Shown here: positions 1 to 64,000 of the stretch, in pieces
Layout of the letters: every line of letters begins with the position of its first letter
Numbering within the stretch: the stretch's first letter is position 1
Assembly (NCBI GenBank): GCA_951406725.2
Contig: OX597815.1
Location: 7,130,001 to 7,194,000, forward strand
Length of the DNA stretch: 64,000 nt
Source: Octopus vulgaris
Lineage: Eukaryota
Direction: 5' to 3'
Notes under the pieces: generated by a model
Told to the model about the DNA's origin: nothing
Databases searched by the model: none
The model's input: the letters and a program-made list of their open reading frames with translations, nothing else
Translations under genes and position numbers: made by a program

Positions 1-259
1 AGCCACTTCTGCACCACATAATGTTCTTCTTTAATTAATTAGAATTAAAGCTGTAGTATAGAGAAATAATCATTGTTTTAATTACTTGTGGCAATGAAAG
101 ATAAAGAAGATGACTGAGATTGAATTTTGTTAAGATTTGAATGTAGACATCCGGTGTGGATTAAGCGTACCGATATTTAGCAGATCCTGGTTGGTTGAGG
201 GATACATATAAAGAAAGGTATGGGGTCAACAACTGTAGCAATCTGCTGACAACTTTTTG

Positions 260-586
260 AAGGTGCATGGTTCAGTGGTTTGAGCATTGGGGTCACAATT
301 ATGAGGTTGTGAGTTCGATTCCTGGACCGGGCTGTGTGTTGTGTTCTTGCGCAAGACACTTTATTTCACATTGCTACAGTTCATTCATCTGTAGAAATGA
401 GTTACGATGTCACTGGTGCCAAGCTGTATCGGCCCCTTTGCCTTTCCCTTGGATAACATCAGTGATGTAGAGAGGGAAGGGCAGTATGCATGGGCATAAA
501 CAACCTTGCCCGGACTTGTGCCTCGGAGAGTAACTTTCTAGGTGCAATCCTATGGTCATTTGTGACCGAAGGTGGTCTTTACTCCT
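260..586 (+). mobile_element. Old tRNA-headed CORE-like SINE
   Basis: A-box tggttcagtgg, B-box gttcgattcc, then a ttcttgcgcaagacactttatttcac CORE-like segment. Confidence 0.6.
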
Positions 587-814
587 TAATTACTTGTGGC
601 AAAGAAATGTAAAGGAGTCGATTGAGATTTAACTTTGTTAAGACGTAATTGCAAACATGCTGTGTGGATTGAGTCTGGTCTTTGGTATGGGAGATAACTC
701 TGAACCTGTTTCTGTCTTATTCTTTCTCCTCAATGAAACAGTCTGTACCAATATTTAGCAGATCCCAATTGATTGAGATATATATATATAAAGATGCTGA
801 GTGAACAAACACTA

Positions 815-1029
815 TTAACCCTTTCGTTACTAACCCGGCTGAAACCGGCCCTAGCTCTGTAGTACAAATGTTTTGTTTTCAAACCTTAGTCACCAAACCT
901 TAGTCACAATTAATGTTCCTAACACTAGCTGAATGATAATGAAGTTATTTTACTAAATTCTTTGTTATATTTAAAATAATTGAGAGAAAAACAGAGAATC
1001 TCAAAATAATACAGTAATGAAAGGGTTAA
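815..1029. mobile_element. TTAA-flanked MITE (piggyBac-like)
   Basis: Ends TTAA-CCCTTTCGTTAC ... GTAATGAAAGGG-TTAA. Same family as 10003-10726. Confidence 0.75.
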
Positions 1030-1479
1030 ATCATGTGACAACATTAAAGTGTTGTTATTGTATATTGGTTGTAGTTCTTAGTTCTACGACCATCGTATGT
1101 GGTACATCAGCAGCAGAGATTTTGATGGTTTGGTCAGCCTGGCTATAAACAGGTGCTACAAAGTAGGGCTGGCCTCTAAGCTGCCCACTGTTGAATAATA
1201 ACCGCTGTCTTGGCTTGGTCAGTGAATGTGTCTCAAATCACTAATACCAGCATCACTACATTACTATTAGGATGGTCACCACCACTTCACTACCACAACC
1301 AATATCACCATGCCACTGCAATGCCATCAGTTCACTAACCCAAATACTACCACTTCACCACAACCACCACCACCACCACTACTACTACTACTGCTGCTGC
1401 TACTACTACTACCATCACCATTACCGCCACCACCACTATTACTGCTACGTACTAATCAACTCTCTCCTATTTGCCACAG

Positions 1480-1724
1480 GAACAGATCTCCCGTAATCGA
1501 CAGAGTTTGCTCGACGTGCTGTGGACGTGCAGCTACAGACGTCTCCCACCCTCCACAGACATTCGTCAGAAACAGAACTCAATGCCGCTAACTGGCGTCG
1601 ACCGAATCTCTTCCAGCTTGTCACGACAGATTGCTGCAACCCTCGTTGCGCAGCTCACACCAGACATGTTGTACAACGGACCAGCATGGCCCGACGAGGA
1701 GTTCATTAAGGTCACAGTTGAAAG
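1480..1724 (+). CDS. INTS5: Integrator complex subunit 5, internal coding exon (first visible; upstream exons lie outside the window)
   Basis: Acceptor ttgccacag|GAA, donor AAAG|gttaga. Encodes EQISRNRQ...PAWPDEEFIKVTVE(R), matching my recollection of human INTS5 WPEEHARATVERDL. Ends in phase 2. Confidence 0.9.
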
Positions 1725-2074
1725 GTTAGAACCCCCTTTTTTTTTTATTTTCAGATGTTATCCCTTTTTACTGCCAGAACAACGAAAATATTTTGACAAA
1801 TTAAATTTAAATGTTGAAGTGAATCTAACGTTTTTTGTGTTTCTTAAATGGCTTATAAACACCTTCCACGCTTCAATTGATAATTCAACTGTTGATACTG
1901 AATTGCGTTCATGTTGATGTGTAACCATGGCTATATATGTTCATGTTGGTACTTAATCCTAGCTCTCTGTTTTCATATCAATACTTACCTGTGGTCATGT
2001 GTTCATATTGATGCTTAATCCTAGCCCCATGTGTTGTTCATTTTTAACCTTGATACATGTTTGTGTTGTTTCAG

Positions 2075-2145
2075 AGACCTCTGGGTTTGGAGGAAATTTG
2101 AAGACAACCCGATTCTCTGGGATATTCTTGATAACTTTGCACACA
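2075..2145 (+). CDS. INTS5: INTS5 coding exon (71 nt)
   Basis: gtttcag|A GAC...CAC A|gtaagt. Completes R, then DLWVWRKFEDNPILWDILDNFAH (cf. human [22 protein letters not shown]). Phases fit both neighbours. Confidence 0.9.
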
Positions 2146-2361
2146 GTAAGTTAGAACAAGTATTTTATTTACTATGAATCCCTTCTGTCTGTCTGTTACT
2201 TTTGCACCTACCACACCTGTATTTTCTCACAATCACCTAACCACTTCTCTCCTCTAAAAGTATTTCTACAGGGCACTGTAGATTTTGTCTTAACTCAGCT
2301 GGTATGCAGTACACCTAAGCCTTTTACAGGTTACACCCTCATAATTAACCTGTTACAGTGT

Positions 2362-2595
2362 TATTTCTTTACTGCCCACAAGGGGCTAAACAATAGAGGG
2401 GACAAACAAGGACAGACAAACGGATCAAGTCGATTACATCGACCCCAGTGCGTAACTGGTACTTATTTAATCGACCCCAAAAGGATGAAAGGCAAAGTCG
2501 ATCTCGGTGGAACTTGAACTCAGAACATAACGGCAGACGAAATACCGCTAAGCATTTCGGCTGGCGTGCTAACGATTCTGCCCGCTCGCCGCCTT
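2362..2595 (-). mobile_element. SINE family C (tRNA head, Deu/Nin-like central domain)
   Basis: Reverse complement of aaggcggcgagc...gcctttcatcctttggggtcga...tgtgggcagtaaagaaata. Many copies in the window. Confidence 0.8.
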
Positions 2596-2886
2596 GGAAA
2601 CCTGTTACAGTGTGTCACATTACTTGTTACTGTGTGTCAGCCTGTACTGTGTCAGATTGTTGCAGTGAGTCAGGCAGCTTGTCACAGCACGTCACATAGC
2701 TTGTCACAGTGAGTCAGCTTTGCTACAGTCTCTTGTAACCTGTTACAGTATGTCACTTAGTCTGTCACAGTGTATCAGATAGTGTTCTCCCGTTAATTTC
2801 TGACACTGTTATTGCATGGCTCTTAGCCTGTCACAATGTATCACATTAGTTTGTCACCATTATCCTGTTACAATCCCATTCTTAGT

Positions 2887-3006
2887 CTCTTTTACTCTTT
2901 TACTTGTTTCAGTCATTTGACTGCGGCCATGCTGGAGCACCGCCTTTAGTCGAGCAACTCGACCCCGGGACTTATTCTATCGGTCTCTTTTGCCGAACCG
3001 CTAAGT
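2887..3006 (-). mobile_element. SINE family B 3' fragment
   Basis: Matches the reverse complement of the 3' end of 34903-35312 (ctccagcatggccgcagtcaaatgactgaaacaagtaaaagag). Confidence 0.75.
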
Positions 3007-3544
3007 CCGTTTACTTTGATTTTATAGTTTAGCATTTAATATGTTACAGTGCTACACTTGATTTCTTAGATTCATGTTACAGTGCTAGAGACACTTTAAC
3101 TGTTTTTTCTCCCCTTTACACAGACGGGATGGCTTATTCCTTGTTGCAATTATTTACATCTGAATGGCTTTCCGATCACTAGCCACTACACTAGATACCA
3201 TTATATTTCAATAGTTTACCTGTCTTGGATGTCTTTACATCTGGGACATCTTTCTTGTTTCTAACTAGAAATATATATTTCCTGTCTCTGACCATTCAAC
3301 TGTCAATTAGGGAGTAGAATTTAATTAAGTTGGATGACCAAATAATAGCTTTAGTTCTCATAAGGTTTGAACTTTTGACCCCGTGGCCAATCATCCAGCC
3401 TCACCTTAACTAAAGTGAGGTTTGAACTCTTAGTCATGAGTGTCAATCTAGCTGTACTTTCACCACAGTAGGGGTTAGAACACATGACTACACTATCTTC
3501 ACTATGGCTAGAACTTATGACTATCTGAAGACATACTACAATAC

Positions 3545-3957
3545 ATGTGCTATTATACATATTATACCATCTTTCAAACAATAACTCTGAGCACCTTTTC
3601 AAACTCCACCTGTCTAACACCCGTGGACATGTTTACAAAGTCAGAAAACAGCACAGCTCCTTCCATGACTTTCAGAAACATTTTTTCACGCTAAGAGTTG
3701 CTGAAGCATGGAACAAACTGCTGGCATCAGTTGTTAGTTGTCAGAGCACTTCATCCTTCAAAACTTCCATGCTTCCTGAGATTCGCCAACACTACACCTG
3801 GTTTTCTCCCCTCCATACACACGCAAGCATGTATCTGACTCATACACTGTTCACTTTCCAGACATTTGTACATTACTACATATACTTTATACGCACTTTC
3901 TGACAAATTGTGGTGCACCTGAGCACTGTACACAATAATTTCATTATTACTATTATA
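3545..3957 (+). mobile_element. CR1/L2-type LINE 3' end (decayed)
   Basis: Translates NTRGHVYKVRKQHSS...KHFFTLRVAEAWNKL (TRGH...FF..RV...WN.L, the CR1-clade ORF2 C-terminal motif). Ends in an (att)n-like tail. Confidence 0.8.
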
Positions 3958-4492
3958 TTCCTTCTTGATCCTCATGGATTGCATCAGGTCGTCCCAGATC
4001 AAGCAGACAGACTTACATTATCATCATCATCATCATCATCAAACATCTATTTTCTATGCTGTCATGGGTTGGACAGCTCAACAGGTAATAGCAAGGCCAG
4101 GGACCACACCAGATTCCACAGTCTGTTTAGACTTGGTTTCTATGGCCGAATGCCCTTCTTAAGGCCAACCACTCTACAGAGTGTACTGGGTGCTTTTTAC
4201 ATGGCACCATCACCCACACCAATGCCTTTTGCATGGCACTTTGCTTTCAGATCTTAATTCTGTTGTGGCGGCAGGCCTTCTTCAGTACAACAATGCACCA
4301 CATATCTCAGTCGTCTCTCATCTCTTTTGTATAATTGAACGTATTCCATTTACCACCTGAGTGTTTATCTGGACAATAAGGTTCCTACTGTCTGCAAACA
4401 CATCAACAAGAACAACAACAACATAGACAGGAATGCTCCCATGAAGGAAAGCTCAATGAGGTGGATTGACCTGCTAGAATTAATTGATCATT

Positions 4493-4895
4493 AAGACAGC
4501 AAGTTGGCAGAATCGTTAGCACGCCGGATGAAATGTTTAGCGGTATTTCGTCAGCCGTTACGTTCTGAGTTCAAATTCCGCCGAGGTCGACTCTGCCTTT
4601 CATGCTTTCGGGGTCGATAAATTAAGTACCAGTCACGCACAGGGATTGATATAATCGACTTAACCCCTTTGTCTGTCCTTGTTTGTCCTCTCTGTGTTTA
4701 GCCCCTTGTGGGTAGTAAAGAAATAGGTATTTCGTCTGCCGTTACATTCTGAGTTCAAATTCTGCCAAGGTCGACTTTGCCTTTCATCCTTTTGGGGTCG
4801 ATAAATTAAGTACTAGTTACGCAGTCGACTTAATCCCGTTGTCTGTCCTTGTGTGACCCCTCTGTGTTTAGCCTCTTTTGGGCAATAAAGAAATA
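4493..4895 (+). mobile_element. SINE family C, internally dimeric, with 17-bp TSD
   Basis: Body present twice. Flanked by the identical sequence agaattaattgatcatt at 4476-4492 and 4896-4912. Confidence 0.85.
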
Positions 4896-5150
4896 AGAAT
4901 TAATTGATCATTCTGAAATAGCAATCTACCTTATATAAAAGATATCTCTGATTATATAAATCTGACTCTTCTGAATATACAAATAGGCTGGATGGGCATG
5001 TCTGGAATAACTTTGGGCTAAACAGCAATAACATGAATAAGAAGAAATAAAGAAATCTATTTACATGTGTTTCCCTTACTCCCACCCCTGAGTCTTCAAA
5101 TAGGATGACTCTGACTCTCACCAACTGACTCTTATTCATTCCTTTCACAG

Positions 5151-5299
5151 GTAGTTCAGTGTTGTTCTACTGCTCACCATTACTCCGATCCTTAGTGGCC
5201 ACCCTGATGAATTTCTATGAGAGTTGCCGGACGAAGAATGCCTCTAATTCCCCCAAGTACCTTCATGCAGCATGTAAAGTCATTAATTACATGAGAAAG
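5151..5299 (+). CDS. INTS5: INTS5 coding exon (149 nt)
   Basis: cctttcacag|GT AGT...AAG|gtaggt. Encodes SSSVLFYCSPLLRSLVATLMNFYESCRTKNASNSPKYLHAACKVINYMRK (cf. human [21 protein letters not shown]...SPWHLEASC). Confidence 0.92.
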
Positions 5300-5394
5300 G
5301 TAGGTAAATGCATGGGAAACCCATGTTTCTTCTGGCCGTGTTCAGGCTTCTTTGAATTTTGACTTACACCAAATATTGTTCACCTAAGAAGTTA

Positions 5395-5702
5395 TCATCA
5401 TCATCATCATCATCGTTTAACATCTGCTTTCCGTGCTGGCATGGGTTGGACAGTTTGACTGAGGGCTGGCAAACCAGGAGGCTGCACCAGGTTCCAGTCC
5501 GATCTGGCAGAGTTTCTACAGCTTGATGCCCTTCCTAACGCCAACCACTCTGAGAGTGCAGTGGGTGCTTTTTACATGCCACTGGCATGGGGGCCAGTCA
5601 GGTGGCACTGGCATCGACCACGCTTGAATGATGCCTTTTACGTGCCACTGGCACGGGAGCCAGTCAGGTAGCATTGGCATCGATCAAGGCGGCACTGGCA
5701 TT
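5395..5702 (-). mobile_element. Retroposon family D ((GAT)n tail; aggaagggcatccagc motif)
   Basis: Reads (cat)n-cgtttaacatctgctttcc...gatgcccttcctaacgccaacc on +. At least 9 related copies. Confidence 0.75.
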
Positions 5703-6142
5703 CTAACAATATACCAAATAAAAGTGATTGAAGCATTGAATCTCTTGGTTTTGATATCAAATCCATTGCAGTTATTTAGTTGTGTCTTTGGGTCAGTACA
5801 CCTAATTCTTTTGTGCATGTGTATATAAAATTCTCTGGTGAATGTTAGCTGAGGTAAACTATTGTCCTACCCAGGAGGAGACTTATCTCTCATCACAGTG
5901 AATTTAGTTCAGTATGTGTTTGAGAGGAGGGGCAGTTTGATCAGCTGACATGTTTATGTTGGTGTGTCTTTGTCAGCTGAGAAGATATATGATGTAGATT
6001 TGCTGTAATGAAGGATGATGTTGGCTAGAGGCTTCATTGAAAGGAAAATGACGATGTAATTTAAAAGAAGGTTTGCATTTTCGAGCACAGAGCTGAGAAA
6101 AGTAATAAGGAAGATACAGGAAACAGTTGACAAAGCCAGCAT

Positions 6143-6428
6143 CTAGTCGTTGCCAGTGCCGCTGGACTGGCTCCTGTGCAGGTGGCACGTAAAAAACACC
6201 ATTTGAGCATGGCTGTTGTCAGTACCGCTTGACTGGCCTTTGTGCCGGTGGCATGTAAAAGCACCCACTACACTCTCAGAGTGGTTAGCGTTAGGAAGGG
6301 CATCCAGCTGTAGAAACTCTGCCAGATCAAGACGAGCCTGGTGCAGCCATCTGGTTCGCCAGCCCTCAGTCAAAATCGTCCGACCCATGCTAGCATGGAA
6401 AGTGGACGTTAAACGACGATGATGATGA
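6143..6428 (+). mobile_element. Retroposon family D 3' part
   Basis: ...ttaggaagggcatccagctgtagaaac...ggacgttaaacgacgatgatgatga. Confidence 0.75.
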
Positions 6429-6669
6429 TATATGTATCAGTGGATATCACTGTGTTCTTGTTTGTGTGTGTAGGTCAGCTGACAGGGTCAGTATGGTATA
6501 TGATATGTTAGTATGGTGTCAGTAGATCTTATCCGAAGTGTGTGTTTGTGTGTATAAGTGGGGGAGTTTGAACAGCTGACATGTTTATTTATGTTGGCAT
6601 GTCTTTGTCAGCTAAGAAGATATATAATGTATATTTGCTGTAATGAAATACCATATTTACCATTTGCAG

Positions 6670-6774
6670 AGCAACCTCTTGTCGTCCCCACTCTGTTATA
6701 TTGGTGAATTAATGCCATTGGTCAAATCTTATGAACTCTACCTACTTCTACAAACCGTGTGGCGATATATGAAG
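6670..6774 (+). CDS. INTS5: INTS5 coding exon (105 nt)
   Basis: atttgcag|AGC...AAG|gtaagt. Encodes SNLLSSPLCYIGELMPLVKSYELYLLLQTVWRYMK (cf. human [35 protein letters not shown]). Confidence 0.92.
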
Positions 6775-6978
6775 GTAAGTGGTCTCAATTAGACTTGTTT
6801 GTTCTTGTTTGGTGGTGGTTTTGTTGTCTTGAGCAAGTTTTTTTTTTGTTCTTTTGAGCTGTCCAAACACATCCTCCTCTCCATCACCACTACCATCATC
6901 ACCCTCTTCATCATCTATCAACATCATTATGACAACTCTGTGCTTCACAGACACCAACGTATTACTGGAATGGATGGA

Positions 6979-7363
6979 TGGAAGCACTCCGTCGGTTACG
7001 ACGATGAGGGTTCCGGTTGATCTGAATCAACGGAACAGCCTGCTCGTGAAATTAACGTGTAAGTGGCTGAGCACTCCACAGACCCGTGTACCCTTAACGT
7101 AGTTCTCGGAGATATTCAGCGTGACACAGAGAGTGACAAGGCCGGCCCTTTGAAATACAGGTACAACAGAAACAGGAAGTAAGAGTGACAGAAAGTTGTG
7201 GTGAAAGAATACAGCAGGGATCACCACCATCCCCTGCCGGAGCCTCGTGGAGCTTTTTAGGTGTTTTCGCTCAATAAACACTCACAACGCCCGGCCTGGG
7301 AATCGAAACCGCGATCTTATGACCGCGAGTCCGCTGCCCTAACCACTGGGCCATTGTGCCTCC
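6979..7363 (-). mobile_element. SINE family A (tRNA-derived head, tail type 1)
   Basis: Near-identical reverse complement of 27455-27837. A-box tggcccagtgg, B-box gtttcgattcc. Confidence 0.85.
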
Positions 7364-7746
7364 ACTACTGGAATATATGTCTGCCCATGTCACACTTTTG
7401 CAATTACACGTATTCACTGTATGCATGATCTCACTAACAATTACACACATAAATGCATGCATATTTACACTCACACTCACTGATATACACATACATACAT
7501 ATACAGATGTATGCATACACAAATACACACACATTTAGTTTTATAGGTCCCCCCTCCCTCTTTATGATTTTTCCCAACCATTTATTCCTTCCCAGTGTGT
7601 GTCAGGGATGTATTCTAACTTATACATGTTCTTACCCTCTCACTCTCAGGGAAGCAGACCGAACCAAGAAGAGTTATCTACCTTGCATACATTCCCAACT
7701 CCAATTATTGTAGTCGTAAGATTTGAACACTTGATACTCTGTAAAG

Positions 7747-8475
7747 CAGTGTTTCCCAACCTGTTTATCCCCCAGGCCCCACTACAATTTTCCAAAACAA
7801 TGTATACCCCACCAGTGGTTGGGAAAAAAAGCCCACTTAATTTTTAATATTTTATCACAATTATTTAATACAAAAGATGTACTTTCATAGCGAGTGACTT
7901 GATTTGAGATCGTGTGCTGGAACGAAAACAATAGCAGCGTGGAAGGTGTTTATAAGCCATTTAAGAGACACGCAAAAACCGTTAGATTCACTTCAACATT
8001 TGAATTTAATTTGTCAAAATATTTTCGTCTCTTTGAGACCGCGACCTGTTCATTGACAAAACTGTGATGCATCTCAAAGTTTTGTCAGTGAACAGGTCGC
8101 GGTCTGAAATCGACGAAAATATTTTGACAAATTAAATTTAAATGTTGAAGTGAATCTAACGGTTTTTGTGTGTTTCTTAAATGGCTTATAAACACCTTCC
8201 ACGCTGCAATTGTTTAATAGAAAAGACTTTTCCGGTAAGTGACGTAAGGGAGAAAAGAAAAGAAAAGAAAGAAGGCAATAGAGCAGTGACAGTGGATCTA
8301 CCAGTAACTCTTTTAGTAGGTACCGAGTACAAAAAAGAGTACGCTATTGACTAAGGAAAAAAAAGGTGAATCACTTTAATAAAAACCTTGTGTCTGGCGA
8401 CTATGGTACCACACACCACCACAATTTTCTCAGGCTCCACCAGTGGGGCATATGTCACCAACTTGGGAATCGTTG
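7747..8475. mobile_element. Possible hAT-type MITE interrupted by a fold-back insertion
   Basis: Degenerate TIRs cagtgtttcccaacct ... acttgggaatcgttg. TSD not clean. Confidence 0.4.
7926..8215. repeat. Fold-back element (about 137-bp inverted arms, 14-bp spacer), probably PLE-derived
   Basis: 7926-8063 is the reverse complement of 8078-8215. Same family at about 16149-16412 and 18110-18375; half copy at about 1775-1875. Confidence 0.75.
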
Positions 8476-8646
8476 ATGAATAGATATTTAGATAGCAGTC
8501 CACAGCTATTGCAGTTCATGTAATCTGATATTATAGATGTGCTATTTGAATGACCAATACCACTGGTTTGTAGCTAATAGAGCTAAGGGAACTTGTCAGA
8601 GTAAAAAATAGTGATCATGGCTTGGACACTTGGTCATAGGTCTACT

Positions 8647-9045
8647 TCATCATCATTGTTTAACGTCCGCTTTCCATGCTAGCATGGGTTGGACGATTTT
8701 GACTGAGGGCTGGTGAACCAGACGGCTGCACCAGGCTCCAATCTTGATCTGGCAGAGTTTCTACAGCTGGATGCCCTTCCTAATGCCAACCACTCCGAGA
8801 GTGTAGTGGGTGCTTTTTACGTGCCACCGGCACGGGGGCCAGTCAGGCGGTACTGGCAATGACCTCACTCAAATCTTTTTACACATGCCACCAGCACAGG
8901 TGCCAGTAAGGTGATGTTGGTAACAATCACGCTCGAATGGTGCCCTTTTACGTGCCACTGGCACGGAAGCCAGTTAGCCGCTCTGGCAATGATCATGCTC
9001 ATATGGTACTCTTTGCACCCCGCAAGTACGGATACCAGTCATCGA
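8647..9045 (-). mobile_element. Retroposon family D
   Basis: catcatcattgtttaacgtccgctttccatgctagcatggg... with three to four internal subrepeats of about 65 bp. Confidence 0.75.
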
Positions 9046-9558
9046 ATGTGATTTTGATTTTGATTAACTTGGGAATCATTGATGAATAGATATGTAGATA
9101 GCAGTCCACAGCTATTGCAGCTCATGTAATCTGATATTATAGACCTGCTATTTGAATGACCAATACCACTGGTTTGTAGCTAATAGAACTAAGGGAACTT
9201 GTCAGAGATGGAACATAAAAACAGGAGTAAAAAATAGTGATCATGGCTTGGACACTTGGTCATAGGTCTGCTTGACCACTGAAAATCTGTAGTTAAACAA
9301 CATCACCCCACACCATACCACACCGCTCTACACTACATTTTGCCGGTCACACCACATTTGTATCATATAATAATTACTCGTTACTACATGTCCACATCAT
9401 ATGTTTGGCCACTACATACCTACATCGCATGACCAACTGCTACATGCTGCTTCATATGACTAAACACCTACATGTTTACACGACTACCCTCAGCTATATT
9501 TGAACCCATGTCGTTTATTTGTCTCATTATCTAAAAGCAATAATTGTTTCTTCTTCAG

Positions 9559-9598
9559 GAGAACCCCCCTGTCAATAACCTCGACCATCAAAAGAAAG
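9559..9598 (+). CDS. INTS5: INTS5 short coding exon (40 nt)
   Basis: ttcttcag|GAG AAC CCC CCT...AAA G|gtaaat. Encodes ENPPVNNLDHQKK (cf. human EHGP). Supplies the phase 0 to phase 1 transition needed to join the last exon in frame. Confidence 0.8.
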
Positions 9599-10002
9599 GT
9601 AAATGCTTTACTTCCTATGTCTGTCACACCTAACGTCTTCTAATTACATTTCTATGGTCTATCACACAGGTAACTTACCATCACTGCAACTATTCACTCA
9701 CTGAATAACAGTATTAGTGGCTGAGTATTCCACAGACACTTGCACCCTTAGTATAAGCATCAGACAAAGCCACCAGCATGATTCTAATGGAGTTGGTGCT
9801 GTGAATTATAAAGATATCTGATGAGCTTCTACGCATCTTCTGCCTCTTCAGTTTAACTCACAAGCTTTGAGCCACTTTTCTCAACACTATGATGCTGTAC
9901 AAGTAAACTTAAATTGCAAAACAAACTAGCTTCACCATACGGCTTAAGTATACAGCTTATATATACTGCCATCATCACCATCATCATCATTATTTTCATC
10001 AT

Positions 10003-10726
10003 TTAACCCTTTTGTTACCAACCCAGCCAAAACCGGCTCTGGCTCTGTGGTAAAATGTCTTGTTTTCATAAGTTTTGAATTAAAATCTTCCACCAAACCT
10101 TAGTCACAATCTATGTTCCTAACACTAGCTTAATGATAACGAAGTTATTTTACTAAATTCTTTGTTATATTTAAAGTAATTGAAAAAAACACAGAGCATC
10201 TCAAAATAAATACAGTAACGAAAGGGTTAAAATATATAATAGAGAAACAATTCTTAACCCTTTTGATACCATCCTGGCTGAAACTTCCTCTGGCTCTGTA
10301 ATACAAATGTCTTGTTTTCATAAGTTCTGAATTAAAATCTTCCACCAAACCTTAATCACAATTTATGTTCCTAACACTAGCTTAATCATAACTAAGTTAT
10401 TTTACTAAATTCTTTGTTATATTTAAAGTAATTGAAAGAAACACAGAGCATCTCAACAGAAATATGGTAACGAAAGGGTTAAAATATATAATAGAGAAAC
10501 AATTCTTAACCCTTTTGATACCAACCTGGCTGAAACTGCCTCTAGTACAAATGTCTTGTTTTCATAAGTTCTGAATTGAAATCTTCCCCCAAACCTTAGT
10601 CACAGTTTATGTTCCTAACACTACCTTAATGATAACTAAGTTATTTTACTAAATTCTTTGTCATATTTAAAATAATTGAAAGAAACATAAAGCATCTCAG
10701 AAGAAATGCAGTAACGAAAGGGTTAA
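10003..10726. mobile_element. Tandem trimer of TTAA MITE
   Basis: Units 10003-10230, 10254-10482 and 10506-10726, each TTAACCCTTT...AAAGGGTTAA, separated by an identical 23-nt spacer. Confidence 0.85.
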
Positions 10727-11102
10727 CGTCCATTTTCCATGCTGGTATGGTTGCCTGGGTTTGACAGGGGCTGATAAGCCACAGGGCTGCACCAAGTTCC
10801 GGTCATCTGCTTTGGCAAGGTTTCTATGACTGGATGCCCTTCCTAATGCCTACCACTTTACAGAGTGTACTGGGTGCTTGCTATGAGGCACTGACATGGG
10901 TACTCTTCTTTTTACGTGGTGCCAGCGTGGGTGCACTTTTGCATGGGGCTGATCCGGGTGCTTCTTTATGTGACAGCAGCACCGTTGCTTTTTATGCGAT
11001 ACTGGTGTGGGTCCTTAACATGTAGCATGCAAGCATGGATGCTTTTTAGCATGGGACCAGCACAGGTGCTTAGATATATGTGTGTGTGTGTTTGTACAGA
11101 AG

Positions 11103-11432
11103 TGCAGGTGTGGCTGTGTGGTTAAGATGTTTGCTTCTTAACCACATGATTTTGGGTTCAGCTCCATTGCGAGGCTCCTTGGGCTGACCAAAGCCTTGAG
11201 TGGTAGATAGAAAGTGAAAGAAAAACTATTGTGTGTGTGTGTGAGTGTGTATGTTTGTGTCTCCCAGTTTTGACATTGTGAGCTTTGACCGGCTTCTGTG
11301 CCGGTGGCACGTAAAAAGAACCATCCGAATGTGGCCGCTGCCAGCCTCCCCTGGCACGTAAAACAGACCCACTACATTCTTGGAGTGGTTGGCATTAGGA
11401 AGGGCATCCAGCTGTAGAAACCCTGCCAGATC
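11103..11432 (+). mobile_element. Chimeric SINE: family B head joined to family D body
   Basis: gcaggtgtggctgtgtggttaag...ccttgggc... (B head), a TG tract, then ggtggcacgtaaaaag...aggaagggcatccagctgtagaaac (D). Confidence 0.6.
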
Positions 11433-11573
11433 AGTTTTCCATGCTAGCATGGGTTGGGCGGTTCATCCGGGGTCTGGGAAGCCAGGAGGCTGCACCAGGC
11501 TTCAATCTTGATCCGGCAGAGTTTCTACAGCTGGATGCCCTTCCTAAAACCAAACACTCCACGAGTGTAGTGG

Positions 11574-12960
11574 TTGCTTTTTACGTGCCACTGGCACAGG
11601 TGCCAGGGGAGGTTGGCAATGGCCACGATTGGTTGGTGCTTTTTACGTGCCACCAGCACGGAAGCCAGTCAAGGCGGTGCTGGCATCGGCCACGTATGGA
11701 TGGAGGTTTTTAGGTACCACCGGCACAGGCGCCAGGGTAGGCTGGCAATGGCTACAATCAGTTGGTGCTTTTTACGTGCCACCAGCACGGAAGCCAGTCA
11801 AGGCGGTGCTGGCATCGGCCACGTATGGATGGAGGTTTTTAGGTACCACCGGCACAGGCGCCAGGGTAGGCTGGCAATGGCTACAATCAGTTGGTGCTTT
11901 TACGTGCCACCAGCACGGAAGCCAGTCAAGGCGGTGCTGGCATCGGCCACGTATGGATGGAGGTTTTTAGGTACCACCGGCACAGGCGCCAGGGTAGGCT
12001 GGCAATGGCCACAATCGGTTGGTGCTTTTTATGTGCCACCAGCACGGAAGCCAGTCAAGGCGGTGCTGGCATCGGCCACGTATGGATGGAGGTTTTTAGG
12101 TACCACCGGCACAGGCGCCAGGGTAGGCTGGCAATGGCTACAATCAGTTGGTGCTTTTTACGTGCCACCAGCACGGAAGCCAGTCAAGGCGGTGCTGGCA
12201 TCGGCCACGTATGGATGGAGGTTTTTAGGTACCACCGGCACAGGCGCCAGGGTAGGCTGGCAATGGCCACAATCGGTTGGTGCTTTTTATGTGCCACCAG
12301 CACGGAAGCCAGTCAAGGCGGTGCTGGCATCGGCCACGTATGGATGGAGGTTTTTAGGTACCACCGGCACAGGCGCCAGGGTAGGCTGGCAATGGCTACA
12401 ATCAGTTGGTGCTTTTTACGTGCCACCGGCACGGAAGCCAGTCAAGGCGGTGCTGGCATCGGCCACGTATGGATGGAGGTTTTTAGGTACCACCGGCACA
12501 GGCGCCAGGGTAGGCTGGCAATGGCTACAATCAGTTGGTGCTTTTTCTGTGCCACCAGCACGGAAGCCAGTCAAGGCGGTGCTGGCATCGGCCACGTATG
12601 GATGGAGGTTTTTAGGTACCACCGGCACAGGCGCCAGGGTAGGCTGGCAATGGCTACAATCAGTTGGTGCTTTTTACGTGCCACCGGCACGGAAGCCAGT
12701 CAAGGCGGTGCTGGCATCGGCCACGTATGGATGGAGGTTTTTAGGTACCACCGGCACAGGCGCCAGGGTAGGCTGGCAATGGCTACAATCAGTTGGTGCT
12801 TTTTACGTGCCACCGGCACGGAAGCCAGTCAAGGCGGTGCTGGCATCGGCCACGTATGGATGGAGGTTTTTAGGTACCACCGGCACAGGCGCCAGGGTAG
12901 GCTGGCAATGGCTACAATCAGTTGGTGCTTTTTACGTGCCACCGGCACGGAAGCCAGTCA
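11574..12960. repeat. 129-bp tandem array (about 10.5 units) amplified from the interior of a family D retroposon
   Basis: ttggtgctttt recurs at about 11633, 11762, 11891, 12019, 12148, 12277, 12406, 12535, 12664, 12793 and 12922. One unit is 128 bp. Preceded by a family D end at about 11435-11573. Confidence 0.92.
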
Positions 12961-13154
12961 ACCTGTTGCTGAAATGTATGCTATCTTGTATTCTCCTAAT
13001 AGAATGCTGTCAGTTTATGTGTAGGCATAAAGCTAATGTTATGCCAGCCAGGAACACAGCTTCCATTGTCCATGTGCACATGCATTCCCACATATACACG
13101 CATGTGTGTCCCAGTATCAGTGTTTCTATTTTCTGTATGCATATGTGTGTGTGT

Positions 13155-13537
13155 GATCGTTACCAGCGTCGCCTTACTAGCACTTGTGCTCATCCAAGTA
13201 GGGTGCCAAGAGCACCATCCAAGCGTGATCGTTGCTAGAGGGCACCATTCGTGTGTGATCATTACCAACGTTGCCTTACTGGCACCTGTGCCAGTGGCAT
13301 GTGTAAAAAGATTTGAGCGAGGTCATTGTCAGTGCCGCCTGACTGGCCCCCGTGCCGGTGGCACGTAAAAAGCACCCTTTACACTCTCGGAGTGGTTGGC
13401 ATTAGGAAGGGCATCCAGCTGTAGAAACTCTGCCAGATCAAGATTGGAGCCTGGTGCAGCCATCTGGTTCGCATGTTCTGTCAAAATCGTCCAACCCATG
13501 CTAGCATGGAAAGCAGACGTTAAACAATGATGATGAT
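13155..13537 (+). mobile_element. Retroposon family D
   Basis: Ends ...ggaaagcagacgttaaacaatgatgatgatg. Confidence 0.75.
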
Positions 13538-13813
13538 GTGGTTGTGTGAGAGAGAATTGTGTGTGTGTCTGCAGTTTATTCAGAAACCATAGAGCAAATG
13601 CCTACAAATATATATTTTTATTCACTGTTTCACTGAAGGTTTGAATAACATTTAATTTATTATATGCAGCAGCAGCAGCAGTGGTGATGTGTTTGAATCT
13701 TTTTTTGTTGATGTTCCTAATAGCATTGAAAAACGTTAAACCGCCTCCCAGTTATCTCCCTTCCTGTCTGTTCTACTCCTGGAATCAATCCAAAGTATAC
13801 AGCTTCATATTTT

Positions 13814-14005
13814 TGTCTGGGGAAAGTCATTTTCTTTTTATGCCTTATAATGTAACACACTCACCGGTAAAATAGTCAAGACTATTGAAAAGGTTGCAAG
13901 ACGCTACGAAAAATTTAGGAAGATAAAAATAAGAAATAAGTGGAAATTTTACCGGTGAGTGTGTTAAATTATAAGACACAAAAAGAAAATGACTCTCCCC
14001 AGACA
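13814..14005. repeat. Small fold-back (about 60-bp arms) with a degenerate hammerhead-like spacer
   Basis: tgtctggggaaagtcattttc...caccggtaaaat is inverted at 13946-14005. The spacer contains cta-TTGAAAA...GAAA-aatt-tag. Confidence 0.6.
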
Positions 14006-14831
14006 CAACAGAACATGCTTCAACACACGGACTCATATAAAGAATCTTGCAAGCCAAATCTAAAAACCAAATATACATCTTCATGTTTTTGTTTAAGCCA
14101 GTGAGTGCGTTCTTCTACATGGTATCTTGATCTGCTAGAAATAACAGCCTAATCTTTTTCAGACTATCAAATCATTTCCTACTGTCTCGTGTATGTATAT
14201 ATATATATATATATGAATGTATGAGCCATCAAAGTAGACATCTATGGGTAGTTTGACCTGCTATAAAAGCAACCAAATTCCCTTTTTATCATGCTTTATT
14301 TCATGCATTAGTTAACAAGGGCAGCCTGTGTAGGGTAGGATAAACCTGTTAAAAATAGTAACCAAAGTGCTATAAAACCACACTCTTTCATCTTATGTCT
14401 ATAAGCATGCATGAGTCAACGTGGGAGCCTGTACATGGTTGCTTGAACCTAATGAAAATAGCTGTCAAATTTCCCTCAAACCCCACCTGACTGTCTAACG
14501 TCTGTATATTTGAACGAAATCTTTATGTATATATATGTTATAAATCTTAAATTTCGATCATACCCATTCGTTCATCTTAATCTTTGCAGTGATTTAAAAC
14601 TCACTACCAAAAATATGTTTCTTGATCTGGAAGTTATGGCCATGCTAGAAACTTGACTGAAGACAATTGCCATTCTTAGAGTACTTTTGAAATTGACTGT
14701 TTTGCCATTTAAATTCAAAACTTCAGTTTCTTGTTGGGTTCAGCTTTGTCGTTATCATCATCATTTAATGTTTATTTTCCATGCTTTGGATTTATATTGG
14801 ACAGTTTTCCAACTTTGGATATATATATATT

Positions 14832-15183
14832 GCCAGAGCGGCTATCTGGCCTCCGTGCCAGTGGCACCTAAAAGGGCACCATTCGAGCGTGATCGTTACC
14901 AGCATCGCCTTACTGGCACCTGTGCCGGTGGCATGTGTAAAGAGATTCGAGCGAGGTCATTGCCAGTACCGCCTGACTGGCCCCGTGCTGGTGGCATGTA
15001 AAAAGCACCCACTACACTCTTGGAGTGGTTGGCGTTAGGAAGGGCATCCAGCTGTAGAAACTCTGCCAGATCAAGATTGGAGCCTGGTGCAGCCATCTGG
15101 TTCGCCAGCCCTCAGTCAAATCGTCCAACCCATGCTAGCATAGAAAGCGGACGTTAAACGATGATGATGATGATGATAATGAT
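14832..15183 (+). mobile_element. Retroposon family D, ending about 90 nt upstream of the last INTS5 acceptor
   Basis: Ends ...aagcggacgttaaacgatgatgatgatgatgat. Confidence 0.75.
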
Positions 15184-15274
15184 CCCTTCTTTCACTCACC
15201 CTGTCCTTTATCTACCATCACCACCACCACCCTCCACTTGTTTCTATTCACATCTCTCTTTCTATCTGTTTCAG

Positions 15275-15432
15275 TATGTGATGCCAAGTTCTCCACGGTG
15301 ATCAGGTCTGTCTTACACGCCAATATAGCCCAAACAGGTTCCATGTATAAACGGTTCTTCAGTGATAGCAGTGACACCACAGATTCTTCACCAAATGCAA
15401 CAACACCAGAGAATATGGTTGTGGACAAGTAA
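15275..15432 (+). CDS. INTS5: INTS5 terminal coding exon
   Basis: ctgtttcag|TA TGT...TAA. Encodes VCDAKFSTVIRSVLHANIAQTGSMYKRFF...VVDK* (cf. human [20 protein letters not shown]). The six exons total 768 nt = 256 codons with no internal stop. Confidence 0.9.
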
Positions 15433-15642
15433 AGCACGACACATGGCCGTGTTGGTCGTCTTCTTCATTCTAGCTTCTTTTGCTGGAGCTTCTGTCAGGG
15501 ATTACCGATTGTTAATGAGAGTACCAGTCCTCTCTGTCTCTCTGAGTCTGTGTGTGGATGAGTGTGTTTTTATCCATGTGGGTGGATGAGCATGTGTGTC
15601 AGTGTGTGATTGTATATATTTGTGTCTGTATCTGAGAATGTT

Positions 15643-15652
15643 ATTAAATAAA
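15643..15652 (+). promoter_or_regulatory. Putative INTS5 polyadenylation signal
   Basis: Overlapping ATTAAA (15643) and AATAAA (15647) about 210 nt after the stop, followed by GT/T-rich sequence. Confidence 0.6.
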
Positions 15653-15694
15653 CTTTGTGTATCTATGTATTTTTTTAATTCTCTTTATTATGCA

Positions 15695-15989
15695 CTAGCA
15701 GTATCGCCCGGCGTTGCTCGGGTTTGTAAGGGAAATAATTATATAAGCATTTTTAGAGATGTAAAGTATAATAGCCATCTCAATATGGCTAACCACAAAG
15801 GGGGAGGGGTGTTACTGTAGCTTTAAATCGTAGACTCATCGTAGACGCGCGCTAATACCCAGACGGTCTCGATATGAATCACGACTATAAGATAGCCGGT
15901 TTTGGTTAAACTGCACCGCAAAATGTGGGAGTAGTTAGGAATCTAAATCGTAGGAGACAGACACACAACCTCACTTTTATATATAAAGA
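15695..15989 (-). mobile_element. Non-autonomous Helitron (internally deleted)
   Basis: On the - strand it starts TC(tttatatataaaag) and ends with hairpin cccgagcaacgccggg + CTAG. Same family as 55662-56062. Confidence 0.8.
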
Positions 15990-16054
15990 TTTCCTCTATT
16001 TACATAATATTGAGGTCTCTTTCTTTCTTTTGTTATCTTACTGTTTTTACCAAT

Positions 16055-16093
<39 letters not shown>

Positions 16094-17560
16094 CAGAGAT
16101 GTACTTGCATAGCAAGTGACTTGATCTGAGATCGTGTGCTGGAACGAAAACAGTTGCAGCGTTGAAGGTGTTTATAAGCCATTTAAGAAACACACAAAAA
16201 CCGTTAGATTCACTTCAACATTTAAATTTAATTTGTCAAAATATTTTCGTCGCTTTGAGACCGCGACCTGTTAGCACAATATTTTTGTCAGTGAACAGGT
16301 CGCGGTCTGAAAGCGACGAAAATATTTTGGCAAATTAAATTTAAATGTTGAAGTGAATGTAACGGTTTTTGTGTGTTTCTTAAATGGCTTACAAACACCT
16401 TCCACACTGCAATATATATATACACACATATATATATATGTATGTATGTATGTGTATATGTGTATGCATGTATGTGTGTGTGTGTGCGTGTCTGTGCTTG
16501 TGATTGTCCTCCACCACTGCTTGACAACGAATGTTGGTTTGTTTACATCCCTGTCACCTAGTGGTTTGACAAAGGAAACAGATAGAATAAGTACAATGCT
16601 TACAAAAATAAAACTGGAGTTGATTCATTAAAGTACAATTCTTCAAGGCATTGCCCCAGCATGGCCACAGACCAATGGCTGGAAAAAGCAGAAGAATAAA
16701 AGAATACATTCTCTGCTTTGGTCTTATGTTCAAGGCATGAGAAAGCTTGAGTTTACATGAGAAGGCCTAACAGACCTGGTAGAAACAGCAGCCAAATCTC
16801 CCTCAAATCACACCTTACTGTCTTATGTATGTATATATATATGAGCCAATGAGGGGGACCTCTACATGGTAGCTAGACCTGGTAACATGGTAGAAATAGC
16901 AGCCAAATTTCCCCCAAATCACACCTTACTGTCTTATCTATGTATATATGTATGTATGAGCCTATGAGGGAGACCCCTACATGGCAGCTAGACATGGTAG
17001 AAATAGCAGCCAAATCTCCCTCAAATCACACCTTACTGTCTTATCTTTCTGCTACTTGGATATAGGTGTTATATTCGTCGTAAAAAACTTTCCTGTCACA
17101 CACTCACGCACACACACACACACACGCACCCTCACACACACACACACACGCGCACACACACACACACACTCACACACACGCACGTTAGCTTACAATTTTA
17201 TTTATATATTTGCGTGTCTATGTGTGGAAAGAGGAAGTGGGAGGCAGAGTGAAAGAATCACTCACTACAGTAAGTAAATTACTTTCATTTTATTCGTTGC
17301 CCACTGTGTGTGTGCGTTTGCGTGTGGTGTAAACCAGACTAAGAAAAGCATTTGACACACACACCAGAATGTGAGTTTTCTGTAAATTTTGCTTAATTGG
17401 AGTTTAAATTTTAAAACTGGACCTGGCATGACGCGATGCATTGTACTCTTAAAAATGCTAGGTAAATTGTAATTGAAGAAATCCTATATTGGAGATTTGT
17501 ATAACTCCCAAAGGGAGGCAGATAAAATCTGCCTTTTATAATAAGAGATTTATATACGTA

Positions 17561-17952
17561 CTAGCAGTATCGCCCGGTGTTGCTCGGGTTTGTAAGGGAA
17601 ATAATTATATAAGCATTTTTAGAGATGTAAAGTATAATAGCCATCTCAATATGGCTAACCACAAAGGGGAGGGGTGTTACTGTAGCTTTTTACGTTCTGA
17701 GATTTAATAATAAATTTTAGAGAGTTACTTCCCTTATATATGTCAAAAATGGATTAAAAATGGGAAAAATTGATGGTAAATTTTTTTAAATCGTAGACTC
17801 ATCGTAGACGCGCGCTAATACCCAGACGGTCTCGATATGAATCACGACTATAAGATAGCCGGTTTTGGTTAAACTGCACCGCAAAATGTGGGAGTAGTTA
17901 GGAATGTAAATCGTAGGAGACAGACACACAACCTCACTTTTATATATAAAGA
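17561..17952 (-). mobile_element. Non-autonomous Helitron
   Basis: TC ... hairpin + CTAG termini on the - strand. Confidence 0.8.
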
Positions 17953-19412
17953 TTTCCTCTATTTACATAATATTGAGGTCTCTTTCTTTCTTTTGTTATC
18001 TTACTGTTTTTACCAATATACATATATATATATATATATAAATATATATATAGTTACAGAGATGTACTTGCATAGCAAGTGACTTGATCTGAGATCGTGT
18101 GCTGGAACGAAAACAGTTGCAGCGTTGAAGGTGTTTATAAGCCATTTAAGAAACACACAAAAACCGTTAGATTCACTTCAACATTTAAATTTAATTTGTC
18201 AAAATATTTTCGTCGCTTTGAGACCGCGACCTGTTAGCACGATATTTTTGTCAGTGAACAGGTCGCGGTCTGAAAGCGACGAAAATATTTTGGCAAATTA
18301 AATTTAAATGTTGAAGTGAATGTAACGGTTTTTGTGTGTTTCTTAAATGGCTTACAAACACCTTCCACGCTGCAATATATATATACACACACATATATAT
18401 ATGTGTGTATATATGTGTATGCATGTATGTGTGTGTGTGTGCGTGTCTGTGCTTGTGATTGTCCTCCACCACTGCTTGACAACGAATGTTGGTTTGTTTA
18501 CATCCCTGTCACCTAGTGGTTTGACAAAGGAAACAGATAGAATAAGTACAATGCTTACAAAAATAAAACTGGAGTTGATTCATTAAAGTACAATTCTTCA
18601 AGGCATTGCCCCAGCATGGCCACAGACCAATGGCTGGAAAAAGCAGAAGAATAAAAGAATACATTCTCTGCTTTGGTCTTATGTTCAAGGCATGAGAAAG
18701 CTTGAGTTTACATGAGAAGGCCTAACAGACCTGGTAGAAACAGCAGCCAAATCTCCCTCAAATCACACCTTACTGTCTTATGTATGTATATATATATGAG
18801 CCAATGAGGGGGACCTCTACATGGTAGCTAGACCTGGTAACATGGTAGAAATAGCAGCCAAATCTCCCTCAAATCACACCTTACTGTCTTATCTTTCTGC
18901 TACTTGGATATAGGTGTTATATTCGTCGTAAAAAACTTTCCTGTCACACACTCACGCACACGCACACACACACACACACACGCACCCTCACACACACACA
19001 CGCGCACACCCACACACACACACACTCACACACACGCACGTTAGCTTACAATTTTATTTATATATTTGCGTGTCTATGTGTGGAAAGAGGAAGTGGGAGG
19101 CAGAGTGAAAGAATCACTCACTACAGTAAGTGAATTACTTTCATTTTATTCGTTGCCCACTGTGTGTGTGCGTTTGCGTGTGGTGTAAACCAGACTAAGA
19201 AAAGCATTTGACACACACACCAGAATGTGAGTTTTCTGTAAATTTTGCTTAATTGGAGTTTAAATTTTAAAAACTGGACCTGGCATGACGCGATGCATTG
19301 TACTCTTAAAAATGCTAGGTAAATTGTAATTGAAGAAATCCTATATTGTAGATTTCTATAACTCCCAAAGGGAGGCAGATAAAATCTGCCTTTTATAATA
19401 AGAGATAACTGT

Positions 19413-19710
19413 GGAGGCGCAATGGCCTAGTGGTTAGGGCAGCGGACTCGCGTTCATAGGATCGCGGTTTCGATTGCCAGACCGGGCGTTATGAGTGTTT
19501 ATTGAGCGAAAACACCTAAAAGCTCCACGAAGCTCCGGCAGGGGGTGGCGATCCCTGCTGTACTCTTTCACCACTCTTTCTCTCACTCTTCTGTTGGCCT
19601 GCTCGTTTAGCCAGCGGGGTGGCGTCATTCGAAGGCAAAAACAATGCGAACGTATTGTGACCAGCAATGTGTAAAACATCTGATGGTCTGGTCGGTCACG
19701 TGATCACATG
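19413..19710 (+). mobile_element. SINE family A head with tail type 2
   Basis: ggaggcgcaatggcctagtggttagggcagcggactcgc... head; tail ends ggtcacgtgatcacatgata. Confidence 0.8.
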
Positions 19711-19725
19711 ATAAGTATAACTATA

Positions 19726-19867
19726 TATGAGTGGGGGTGCTGGAAAGTTCCTGGCTTTGGGGAAAAAGAAAATACAAGAGGATCAGTTAATCATGATTTT
19801 ATTGAACATAATCCCTTCTCAGATTCACACACTTATTGCAGGGGTCCTTCAGTTTTTCTATGCCCTG
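19726..19867 (-). mobile_element. Mariner 3'-end relic
   Basis: TA-tgagtggggtgctggaaagttcc TIR-like end. The - strand resembles a decayed mariner C-terminus (GIEKL..R..KCV...GDYVE type). Confidence 0.55.
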
Positions 19868-20001
19868 TATTTGCCCTCATCTTGTTTGTTGTTAACACAA
19901 CGTTTCGGCTGATATACCCTCCAGCCTTCATCAGGTGTGTTGGGGAAATTTCAAACCTGGGTTCTCATTCCTAAGGTATTTTTCAATGTTGTTGATGCTG
20001 T

Positions 20002-20033
<32 letters not shown>

Positions 20034-20330
20034 TTGTTGTTCATGTCACTGCCTGGAATTGAACTTGGAATCTTGGGGTTAGAAGCCTGCACATTAACCA
20101 CTATGCCATATGCCCACGGGCAGATGGTGTAGTGGTTAAGAGCATGGCCTACTAACCCCAAGATTCCAAGTTCAATTCCAGGCAGTGACATGAATAATAA
20201 TAATAATAACATCGAAATATACCTCAGGAATGAGAACCCAGGTTCGAAATTTCCTCAAGACACCTGATGAACGCTGGAGGGTATATCAGCCGAAATGTTG
20301 TGTTAACAACAAACAAGATGAGGACAAATA
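19868..20330. mobile_element. Head-to-head fold-back of a tRNA-headed, hammerhead-tailed element
   Basis: 19868-20115 is the reverse complement of 20118-20330. Each arm has A-box, B-box, trinucleotide tract, and CTGATGA...GAAA. Confidence 0.8.
19895..19938 (-). ncRNA. Minimal type I hammerhead ribozyme motif
   Basis: ACAC-CUGAUGA-A-GGCUG(gagggUaUaU)CAGCC-GAAA-CGUU/GUGU. Palindromic AACGUU in place of stem III, as in PLE minimal hammerheads. Confidence 0.7.
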
Positions 20331-20850
20331 TCCGTCAAATGTAAATGATGGAAATTAAGGAGGTCATTGTTGGATACTCTGGCTGAGAAATCTTGTGGAT
20401 ATCCAGAATGTGTGACAGATTGATGTAGACATGAATAACAAGAATCAGAATTAAAATCCAATATTAAAGAAAGTGAGTATTGACATGATGAGAGTCAAGT
20501 GGACTGAGCCAATGTTGGTGATGATGCTGGAAGCATATACACACATATACACATAAGTCTACAATCAGCGGTCATTTAGGGGTCACTGAAAATAGTAGTT
20601 GTTGCATCCATGAAATAAAACCAGTTAAACCGACAACAACCATGAGGATTGGTGATGATGATAATGTTGGCCTCCTGGGGTGGACTGAGTCGTTGGTCAC
20701 TCAGGCACTGCCTGAGGGCCCGGAGCTCTGAGGTGCCCGCTCTCCACATGTTAACTCTACTAAAACACACATTGAAAGGGGCCTGGTAAACAGTTAAGCC
20801 TGAGGGCCCTGAATACTCTCAGTCTGCTCCTGATGGCAGTGACAGTGGAG

Positions 20851-21149
20851 CCTTTTCCTTCTGAAGCCATGCCTGGCTCATAAGGGCCGGTTTCCCGGTT
20901 TCCTTGGCATATAGGTTCCCCACCTGGACAGGACGCCGGTCCGTCGCAGGTGAGCTGCAAGATGCAGGAGGAAAGAGTGAGAGAAAGTTGTGGCGAAAGA
21001 GTCAGCAGAAGTTCGCCATTACCTTCTGCCGGAGCCGCGTGGAGTTTAGGTGTTTCGCTCATAAACACACACATCGCCTAGTCTGAGATTAGAACCCGCA
21101 ATCCCTCGACCGCGAGTCCGCTGCTCTAACCACTAGGCCATGTGCCTCC
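20851..21149 (-). mobile_element. SINE family A-like head with tail type 3 (V-domain-like)
   Basis: Head ggaggcacatggcctagtggttagagcagcggactcgcgg. Tail contains cctgcgacggaccggcgtcctgtccagg. Confidence 0.7.
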
Positions 21150-21535
21150 ACATCAGGGCCAAGAAGAAATAACAATATTGGTGGAGTTGCAGAGGGAGAA
21201 GTAGTCATAATGGTAGTAATGGTTGTTATTTAGTCCCAGATCAGTCTTGAATTAGTAGACCTGTGGTCAAAAGTGTTCCGTCTGCGACCCTTTCATGCTT
21301 TTTTTTGTCCGGTATATATAGTGCATATAGGACTACATTATTGGATGTTTCCATTCTGAAGACACTTGGCTATAATTTGAGGAAGATTTAACTGCTGTTT
21401 CTAGCACATCAAATGACAACATTAACTCAGGTGGATATCGTAAAGCATGGGTCTGTTCCTACAGCGAGCAGACAGTTTCACCTCTATGAAAGACAAGTAC
21501 TCTGTGTTCCCTTAGCAATGAGAGGGACATGGTAG

Positions 21536-21566
<31 letters not shown>

Positions 21567-21778
21567 GTTTAACATCTGTTTTCCATGCTGGCATGGGTTG
21601 GACGGTTTGACTGGGGACTGGCGAACCAGATGGCTGCACCAGGCTCCAGTCTGATCTGACAAGGTTTCTATAGCTGGGTCCCCTTCCTAACGCCAACCAC
21701 TCTGAGAGTGTAGTGGGTGCTTTTTATGTACCACCAGCACAGGAGCCAGTCAGACAGCGCTGGCATTGGCCATGTTTG
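21536..21778 (-). mobile_element. Retroposon family D
   Basis: (cat)n cgtttaacatctgttttccatgctggcatggg... Confidence 0.7.
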
Positions 21779-22177
21779 GTAGCATGATATTAAATAGAAT
21801 AAAAATTAATAGTTTCTAAAATTAATCTAAGTTGCAGAAATGTCTGAAATTTAATATTTTATTTAGAAGAATTGATAATTTGTTTCAGATGTGAAAAGAG
21901 GTTTTCAGTAGATAACCACCATATTCATTCTATCTCAGTACACCGACTCTTTATTCTCTCAGTCCACCAAACACCAACACACTATATTCTGGTACATCAT
22001 CACATGCTGGTTTACTTCAATACATCAGGCCTTAGTACACGCTGCATATCCCACCCCGGTACCATGCAACTTACTACAGACTGACAGATAAAAATTAATA
22101 AATAGATGGAGAGAGAGAGAGAGAGAGTGAGAGAGAAACTAGAAATGGAAAGATATGAGTTTAGTGATTGACAGATA

Positions 22178-22594
22178 TATTTCTTTATTGCCCACAAGGG
22201 GTTAAACATAGAGGGGACAAACAAGGACAGACAAAGGGATTAAGTCGTTTACATTAGCCCCAGTGCGTAACTGGTACTTTATTTATCGACCCCGAAAGGA
22301 TGAAAGGCAAAGTCGACCTCGGCGGAATTTGAACTCACAACGTAACGACAAACGAAATACGTATTTCTTTACTACCCACAAGGGGCTAAACATAGAGGGG
22401 ACAAACAAGGACAGACAAACGGATTAAGTCGTTTACATTAACCCCAGTGCGTAACTGGTACTTAATTTATCGACCCCGAAAGGATGAAAGGCAAAGTAGA
22501 CCTTGGCGGAATTTGAACTCAGAACGTAACGACAGACGAAATACGGCTACGCATTTCGCCCGGCGTGCTAACGTCTCTGCCAGCTCGCCGCCTT
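22178..22594 (-). mobile_element. SINE family C dimer with about 19-bp TSD
   Basis: Flanked on both sides by tagtgattgacagatatat. Confidence 0.85.
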
Positions 22595-22849
22595 AGTGAT
22601 TGACAGATATATATATTACTACACATGCATGTGTGTGTGTGTGCGTACATACACACACACAGTTTATGGAATTAAACAGAAGCTCGACAAAAGACCAAAC
22701 GGAAAATTATTCTATCGGTCTTTCTTGTCGAACCACTAAGTGACGGGGGACGTAAACACACACAAGACGTGGACGTGCTCATTCCTCGTTAGTTATCATC
22801 CAAAAGAATCATTACAATTTCACATATATTTGTGTTTATATGTGTGTAT

Positions 22850-22958
22850 ACGCACATACATACACACGCACATGCATACATACATACATACACACACATA
22901 CATACATACACGCATACATACGCACATACATACATACGCACATACATACGCACATACA

Positions 22959-22992
<34 letters not shown>

Positions 22993-23172
22993 CATACATA
23001 CATACATACATATACATACATACATACATACATACATACATACATACATACATACACATACATACATACATACATATATACATACATACATACATACATA
23101 TATACATACATACATACATACATACATATACATACATACATACATACATACATACATACATACATACATACA

Positions 23173-23206
<34 letters not shown>

Positions 23207-23435
23207 CATACATACATACATACATACACACACATGCATACATACACACACACATGCATACATACATACACACACATGCAAACATACATAGATACATACA
23301 TACGCACATACATGCATACATATATATACATACATGCATACACACACACATGCATACATACATACACACACATACATACACACATGCATACATACATACA
23401 TACATGCATGCATACATACATACATACATGCATAT
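22850..23435. repeat. (TACA)n compound microsatellite
   Basis: Direct reading. Confidence 0.95.
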
Positions 23436-23519
23436 ACTGGTATTCAAACCCCAACTACAAGATATTCAGTTGGGGATCACCAGTGAGCCACCACATTGGC
23501 CAATCAGCATAAAGCTGAT

Positions 23520-23704
23520 ACACACACACACATACATACACGACGGGCTTCTTTAAGTTTCCGTGTACCAAATCCACTCACAAAGCTTTGGTAGGCCTGA
23601 GGGTATAGTAAAAGACACTTGCCCAAGGTGCCATGCAGTGGGAATGAACCCAGAACCATGTGACTGATAAGCAATCTACTTACCACACAGCCACTCCTGC
23701 GCCT
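23520..23704 (-). mobile_element. SINE family B 5' half
   Basis: Reverse complement of ggcgcaggagtggctgtgtggtaag...ccttgggcaagtgtct. Confidence 0.75.
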
Positions 23705-23726
23705 TATATATATATATATATATATG

Positions 23727-23897
23727 TCGCCATGATAGATAGCTAGCCACTACACACATTTTTTTCTCTCCTTGTTTCTCTCCTTGTTTTTTCTGTGTCC
23801 CTTTCTGTAGAAGAGCGTAGGCTCGAAACGTAAAACACTTTTTCTATTCCTGAGCGTTATACTAATACATCTGTTTGTTTTGTACACCACCTGTCTG
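23727..23897 (+). mobile_element. PLE pseudo-LTR-like fragment with variant hammerhead (23801-23836)
   Basis: CUUU-CUGUAGA-A-GAGC(GUAG)GCUC-GAAA-CGUA/AAA. Homologous copy at 60485-60670. Confidence 0.6.
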
Positions 23898-25009
23898 GGC
23901 CATACTGGAGCACGACACACACACACAATGAAGACCATATGGTAAAATAATTTATAGAAGTGAGTGAGCGCAGGATGGTGTTTTACTCTCACCTAAAATA
24001 GTGTTTTACTACCAAAAGAGATAAGGTGCATGAAAGTGTTATATACAAGTGTGATTTCTCTTAAATGAAATAACGAGTGGAAGCATGTATGTATATGAAT
24101 ATGTGGAGATGTGTGTGTGTGTCTGTGTGAACATATTACTAAAGACAGTGATAATTATTCCTACTTGTCCGAGTTGTTTTAAGACGGCAGATAAGATGCT
24201 CTTCATGGTGTAAGCGAGACTCGGTGATCTGTAATATACAACATCACCGTTGTCTGTGGGATGCAGGTAGGCGTGCAGAAAAATTAAATAGTTATGCTAT
24301 AGGTCGGAGTGATCCTGTGTTGTTATGTCGGAAGTCTACGAAACGAGCTCCCAGTCTTCGATCGGTTTTCTGAAGATACTGTAAGCCAAAAAGCCAACAT
24401 TTAATGCGGTGAATAATGTTCTTGAAAGTATATGGTGATTAAAATTTATATTATGTTATTCATAAAGTTGTGTGTAGTAAATGAAATTCGATATGCTGAG
24501 AGGTCACAGGTTAAAGCATATATAATTACGAAGAGTATTACGTTCACTTTCTGAAAAAGCCAGGCATTTCAATAGAAATCTCAGGTTTTAGATGTAAAGT
24601 TCTAAAATTTCTGATTAGCAGAAATATTCGTTTTGCCATTATTTTCAGGAATAAACTTGGTTGTGTCTATGGAGTATGAATATACACTCACTGTCTGTAG
24701 ATTTTATCTAAGACCTCGTGCCAATCACTCCAGAGACAGAGAAGGAGTGACTTCTTTAAAAATGTTAAGTTTTTTTCACTGTAAGAGAAAATAATCTGGA
24801 ACCATAAATGTCCATAAATTGCTCGCTTTTGTGACGAAAGTATTGAGTAGTCTTTACATCTTTGTTTTAACTTTTCACCCCTTATCTGATTTTAATAACT
24901 TCATCCTTAAATGAAGTTACATGATGATGTGTATTTTCAAGTCATTGTGAACTTGGTCAGTTAAATAGATGTTTTTTTCTTCTACTACCAAAACCGCTTT
25001 CAGCCGCAA

Positions 25010-25370
25010 TCTCTCTCTATATAAAGCTGAAGTTGTCTGTGTACGGCAGGTTTGGTAGCCTTCAACTAACACTATCAACTCCGAGACCCTGCGGCGCAAG
25101 TTGACCAAAATTGAGAGTATGATAGAAGAAGGCTTGCTCTTCCTTCCGTAGAAGAAAAGAATTCAAATCGGACCATGTTAACACCAAAAATTATTTACAT
25201 CAAAAAAGGTGCTTAATTCTATGAAAAACCCCTATTTTTTACGATTTTTTGACTGCTGTGTCGCCATTTTTCGGTGTATTTCAACCAGAAAAATGTTCAC
25301 TTAAAGAGAATAACAAGCTACATAATGCAAAATTTTTACTTTTCAAAAATTCCAATTCTAAAGGGTCGAA
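25010..25370 (+). mobile_element. Non-autonomous Helitron lacking the standard 3' end
   Basis: A|TCtctctctatataaagctgaag start. Colinear with 43909-44298 until about 25368. Confidence 0.7.
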
Positions 25371-25446
25371 CTTTTCAGCAAGCCCTCGTAAAATACAAAT
25401 ATTTCCCCTATTACACCAAAAATATATATAAAAATAAAAATTTGGC

Positions 25447-25752
25447 TGTATGTATGTATGTATGTATGTATGTATGTATGTATGTATGTATGTATGTATG
25501 TATGTATGTACGTACGTACGTACGTATGTATGTATGTATGTATGTACGTATGTGTGTATGTATGTATGTATGTATGCATGTATGTATGTATGTATGTATG
25601 TATGTATGTATGTGTATGTGTGTGTGTGTGTATGAATGTATGTGTGTATGTGTGTGTATGTATGTATATATGTATGTATGTTTGTATCTATGTATGAACG
25701 TATGTACGTGCGTACGTACCTGCGTATGTATGTATGTATGTATGTATGTATA
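25447..25752. repeat. (TATG)n microsatellite
   Basis: Direct reading. Confidence 0.95.
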
Positions 25753-25773
25753 GCGGGATTAATTTTTACATAT

Positions 25774-26575
25774 GTACCGTATTTTAACGTGTATAAGGAA
25801 TCCCCTTATTTTTTGGGTTTAAAATTTGGATATGATTACAATATATGTAGAGGATGTTGTTGAAGCTGAGGGCTAGACTTGCGATTCGAGTTTCACGTCA
25901 CTGCGATCTTCAGGCGAACAGTTTCCTGAAACATGAGTCGCGAGGCACGCTCTCGGTTTCACATTTAATAAAATCTGTGTGTGCGTACGTGTGTGTGACT
26001 GAGCATGCGTGGATGTGTTTGTTAAAGCACCGATTGACATACGCTTACTTACACACACATGGGCAATAAGCATAAATCAGTCGATGTTCTAACATGTATA
26101 TGTCCATATATACCAATTTATATGTGTACAAACCAGACTTCATACTACTCAGACTAAAATGTGTATTTGTAACCCTCAATAATGCTTCTTCTTCTGTAAA
26201 GGTTAAATACGTACAAAGCCAGTATTATGTTATAAATTATGAATACCAAACGCATATTCACCATCAGAAATATTTCATACTCGTGCAGTGTGACGTTCAT
26301 ATAATTATATTTAGTGAAAATACTTCGACGCAGATAGTAGAATAAAGACTGGATGTTTGTAGCTTTGAAGTGCAAATGTCAAGTTCGAAGAGTAACTAAA
26401 ATCTCCATGGATAGAGGAACAGACATCTGCAGAAGTTTGCGAATAAATTGGTCGACGTTTATTTGCCAGAATCTTTGGGTTTATAATCCCAAAGTTTGCC
26501 ATTTTACTGCAAGGGCAAATAAGTTGTAATCGTATTCAAAATTAGATCCGAGAAGCAGAAATATAAGAGTGACTC
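25774..26575. mobile_element. Possible decayed pogo/Tc2-type TIR element
   Basis: Left end taccgtattttaacgtgtataag. aaatttggatatgattacaa (about 25822) is mirrored imperfectly by ttgtaatcgtattcaaaatt (about 26524). Confidence 0.35.
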
Positions 26576-26592
26576 TCTGTGTGTGTGTGTGT

Positions 26593-26663
<71 letters not shown>

Positions 26664-26798
26664 CGTGCGTGCGCGAGTGTGTGTATTAATGTTTGTCATA
26701 TCAAGTTATATATAGAAATTATTTAACATCAAACTGAAGGATTAGTCACTGGTCTTTAGCAGAGTGAATATTTATCAACTTTTACTATGAGAAGACTG

Positions 26799-26842
26799 AC
26801 AGTGACTTCGATGTTTCGGTTTGCTCGCCTTCATCAGACTGT
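26799..26842 (-). ncRNA. Type I hammerhead ribozyme motif, canonical core
   Basis: ACAGU-CUGAUGA-A-GG(cgagcaaa)CC-GAAAC(aucgaa)GUC/ACUGU. Perfect 5-bp stem I, GUC cleavage triplet. Confidence 0.7.
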
Positions 26843-27454
26843 GCTTTACTTGGGTCCTTTTTGACTTTATAAAGCAAAAAAGAAGTCCAAGTAAAGCTCG
26901 GTTTCGTGAAAGCAAGTTGAAACTTCGAAGTAACTCTCAATCTTTTCCTTATAAAATTAATAAATACAGATGTGTGTGTGTGTGAGAGTGAGAGAGAGAG
27001 AGAGAGAGAAGGCGAGAGAGAGAGAGAGAGAGAGTATTTATGCATGTATATGCGTATATATATATTTATATATGCTGTGGTTTGAATCAACATAAAATAA
27101 CTATAAAGAACCTTTTGCAAAGTTGAGTAATTATGCTATAGAATACAGTTTAAGGGATGAACAATTTGCTACTTCGTGTTTCACCAAATGAATAGCATGA
27201 TAAATCACAGGATAACGCCCAGGAAGAGCATACACATAAAGAATAACAATTCTGGCAAGTACCATCGTCTTAACTCCATAAAAACAGTCCATATTCGTCC
27301 GTAAAGAATTCTGGAGCATTTTAATGCGATGAAATAAAGATAATTCCTGGCTAGTTTGTTGGAATTATTTTTCTTGGTCCACGCTGTTATACAAGCGAAC
27401 CAAAGGAGAAGATAGTCTCGTCGGGTGTATAAACCGGTTATATATATATGTAGT

Positions 27455-27837
27455 GGAGGTGCAATGGCCCAGTGGTTAGGGCAGCGGACTCGCGGTCGTA
27501 GGATCGCGGTTTCGATTCCCAGACCGGGCGTTGTGAGTGTTTATTGAGCGAAAACACCTAAGGCTCCACGAGGCTCCGGCAGGGGATGGTGGTGATCCCT
27601 GCTGTACTCTTTCACCACAACTTTCTCTCACTCTTACTTCCTGTTTCTGTTGTACCTGTATTTCAAGGGGCCGGCCTTGTCACTCTCTGTGTCACGCTGA
27701 ATATCCCCGAGAACTACGTTAAGGGTACACGTGTCTGTGGAGTGCTCAGCCACTTACACGTTAATTTCACGAGCAGGCTGTTCCGTTGATTCGGATCAAC
27801 CGGAACCCTCGTCGTCGTAACCGACGGAGTGCTTCCA
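27455..27837 (+). mobile_element. SINE family A, tail type 1, full length
   Basis: tRNA-like head with A and B boxes. Near-identical to 6979-7363, 31335-31676 and 32795-33176. Confidence 0.85.
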
Positions 27838-28064
27838 TCCACATATATGTATGAAGTTGAAATGTTCTACAAAGTTTATAATTCCATCGCTGGATTAAGC
27901 AGTTACTGAAAGCTTTCCTTGTTAGACTATATTTTGGTGGTGGTGGTGATGGTTGGAGCGATAGTAGTGGAGGTGATGTGGAGGGTGTTGGGGATGGTGG
28001 TGTTAACGATGGTGATGGTGCGGATAATGACGCAGTAAGCGGTTGTGATGTTGTTAGTGGTCCT

Positions 28065-28233
<169 letters not shown>

Positions 28234-28234
28234 G

Positions 28235-28469
28235 TAAAGGAGGTGAGCTGGCAGAAACGTTAGCACACCAGGCGGAATGCTGAGCGGTATTTCGTCTGTC
28301 TTTACGTTCTGAGTTCAAATTCCACCGAGGTCGACTTTGCCTTTCATCCTTTCAGGGTCGATAAATTAAGTACCAGTTACGCACTGGGGTCGATATAATC
28401 GACTTGATCCGTTTGTCTGTCCTTGTTTGTCCTCTCTATGCTTAATCCCTTGTGGGTAGTAAAGAAATA
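28235..28469 (+). mobile_element. SINE family C monomer
   Basis: aaaggaggtgagctggcagaaacgttagc...tgtgggtagtaaagaaata. Confidence 0.8.
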
Positions 28470-28544
28470 GATAATAGTATTGATAGTAAGGACGTTGATG
28501 ATAGTGAAATAATGTTAATCGCGGTAGTGTTGTTGATTTTAGGA

Positions 28545-29200
28545 GCTTTCGAGTAACGACGATCGACTTTATCGAAAATTCGACTGATCCAAATTGATCA
28601 GGACCCCACCCAAACCAGCTTTGATCCCCAGTTTTCTCTATGATGTATCGCATTATGTGGAGGTTGTCGTGGATGGACCTGTTCAGCATTGCAAAAATTT
28701 ACACTTCTCAGACCAGACCAGTGACGACAAGCACCAACCTTTTCGCTAGCATTTTGGCCAAAATCTTAAACTCTATGTTTAGCAGAGCCATGTTCCAAAA
28801 ATTGTTTAGCGCTTCCCCTTTTCGGTAGGCTTATCGCTCCTCGATTCACAGCACTAGGAATTCTCTTGTTCTATTGTCGAGAGATTGCCAAACAAATATG
28901 GCATGGACTAGTTGAATTGGCAGGGCAGACCGCCCACCGGTAGGCGATTCGCACCTTGTGCAACCGATTATCACATCCCGTATTTCAGCAGCCATTATGG
29001 GCCTTTGCTGAACTTTGTTGTGAGCCGTGACAAACTTCCCAGGTATGAACTAAAGTCTGCTACCATCGACCTACCCATTAAAAACGCAGTAGCGAAATGC
29101 TGCTGGAAAGTCGTACACACCTGCTCGAAAACGAGTAGCACGTTCCGATCCGTCAAAGATCCGATTGTGGTTTTGTTACCACGTTGCGTCTCTGTCACTC
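28545..29200 (-). pseudogene. Tx1/L1-clade LINE reverse transcriptase fragment (stops, frameshifts)
   Basis: The - strand reads ALLNIEFKILAKMLAKRL...RSIHDNLHIMRYIIEK, then a frameshifted ALINLDQ...DKVD segment. These are non-LTR RT motifs of L1/Tx1 type. Confidence 0.8.
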
Positions 29201-29319
29201 TGTCACTCCTGGGTTGGATTGTAAAAGTTCCACAGGATCTTTATATTTATTGTTCTCAGTGACGCCTTCTGGTTCATGTTCGTTTGAGCGCTCGGGTCTT
29301 AATTCTGACAAGAGCAGCA

Positions 29320-29737
29320 ATTTTAGGAGAAGGAAAATCGATTACATCGATCCTAGTACTTGGCTGGTACTTTATTTTATTGACCCTGAAACAACGAAAG
29401 GCAAAGCCGAATCTGTGGCATTTGTACTCAAAGTGTAAAATGCCGGAAAAACGCTGCTAAGCATTTTGTCCGACTTGTTAACGATTTTGCCAGCTCACCA
29501 TCTTAATGACAACGATAATAACTCTTTCTACTCTTGGCACAAAGACTCGAAGTTTTTAGAGAAGGGAGCCAGTCGATTCCATCAACCTCAGTGCTCAACT
29601 GGTACTTATTTTATCGACGCTGAAAGGATGGAAAGCAAAGCCAACTTCGGTGACATTTGAACCCAAAACGTAAAGACAGACAAAATTCCTCTAAGCGTTT
29701 TGTTCGGCGCGCTAAAATGTCTGCTTGCTCAGCACCT
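29320..29737 (-). mobile_element. Two old SINE family C-related copies in tandem
   Basis: Degenerate ctggtacttattttatcgac...gaaaggatggaaagcaaagc motif present twice. Confidence 0.6.
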
Positions 29738-29828
<91 letters not shown>

Positions 29829-29836
29829 GGTGGTGG

Positions 29837-29892
<56 letters not shown>

Positions 29893-29929
29893 GTGATGGT
29901 GGTGGTGATGGTGGTGGTGATGGTGGTGG

Positions 29930-29964
<35 letters not shown>

Positions 29965-29991
29965 GTGGTGGTAGTCATGGTGGTGATGATA

Positions 29992-30080
<89 letters not shown>

Positions 30081-30191
30081 GATGGTGATGATGATGATGA
30101 TGATGATGGTGGTGATGGTGGTGATGGTGATTATGATGATGATGATGATGGTGATGGTGGTGGTGGTGGTGGTGATGATGATGATGATGAT
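29738..30191. repeat. (AAT)(GAT)(GGT)n compound microsatellite
   Basis: Direct reading. Confidence 0.95.
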
Positions 30192-30752
30192 TGTGAAACG
30201 TACGGTCTGAGCAGAGCACAGAAATAGTACGAACACGAACCCGAAGGCATCACTGAGAACTATGAATATAAGATCCTGTGGAAATTTTACAATCCAATGT
30301 GACTCCCTAATCGATGCTCGGAAACCAGACAGTCTTGTAGATGAAAGTAAAAAGGAAACCAAAATCGTAGACATTGCCATACCTGGGGATGCTCGCGTAG
30401 GCGACAGAGACCTGGAAAATATGGGAAAATACAGACAACTAAATTGTAAGTATGTGAGCAATGAGGAGAGTAAATGCTATTCCAGTAGTTGTAGGGGTCA
30501 CTCAGAGCACTAACAACCAAGATCGAGAAATATGTCGGAGAAATTGGAATTGACATGAGGGCAGAACAGGCTCCAAAGCTGCTGTATTGGGGACAGCTAG
30601 GATCTTGAGGTTGGTGTTTGGGTGTTGAGTGTCTTCCACGATAAGTTAACAGTCAAGCTTACAGTTTGTGGAAAGAGATCCTGTGACAACAGGTTGCTGT
30701 CCGCTCTCACAGAATCAGCCAGAGCAAGTAAGGCCAAAAGCTCTGAGAAGTA
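30192..30752 (+). pseudogene. 3' end of an RLE-type non-LTR retrotransposon (R4/Dong-like)
   Basis: ARKPD...KETKIVDIAIPGDARV...KYRQL...IPVVVG...AVLGTARILR: a PD-(D/E)xK restriction-like endonuclease domain, frameshifted. Followed by (AAC)n. Confidence 0.75.
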
Positions 30753-30793
30753 AAACAACACCACCACCACCAACAACAACAACAACAACAGGA

Positions 30794-31180
30794 GGAGGTG
30801 CAATGACCCAATGGTTAGGGTAGCGGACTCGCGGTCGGAGGATCGCGGTTTCGATTCCCAGATCGAGCATTGTATGTGTTTATTGAGCGAAAACACCTAA
30901 AGCTCCACGAGGCTCCGGCAGAGGGTGGTGGCGACCCCTGTTGTACTCTTTCGCTCCAACTTTCTCTCACTCTTTCTTCCTGTTTCTTGTCCCCGACTTC
31001 CTACGCAACCGCTGAGCCTGGATGCGCATTCATCCATCCGTCGATGCTCTCGGTGTCGGGTGGTTGACCTGCTTTCTCTTCTGCTGGTCTTACGAACAGC
31101 AAAGGACCACGTTTCGGACTTCTCCCATCGTGCGAGCTCTGGGACGAAGACCGTTCTCTCAACAACAACAGCAACAACAA
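30794..31180 (+). mobile_element. SINE family A head with tail type 4, (AAC)n end
   Basis: Family A head; unrelated tail ccccgacttcctacgcaacc...gaagaccgttctctc(aac)n. Confidence 0.75.
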
Positions 31181-31334
31181 GAACAATAATAATTGTTTCT
31201 TGTGCTAATACCAGGCGTAAAGATTTGATAGAAAAGTTAGTCGATGTAATCGATTGTAAGTACTTGAATTAGTTTTTTTACTTTATCAATCTCGGACGGA
31301 TGAAATGAATACTAAAGTTGGCTTCAACGATGTT

Positions 31335-31676
31335 GTAGGATCGCGGTTTCGATTCCCAGACCGGGCGTTGTGAGTGTTTATTAAGCGAAAACACCTAAAA
31401 AGCTCCACGAGGCTCCGGCAGGGGATGGTGGTGATCCCTGCTGTACTCTTTCACCACAACTTTCTCTCACTCTTACTTCCTGTTTCTGTTGTACCTGTAT
31501 TTCAAAGGGCCGGCCTTGTCACTCTCTGTGTCACGCTGAATATCCCCGAGAACTACGTTAAGGGTACACGTGTCTGTGGAGTGCTCAGCCACTTACACGT
31601 TAATTTCACGAGCAGGCTGTTCCGTTGATTCGGATCAACCGGAACCCTCGTCGTCGTAACCGACGGAGTGCTTCCA
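31335..31676 (+). mobile_element. SINE family A, 5'-truncated
   Basis: Identity to 27455-27837. Confidence 0.85.
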
Positions 31677-32157
31677 AAATTTGATCTCAAGACATAACGG
31701 GAAGAAATACTGCAAGTCTTTGAATTCAACGCTCGAATGATTCCACCAAAAATCCACGAGTGCGAAGAAAAATTAAGGTCAAAACATTCAATTTTTAATT
31801 TCATAGTTTATTTTTTTTTTTTAATATTATAAGTTGGAAAGGAAATCTTTTTCCTAAAATACAAGCTACAAACACAAAAAACGTATAAGATATAGATTCG
31901 AACTAAATACAAACATACACACACATATATACGCATACATATATACATACATGCATATACACGTACATATACATATATGCATACACATATATATTCATAT
32001 ATATATATATGTATATATATATAGACTCACACAAAGACACACATACACACACAAATACCTCTCATATATATATGTATATATATACACATGCGTACACACA
32101 CATACACACATATATGTATAACACCTACATGTGTACACATACATATATACACACTCG

Positions 32158-32208
<51 letters not shown>

Positions 32209-32257
32209 TATATATATATACATATATATACATATATACACATACATACATACACAT

Positions 32258-32341
<84 letters not shown>

Positions 32342-32794
32342 TAAAGTCAGCATTAAAATTCCTTAATCTTTATTAGAAATAAAAATAAATGCTAATGATT
32401 TTCGCAGGTCCGATATGGTTTCGATTCAACTTGTGGGATGCTCTGTTGTGGAGCTGGTTTGATGAGTGAAGTGCGTTTGGACGAGGCGGGAATGAGGTGT
32501 GAGATTGCGGTGGAATATGTAGAGAGGGTGGATGGAAATATATGAACAAATTTTATTGCACGCAGCAGGAACCGAAATCGGAACCTTGTTGGAAATAATA
32601 CTAAACGGATGTTAAGTTTAGAACCTTATATGCTCGGAGGGGTCCTGAGTACAATTAATTAATTAATACCTTGTTAATGGATCTTTGCTTTACAAGCATT
32701 ACCACACCCTATAGCACGCCTTGTTGCTCATTATCGCATTCATGAATTCATGGCACAACCCCCGAATCTATTCATATACTTAACATTTTTAAGT

Positions 32795-33176
32795 GGAGGC
32801 GCAATGGCCCAGTGGTTAGGGCAGCGGACTCGCGGTCAGAGGATCGCGATTTCGATTCCCAGACCGGGCGTTGTGAGTGTTTATTGAGCGAAAACACCTA
32901 AAAGCTCCACGAGGCTCCGGCAGGGAATGGTGGTGATCCCTGCTGTACTCTTTCCCCACAACTTTCTCTCACTCTCACTTCCTGTTTCTGTTGTACCTGT
33001 ATTTCAAGGGGACGGCCTTGTCACTCTCTGTGTCACGCTGAATATCCCCGAGAACTACGTTAGAGGTACACGTGTCTGTGGAGTGCTCAGCCACTTACAC
33101 ATTAATTTCACGAGCAGGCTGTTCCGTTGATCGGATCAACCGGAACCCTCGTCGTCGTAACCGACGGAGTGCTTCC
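32795..33176 (+). mobile_element. SINE family A, full length
   Basis: Identity to 27455-27837. Confidence 0.85.
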
Positions 33177-33304
33177 CCCCTCCTTTTTATGAAAAATAGA
33201 AAACATTATTGATTCGGTATACGCAATAGAGTTAGTATTTAATTCATTTCAATCACCATCACATCATCATTGATATGTATATGAGGAAGCACTCCGTCGG
33301 ATTA

Positions 33305-33660
33305 GATCGAGCCCAGCATGCAACTGGTACTTAATTTATCGATCCCCCCACCGAAAAGATGAAAGACAAAGTCGACCTTGGCGGAATGAACTCAGAATGT
33401 TAAGACAGACGATATACCTATTTCGGGATTTCACTACCCACAGAGAGGCTAAACACAGAGGGGACAAACAAGGACAGACAAACGGATTAAGTCGATTATA
33501 TCGACCCCAGTGCGTAAGTGGTACTTATTTAATCGACCCCGAAAGGATGAAAGGCAAAGTCGACCTCGGCGGAATTTGAACTCAGAACGTAGCGGCAGAC
33601 GAAATACCGCTAAGCATCCTTTCGCTCAGCGTGCTAACGATTATGCCAGCTCACCGCTTT
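33305..33660 (-). mobile_element. SINE family C, partially dimeric
   Basis: Reverse complement of the family C consensus. Confidence 0.8.
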
Positions 33661-33804
33661 GAGTTAGAATTTAATTGAAATAACCATGCATACAGCTTAC
33701 TTAATGCATACACAGTGTCGATAGACCAGTCATTGCAATATTTATCCCGAAATAGCATCATTTATGGACTTGCTGTGTTAAAAAGACAATATATAAATAT
33801 CAGT

Positions 33805-34418
33805 AAAGTGGCGAGCTGGCAGAAACGTTAGCGCTCCGGGTGAAATATTTGCGGTATTTTGTCTGTCGTTACGTTCTGAGTTCAAATTCCGCCGAGGTCA
33901 ACTTTACCTTTCATCCTTTCAGGGTAGATAAATTAAGTACCAGTTTTGCACTGGGGTCGATGTAATCGACTTAATCCCTCTGTCTGTCCTTGTTTGTCCC
34001 TCTATGTTTAACCCCTTGTGGGTAATAAAGAAATAAGAAACGTTAGCATGCCGGGCGAAATGCTTGGCAGTATTTCATCTGCCGCTACGTTCTGAGTTCA
34101 AATTCCGCCGAGGTCGACTTTGCCTTTCAACCTTTCGGAGTCGATTAAATAAGTACCAGTTACGCACTGGGGTCGATATAATCGACTTAATCCGTTTGTC
34201 TGTCCTTGTTTTCCCTCTCTGTGTTTAGCCCCTTGTGGGTAGTAAAGAAATAGGTATTTCGTCTGTCTTTACATTCTGAGTTCAAATTCCGCCGAGGTCG
34301 ACTTTGCTTTTCATCCTTTCAGGGCCGATAAATTAAGTACCAGTTGCGTACTGGGGTCAATCTATTCAACTAGACTCCCTCCCCAAAAATTTCGTGCCTT
34401 GTGCCTAGAGTAGAAAAG
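33805..34418 (+). mobile_element. SINE family C trimer with 16-bp TSD
   Basis: Three copies of the central domain. Flanked by aatatataaatatcag on both sides. Confidence 0.8.
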
Positions 34419-34902
34419 AATATATAAATATCAGAGAGTCGAAAGTTCGTTCCACTAGCAGCAGCGAGAGTGTTAGCTGCATTTCGGCCTTATAAGTAGG
34501 GAACCTTACATTGGCACATATTCGCAACCAGCCACATGCTCGAACGTGGATATTTTACTTAAATGCTCTGTCAGGTGCATATACCGGATTTTTATCAATC
34601 AGGAGGCTTTTCGCTGCGTTAGTTTTGAATTATGACATTGGGCTATGTGTGTGTCAAGTTTCATCAGAATCGGTTGAAAGCCGCGGTCAGGGTGAGGGTA
34701 CAAGCAAACAGACACACAGAAATACGCACAGACAAACTGCCGTTTATATAGAGAGAGATTTTTCCCTCTTTCATCTCTTTAATGACGTAGTTTATTAGAA
34801 AAGCAAAGAAGCGACAGAGCATCTCTCCCCACGATTTCTCTTCCAGCTTCAAATTTATTTGAGAGCCAACCATCTATGTATTAAATCTATTATATTGATA
34901 TA

Positions 34903-35312
34903 GGCGCAGGGGTGGCTGTGTGGTAAGTAGCTTGCTTACCAATCACATGGTTCCGGGTTCAGTCCCACTGCATGGCATCTTGGGCAAGTGTCTTCTACTA
35001 TAGCCTCGGGCCGACCAAAGCCTTGTGAGTGGATTTGGTAGACGGAAACGGAAAGAAGCCCGTCGTATATATGTATATATATATATATGCGTGTGTGTGT
35101 TTGTGTATCTGTATTTGTCCCCCTAGCATTGCTTGACAACCGATGCTTGTGTGTTTATGTCCCCGTTACTTAGCGGTTCAGCAAAAGAGACCGATAGAAT
35201 AAGTACTGGGCTTACAAAAGAATAAGTCCCGGGGTCGAGTTGCTCGATTAAAGGCGGTGCTCCAGCATGGCCGCAGTCAAATGACTGAAACAAGTAAAAG
35301 AGTAAAAGAGTA
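34903..35312 (+). mobile_element. SINE family B (tRNA head, CORE-like segment, internal TG tract), full length
   Basis: ggcgcagggg tggctgtgtgg...gttcagtccc...tcttgggcaagtgtctt...(gtaaaaga)n tail. Confidence 0.85.
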
Positions 35313-35585
35313 TACCTTTCCTACAGGTCATGCAAAAATAGTGTGTTTCAAGTTGTAGTAGATCTGTATGTGTTATCAAAGGCGTTTAAACGTCTGTCGA
35401 AGATTGTCTTACTTCAAATATAATATATCTGAGCAAAAATATCTGGTCTCTCCAATCGTGCAATCACCAGAAGTCTGCTTGTTCATAACTTTGTATACTT
35501 TCCAATACAATCTTCATCCTATTCAGAACAGCCAAACTGACTATCATACTATTTAAGTTTATGCCCTTTCAACTGCCCCACACTA

Positions 35586-35990
35586 TACTCTTTACTCTTT
35601 TACTTGTTTCAGTCATTTGACTGCGGCTATGCTGGAGCACCACCTTTAATCGAGCAACTCGACCCCGGGACTTATTCTTTGTAAGCCCAGTACTTATTCT
35701 ATCGGTCTCTTTTGCCGAACCGCTAAGTGACGGGGACATAAACACACCAGCATCGGTTGTCAAGCGATGCTAGGGGGACAAACACAAACATACACGCACA
35801 CACACATATACATATATATACATATATACGACAGGCTTCTTTCAGTTTCCGTCTACCAAATCCACTCACAAGGCTTTGGTTGGCCCGAGGCTATAGTAGA
35901 AGACACTTGCCCAAGGTGCCACGCAGTGGGACTGAACCGGAACCATGTGGTTGGTAAGCAACCTACTTACCACACAGCCACTCCTACGCC
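35586..35990 (-). mobile_element. SINE family B, full length
   Basis: Reverse complement of 34903-35312. Confidence 0.85.
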
Positions 35991-36228
35991 TATGGGACTT
36001 TTTCATCCTTTTCTTATTCGATATCGTAATCACTGACCCTGACCACGACTTTCAGAAAGCCGTCATCCTGATGAAACCATTATAGAGCCGGGCAAATCAA
36101 TGAACTGGGTCCTATTGTATTTATTTATTGATACATATTAAAACTGGGCCCCTAGACCCGTCAGGCCCCCTCCCCCGGGCAACTTCCCAGTGTGCCCTTA
36201 CCTTAACACGGCATAGGTACCAGTTAAA

Positions 36229-36835
36229 TCTCTCTATATATAAACGGCAGTTTGTCTGTCTGTGTGTCTGTCAGGTTGTACCCTGACCCTGACCACGACT
36301 TTCAACCGATTCTGATGAAACTTGACACACACATAGCCCAATGTCATAATTCAAAACTAACGCAGCGAAAATTTTGAAAAGTTCCCCCAGTTTTGAAAAA
36401 AATTGATAAATTCGACATGGGGTCGAGAATCTAAGCTTTTTATATGCAACACTTTTTCTGTTGTAGTTTTCGCAACTTGCAATCGATTTTCACCAAACTC
36501 ATGGTGAAGCTTAATGTTACCCTAAGAAACTTAATTCTGACGTTAGTTTTCCATGCAATACCTTACCATCAGAAAAAATCGATAAAATCATGCCATTTTG
36601 GGAAATCGCGTTCAAATTCAAGATGACATATTTTCGACAATATCTTTCACAAATTGGAAGGAATTTTTTTAAAATTCACAGCGAGCATCATGTCTGGTCC
36701 AAGGAGCTATATGGCCCTTTTTATTCCAATATGATACTTTATTACTGGAAAAATCGGTTCATTAAATCATATGTGCCACACATAGCAAACCGATTTGTGT
36801 ATTAAACACAAACCACAGACTGTCTAGGGGACGCA
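36229..36835 (+). mobile_element. Helitron-like non-autonomous element (third family; partial inverted copy at about 34610-34757)
   Basis: A|TCtctctatatataaacggcagtttgtctg start with accgattctgatgaaacttgacacac. 3' end uncertain. Confidence 0.5.
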
Positions 36836-37182
36836 GTTGGTTGGGTTGAATTATCGATAGCTGTTTGATAGTTATTTGGGAGTGAAGAGAAGACATTGCA
36901 ACCTACACATGCGCCTTCGTTCCCAATAGAGGGAAAGGACTAGATTGGGATTATTTCCTTATGTGTTGACGGATGGTTGAATTTTGTGTGTGTATACATA
37001 TATGTGGGGGGGGGGGGGGTATGTGTGTATATATAGCGGGGGGAGCATGTGCAGGCTTTCATATTACATGCAGCTTACGTCAGTTGTTCATGTATACAAA
37101 GTTGCATTAAATACACACATGTATGTATGCATGGAAAAATGTGTGTGTGTGAGTATAATATATATGTATGTGTGTGTGTATG

Positions 37183-37220
<38 letters not shown>

Positions 37221-37268
37221 TTCTTCTAATATTCATACGCATCTTTGAATATATGAATATATATCTAT

Positions 37269-37458
<190 letters not shown>

Positions 37459-37465
37459 TGTGTGT

Positions 37466-37508
<43 letters not shown>

Positions 37509-37514
37509 CAAAAT

Positions 37515-37713
37515 GTGACTTCTGGTGTACCGTTGGCGATTTTTTTCCTCTGTCTTCCCTTCTCTGGATCTTTCCTTCTCCTATGTTTCCGACGAAAAGC
37601 TCCGCTCGAAACGTTAAACCCTCCTTCTTTCCTTCTTTCCTGAGCGTCCAATAATACTATATTTGCTCCACGTCCTTGCGTTGTTGTGTTTTTTTGTGCT
37701 TTCCTTTTTGGAT

Positions 37714-37718
<5 letters not shown>
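37515..37718 (+). mobile_element. PLE pseudo-LTR-like fragment with variant hammerhead (37585-37619), embedded in (TA)n
   Basis: GUUU-CCGACGA-A-aAGC(ucc)GCUc-GAAA-CGUU/AAAC. Homologous to 60264-60470 on the - strand. Confidence 0.6.
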
Positions 37719-37774
<56 letters not shown>

Positions 37775-38389
37775 TTACAGATATAGGGTGAAATATAATT
37801 AATTTAATAAAATCAACAAATTTCACCTAGTAGTATTTCGGTATGGAAAAAGACCATATTCGGTGAAAAATTTGTATAATTATAATAATAAGGGTTTTTG
37901 CAACAAGTTGCTTGACCACATACCGAAAATTTTAGAAATAGCAGCCAAAGGACTACTATATAGTAGTAAGTTTGCCTTTTTATTATCTTCAAAAGTTTGT
38001 GTTTGGATAATATTCTTTATGTAAAAGTTGTGCAACAACTAATAAATACAAAATACATTCGGTTGTGCCAATTCTTTGCACGGGAAACCTGCCTTTGTGT
38101 GGCGTGTTTCCCCATTTTGTAAATTCGTCTTCGGCTTTCCTCGCCATTCTCTGCTTTGAGCATGCGACTTCAAAGCCATCAAGTCGATCTTCGAGAAGAA
38201 CGGTCGTCTCCTTGGCAACGCTTACGACGTGTGTTTTCCCTACCCTCCCCTTCCCCACTGCTTCATGAAGGAGGGAAAGAAGGGGAGGAGCAAGACAGGT
38301 GCAGGTGCGAGCATGGACGCCGACACACGAAGAATTGGAAGAAACCAGACGACAACTTCACAGTCAAACGACTACTACGGAAAACTCTG

Positions 38390-40497
38390 CCACGACGACG
38401 ACGACGACCACCACCACCATCACCACCACCACCACCACCACCACCACCACCACCACCGCCGCCACCACCACCACCACCACCACCATCGCCACCACCACCA
38501 CCACCACCACCACCACCATCACCACCATGACCATCACCACAACCATCACCACCACCATCGCCTCCACCATCACCACCACCATCGCCGCCACCACCATCAC
38601 CACCACCACCATCACCACCACCATCACCACCACCATCACCACCACCACCATCACCACCACCACCGCCGCCACCACCACCATAACCACCATCACCACCACC
38701 ATCACCACCACCATCACCACCACTATCACCACCACCATCGCCGCCACCACCACCACCACCACCACCATCACCATCACCACCACCATCACCACCAACATCG
38801 CCGCCACCATGACCACCACCATCGCCGCCACCACCACCACCACCACCATCACCACCATCACCACCACCATCACCACCACCATCGCCGCCACCACCACCAT
38901 AACCACCATCACCACCACCATCATCACCACCATCACCACCACCATCACCACCACCACCGCCGCCACCACCATCGCACCCACCACCACCACCACCATCACC
39001 ACCACCATCACCACCACCATCACCACCACCATCACCACCACCATCACCACCACCATCGCCGCCACCATCACCACCACCATCGCCGCCACCACCACCACCA
39101 CCACCGCCACCACCATCACCATCACCACCACCACCACTATCACCACCACCATCGCCGCCACCACCACCACCACCATCGCCGCCACCATCACCACCACCAT
39201 CACCACCACCATCGCCGCCACCATCACCACCACCATCGCCGCCACCACCACCATAACCACCATCACCACCACCATCACCACCACTATCACCACCACCATC
39301 ACCACCACCACCACCACCACCACCATCGCCACCACCATCACCACCACCATCACCACCACCAACGCCGCCACCACCACCATAACCACCATCACCACCACCA
39401 TCACCACCACCATCACCACCACCATCACCACCACCAACGCCGCCACCACCACCATAACCACCATCACCACCACCACCACCACCACCACCATCACCACCAC
39501 CATCACCACCACCATCACCACCACCATCACCACCACCATCACCACCACCATCGCCGCCACCACCACCATAACCACCATCACCACCACCATCACCACCACA
39601 ATCACCACCACTATCACCACCACCATCGCCGCCACAACCACCACCACCACCACCATCACCACCACCATCACCACCACCATCACCACCACCATCACCACCA
39701 CCATCGCCGCCACCATCACCACCACCATCGCCGCCACCACCCACCACCACCACCATCACCACCACCATCACCACCACCATCACCACCACCATCGCCGCCA
39801 CCATCACCCCCACCATCGCCGCCACCACCACCATAACCACCATCACCACCACCATCACCACCACCATCACCACCACCATCACCGCCACCACCACCACCAC
39901 CACCATCACCACCACCATCACCACCACCATCACCACCACCAACGCCGCCACCACCACCACCACCACCACCACCATCACCACCACCATCACCACCACCATC
40001 ACCACCACCATCACCACCACCAACGCCGCCACCACCACCATAACCACCATCACCACCACCATCACCGCCACCACCACCACCACCATCACCACCACCATCG
40101 CCGCCACCACCACCATAACCACTATCACCACCACCATCGCCGCCACCACCACCACCACCACCATCGCCACCACCATAACCACCACCATCACCACCACCAT
40201 CACCACCACCATCACCACCACCAACGCCGCCACCACCACCACCACCATCACCACCACCAACGCCGCCACCACCACCATAACCACCATCACCACCACCATC
40301 ACCACCACCATCACCACCACCATCACCACCACCAACGCCGCCACCACCACCACCACCACCACCACCACCACCACCACCACCACCACCACCACCACCACCA
40401 CCACCACCACCATCACCACCACCACCACCACCACCACCACCACCACCACCACCACCCACCACCACCACCATCACCCCCCCATAACCAACACCACCAA
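38390..40497. repeat. About 2.1-kb (ACC/ATC/GCC)n trinucleotide expansion
   Basis: Direct reading. Grows out of the short acgaccaccacc motif seen unexpanded in the sister units. Confidence 0.95.
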
Positions 40498-41520
40498 TTT
40501 CCCGCGTGTCGGCGTCCAGGCTCACACCTGCACCTGTGAAGCGTTGCCATGGAGACCACCGTTCTTCTCAAAAAATTCTAAACTTCGTATTCTTGTAGAA
40601 TCTGTCAAAATAAAACATTTTTTTCTCTTGGCTTTATTCAGAAAATTCTAGAGTTTCTAAGATATTTGCTGTTTTTCTTCTGCAATTTCAACTAATCAAT
40701 GGCGTCTATTGCGCAACAACCAATAAATACATTCGGTTGTGCCAATTCTTTGCACGGGAAACCTGCCTTTGTGTGGCGTGTTTCCCCATTTTCTAAATTC
40801 GTCTTCGGCTTTCCTCGCCATTCTCTGCTTTAAGCATGGCGACTTCGAAGCCATGAAGTCGTTCTTCGAGAAGAACGGTGGTCTCCTTGGCTACGCTTAC
40901 GACGTGTGTTTTCCCTACGCTCCCCCTCTCTACAGCTTCACGAGGGAGGGAAAGAAGGGGAGGAGCAAGACAGGTGCAGGTGTGAGCATGGACGCCGACA
41001 CACGAAGAATTGGAAGAAACCCAGACGACAGTTTCACAGTCAAACGACTACTACGGACAACTCTGCCACGACCACCACCAACTATGGCGAAAGAATGTAT
41101 CTGGTGGACGCGCCTGAATGGATTAGAGACAAATACTTTTCTCTCTGGTCAATCTCTCTTGAGCATAATCCTATGAACCCAGAAAAATTTAAAACAGAGG
41201 GTTACCTACTTGCAAATAAATGTGACATCATTGACCGAGGTTACCGTGGTCTTTTCCGTAGGCTTTTCTTCCCACGGATAAACCTTATCTGCTTCCTCCT
41301 TTACACCTTACATCATGACACTGTGATACACGATCCCTTTCGATCGTTTTCTTTTTTCTTTCTTTTGTTTCTTTTCTTTTTTTTTTCTTCTTTCCCTTTT
41401 ACGATCCCTTTTGATCGAAAACCTACCCCACCTTTTTATTTTTTTCCCCCCAAAAAGAAAAGGTCTCCTTTGTAATCTGTCCCGTCTGTGTGCAGCCCTG
41501 TGTGGCTAATAAAGAAACAA

Positions 41521-41576
<56 letters not shown>

Positions 41577-41583
41577 CTATTTA

Positions 41584-41650
<67 letters not shown>

Positions 41651-41689
41651 TATCTATCTATTTATCTCTCTCTCTCTCTATCTATCTAT

Positions 41690-41741
<52 letters not shown>

Positions 41742-42658
41742 ATCTATCTATCTATCAATCTAACTTATGGACGGAATATATTCACATCGGCATGCCTTTT
41801 TATTGCCTTCAAAAGTTTGTTTGGATAATATTTTTTATGTAAAAGTTGTGCAACAACTAATAAATACATTCGGTTGTGCAAATTCTTTGCACGGGAAACC
41901 TGCCTTTGTGTGGCGTGTTTCTCCATTTTGTAAATTCGTCTTCGGCTTTCCTCGCCATTCTCTGCTTTGAGCATGGCGACTTCAAAGCCATGAAGTCGTT
42001 CTTCGAGAAGAACGGTGGTCTCCTTGGCAACGCTTACGACGTGTGTTTTCCCTCCCCTCCCCTTCCCCACAGCTTCACGAGGGAGGGAAAGAAGGGGAGG
42101 AGCAAGACAGGTGCAGGTGCAAGGATGGACGCCGACACACGAAGAATTGGAAGAAACCAGACGACAGCTTCACAGTCAAACGACTACTACGGACAACTCT
42201 GCCACGACCACCACCAACTATGGCGAAAGAATGTATCTGGTGGATGCGCCTGAATGGATTAGAGACAAATACTTTTCTCTCTGGTCAATCTCTCTTGAGC
42301 ATAATCCTATGAACCCAGAAAAATTTAAAACAGAGGGTTACCTACTTGCAAATAAATGTGACATCATTGACCGAGGTTACCGTGGTCTTTTCCGTAGGCT
42401 TTTCTTCCCACGGATAAACCTTATCTGCTTCCCCCTTTACACTTTACATCATGACACTGTGATACACGATCCCTTTCGATCGTTTTCTTTTTTCTTTTTT
42501 CTTTCTTTTGTTTCTTTTCCTTTTTTTTCTTCTTTCCCTTTTACGATCCCTTTTGATCGAAAACCTACCCAACCTTTTTATTTTTTTCCCCCCAAAAAGA
42601 AAAGGTCTACTTTGTAATCTGTCCCGTCTGTGTACAGCCCTGTGTGGCTAATAAAGAA

Positions 42659-42690
<32 letters not shown>

Positions 42691-42716
42691 TTCTCTCTCT
42701 CTCTCAATCTATCTAT

Positions 42717-42762
<46 letters not shown>

Positions 42763-42771
42763 ATCTATTTA

Positions 42772-42902
<131 letters not shown>

Positions 42903-43380
42903 CTAACGTATGGACGGAATATATTCACATCGGCTCGTAGTAAGTTTGCCTTTTTATTGTCTTCAAAAGTTTGTGTTTGGATAATATTTTTTATGTAAAA
43001 GTTGTGCAACTACTAATAAATACAAAATACATTCGGTTGTGCCAATTCTTTGCACGGGAAACCTGCCTTTGTGTGGCGTGTTTCCCCATTTTGTAAATTC
43101 GTCTTCGGCTTTCCTAGCCATTCTCTGCTTTGAGCATGGCGACTTCAAAGCCATCAAGTCGTTCTTCGAGAAGAACGGTGGTCTCCTTGGCAACGCTTAA
43201 GACGTGTGTTTTCCCTCCCCTCCCCTTCCCCACAGCTTCACGAGGGAGGGAAAGAAGGGGAGGAGCAAGACAGGTGCAGGTGCGAGCACGGACGCCGACA
43301 CACGAAGAATTGGAAGAAACCAGACGACAGCTTCATAGTCAACCACTACTACGGACAACTCTGCCACGACCACCACCAAC

Positions 43381-43603
43381 TACGGCGAAAGAATGTATCT
43401 GGTGGACGCGTCTGAAAGGATTAGAGACAAACACTTTCCTCTCTGGTCAATCTCTCATCAACTTCTTCAAGTATCACTTGAAAAGGAAAGTGAGAGTAAA
43501 GAGGCAAGTTTTGTCTAGCGAATGTTTAAAAAAAAAAAGATGTGTGAATGTAGCAAGGATGGCACGTATGAATGACGAAGCCACCTTGAGCATGATCCTA
43601 TGA
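43381..43603 (+). pseudogene. Tx1/L1-like ORF2 C-terminal fragment
   Basis: AKECIWWTRLKGL...SLINFFKYHLKRKVRV...: K..IW..R motif typical of L1/Tx1 ORF2 C-termini. Sister units end in aataaagaaa. Confidence 0.65.
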
Positions 43604-43754
43604 ACGAAAAAAAGAAAGGAAAAAGAGACATTTACTGTAATGTGCTTTTTGTATGACATTCTTGCCCAAGGTTACCGTGGTGTTTCCGTAGGCTTTTCTT
43701 TTCACGGATAAACCTAATCTGTTTTCCCTTTTTACATTGACATTTCTGTGAATT

Positions 43755-43896
43755 TGGTTGGGTTCCGTCAACCAAATCCACTCACAAGGCTTTGGTCGGC
43801 CCGAGGCTAAAGTAGAAGATACTATACGCCGTGGTACTGAACCCGGAACCTTGTGGTTGGTAAGCAAGCTACTTACCACACAGCCACTCCTGCACC
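43755..43896 (-). mobile_element. SINE family B 5' fragment
   Basis: Reverse complement of the family B head. Confidence 0.7.
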
Positions 43897-43908
43897 TATA
43901 TATATAGA

Positions 43909-44298
43909 TATATATAAAGCTGAAGTTGTCTGTGTATGGCAGGTTTGGTAGCCTTCAACAAACACTATCTCCTCCGAGACCCTGCAACGCAAGTTGACCA
44001 AAATTGAGAGTATGATAGAAGACGGTTTGCTCTTCCTTCCGTAGAAGAAAAAATTCAAATCGGACCATGTTAACACCAAAAATTATTTACATAAAAAGGT
44101 GCTTATTTTTCTATGAAAATCCCTTTTTTTACGATATTTTGACTGCCGTGTATCGCCATTTTTCTGTGTATTTCAACCAAGGAAAATGTTCACTTAAAGA
44201 GAATAACAATCTACATAATGCAAAATTTTTACTTTTCAAAAATTCCAATTCTAAAGGGTTGAAAAACAAACCCGAGCAACGCCGGGCGATACTGCTAG
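43909..44298 (+). mobile_element. Non-autonomous Helitron
   Basis: Ends cccgagcaacgccgggcgatactgCTAG|T. The 5' end merges with (TA)n. Confidence 0.8.
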
Positions 44299-44304
44299 TA
44301 TTCT

Positions 44305-45150
44305 ATATTTGAAACAGCTTCTTGTAATGTTATTGCAGTAATGTATTAATCTGTTTTAGAATTTATTCTGCTCTTCTATCTAATCTACGGATCTTTCCCT
44401 TTTTTAATTGCTCAGTGGCTTTTGCTATTTCAGATATTTCACGTATAGTTACTTCTAGCTCCTCTTGCGGTTCAGGAATCATCAGAGAATTTCTTCCATT
44501 AAACGCTTTGACCATATCGTTATTTCCATATATCCATCTTTCTTAGATGTTTATATCAGATGTTATAAGTTCCCCATCAATACTGAACACAAAAACTCTT
44601 ATCGATTACTTTAATTTGCCAGTAATCTCATTTATTACTTTATAGACTTTTCTCATTCCTTTACTGTCTCCGCCATTGAGTAATTTATCTGCTTCATCAG
44701 CTCTCACTTCCAAGAAGCTTCTTTTATCTCCATCTGAACACCTTTTCACCTCTCTGTAGAGACTTCAATATTTAGTTATTTACACTTGAAAGTCCGTCTT
44801 ATTCCCTCTCCAATTTTCAACAATTCGTTTTTGTCCCTTTTGTGGCTCAATAACTTCCCATGTTTCATCCGAAATCCATTTCCTTCTTTTTATCTTTTCC
44901 CCTCCTTTGACTACTTTCTGGAAAACTTCTTTTACATTCTTCCAAGCGTCATTGATGTCTTCTCTTCATGTATTGCTTCGAGCACTTCAAATCGATTTCG
45001 ATATTCAATAAACAAATTCAGTTTTAATTCTATCATCTTTCCAACCTTTGTGTATCAAAGCGGGTAATCCATTCTCTTTTCTTTAGCCCTCGGCTTTAAC
45101 CGAATTGTCCCGATTGCTAACTGATGGCTTCATCTCGGATATATTGTAAA
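44305..45150 (-). pseudogene. Heavily decayed RTE-like LINE ORF fragment
   Basis: The - strand shows NRFEVL and EIAKATEQLKKGK..D..AE-like motifs from the EN-RT linker. Many stops. Confidence 0.55.
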
Positions 45151-45575
45151 ATCCGGCAGAGATGTTTTCTGTTGCCGATTTATCAAAATATGAAATATAT
45201 TTAACTGCGATATTTCTTCGTTTGAGATGGTTAAGAATATGTTTGTTTGAGTATCGTTATGTTTACAGAAAGTGAAACCCATGACGACGTTGCTGCTTGT
45301 GGCAGACGTTAATCAACCTTGCGTGATTTTCATTAGAATTTCAAAGCCCACATACATACATACATACACACACATACATGCATGCATACATATATATATA
45401 TACATACATACATTCATACATACATACATACATAAACACATACATACATACATACACACACACATACATGCATGCATACATATATATATATATATATATA
45501 CATACATACATACATACATACATACATACATACATACATACATACATACACACATACATACACACACACATACAT

Positions 45576-45663
<88 letters not shown>

Positions 45664-45962
45664 GTGTGTATTTTGTTTTCTATCAGACATTAATTTCAAG
45701 GAAGATAATGATTTCTTCGTAATTTTTGATGGGATTGAAATTTGAATTCAAAATGAAGGAATAAGGGTAAAGATGTACAGAATATGCGTGTTTAATTTGT
45801 TTTTCTTTTTGTTTCTTTCTTGATAGGTAATTCTTAAAATTTTTAGTCAATGGCGATCATGTGTCGCAATATTTCATTCCTTTTGGAAATCATCAACATG
45901 TACATTTGTTTGTTTATACTCCACCTGCCTTCGTCTTTTGTTTATTTTCGTAAACTTTCCCG

Positions 45963-46000
<38 letters not shown>

Positions 46001-46002
<2 letters not shown>

Positions 46003-46138
46003 TTTATTTAAAGCAGCAGAAAATTCAACAAAACCTGTTACTCTGAGTTTCCCGTTGCCGTTCATCGGACAGTTTTTGCGGCAACGGGAAACTCAAGTAA
46101 CATGTTTTGTTGAATTTTCTGCTGCTTTAAATAAAGTA
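46001..46138. repeat. Fold-back (about 60-bp arms) with hammerhead motif on the - strand (46035-46072)
   Basis: CUGU-CCGAUGA-A-CG(GCAA)CG-G-GAAA-CUC(A)GAG-UA/ACAG. Confidence 0.65.
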
Positions 46139-46205
46139 TATTACTCTACCACTGGTATTTGAGTACTCTTTTTTCCACCTTGTTTCACATTTATGTGTTT
46201 ACTCC

Positions 46206-46247
<42 letters not shown>

Positions 46248-46309
46248 CTGAACTATATTAATGAAAAATTTTATGAAGTGAAACATTTCTTATAGATATA
46301 TTCCAGGGG

Positions 46310-46401
<92 letters not shown>

Positions 46402-46404
<3 letters not shown>

Positions 46405-46662
46405 GACAATGTCCCACAATCCATTTGCAGTACCGATACTGATTTCAACATTTGGGACACTTGACTAATCTATAGAAGAAATCCACTCCATGGGTGTTAA
46501 AATCCGCAAGGTGCTGACATAAACTGGAAATCTCCACAGAAATAGTGATATGGACAGGCTCTGTCTAAGAAGAGAGAGAGGAGATAGAGGCTTGAGATCA
46601 ACACAGACAGCGTTCGAATGTCGTATGGTCTCTTTCAGACAGAACTTGCTAAACAGCAGCAG

Positions 46663-46665
<3 letters not shown>
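46402..46665 (+). pseudogene. RLE-type (R4/Dong-like) LINE RT C-terminal fragment
   Basis: HNPFAVPILISTFG...KIRKVLT*TGNLHRNSDMDRLCLRRERGDRGL (H..SD.DRLY..R..GGRGL motif). Confidence 0.7.
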
Positions 46666-46716
<51 letters not shown>

Positions 46717-46932
46717 CATTACCACTGGATATCCTTGTTGCTTATTTTGATTATAATCACCCCGTTTTGAATTATATGGATAATACCGTACTAAATTTTG
46801 GTGTCTTTAACTTAAGTACCATATTCATCTGAATCTAAATTTTACTGAACTTATCTACCATACCTGGTATATATATATATAGATACACACATACATATAT
46901 ATATAGATACACACATACATATATATATAGAT

Positions 46933-51368
<4,436 letters not shown>

Positions 51369-51404
51369 TATATAATCCCACTCGTGCGATACCCCACAAC
51401 TCAA

Positions 51405-51456
<52 letters not shown>

Positions 51457-51469
51457 CATACATACATAT

Positions 51470-51514
<45 letters not shown>

Positions 51515-51589
51515 AATATATGAATTTTTTGCGTAATGAGATAAAAAAAACCAAGGCTGTATAGATATCAGAGCATTTATAGATAGAAG

Positions 51590-51644
51590 GTCTTACAGCT
51601 GTTTCGAGAATATTAATTAATAATAATATCCTTTCATCGGAGAC
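51590..51644 (-). ncRNA. Minimal hammerhead ribozyme motif (CCGAUGA core)
   Basis: GUCU-CCGAUGA-[9-bp AU-rich stem II]-GAAA-CAGCUG-UA/AGAC. Palindromic ACAGCUGU stem III. Confidence 0.65.
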
Positions 51645-51826
51645 GGTGTGAGAGGAAAAATTAAGACATTGTTAGTTTCGATGTGATACAAAATAGAGAG
51701 TGAGGTGGAGGAAATAAATATATATATATATGTTATATTTGGGGATAGTCATGTTGCGAGTTTAGCCAATGAAAACACACGCATTACGTATTTGATGTTC
51801 ACTTTATTTCATATTAATTGTATTTC

Positions 51827-51870
51827 GACTAGAGTTCTTTCGTCACACTTCTGTGATCTCATCAGTGGTC
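51827..51870 (-). ncRNA. Hammerhead-like motif, canonical core, decayed stems
   Basis: GAcCA-CUGAUGA-G(a)UCAC...GUGAC-GAAA-G(aa)C-UC/UaGUC. Confidence 0.5.
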
Positions 51871-52249
51871 CTTTGCTTTCTTCTCTCTTTTTCTTTTTGT
51901 GTCTCTCCTTCCTAACGATCTGCCATTTTATATTCGCCTGTGTATATAATTAGAGGAAAAAAGTCGTCAGAATTTTGGAAAAAAATCCTTTTATTTCTAT
52001 ATTATTATTAGCGCTTTCGTTCCTTTCTAGAACTTATCAAATGCAATTGTGTTTGACGAGTTCAAGAGAGGAACGAAAGGCTAATAATAATGAAGAAACA
52101 AAAGGATAAGTTCCGGGGGGGGGGGGGGGATTTGCTCGACTAAAGTCTGTGCTCCAGCATGGTCGCAGTCAAACAACTGAAACAAGTAAAAAAAAAAAAA
52201 TTGTAATGGTATTTTTTGGTGACAGCATGGTAGCAGTAGCGGTTCAATA

Positions 52250-53420
52250 GTGATAGTGGTGGTGGTGGTGGTGGTGGTGGTGGTGGTGGCAGTACTAGTA
52301 CTGATAGTGGTGTAGGTGGTAAAATTGGTATGGTGGAGATATTGGTGGTGACGGTGGTGGGGATGGTGGTGGTGGCGGTGGTGGCGGTGGTGGTGGCGGT
52401 GGTGGCGGTGGCGGCGGTGGTGCTGGTGGCGGCGGCGGTGGTGCTGGTGGCGGCGGCGGTGGTGGTGATGGTGGTGGTGGTGGTGGTGGTGGTGGTGGTG
52501 GTTGTGGTGGTGGCGGCGGCGGCGATGGTGGTGGTGGTGGAGGTGGTGGCGGCGGTGGTGGTGGTGGTGGTGGTGGTGGTGGCGGTGGTGGTGGTGGTGG
52601 CGGTGGTGGTGGTGGGGATGGTAATAACGGAAGTGCTGGATGGGTGGCGGTGTGTATAGTTGCAATAATGTTTATGATGTTTGTGGTAGTGGTGGTGGTG
52701 GTAGTGGTGGTGGTGGTAGTGGTGGTGATGGTAGTCGCTGTGTTGCTGTCAGTGTTGTTGTATGGTGCAGTGGAGGTGATGGTAGTATGATGGTAACAAT
52801 GGTGATGGCGTTGTGGTTGTAGTAGCATTGGTATTCGCAAATGATATGATGATGGTGGTGGTGGTGGTTCTGGTATGGTAATGGTGGCAGTAGTGGTTAT
52901 AGTATGGTGATGGTTATAGTATGGTGATGGTTGTTGTTTCGTATGGTGAATGTAGTATAGTGGCAGTATTGGTTGTAGTTGTAGTGGTGTTTGTGGTTGT
53001 TTGTAGTGGCAGTGGTGCTGATAGTAGTGGTGGTAGTGATACAGAAGTGGATGTGGTCGTTGTGCTAGTACTGGTGGTGGTGATGGTGTGTTGTGTTGCT
53101 GTTGATGTTGGTGGTGGTGTTGGTGGTGGTGTTGGTGGTGGTAGTGATGGTGGTGTTGGTGGTGTGGTGATTGTGTGGTAGAGGTAGTGGCAATGGTGGG
53201 TGGTGGTGGTGGTGGTGGTGGTGGTGTGGTGATTGTGTGGTAGAGGTAGTGGCAATGGTGGGTGGTGGTGGTAGTTGTGTTATTGCTGATGGTGGTGGTG
53301 ATGGCGGTTTTGTGCGTAGTTGTGTTGGTACTAAAAGGTTGGTGAGATACTGGTGGTGGTAGTGGTGGTGGTGGTGGTGATAGTTGGTAGTGGTCGGGTT
53401 GGGGGGTGGTGGTGGAGGGT
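52250..53420. repeat. (GGT/GGC)n low-complexity tract
   Basis: Direct reading. Confidence 0.9.
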
Positions 53421-53569
53421 GGTGGAGAGTGGGGGGAAGGTTGAAGAACAAGAAAAATGAGTTCAATATTTGAAATCAGATCGGCAGGAGATCAGATCAG
53501 GCGAATAGGAAAAGCAAGACTTGTTATTTTTTCCTATTGATCAAAAGCCGACATCAAAGGATTCCTTTG

Positions 53570-53572
53570 CCG

Positions 53573-53613
<41 letters not shown>

Positions 53614-53818
53614 TACAAAAACAACAGCAACAACAACAACAACAACAACAACAGCAACGACAAATGATGTTAAAAGCCGCAGCAGCTGCTTCATCTACAG
53701 CAGCAGTATTTGATAAATAGAAATCACAAAAAAACAACCACAAAAACAACAACAACTACTACTACTACTACTACTACGACTACTACTGCTGCTGCTGCTG
53801 CTACTGCTGCTACTACTA

Positions 53819-53851
<33 letters not shown>

Positions 53852-54175
53852 ATGCTGATGATGATGATGCTGCGGTGATGGAAGCTCAGTAATAAGATAA
53901 ACATTGAAAATATATATACGGAATTTTTCGCTCAAATTAGAATAGAGTTAGAAGCACAGGTGTATGTGTATGTATGTATAATGTGTGTATATATGTGCTT
54001 GTGTATGTGTATGTATGTATAATGTGTGTATATATGTGCTTGTGTATGTGCATGCATGTATGTGCACGTGCGCGTGTGCATATAATACATGCACACATAT
54101 ACATACATATATATATATATTTACATACATACATATATATATATGTATATGTATATATATGTATATACACTGTAT

Positions 54176-54237
<62 letters not shown>

Positions 54238-54299
54238 GTATATGTATATGTATATATATACACATATATACATATATATATACGTATGAATATATACAC

Positions 54300-54330
<31 letters not shown>

Positions 54331-55150
54331 CATGCATGTATATAAATATACACGCACACACAAACACACACACATATATCTATATACATACACGCACAGA
54401 CACATACTTATGTCTGTGTGTATGTATGTGTATACATCACACGCACACACATATATATATACATATATAAATATATGTATGTCTGTATGTATAAGTTTAT
54501 ATATGTATGAATGTATGTATGTATGTATGTATGTATGTATGTATGAATGTTTGTATGTATGTATGTATGTATGTATGTATGTATGTATGTATGTATGTGT
54601 GTGTGTGTGTATGTGTGTATGTATGTATGTATGTATGTATGTATGTATGTATGTATGTATGTATGTATGTGTGTATGTATATATGTGTGTATGTATGTAT
54701 GTATGTATGTATGTATATATGTATGTATATATGTATGTTTGTAATGTGTGTGTATACCTATGCAAGAATCCGCATTCAGATATATGTGCGTATGCCCTCT
54801 CATACGAGAGTATGCGTACGTTTGTATGCGATTCTACGTGTATTGCGTGTCATACTATCGAACTGTACAGGTATGTATACATAAATATAATAGGTTTTAT
54901 AAGTGGTGTGTGTATATATGTGCATATATGCACGCATGTATGTATATATACATGCATGTGTCTGTGTATGTGTGTTAATATGAATGTTTGCGTAATACTG
55001 GAGTAACACCGAGTGTCTATGTATATGTTGGTGAATATATGTATGTGTGTATATATATTTATACACAAACAAGTATGCTTGCATACTGATGCATAGAGAC
55101 AGATATATGCGTATATATGTGTGTGTGTGTGTGTTTGTGTGTATTGTGTA
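53570..55150. repeat. Mixed (AAC), (ACT), (GCT), (GAT), (TA) and (TATG) microsatellites
   Basis: Direct reading. Confidence 0.85.
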
Positions 55151-55661
55151 CACATAAACACACAGCCTTTTTTGCTGGGGGAAGCTGGAACTGCACAAAT
55201 CCGAGTTTCTCGTTTCCGGTCTTCGGAAGATAGTGAAAAATAGAACATTGGAAGGATATTTGAAGACAAACGTATGATATATTTAAGAGTCAAAGCAAAT
55301 ATTGATTGGATGAAATTTGCCCACAAAACTTAAAACGAAAGTATCTTTGCTGGCTGCTGACGTATATGTCTGTCTGTTATGAAAAATCTGGAGATGTAAA
55401 GTCGATAAATAAACATAATACAATTGGAAGGGGCTGGGAAGATGAAGAGGGTGGGAAAGGAAACTGGGGAAAAAGAAGTAGGAAGTTAGGGAGATAAACG
55501 GGGAAAGACAGAAAAGGAAGAAATACAGAGCGGTGAAAAGATGAAAGAGAATTGGTGAAAGAAAAAAGTTAAAGAGAAAATTAAATAGGAGAAAAGAAGT
55601 AGTCGAAGTGGAACGTTGGAGGCTATTGAGAATATTTGTGTATAGAATGAATGTACAAATA

Positions 55662-56062
55662 TCTTTATATATAAAAGTGAGGTTGTGTGCTGTCTGTCTC
55701 CTACGATTTAGATTCCTAACTACTCCCACATTTTGCGGTGCAGTTTAACCAAAACCGGGTATCTTATAGTCGTGAATCATATCGAGCCCTTCTGGGTATT
55801 AGCGCGCGTCTACGATGAGTCTACGATTTAAAAAAAATTTACCATCAATTTTTCCCATTTTTAATACATTTTTTCGCTATCATATAAGGGAAGTAACTCT
55901 CTAAAAATGTCTACGATGAGTCAACGATTAAAAAAAAAATTTACCATAATTTTTTTTCTATTTTTAATGCATTTTTTTGCTATATTTTGGCTATAACTCT
56001 CTAAAAATGCTTATATAGTTATTTCCCTTACAAACCCGAGCAACGCCGGGCGATACTGCTAG
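55662..56062 (+). mobile_element. Complete non-autonomous Helitron
   Basis: A|TC start, subterminal hairpin cccgagcaacgccggg, CTAG|T end. Inserted in an AT dinucleotide with no TSD. Confidence 0.88.
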
Positions 56063-56329
56063 TAATATATAAAAATATAAGAAATACATTAAAATAAGCG
56101 TTAGAAATAATATAGTAGAAAAGTGAAGAGGCTTTTTTGAAAAACATGGAATACTAGTAACGAGGAGGGGATATATTGAGATATATATAAAATGATTTCA
56201 ACACACTAGTTGAACCATATGAGGGAGGTGACTATAATTTAAAAAATTATAAAGGCGACACGATTACTGATACTGGGAAACTATAAATAGTCAAGAAATA
56301 ATCATTGAAAGGTCGATAAAAGTAGGGGT

Positions 56330-56800
56330 TCATCATCATCATTGTTTAACGTCCGTTTTCTATGCTAGCATGGGTTGAACGGTTCGACCGGGGTCTGGGA
56401 AGCCAGAAGGCTGCACGAGGTTCCAGTCTTGATCTGGCAGTGTTTCTATAGCTGGATGCCCTTCCTAACGCCAAACACTCCGTGAGTGTAGTGGGTGCTT
56501 TTTACGTGCCACCGGCACAGGTGCCAGGCAAGGCTGGCAACGGCCACGATCGGTTGGTGCTCTTTACGTGCTACCGGCACGGAGGCAAGTCGAGGCGGCG
56601 CTGGCATCGGCCACGTTCAGATGGTGCTTTTTACGTGCCACTGGCACAGGGATCACAACTACAATTTCCATTGATTTTTGATGTTGATGTACTTGACTCA
56701 ATAGGTCACCTCAAGCACAGGGTCGAAACGGTGTTTCTTTACTTGCCACCTGCACAGGAGTCAGTCCAGCGGCACTGGCAACGGCCGGGTGCCAGTCATA
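56330..56800 (-). mobile_element. Retroposon family D
   Basis: catcatcatcattgtttaacgtccg... Contains a single unamplified version of the 129-bp unit arrayed at 11574-12960. Confidence 0.75.
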
Positions 56801-56877
56801 GGATTTGGTTCAATACCCCTCCCCATGAAACTTGCTGGCCTTGTGCCAAAATTTGAAATTGATATTTCATATTTGAA

Positions 56878-57090
56878 AAAGACGCCGAGCTGGAAGAATC
56901 GTTATCATGCCGGACAAAATACTCAGCGGCATTTCGTCCGTCTTTACGTTCTCAGTTCAAATTCCGATTTTGCCGATCATCCTTTCGGGATCGATAAAGT
57001 AGGTACCAGTTAATAATCACTGGAGTCGATGTAATCGACTTACCACTTCCTTCGAACTTGCTGGCCTCGTGCCAAAATTTGAAACCAATA
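56878..57090 (+). mobile_element. Old SINE family C-related copy
   Basis: gacgccgagctggaagaatcgtta...catcctttcgggatcgataaa. Confidence 0.6.
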
Positions 57091-57158
57091 TTTAATATTT
57101 GATCGAGACAGTTCAATAGTATTCAGCCATGATGCGATAAAAAAAATAGTACTTCATA

Positions 57159-57559
57159 GGCGCAGGAGTGGCTGTGTGGTAAGTAGCTTGCTAACCAACC
57201 ACATGGTTCCGGGTTCAGTCCCACTGCGTGGCACCTTGAGCAAGTGTCTTCTGCTATAGCCTCGGGCCGACCAATGCCTTGTGAGTGGATTTGGTAGACG
57301 GAAACTGAAAAAAGCCCGTCGTGTATATGTATATATATGTATGTGTGTGTGTTTGTCCCCTTAGCATTGCTTGACAACCGACGCTGGTGTGTTTACGTCT
57401 TCGTCACTTAGCGGTTCGGCAAAAAGACACCGATAGAATAAGTACTGGGCTTACAAAAAGAATAAGTCCCGGGGTCGATTTGCTCGACTAAAGGCGGTGC
57501 TCCAGCATGGCCGCAGTCAAATGACTGAAACAAGTAAAAGAGTAAAAGAGTAAAGGAGT
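57159..57559 (+). mobile_element. SINE family B, full length
   Basis: Identity to 34903-35312. Confidence 0.85.
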
Positions 57560-57767
57560 ATACATTCTTACTAATATTCTATTCCTCCTTCCTGTCCTTC
57601 TCCTCCTTGTTCTTCATTTCTTTTTCTTTTATGTCACCATCTCTTTGCTTCAATATTTTCTTCCCTTCTTTATTTTTCCATCTTTGGCAGCTCTTTTTCT
57701 TTTCTCTCTTACACCACCTACTTCCCTCCCAACCACTACCCTATTCAATTTATTTTATTTATCAACA

Positions 57768-58168
57768 TACTCTTTTACTTGTTTCAGTCATTTGACTGCG
57801 GCCATGCTGGAGCACCGTCTTTAGTCGAACAAATCGACCCCAGGACTTATTCTTTGTAAGCCCATTACTTATTCTATCGGTCTCTGTTGCCGAACTGCTA
57901 AGTGACGGGGACGTAAACACACCAGCATCGGTTGTCAAGCAATGCTAGGGGGACAAACACAGACACACAAACACACACACATACGTATATATATATACAT
58001 ATATACGACAGGCTTCTTTCAGTTTCCGTCTACCAAATCCACTCACAAGGCATTGGTCGGCCCGGGGCTATAGCAGAAGACACTTGCCCAAGATGCCATG
58101 CAGTGGGACTGAACCCGGAACCATGTGGTTGGTTAGCAAGCTACTTATCACACAGCCACTTCTGCGCC
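57768..58168 (-). mobile_element. SINE family B, full length
   Basis: Reverse complement of 57159-57559. Confidence 0.85.
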
Positions 58169-58492
58169 TATATATACCTCGATATATTTTTCATAGAGGA
58201 CATATTCGTCATCCAATCAGCTCTTTACGCTTCAAGCTTTATTGACAAATTTTTAACCTAGCAACAGTCGCGATGACTTCTAAATATCTCGTAAAGATCC
58301 CTCTTTAAATATTTCACCAATGTTCCATTCTTATTCCATCGTCCGAAGATTGGAAACGAAATACTAGAAGCGTCAGGTAATAAAGTTCCAGCGTTCAATA
58401 AGGTATTGCATATGACTGTACTTTTAGTCTTGGAAACATCTATGTGGTTGTGTATGTAGGTGTGTGCGTGTGTGTGCGTGTGTATGCACATA

Positions 58493-58928
58493 GGAGTAGC
58501 AAGGTATCCGAATTTCTGGTTCTGAATGATCTAAGGATCCATGAAAAGAAACCATTTGGCTGGCAGATTTCCAAGATATACCCCCCACCCCCAGACCATC
58601 ACAGCTCCTCCTCCATGTTTAACAGTTGGAAGATGGCAGCCTGGGTCAAATGCTTCTTTTGGCTGTCTCCAGACACACACTCAGCCGGTGGTCGGAAATA
58701 AGGTAAAGGATGACTCATCCGAGAAAATAACCTTCTTCCACTGCTCTAGAGAGCAATTCTGTAGGTTTTTACTCCACTCTAACTGCTTTACAACGTTTGT
58801 TTTTGAAAGTAGCGGTTTTCTGATTGCAGCTCTCCCGAGAAATCCGGCTTTGTGCAGCTCCCGGCGAACAGTGTTTGTGGAAACTGGGTTCTCGGGGTGG
58901 TCATTACGCTCTGCAGTAATTTTAGAAG
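58493..58928 (-). mobile_element. Tc1 transposase fragment fused to a CR1-like fragment (inverted copy of 61313-61746)
   Basis: The - strand gives WKKVIFSDESSF...PTVKHGGGAVMVWG. Confidence 0.8.
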
Positions 58929-59402
58929 TATATAATGTATTTAGACTTTAGAATTTTATAAACTTTTGAGAGAATGTGAAAAAAATTCTGTTCTGGAATA
59001 GTGAATCTCGAAGGACATCACCTAAAGCTATAATGAATAGCATCTAATTATTGGGTTGAAATAGGTAGCCCGTGGGACTCGAACCCACATCTCCTGTAAA
59101 CATGAATGTATATTTATATGTATGACAAATCGGAAGATTCCATATAATTGCCTGCTTATTCTCCTTACTAAAGCACACTTACAAATGAAGAATTCAAATT
59201 TAAATACTGAGAGAAACGACCGGCAATTAAAGAACCATCGTTGGTCGAAGAAGATTTCTTTAATCTGGTCAAGAGACTAAAATTCAGAAACATCTCCAAA
59301 TAGTTTCTAAAGTTCCGTTATAAAAGAGCTTAGCTTCTTAATGTAATTCCAAATGGGTTTTGTCTAGTCTTGTAAGATATTCATTTGTTAGTACCAACAG
59401 AC

Positions 59403-59473
<71 letters not shown>

Positions 59474-59539
59474 GTCTGTCTGTCTGTCTGTTTGCCTGTC
59501 TGTCTGTCTGTCTGTTTGCCTGTTTGCCTGTCAAAGATA

Positions 59540-59604
<65 letters not shown>

Positions 59605-59636
59605 ATCTATATATATAATCTATATATATAAATCTA

Positions 59637-60226
59637 TTATCAATTCAAAATGAACAATTAAATTACACCATCTAGAAAATTACATATAATAGAAATATTA
59701 AAAATAAAATAACAATAATATACCGATGAATAAGTAAATTGCACAAAAATAATAAAAACGTATGTAGGACGTATAATATATATATATATATATTATATAT
59801 ATCAGGAAGGAAGGAAAGAAGGAGACAAACGGTTTAACAAACAGATGTATTAGTATAACGTCAGAAACATAGAAAAGTCTTTTACGGAGCCTACGATCTT
59901 CTACAGAGAAAGAAGGAGAGAGACAAGGAGACAAAAAATAGTGCTAACGATACACTCGCGGTCATATATATATATATATAAACGCCATGATCGATCGTTA
60001 GTCACTACACACATTGTTTGTCTCCTTGTTTCTCTCTTCTCCTATGTTTCTCTGACGAAATGCGTAGGCTCGAAACGTTAAACCCTCCTTTTTCCTTCCT
60101 TCCTGAGCGTCCAATAATACTATATTTGTTCCACGTCCTCGCGTTGTTGTGCTTTTTTGTGCTTTCTTGTTTGGATTAACTTTATTTATATATATATATA
60201 TATATATAATATACATATATAATCTA

Positions 60227-60268
<42 letters not shown>

Positions 60269-60668
60269 GTTAATCCAAACAAGAAAGCACAAAAAAGCAC
60301 AACAACGCGAGGACGTGGAACAAATATATTATTATTGGACGCTCAGGAAGGAAGGAAAGAAGGAGGGTTTAACGTTTCGAGTGGAGCATTTCGTCGGAAA
60401 CATAGGAGAAGGAAAGATCCAGAGAAGGAAGACAGAGGAAAAAAATCGCCAACGGTACACTCGCGGTCATATATATATATATAAACGCCATGATCGATCG
60501 TTAGTCACTACACACATTTTTTGTCTCCTTGTTTCTCTCCTTGTTTCTCTGTAGAAGAGCGTAGGCTCGAAACGTAAAAGACTTTTTCTATTTCTGAGCG
60601 TTATACTAATACATCTGTTTGTTTTCTACACCGTTTGTCTTCCACTTTTGTTTTTTTCGTAAACTCTT

Positions 60669-60707
<39 letters not shown>

Positions 60708-60845
60708 CTCCCAAATACATACGTTTTTATTATTATTTTGCAATTTACTTATTCATCGGTATATTATTGTTATTTTATTTTTAATATTTCTATTATATGT
60801 AATTTTCTAGATGGTGTAATTTAATTGTTCATTTTGAATTGATAA
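59637..60845. repeat. About 1.2-kb palindromic cluster of PLE pseudo-LTR-like pieces with hammerhead variants
   Basis: 59637-59765 is inverted at 60716-60845, and 60070-60190 is inverted at 60260-60380. Hammerhead-like motifs at 60052 (+), 60367-60401 (-) and 60549 (+). Confidence 0.75.
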
Positions 60846-60882
60846 AAGGTGGGTTTTTTTCTATTTTTTGTATATATATATA

Positions 60883-61655
60883 CAGGGGCTGGACAAAATA
60901 ATCAAAACGCCTAGCATCATAACATCATAATTTTGAAATATCTATAAAAACGTCAAAAGCTTGTTTATTTTTATGTTTTTTGATTTATTATTAGTGTTAC
61001 TTAATATGTTTTGCTAAAATTGCTGTTTATTTTCAGATATCGTCAGAAAACAGTAATTAAAATTCATTAAAATGACATCTATCGGACTTTCAAAGAAGTC
61101 AAATTGTTGGTGCTCGTATGGCAGGCGCTAGCGTAACGAAAACAGCCGAAATGTTCGGTGTATGAAGAAGTACTGTCTCGAAAGTAATGACAGCCTTTGA
61201 GAAAGAGGGAAAAACCTCCTCGTCGAAACAAAACTCCGGAAGAAAACCAAAACTTTCAGGTAGGGACCGTCAGACACTTACGCGAATTCTTAGAAAAGAT
61301 CACAAAAGTACAACTTCTAAAATTACTGCAGAGCGCGTAATGACCACCCCGAGAACCCAGTTTCCACAAACACTGTTCGCCAGGAGCTACACAAAGCCGG
61401 ATTTCACGGGAGAGCTGCAATCAGAAAACCGCTACTTTCAAAAACAAACGTTGCAAAGCATTTAGAGTGGAGTAAAAACCTACAGAATTGCTCTCTAGAT
61501 TAGTGGAAGAAGGTTATTTTCTCGGACGAGTCATCCTTCACCTTATTTCCGACCACTGGCAGAGTATGTGTCTGGAGACAGCCAAAAGAAGCATTTGACC
61601 CAGGCTGCCATCTTCCAACATGGAGGAGGATCTGTGATGATCTGGGTGGGGTGGG
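60883..61655 (+). mobile_element. Tc1-family transposon, 3'-truncated; transposase pseudogene from 61072
   Basis: TA-CAGGGGCTGGACAAAATAAT TIR. DFQRSQIVGARMAGASVTKTAEMFGV*RSTVSKV...SGRKPKLS...WKKVIFSDES...HGGGSVMIW, with stops and frameshifts. Confidence 0.88.
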
Positions 61656-61659
61656 GGTA

Positions 61660-61942
61660 TATCTTGGAAATCTGCCAGCCAAAGGGTTTCTCTTCATTGA
61701 TCCTTAGATCATTCAGAACCAGAAATTCGGATACCTTGCTACTCCTATGGAGGACGTTTGTCCTCAGCCGTCTGGATTTCTGCTCTCACAACAGTGGACA
61801 CCACAGAATGTTAAATTGGTAACAGAACTTGAGGCGATCCAGCGCCACTATACAAAGAATTCTGACTCGATGAAACAGATAAGCTACTGGGAGAAGCTAC
61901 AAAAATTGAAGATCTACGCTTTAGAGAGAAGGCGAGAAAGGT
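61660..61942 (+). pseudogene. CR1-like LINE ORF2 C-terminal fragment
   Basis: ILRSFRTR...FVLSRLDFCS / WTP...ELEAIQRHYTK...SYWEKLQKLKIYALERRRER. Confidence 0.75.
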
Positions 61943-62263
61943 TGAAACAGAGACAACTGCAGAAGGGGAATATTCTTTATGTTGCATGTCTCGTTTCTCT
62001 GTTTGTTTATTTTTTTCGTTGTTCGTTTCTATGTTTTTGTTTTTATGTTTTCGTTTCTCATTGTGTTCAACGTTTTTTTTTATGTCCTGTACCATGTATA
62101 TGTAGGTATCTTTCTCCTCATCCACCCCACCCTCTTGTACTGTCTTATATTCCTCTCCACCACTACGAAACTCTATAAAATGATTAAAATTCCCCACAAA
62201 GGAACTTATTTTGATTTGAAAACCCCACTAGAATGGGAGAAAGCGCTAATGATCTAAGTGATA

Positions 62264-62302
<39 letters not shown>

Positions 62303-62344
62303 TCTGTAAATACAAACCATCCGATCTTCTGAGTACCTCATTTC

Positions 62345-62409
<65 letters not shown>

Positions 62410-62438
62410 CACCCCCCACCCACACACACACATACATA

Positions 62439-62665
62439 CAGGGTGTGGTGAATATATTGTCGTCTCAATTACGCAAAAATGAAAGCAACATTGGCATCTC
62501 TATTTAACAGATATAGTTATCAAAATGATATAAAAATATATTCAAATACTAAAGGGTAAATTTATTCAATGATATCGCCATTGGCTTCAACCACGGCCTC
62601 CGGACGACTTTGGAATCTCCTGCAACTTTTCTGGACAGTCTCCTTGTTTAAGTTGGTGAATGCTG
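62439..62665 (-). mobile_element. Tc1/mariner-superfamily 3'-end relic
   Basis: TA-CAGGGTGTGGTGAAT TIR. The - strand reads AFTNLNKETVQKSCRRFQSRPEAVVEANGDIIE*. Confidence 0.7.
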
Positions 62666-62689
62666 TTATGACACGGTGAAAAAGATGTG

Positions 62690-63045
62690 CTCTTAGGAGA
62701 GACTATAAGAACTTAAGATCTACTCCATGAAGGGAAGGCCAGAAAGGTATGCAGTAATATACATATGGAAGATTCCTGGAAGGTCCAGCTCCCAATTTTG
62801 GAATTAAAAACTTTGGAACTAAAAGCTATACTAACCACCGAACTGGACGTCACTGCGTGGACGTCTTTGGTGGTATATCTCAGATAAGGACCCAGTATTG
62901 CAACAGCTTAGGTTTCGAGGGATCACAACTGTTTAACATCCTGCCAAGGAACCTAAGAGATGTGCAAGGTGTAAGATGTAGAGACGTTCAAAAAGCACGT
63001 GGTCAAATTTCTATCTGAAAAATCCCAGATGAACCCAGATCGCGG
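62690..63045 (+). pseudogene. Decayed CR1-like LINE 3' fragment
   Basis: FRGSQLFNILPRNLRD...FKK...PDEP motif. Confidence 0.6.
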
Positions 63046-63199
63046 CAAAAGCACGAAGAAGTGCAACTCCGTCCAGTTCGTTTCTTCACCAAAATCAGTC
63101 CCGAAAGGAGACCCCCAAAACATTGAAAGGCGGTGTTGCAGCATGGCCCCAGTCTCTGGCTGAAACCAATAAAAAGAGTAAAAGAATGGTGAACTCTAT

Positions 63200-63480
63200 C
63201 GTAAATGACAGATGAGGGTTCTTGCCAAATAACGTGCACAGATCACGTGTTTATAGTAATCAAGTGTTTGCGCCACACATGGACCCACTTCCTCCATGAA
63301 ATCGATGTTGCATGTAGAGGTGCATGGTGTGCCACATGTCAGGTGCCGAAGGGAGCGCAGAGCGATGGGGAATGTAATTATTTTGGTCAAGAACACAGTG
63401 CACCGGCCAGTGAGGGAAGCGAAACCACGATCTTGCGATTGTCAGTGCAGCAACTTAACGACTAGGCCATGCGCGCCTTC
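63200..63480 (-). mobile_element. Old tRNA-headed CORE-like SINE
   Basis: The - strand head reads gaaggcgcgcatggcctagtcgttaag...gtttcgcttccc...gtgttcttgaccaa. Confidence 0.5.
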
Positions 63481-63504
63481 TACTCAGCTATGAAGACATG
63501 AGTA

Positions 63505-63595
63505 AATCTATACATATTTATATATGTATGTATATGTGTATATGTGTATATTTATGTATATATATATATGTGTGTGTGTGTATGAAAATTTATAC

Positions 63596-63646
<51 letters not shown>

Positions 63647-64000
63647 TACATTCATGCATACATTCATACCTACATACATACATACATGCATACATGCATG
63701 CATACATGCATGCATACATACATACATACATGCATACATACATACATACATACATACATACATACATACACACATACATACATTCATACATACATACATA
63801 CATACATACATACATACATGCATACATATATACATACATACATACATACATACATACATGCATACATATATACATGCATAATACATACATGCATACATAC
63901 ATACATACATACACGCATACATACATACAAACATACATGCATATATACATGCATACATACATACAAACATACATGCATACATACATGCATACATACATGC
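63505..64000. repeat. (TA)n/(TACA)n microsatellite
   Basis: Direct reading. Confidence 0.95.

Follow-up and report, generated by a model that had tools for sequence, protein, structure and literature searches.

Three tRNA-derived SINEs of octopus, OK, OR1 and OR2, were reportedly described by Ohshima and Okada in 1994; OR1 and OR2 are of Arg origin. One of these two is classed as a CORE-SINE, being OR1 in one account (PMC4824008) and OR2 in another (PMC4758252). The literature available to us treats SINEs as passengers of LINEs, and it reports Pol III promoters within terminal repeats for non-coding LTR derivatives only. Penelope-like elements (PLEs) are characterized by an inverted upstream copy and a one-sided tail of 30 to 40 bp (PMC8557442), and pairs of hammerheads on opposite strands, 100 to 700 bp apart, are known among them (PMC4209133). 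For the Anolis element PAc, the published account ties the tail to two internal start sites of the reverse transcriptase (RT) and reports that hammerhead mutants still insert in vitro (PMC11167929).

The window analyzed here is a stretch of 64,000 nucleotides of the Octopus vulgaris genome (contig OX597815.1, positions 7,130,001 to 7,194,000, forward strand). A preliminary description, made from the letters alone, had singled out in it a pair of head-to-head arms, each carrying a tRNA-like head and a hammerhead ribozyme, and had tentatively read them as a separate non-autonomous element with its own Pol III promoter, a 3' end made by self-cleavage, and a PLE as the source of its mobilizing enzyme.

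Architecture of the locus

Sequence inspection confirmed both arms diverging from a 2-nt centre, with their A- and B-boxes, repeat tracts and hammerheads (Table 1). The span first given to the unit, 19868 to 20330, is too short on the right, where the arm reaches to about 20350. The absence of T4 runs (TTTT) between head and ribozyme was likewise borne out, the first such run lying past the ribozyme, at +344 (left) and +736 (right) from the head.

Table 1. Features of the fold-back locus, in window positions
Feature	Position	Strand	Remarks
Left tail, truncated	19868..19894	-	Ends at a TA junction within another repeat
Left minimal type I hammerhead, core intact, overlapping the ORF start	19895..19938	-	Predicted cut 19899/19898
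Left linker with likely start codon of the parent ORF, ATG 19968-19966	19939..19984	-	Frame continuity in other copies; N terminus of homologue P0014
Expanded (AAC/AGC)n tract, counterpart of the family's (AAT)n	19985..20040	-	
Left tRNA-derived head	20041..20115	-	A-box 20108-20098, B-box 20064-20055; tRNA profile 16.4 bits
Native 5-bp palindrome with 2-nt centre 20116-20117, the fold-back axis	20111..20122	.	
Right tRNA-derived head	20118..20193	+	A-box 20125-20135, B-box 20170-20179; 12.6 bits
Tract of (AAT)n and linker of the right arm; ATG 20230-20232 is the likely ORF start	20194..20259	+	
Right hammerhead, decayed	20260..20303	+	G10.1->C (20272), C15.2->T (20296); predicted cut 20299/20300
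Right tail	20304..20350	+	Ends 51 nt beyond the cut, at the short 3' end of the family

The left hammerhead, which had been called intact, indeed has a complete core, with a stem II of 5 bp, a stem I of 4 bp and a palindromic stem III. Together with the family majority it fits the minimal type I hammerhead of PLEs as defined in the available text of PMC4209133 (conserved core, an extra base after A9, a G10.1-C11.1 pair and a palindromic stem III), whereas the right arm does not. Decay of the latter had been noted, and its two changes break both the G10.1-C11.1 pair and the stem III palindrome; the stem III duplex is predicted at +0.8 kcal/mol on the right, an unstable palindrome, versus -3.5 kcal/mol on the left. 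The predicted active fold of the left arm lies near the MFE (-10.5 versus -11.9 kcal/mol). Neither Rfam nor ARAGORN detected the head or the hammerhead.

The left arm extends 31 nt beyond the cleavage site and ends inside a different repeat (window 19726-19869) that breaks off at this point and has its normal continuation in five other loci. Because that repeat continues differently there, the long tail and the TSD of the left arm appear to have been deleted; no TSD remains at this locus. We take the interrupted repeat to be mariner-like.

Other repeats and motifs lie in the same window. Another tRNA-headed repeat occupies 19405-19715, and among the 34 sequences of it that were examined a fold-back was seen in one only (L029). 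A separate inverted repeat of 119 bp, with arms 96% complementary and 21 nt apart, lies at 18117-18375, and further hammerhead-core-like motifs, belonging to other families, occur at 60052 (+), 26837 (-) and 25913 (-).

Size and spread of the family

The 44-nt hammerhead has 955 exact matches in the genome, versus none for its reversed control, and the 22-nt head-to-head centre recurs exactly at 351 loci, so that a chance nesting of head and ribozyme can be set aside. Since the exact 44-mer is found in 9 of 156 arms that were not selected by hammerhead, the genome would hold about 16,500 arms (roughly 9,000 to 36,000), that is, roughly 10,000 or more; copies were met in 2 of 20 random 10-kb regions. 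Head and hammerhead co-occur in 27 of 29 loci anchored by similarity and in 27 of 30 head loci taken in genome order, as had been anticipated, and an inverted arm lies upstream in 22 of the former and 17 of the latter. The family looks decayed, with a mean divergence from the majority sequence of 5.3% (216 copies). Read sets under three other organism labels contain the head, the hammerhead, the tail and the ORF start, with loose ends at the same places.

The copies are dispersed, mostly as inverted pairs or solo and only occasionally as direct tandems, which is not the pattern of the non-LTR retrozymes (head-to-tail tandems with a hammerhead in each unit). The (AAT)n tract is often expanded or invaded by other repeats (L003, L009, L011, L021, L043, L060, L082 and L110), and an ORF fragment among the invaders resembles a Dong/R4 element.

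The unit is the pseudo-LTR of a Penelope element

The unit is the pseudo-LTR (pLTR) of a decayed Penelope/Poseidon-type element, head included, and not a separate SINE with a borrowed tail. The autonomous-type PLEs expected to share its 3' segment are found as decayed copies, the tail running on into the N terminus of a Penelope ORF. Some copies run upstream of the head into a common reading frame, and the element reads, in order, ORF stop, a spacer of 29 nt, tRNA-derived head, (AAT)n tract, the likely ATG, hammerhead, tail and the remainder of the ORF. The head, or a fragment of it, directly follows the ORF end in all 29 loci anchored at that end (one of them a duplicate), and the head is present in 14 of 16 RT-anchored loci that reach it. 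In eight loci (L258, L249, L261, L263, L243, L246, L264 and L268) the head or a fragment, the tract, the hammerhead, the tail and the ORF N terminus lie in one piece. The pLTR arises from partial tandems and the hammerhead overlaps the ORF start, as in EN+ PLEs; the ORF of PAc likewise begins in the hammerhead, with the same layout, in the published account (PMC11167929). A homologue, P0014 (847 aa, 54% identical in its C-terminal part), has an N-terminal peptide that matches the hammerhead-coded frame (10/21, E=0.002).

In 38 of 42 copies the ORF is closed by a TAA that lies 29 nt before the head; a stop within the A-box had also been considered and was rejected, as it occurs in one read-through copy only.

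Read from broken copies, the ORF encodes an RT followed by a C-terminal GIY-YIG-like domain, as in EN+ PLEs. The RT matches Pfam RVT_1 (E 1e-9) upstream in the same ORF, and the assignment of the C-terminal domain is based on motif, two cysteines lying between its GIY and YIG positions, and on an Atlas score of 0.97 to clusters in which 15-27% of members carry PF01541; Pfam did not match an endonuclease domain. Read by eye, these two cysteines and the lack of an extra CX2-5CxxC linker, which occurs in Neptune/Nematis, place the family with Penelope/Poseidon as far as the available definition goes (PMC8557442). An intact ORF was not found among 139 RT matches, the longest open frame being 569 aa, and the activity of the parent protein is therefore inferred from the insertion footprint.

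It had been allowed that the unit might simply be part of an already annotated PLE pseudo-LTR. That it belongs to the pLTR of an ORF-bearing family is now clear. The octopus Penelope family may already have a name: a paper on O. vulgaris repeats does not mention hammerheads in the text available, and its supplement may name the family (PMC13282606).

The window also contains, at 48726-49103 (+), the GIY-YIG end of a second, young PLE family, which has numerous open frames of 776-847 aa and for which a first look gave 17,152 candidates.

Copy ends and the fold-back

On the reference copy, the 3' ends fall into two clusters, 47-66 and 99-101 nt beyond the cut. Another copy gives the same two classes, and no cluster of 3' ends lies at the hammerhead cut. 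Nor was a pile-up of 5' ends found at the cut, where 2 of 323 arms start exactly and 17 in the next 10 nt. Among 55 fold-backs with two outward tails, 51 have one long and one short end, and a TSD or shared word of at least 8 bp flanks 38 of the 55, versus 73 of 2970 mismatched (shuffled) flank pairs. The insertions thus follow the rules of EN+ PLEs (an inverted, 5'-truncated upstream copy, a one-sided tail and a variable TSD), as described in PMC8557442 and PMC11167929, in agreement with the PLE-type mobilization suggested at the outset.

Since the copies extend 50-100 nt past the cut and carry the Penelope footprint, cleavage is not the source of the 3' end, contrary to what had been proposed, and the fold-back represents a scar of insertion. 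The hammerhead comes with the inherited ORF start, and the inserted ends are defined without it. A dimer partnership between the two arms is likewise unneeded, the fold-back being the usual Penelope insertion product, the right ribozyme decayed and the copies numbering in the thousands. An independent ribozyme-SINE, with its 3' end cut by the hammerhead and its arms as mutual dimer partners, is for these reasons highly improbable. The intact core and stable stem III palindrome of the left arm, the lack of T4 ahead of the ribozyme and the precedent of Sm-alpha, as described in PMC6765202, would suit it; the ends, however, do not cluster at the cut, some copies run through the intact ribozyme into the ORF, decay has affected the right arm, the head belongs to an autonomous-type element, and insertion in vitro was unchanged in the hammerhead mutants reported for PAc (PMC11167929).

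The 2-nt centre of the fold-back is native, the same bases preceding the head in ORF-linked copies. The two arms of a pair share 0.21 rare variants (of about 6), versus 0.07 for random pairs, and 8 of 43 pairs share any. This fits, though it does not prove, a common template followed by separate decay of the arms.

The tRNA-derived head and the 5' boundary

On a tRNA profile built from 24 distinct tRNA genes of the same genome, four head copies score 12.6-20.1 bits, and the best of 1500 shuffles scores 9.2. The closest match among the 30 tRNA loci fetched, which cover some isotypes only, is tRNA-Arg (48/74). We take the A- and B-boxes of the family majority to fit the tRNA consensus, spaced as in tRNA; the acceptor stem is unpaired. 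A head with tRNA-type A- and B-boxes, at which 23 of 30 copies in genome order begin, is what is expected of a SINE2. A LINE-derived 3' tail and a head absent from the autonomous partner are not found: the tail is the Penelope ORF start, and the parent has the same head.

The 5' boundary at the head is sharp. Only 7 of the 30 heads in genome order continue into the ORF (5 of 28 if a triplicated, near-identical locus is collapsed). In a set of 82 heads, 11 are ORF-continuous, and 69 of the other 71 match the native upstream sequence for at most 7 nt. About 80% of heads thus lose the upstream sequence within 8 nt, versus 0.3% per nt elsewhere; background truncation was measured at 0.0028/nt over 28 ORF copies and at 0.001-0.006/nt over the bodies of 323 arms. 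Exact 23-mers number 2862 genome-wide at the head start versus 832 some 30 nt upstream, two words that may differ in mutability. This pile-up is best explained by a Pol III start at the head, and the promoter function proposed for the unit is supported to that extent. Three unstranded cDNA runs under another species label gave equal depth on both strands and no pile-ups of starts or ends, and are uninformative for short Pol III RNA.

Two other explanations of the boundary were weighed. (i) A SINE head may have been inserted into the UTR of a Pol II-transcribed Penelope, the short copies being 5' truncations at which the RT stalled or snapped back at the palindrome and the GC-rich head. The native palindrome does lie exactly at the pile-up, snap-back was seen in a few cases at another palindrome of the body too, so that the native one may add to the pile-up, and the promoters described for Penelope and Chlamys elements are located within the pLTR and associated with a spliced intron and H3K4me3, features that point to Pol II (PMC8557442, in the part available). 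Short and ORF-linked copies are also not clearly separated by variants, diagnostic positions differing weakly (p 0.007-0.11 in all sets, not significant in unbiased sets). Against it, ends do not accumulate at eight other ORF palindromes of at least 5 bp (any 10-nt interval has at most 3 of 103 ends, counted from BLAST starts that include internal deletions), many short copies join 1-4 nt from the head without an extended palindrome, and no T4 runs are shared across the whole unit. We regard such a passive passenger as unlikely. (ii) RNase P or a similar activity may have cut a long transcript at the tRNA-like head, the short product then serving as template. The boundary at a tRNA-like 5' end would agree with this. 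RNase P cuts at position 1, however, whereas 2-7 native bases upstream of that position are kept in most short copies, and the acceptor stem is unpaired, which makes processing quite improbable.

We therefore favor a Pol III start, and read the locus as an inverted double insertion of a pLTR in which a captured tRNA-derived segment likely started short Pol III transcripts, probably copied SINE-like by the parent RT/GIY-YIG protein. Pol III would start about 2-7 nt upstream of the head. The parent protein would bind the uncleaved RNA and prime internally in the tail, as reported in vitro for the protein of Anolis PAc. At the 5' end of the RNA, the cDNA would fold back on the native 5-bp palindrome or switch template, either of which would give a mirror arm with a constant 2-nt centre, and both arms would have decayed separately afterwards.

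In one copy, a TATA-like stretch (L111:1654-1662) some 30 nt ahead of the inferred start contains the ORF stop. Short copies lack this stretch, and its loss could make the ORF-linked copies the main source of short RNA.

Depletion of T4 runs in the ORF

The sense strand of the ORF contains 0.43 T4 runs/kb (104 ORF segments, 78 kb), and no T4 site is common to a majority of copies, the most shared ones occurring in 6 of 27 and 3 of 34. The controls were related PLE loci on metagenome contigs, of which the 58 longer matches out of 79 were taken; these form 13 clusters. Their median is 4.1 T4 runs/kb, and 2 of the 58 are as low as the window's Penelope family; the ratio of observed to expected T4 runs is at least 1.05 in 11 of the 13 clusters, versus 0.19 in that family. 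The second PLE family of the same genome has 6 T4 runs in 2541 nt, and no tRNA-like segment was found in the 900 nt after its stop. Synonymous recoding yields a mean of 4.4 T4 runs, with P(0)=0.009 but P(<=2, as in the decayed pieces tested)=0.15-0.18, which counts against a purging of T4 runs. In this genome T4 is a plausible terminator, as the first T run within 40 nt of 29 tRNA loci is T4 in 9 (longer in 14, none in 6). Two further observations speak against such purging: G4 runs are depleted too, and in the control cluster L340/L341 a stretch of 2958 nt is free of T4, although this cluster lacks the head and has T runs in its UTR.

The second low-T4 control cluster is represented by L301 (contig JGI1357J11328_10009043, region 2816-3067), an intact tandem PLE from another source with a unit of 2791 bp. 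Its stop is followed by an A-box/B-box pair in the UTR, and then come an AAT run, a hammerhead and the ORF start. None of the other 57 controls has such a pair after the stop, and the UTR of L301 is the only T4-free one among the 8 with a hammerhead. The 3' part scores 6.9 bits on the tRNA profile, exceeded by 1 of 1500 shuffles and by none of 32 control stretches. L301 could be a case in which a tRNA head was captured independently. Each unit holds two T4 runs, 249 and 368 nt past the head, the first at L301 position 3064, and the remaining 2.4 kb is free of them; the two runs would favor a short transcript over a full-length one, so that support for the latter is partial.

Given the T4-poor ORF and the similar layout of the intact L301, whole-element transcription by Pol III is possible. 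Tentatively, the entire coding Penelope element of about 2.6 kb might be transcribed by Pol III from the head, with TTTT purged and the pLTR shed as a SINE, and a head might have been captured more than once (L301); from these sequence patterns we hold this extension to be a possibility rather than a probability.

Comparison with known systems

One sequence serves here both as the terminal repeat of an ORF-bearing Penelope and as a SINE-like unit, which shows how an autonomous element can directly give rise to a SINE of its own, and the copy ends give genomic support to the in vitro result that the Penelope template is uncleaved RNA. If the T4-free ORF reflects Pol III transcription, this would be a protein-coding retrotransposon driven by Pol III; the translation of an uncapped RNA and the role of a hammerhead that overlies the start codon would then become testable questions.

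The preliminary description knew of no counterpart to the architecture. A tRNA head joined to a hammerhead is in fact known from the schistosome elements Sm-alpha and Sj-alpha. In the literature searched, as far as its text was available, neither a tRNA head inside the pLTR of an ORF-bearing PLE nor a PLE-mobilized SINE came to light. Like the octopus unit, Sm-alpha and Sj-alpha have a tRNA-derived Pol III promoter followed by a hammerhead and a very high copy number (PMC2770079, PMC6765202). They differ in being tandem multimers freed by cleavage, with a head derived from tRNA-Gln, whereas the octopus ends are not defined by cleavage, and the available text of these papers mentions no ORF-bearing parent that shares the head.

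The octopus SINEs OK, OR1 and OR2 also have tRNA-derived heads, the classing of OR1 or OR2 as a CORE-SINE being a point of difference. The TRIMp3 elements Cassandra, Helenus and Ajax likewise carry in their terminal repeat a Pol III promoter derived from a small RNA and probably acquired with a captured SINE, as described in PMC10886601. They belong to the LTR class and are non-autonomous only, and their autonomous partners are argued there to need Pol II, whereas in octopus the ORF-bearing element itself has the head. The non-LTR retrozymes and the non-autonomous Chlamys MRC1 are, in the accounts available, non-coding pLTR derivatives thought to use PLE enzymes (10.64898/2026.07.22.740005, PMC8557442), and resemble the short octopus copies in this respect; the retrozymes form head-to-tail tandem arrays and are described without a tRNA head (10.64898/2026.07.22.740005), unlike the octopus copies.

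Among the closest known systems are the EN+ PLEs of the Penelope/Poseidon clade, such as PAc of Anolis and Penelope of D. virilis, which share a single RT-GIY-YIG ORF and a hammerhead over the ORF start (PMC11167929, PMC8557442, PMC4209133), 3' ends located beyond the ribozyme, a tail that is optional, partial tandem copies, an inverted 5'-truncated upstream copy and a TSD. Relative to the EN+ PLEs so far described in the texts available, the octopus family is set apart by a UTR composed of a tRNA-derived A/B-box segment and (AAT)n, by the pile-up of 5' ends at the head, and by a T4-poor ORF sense strand.
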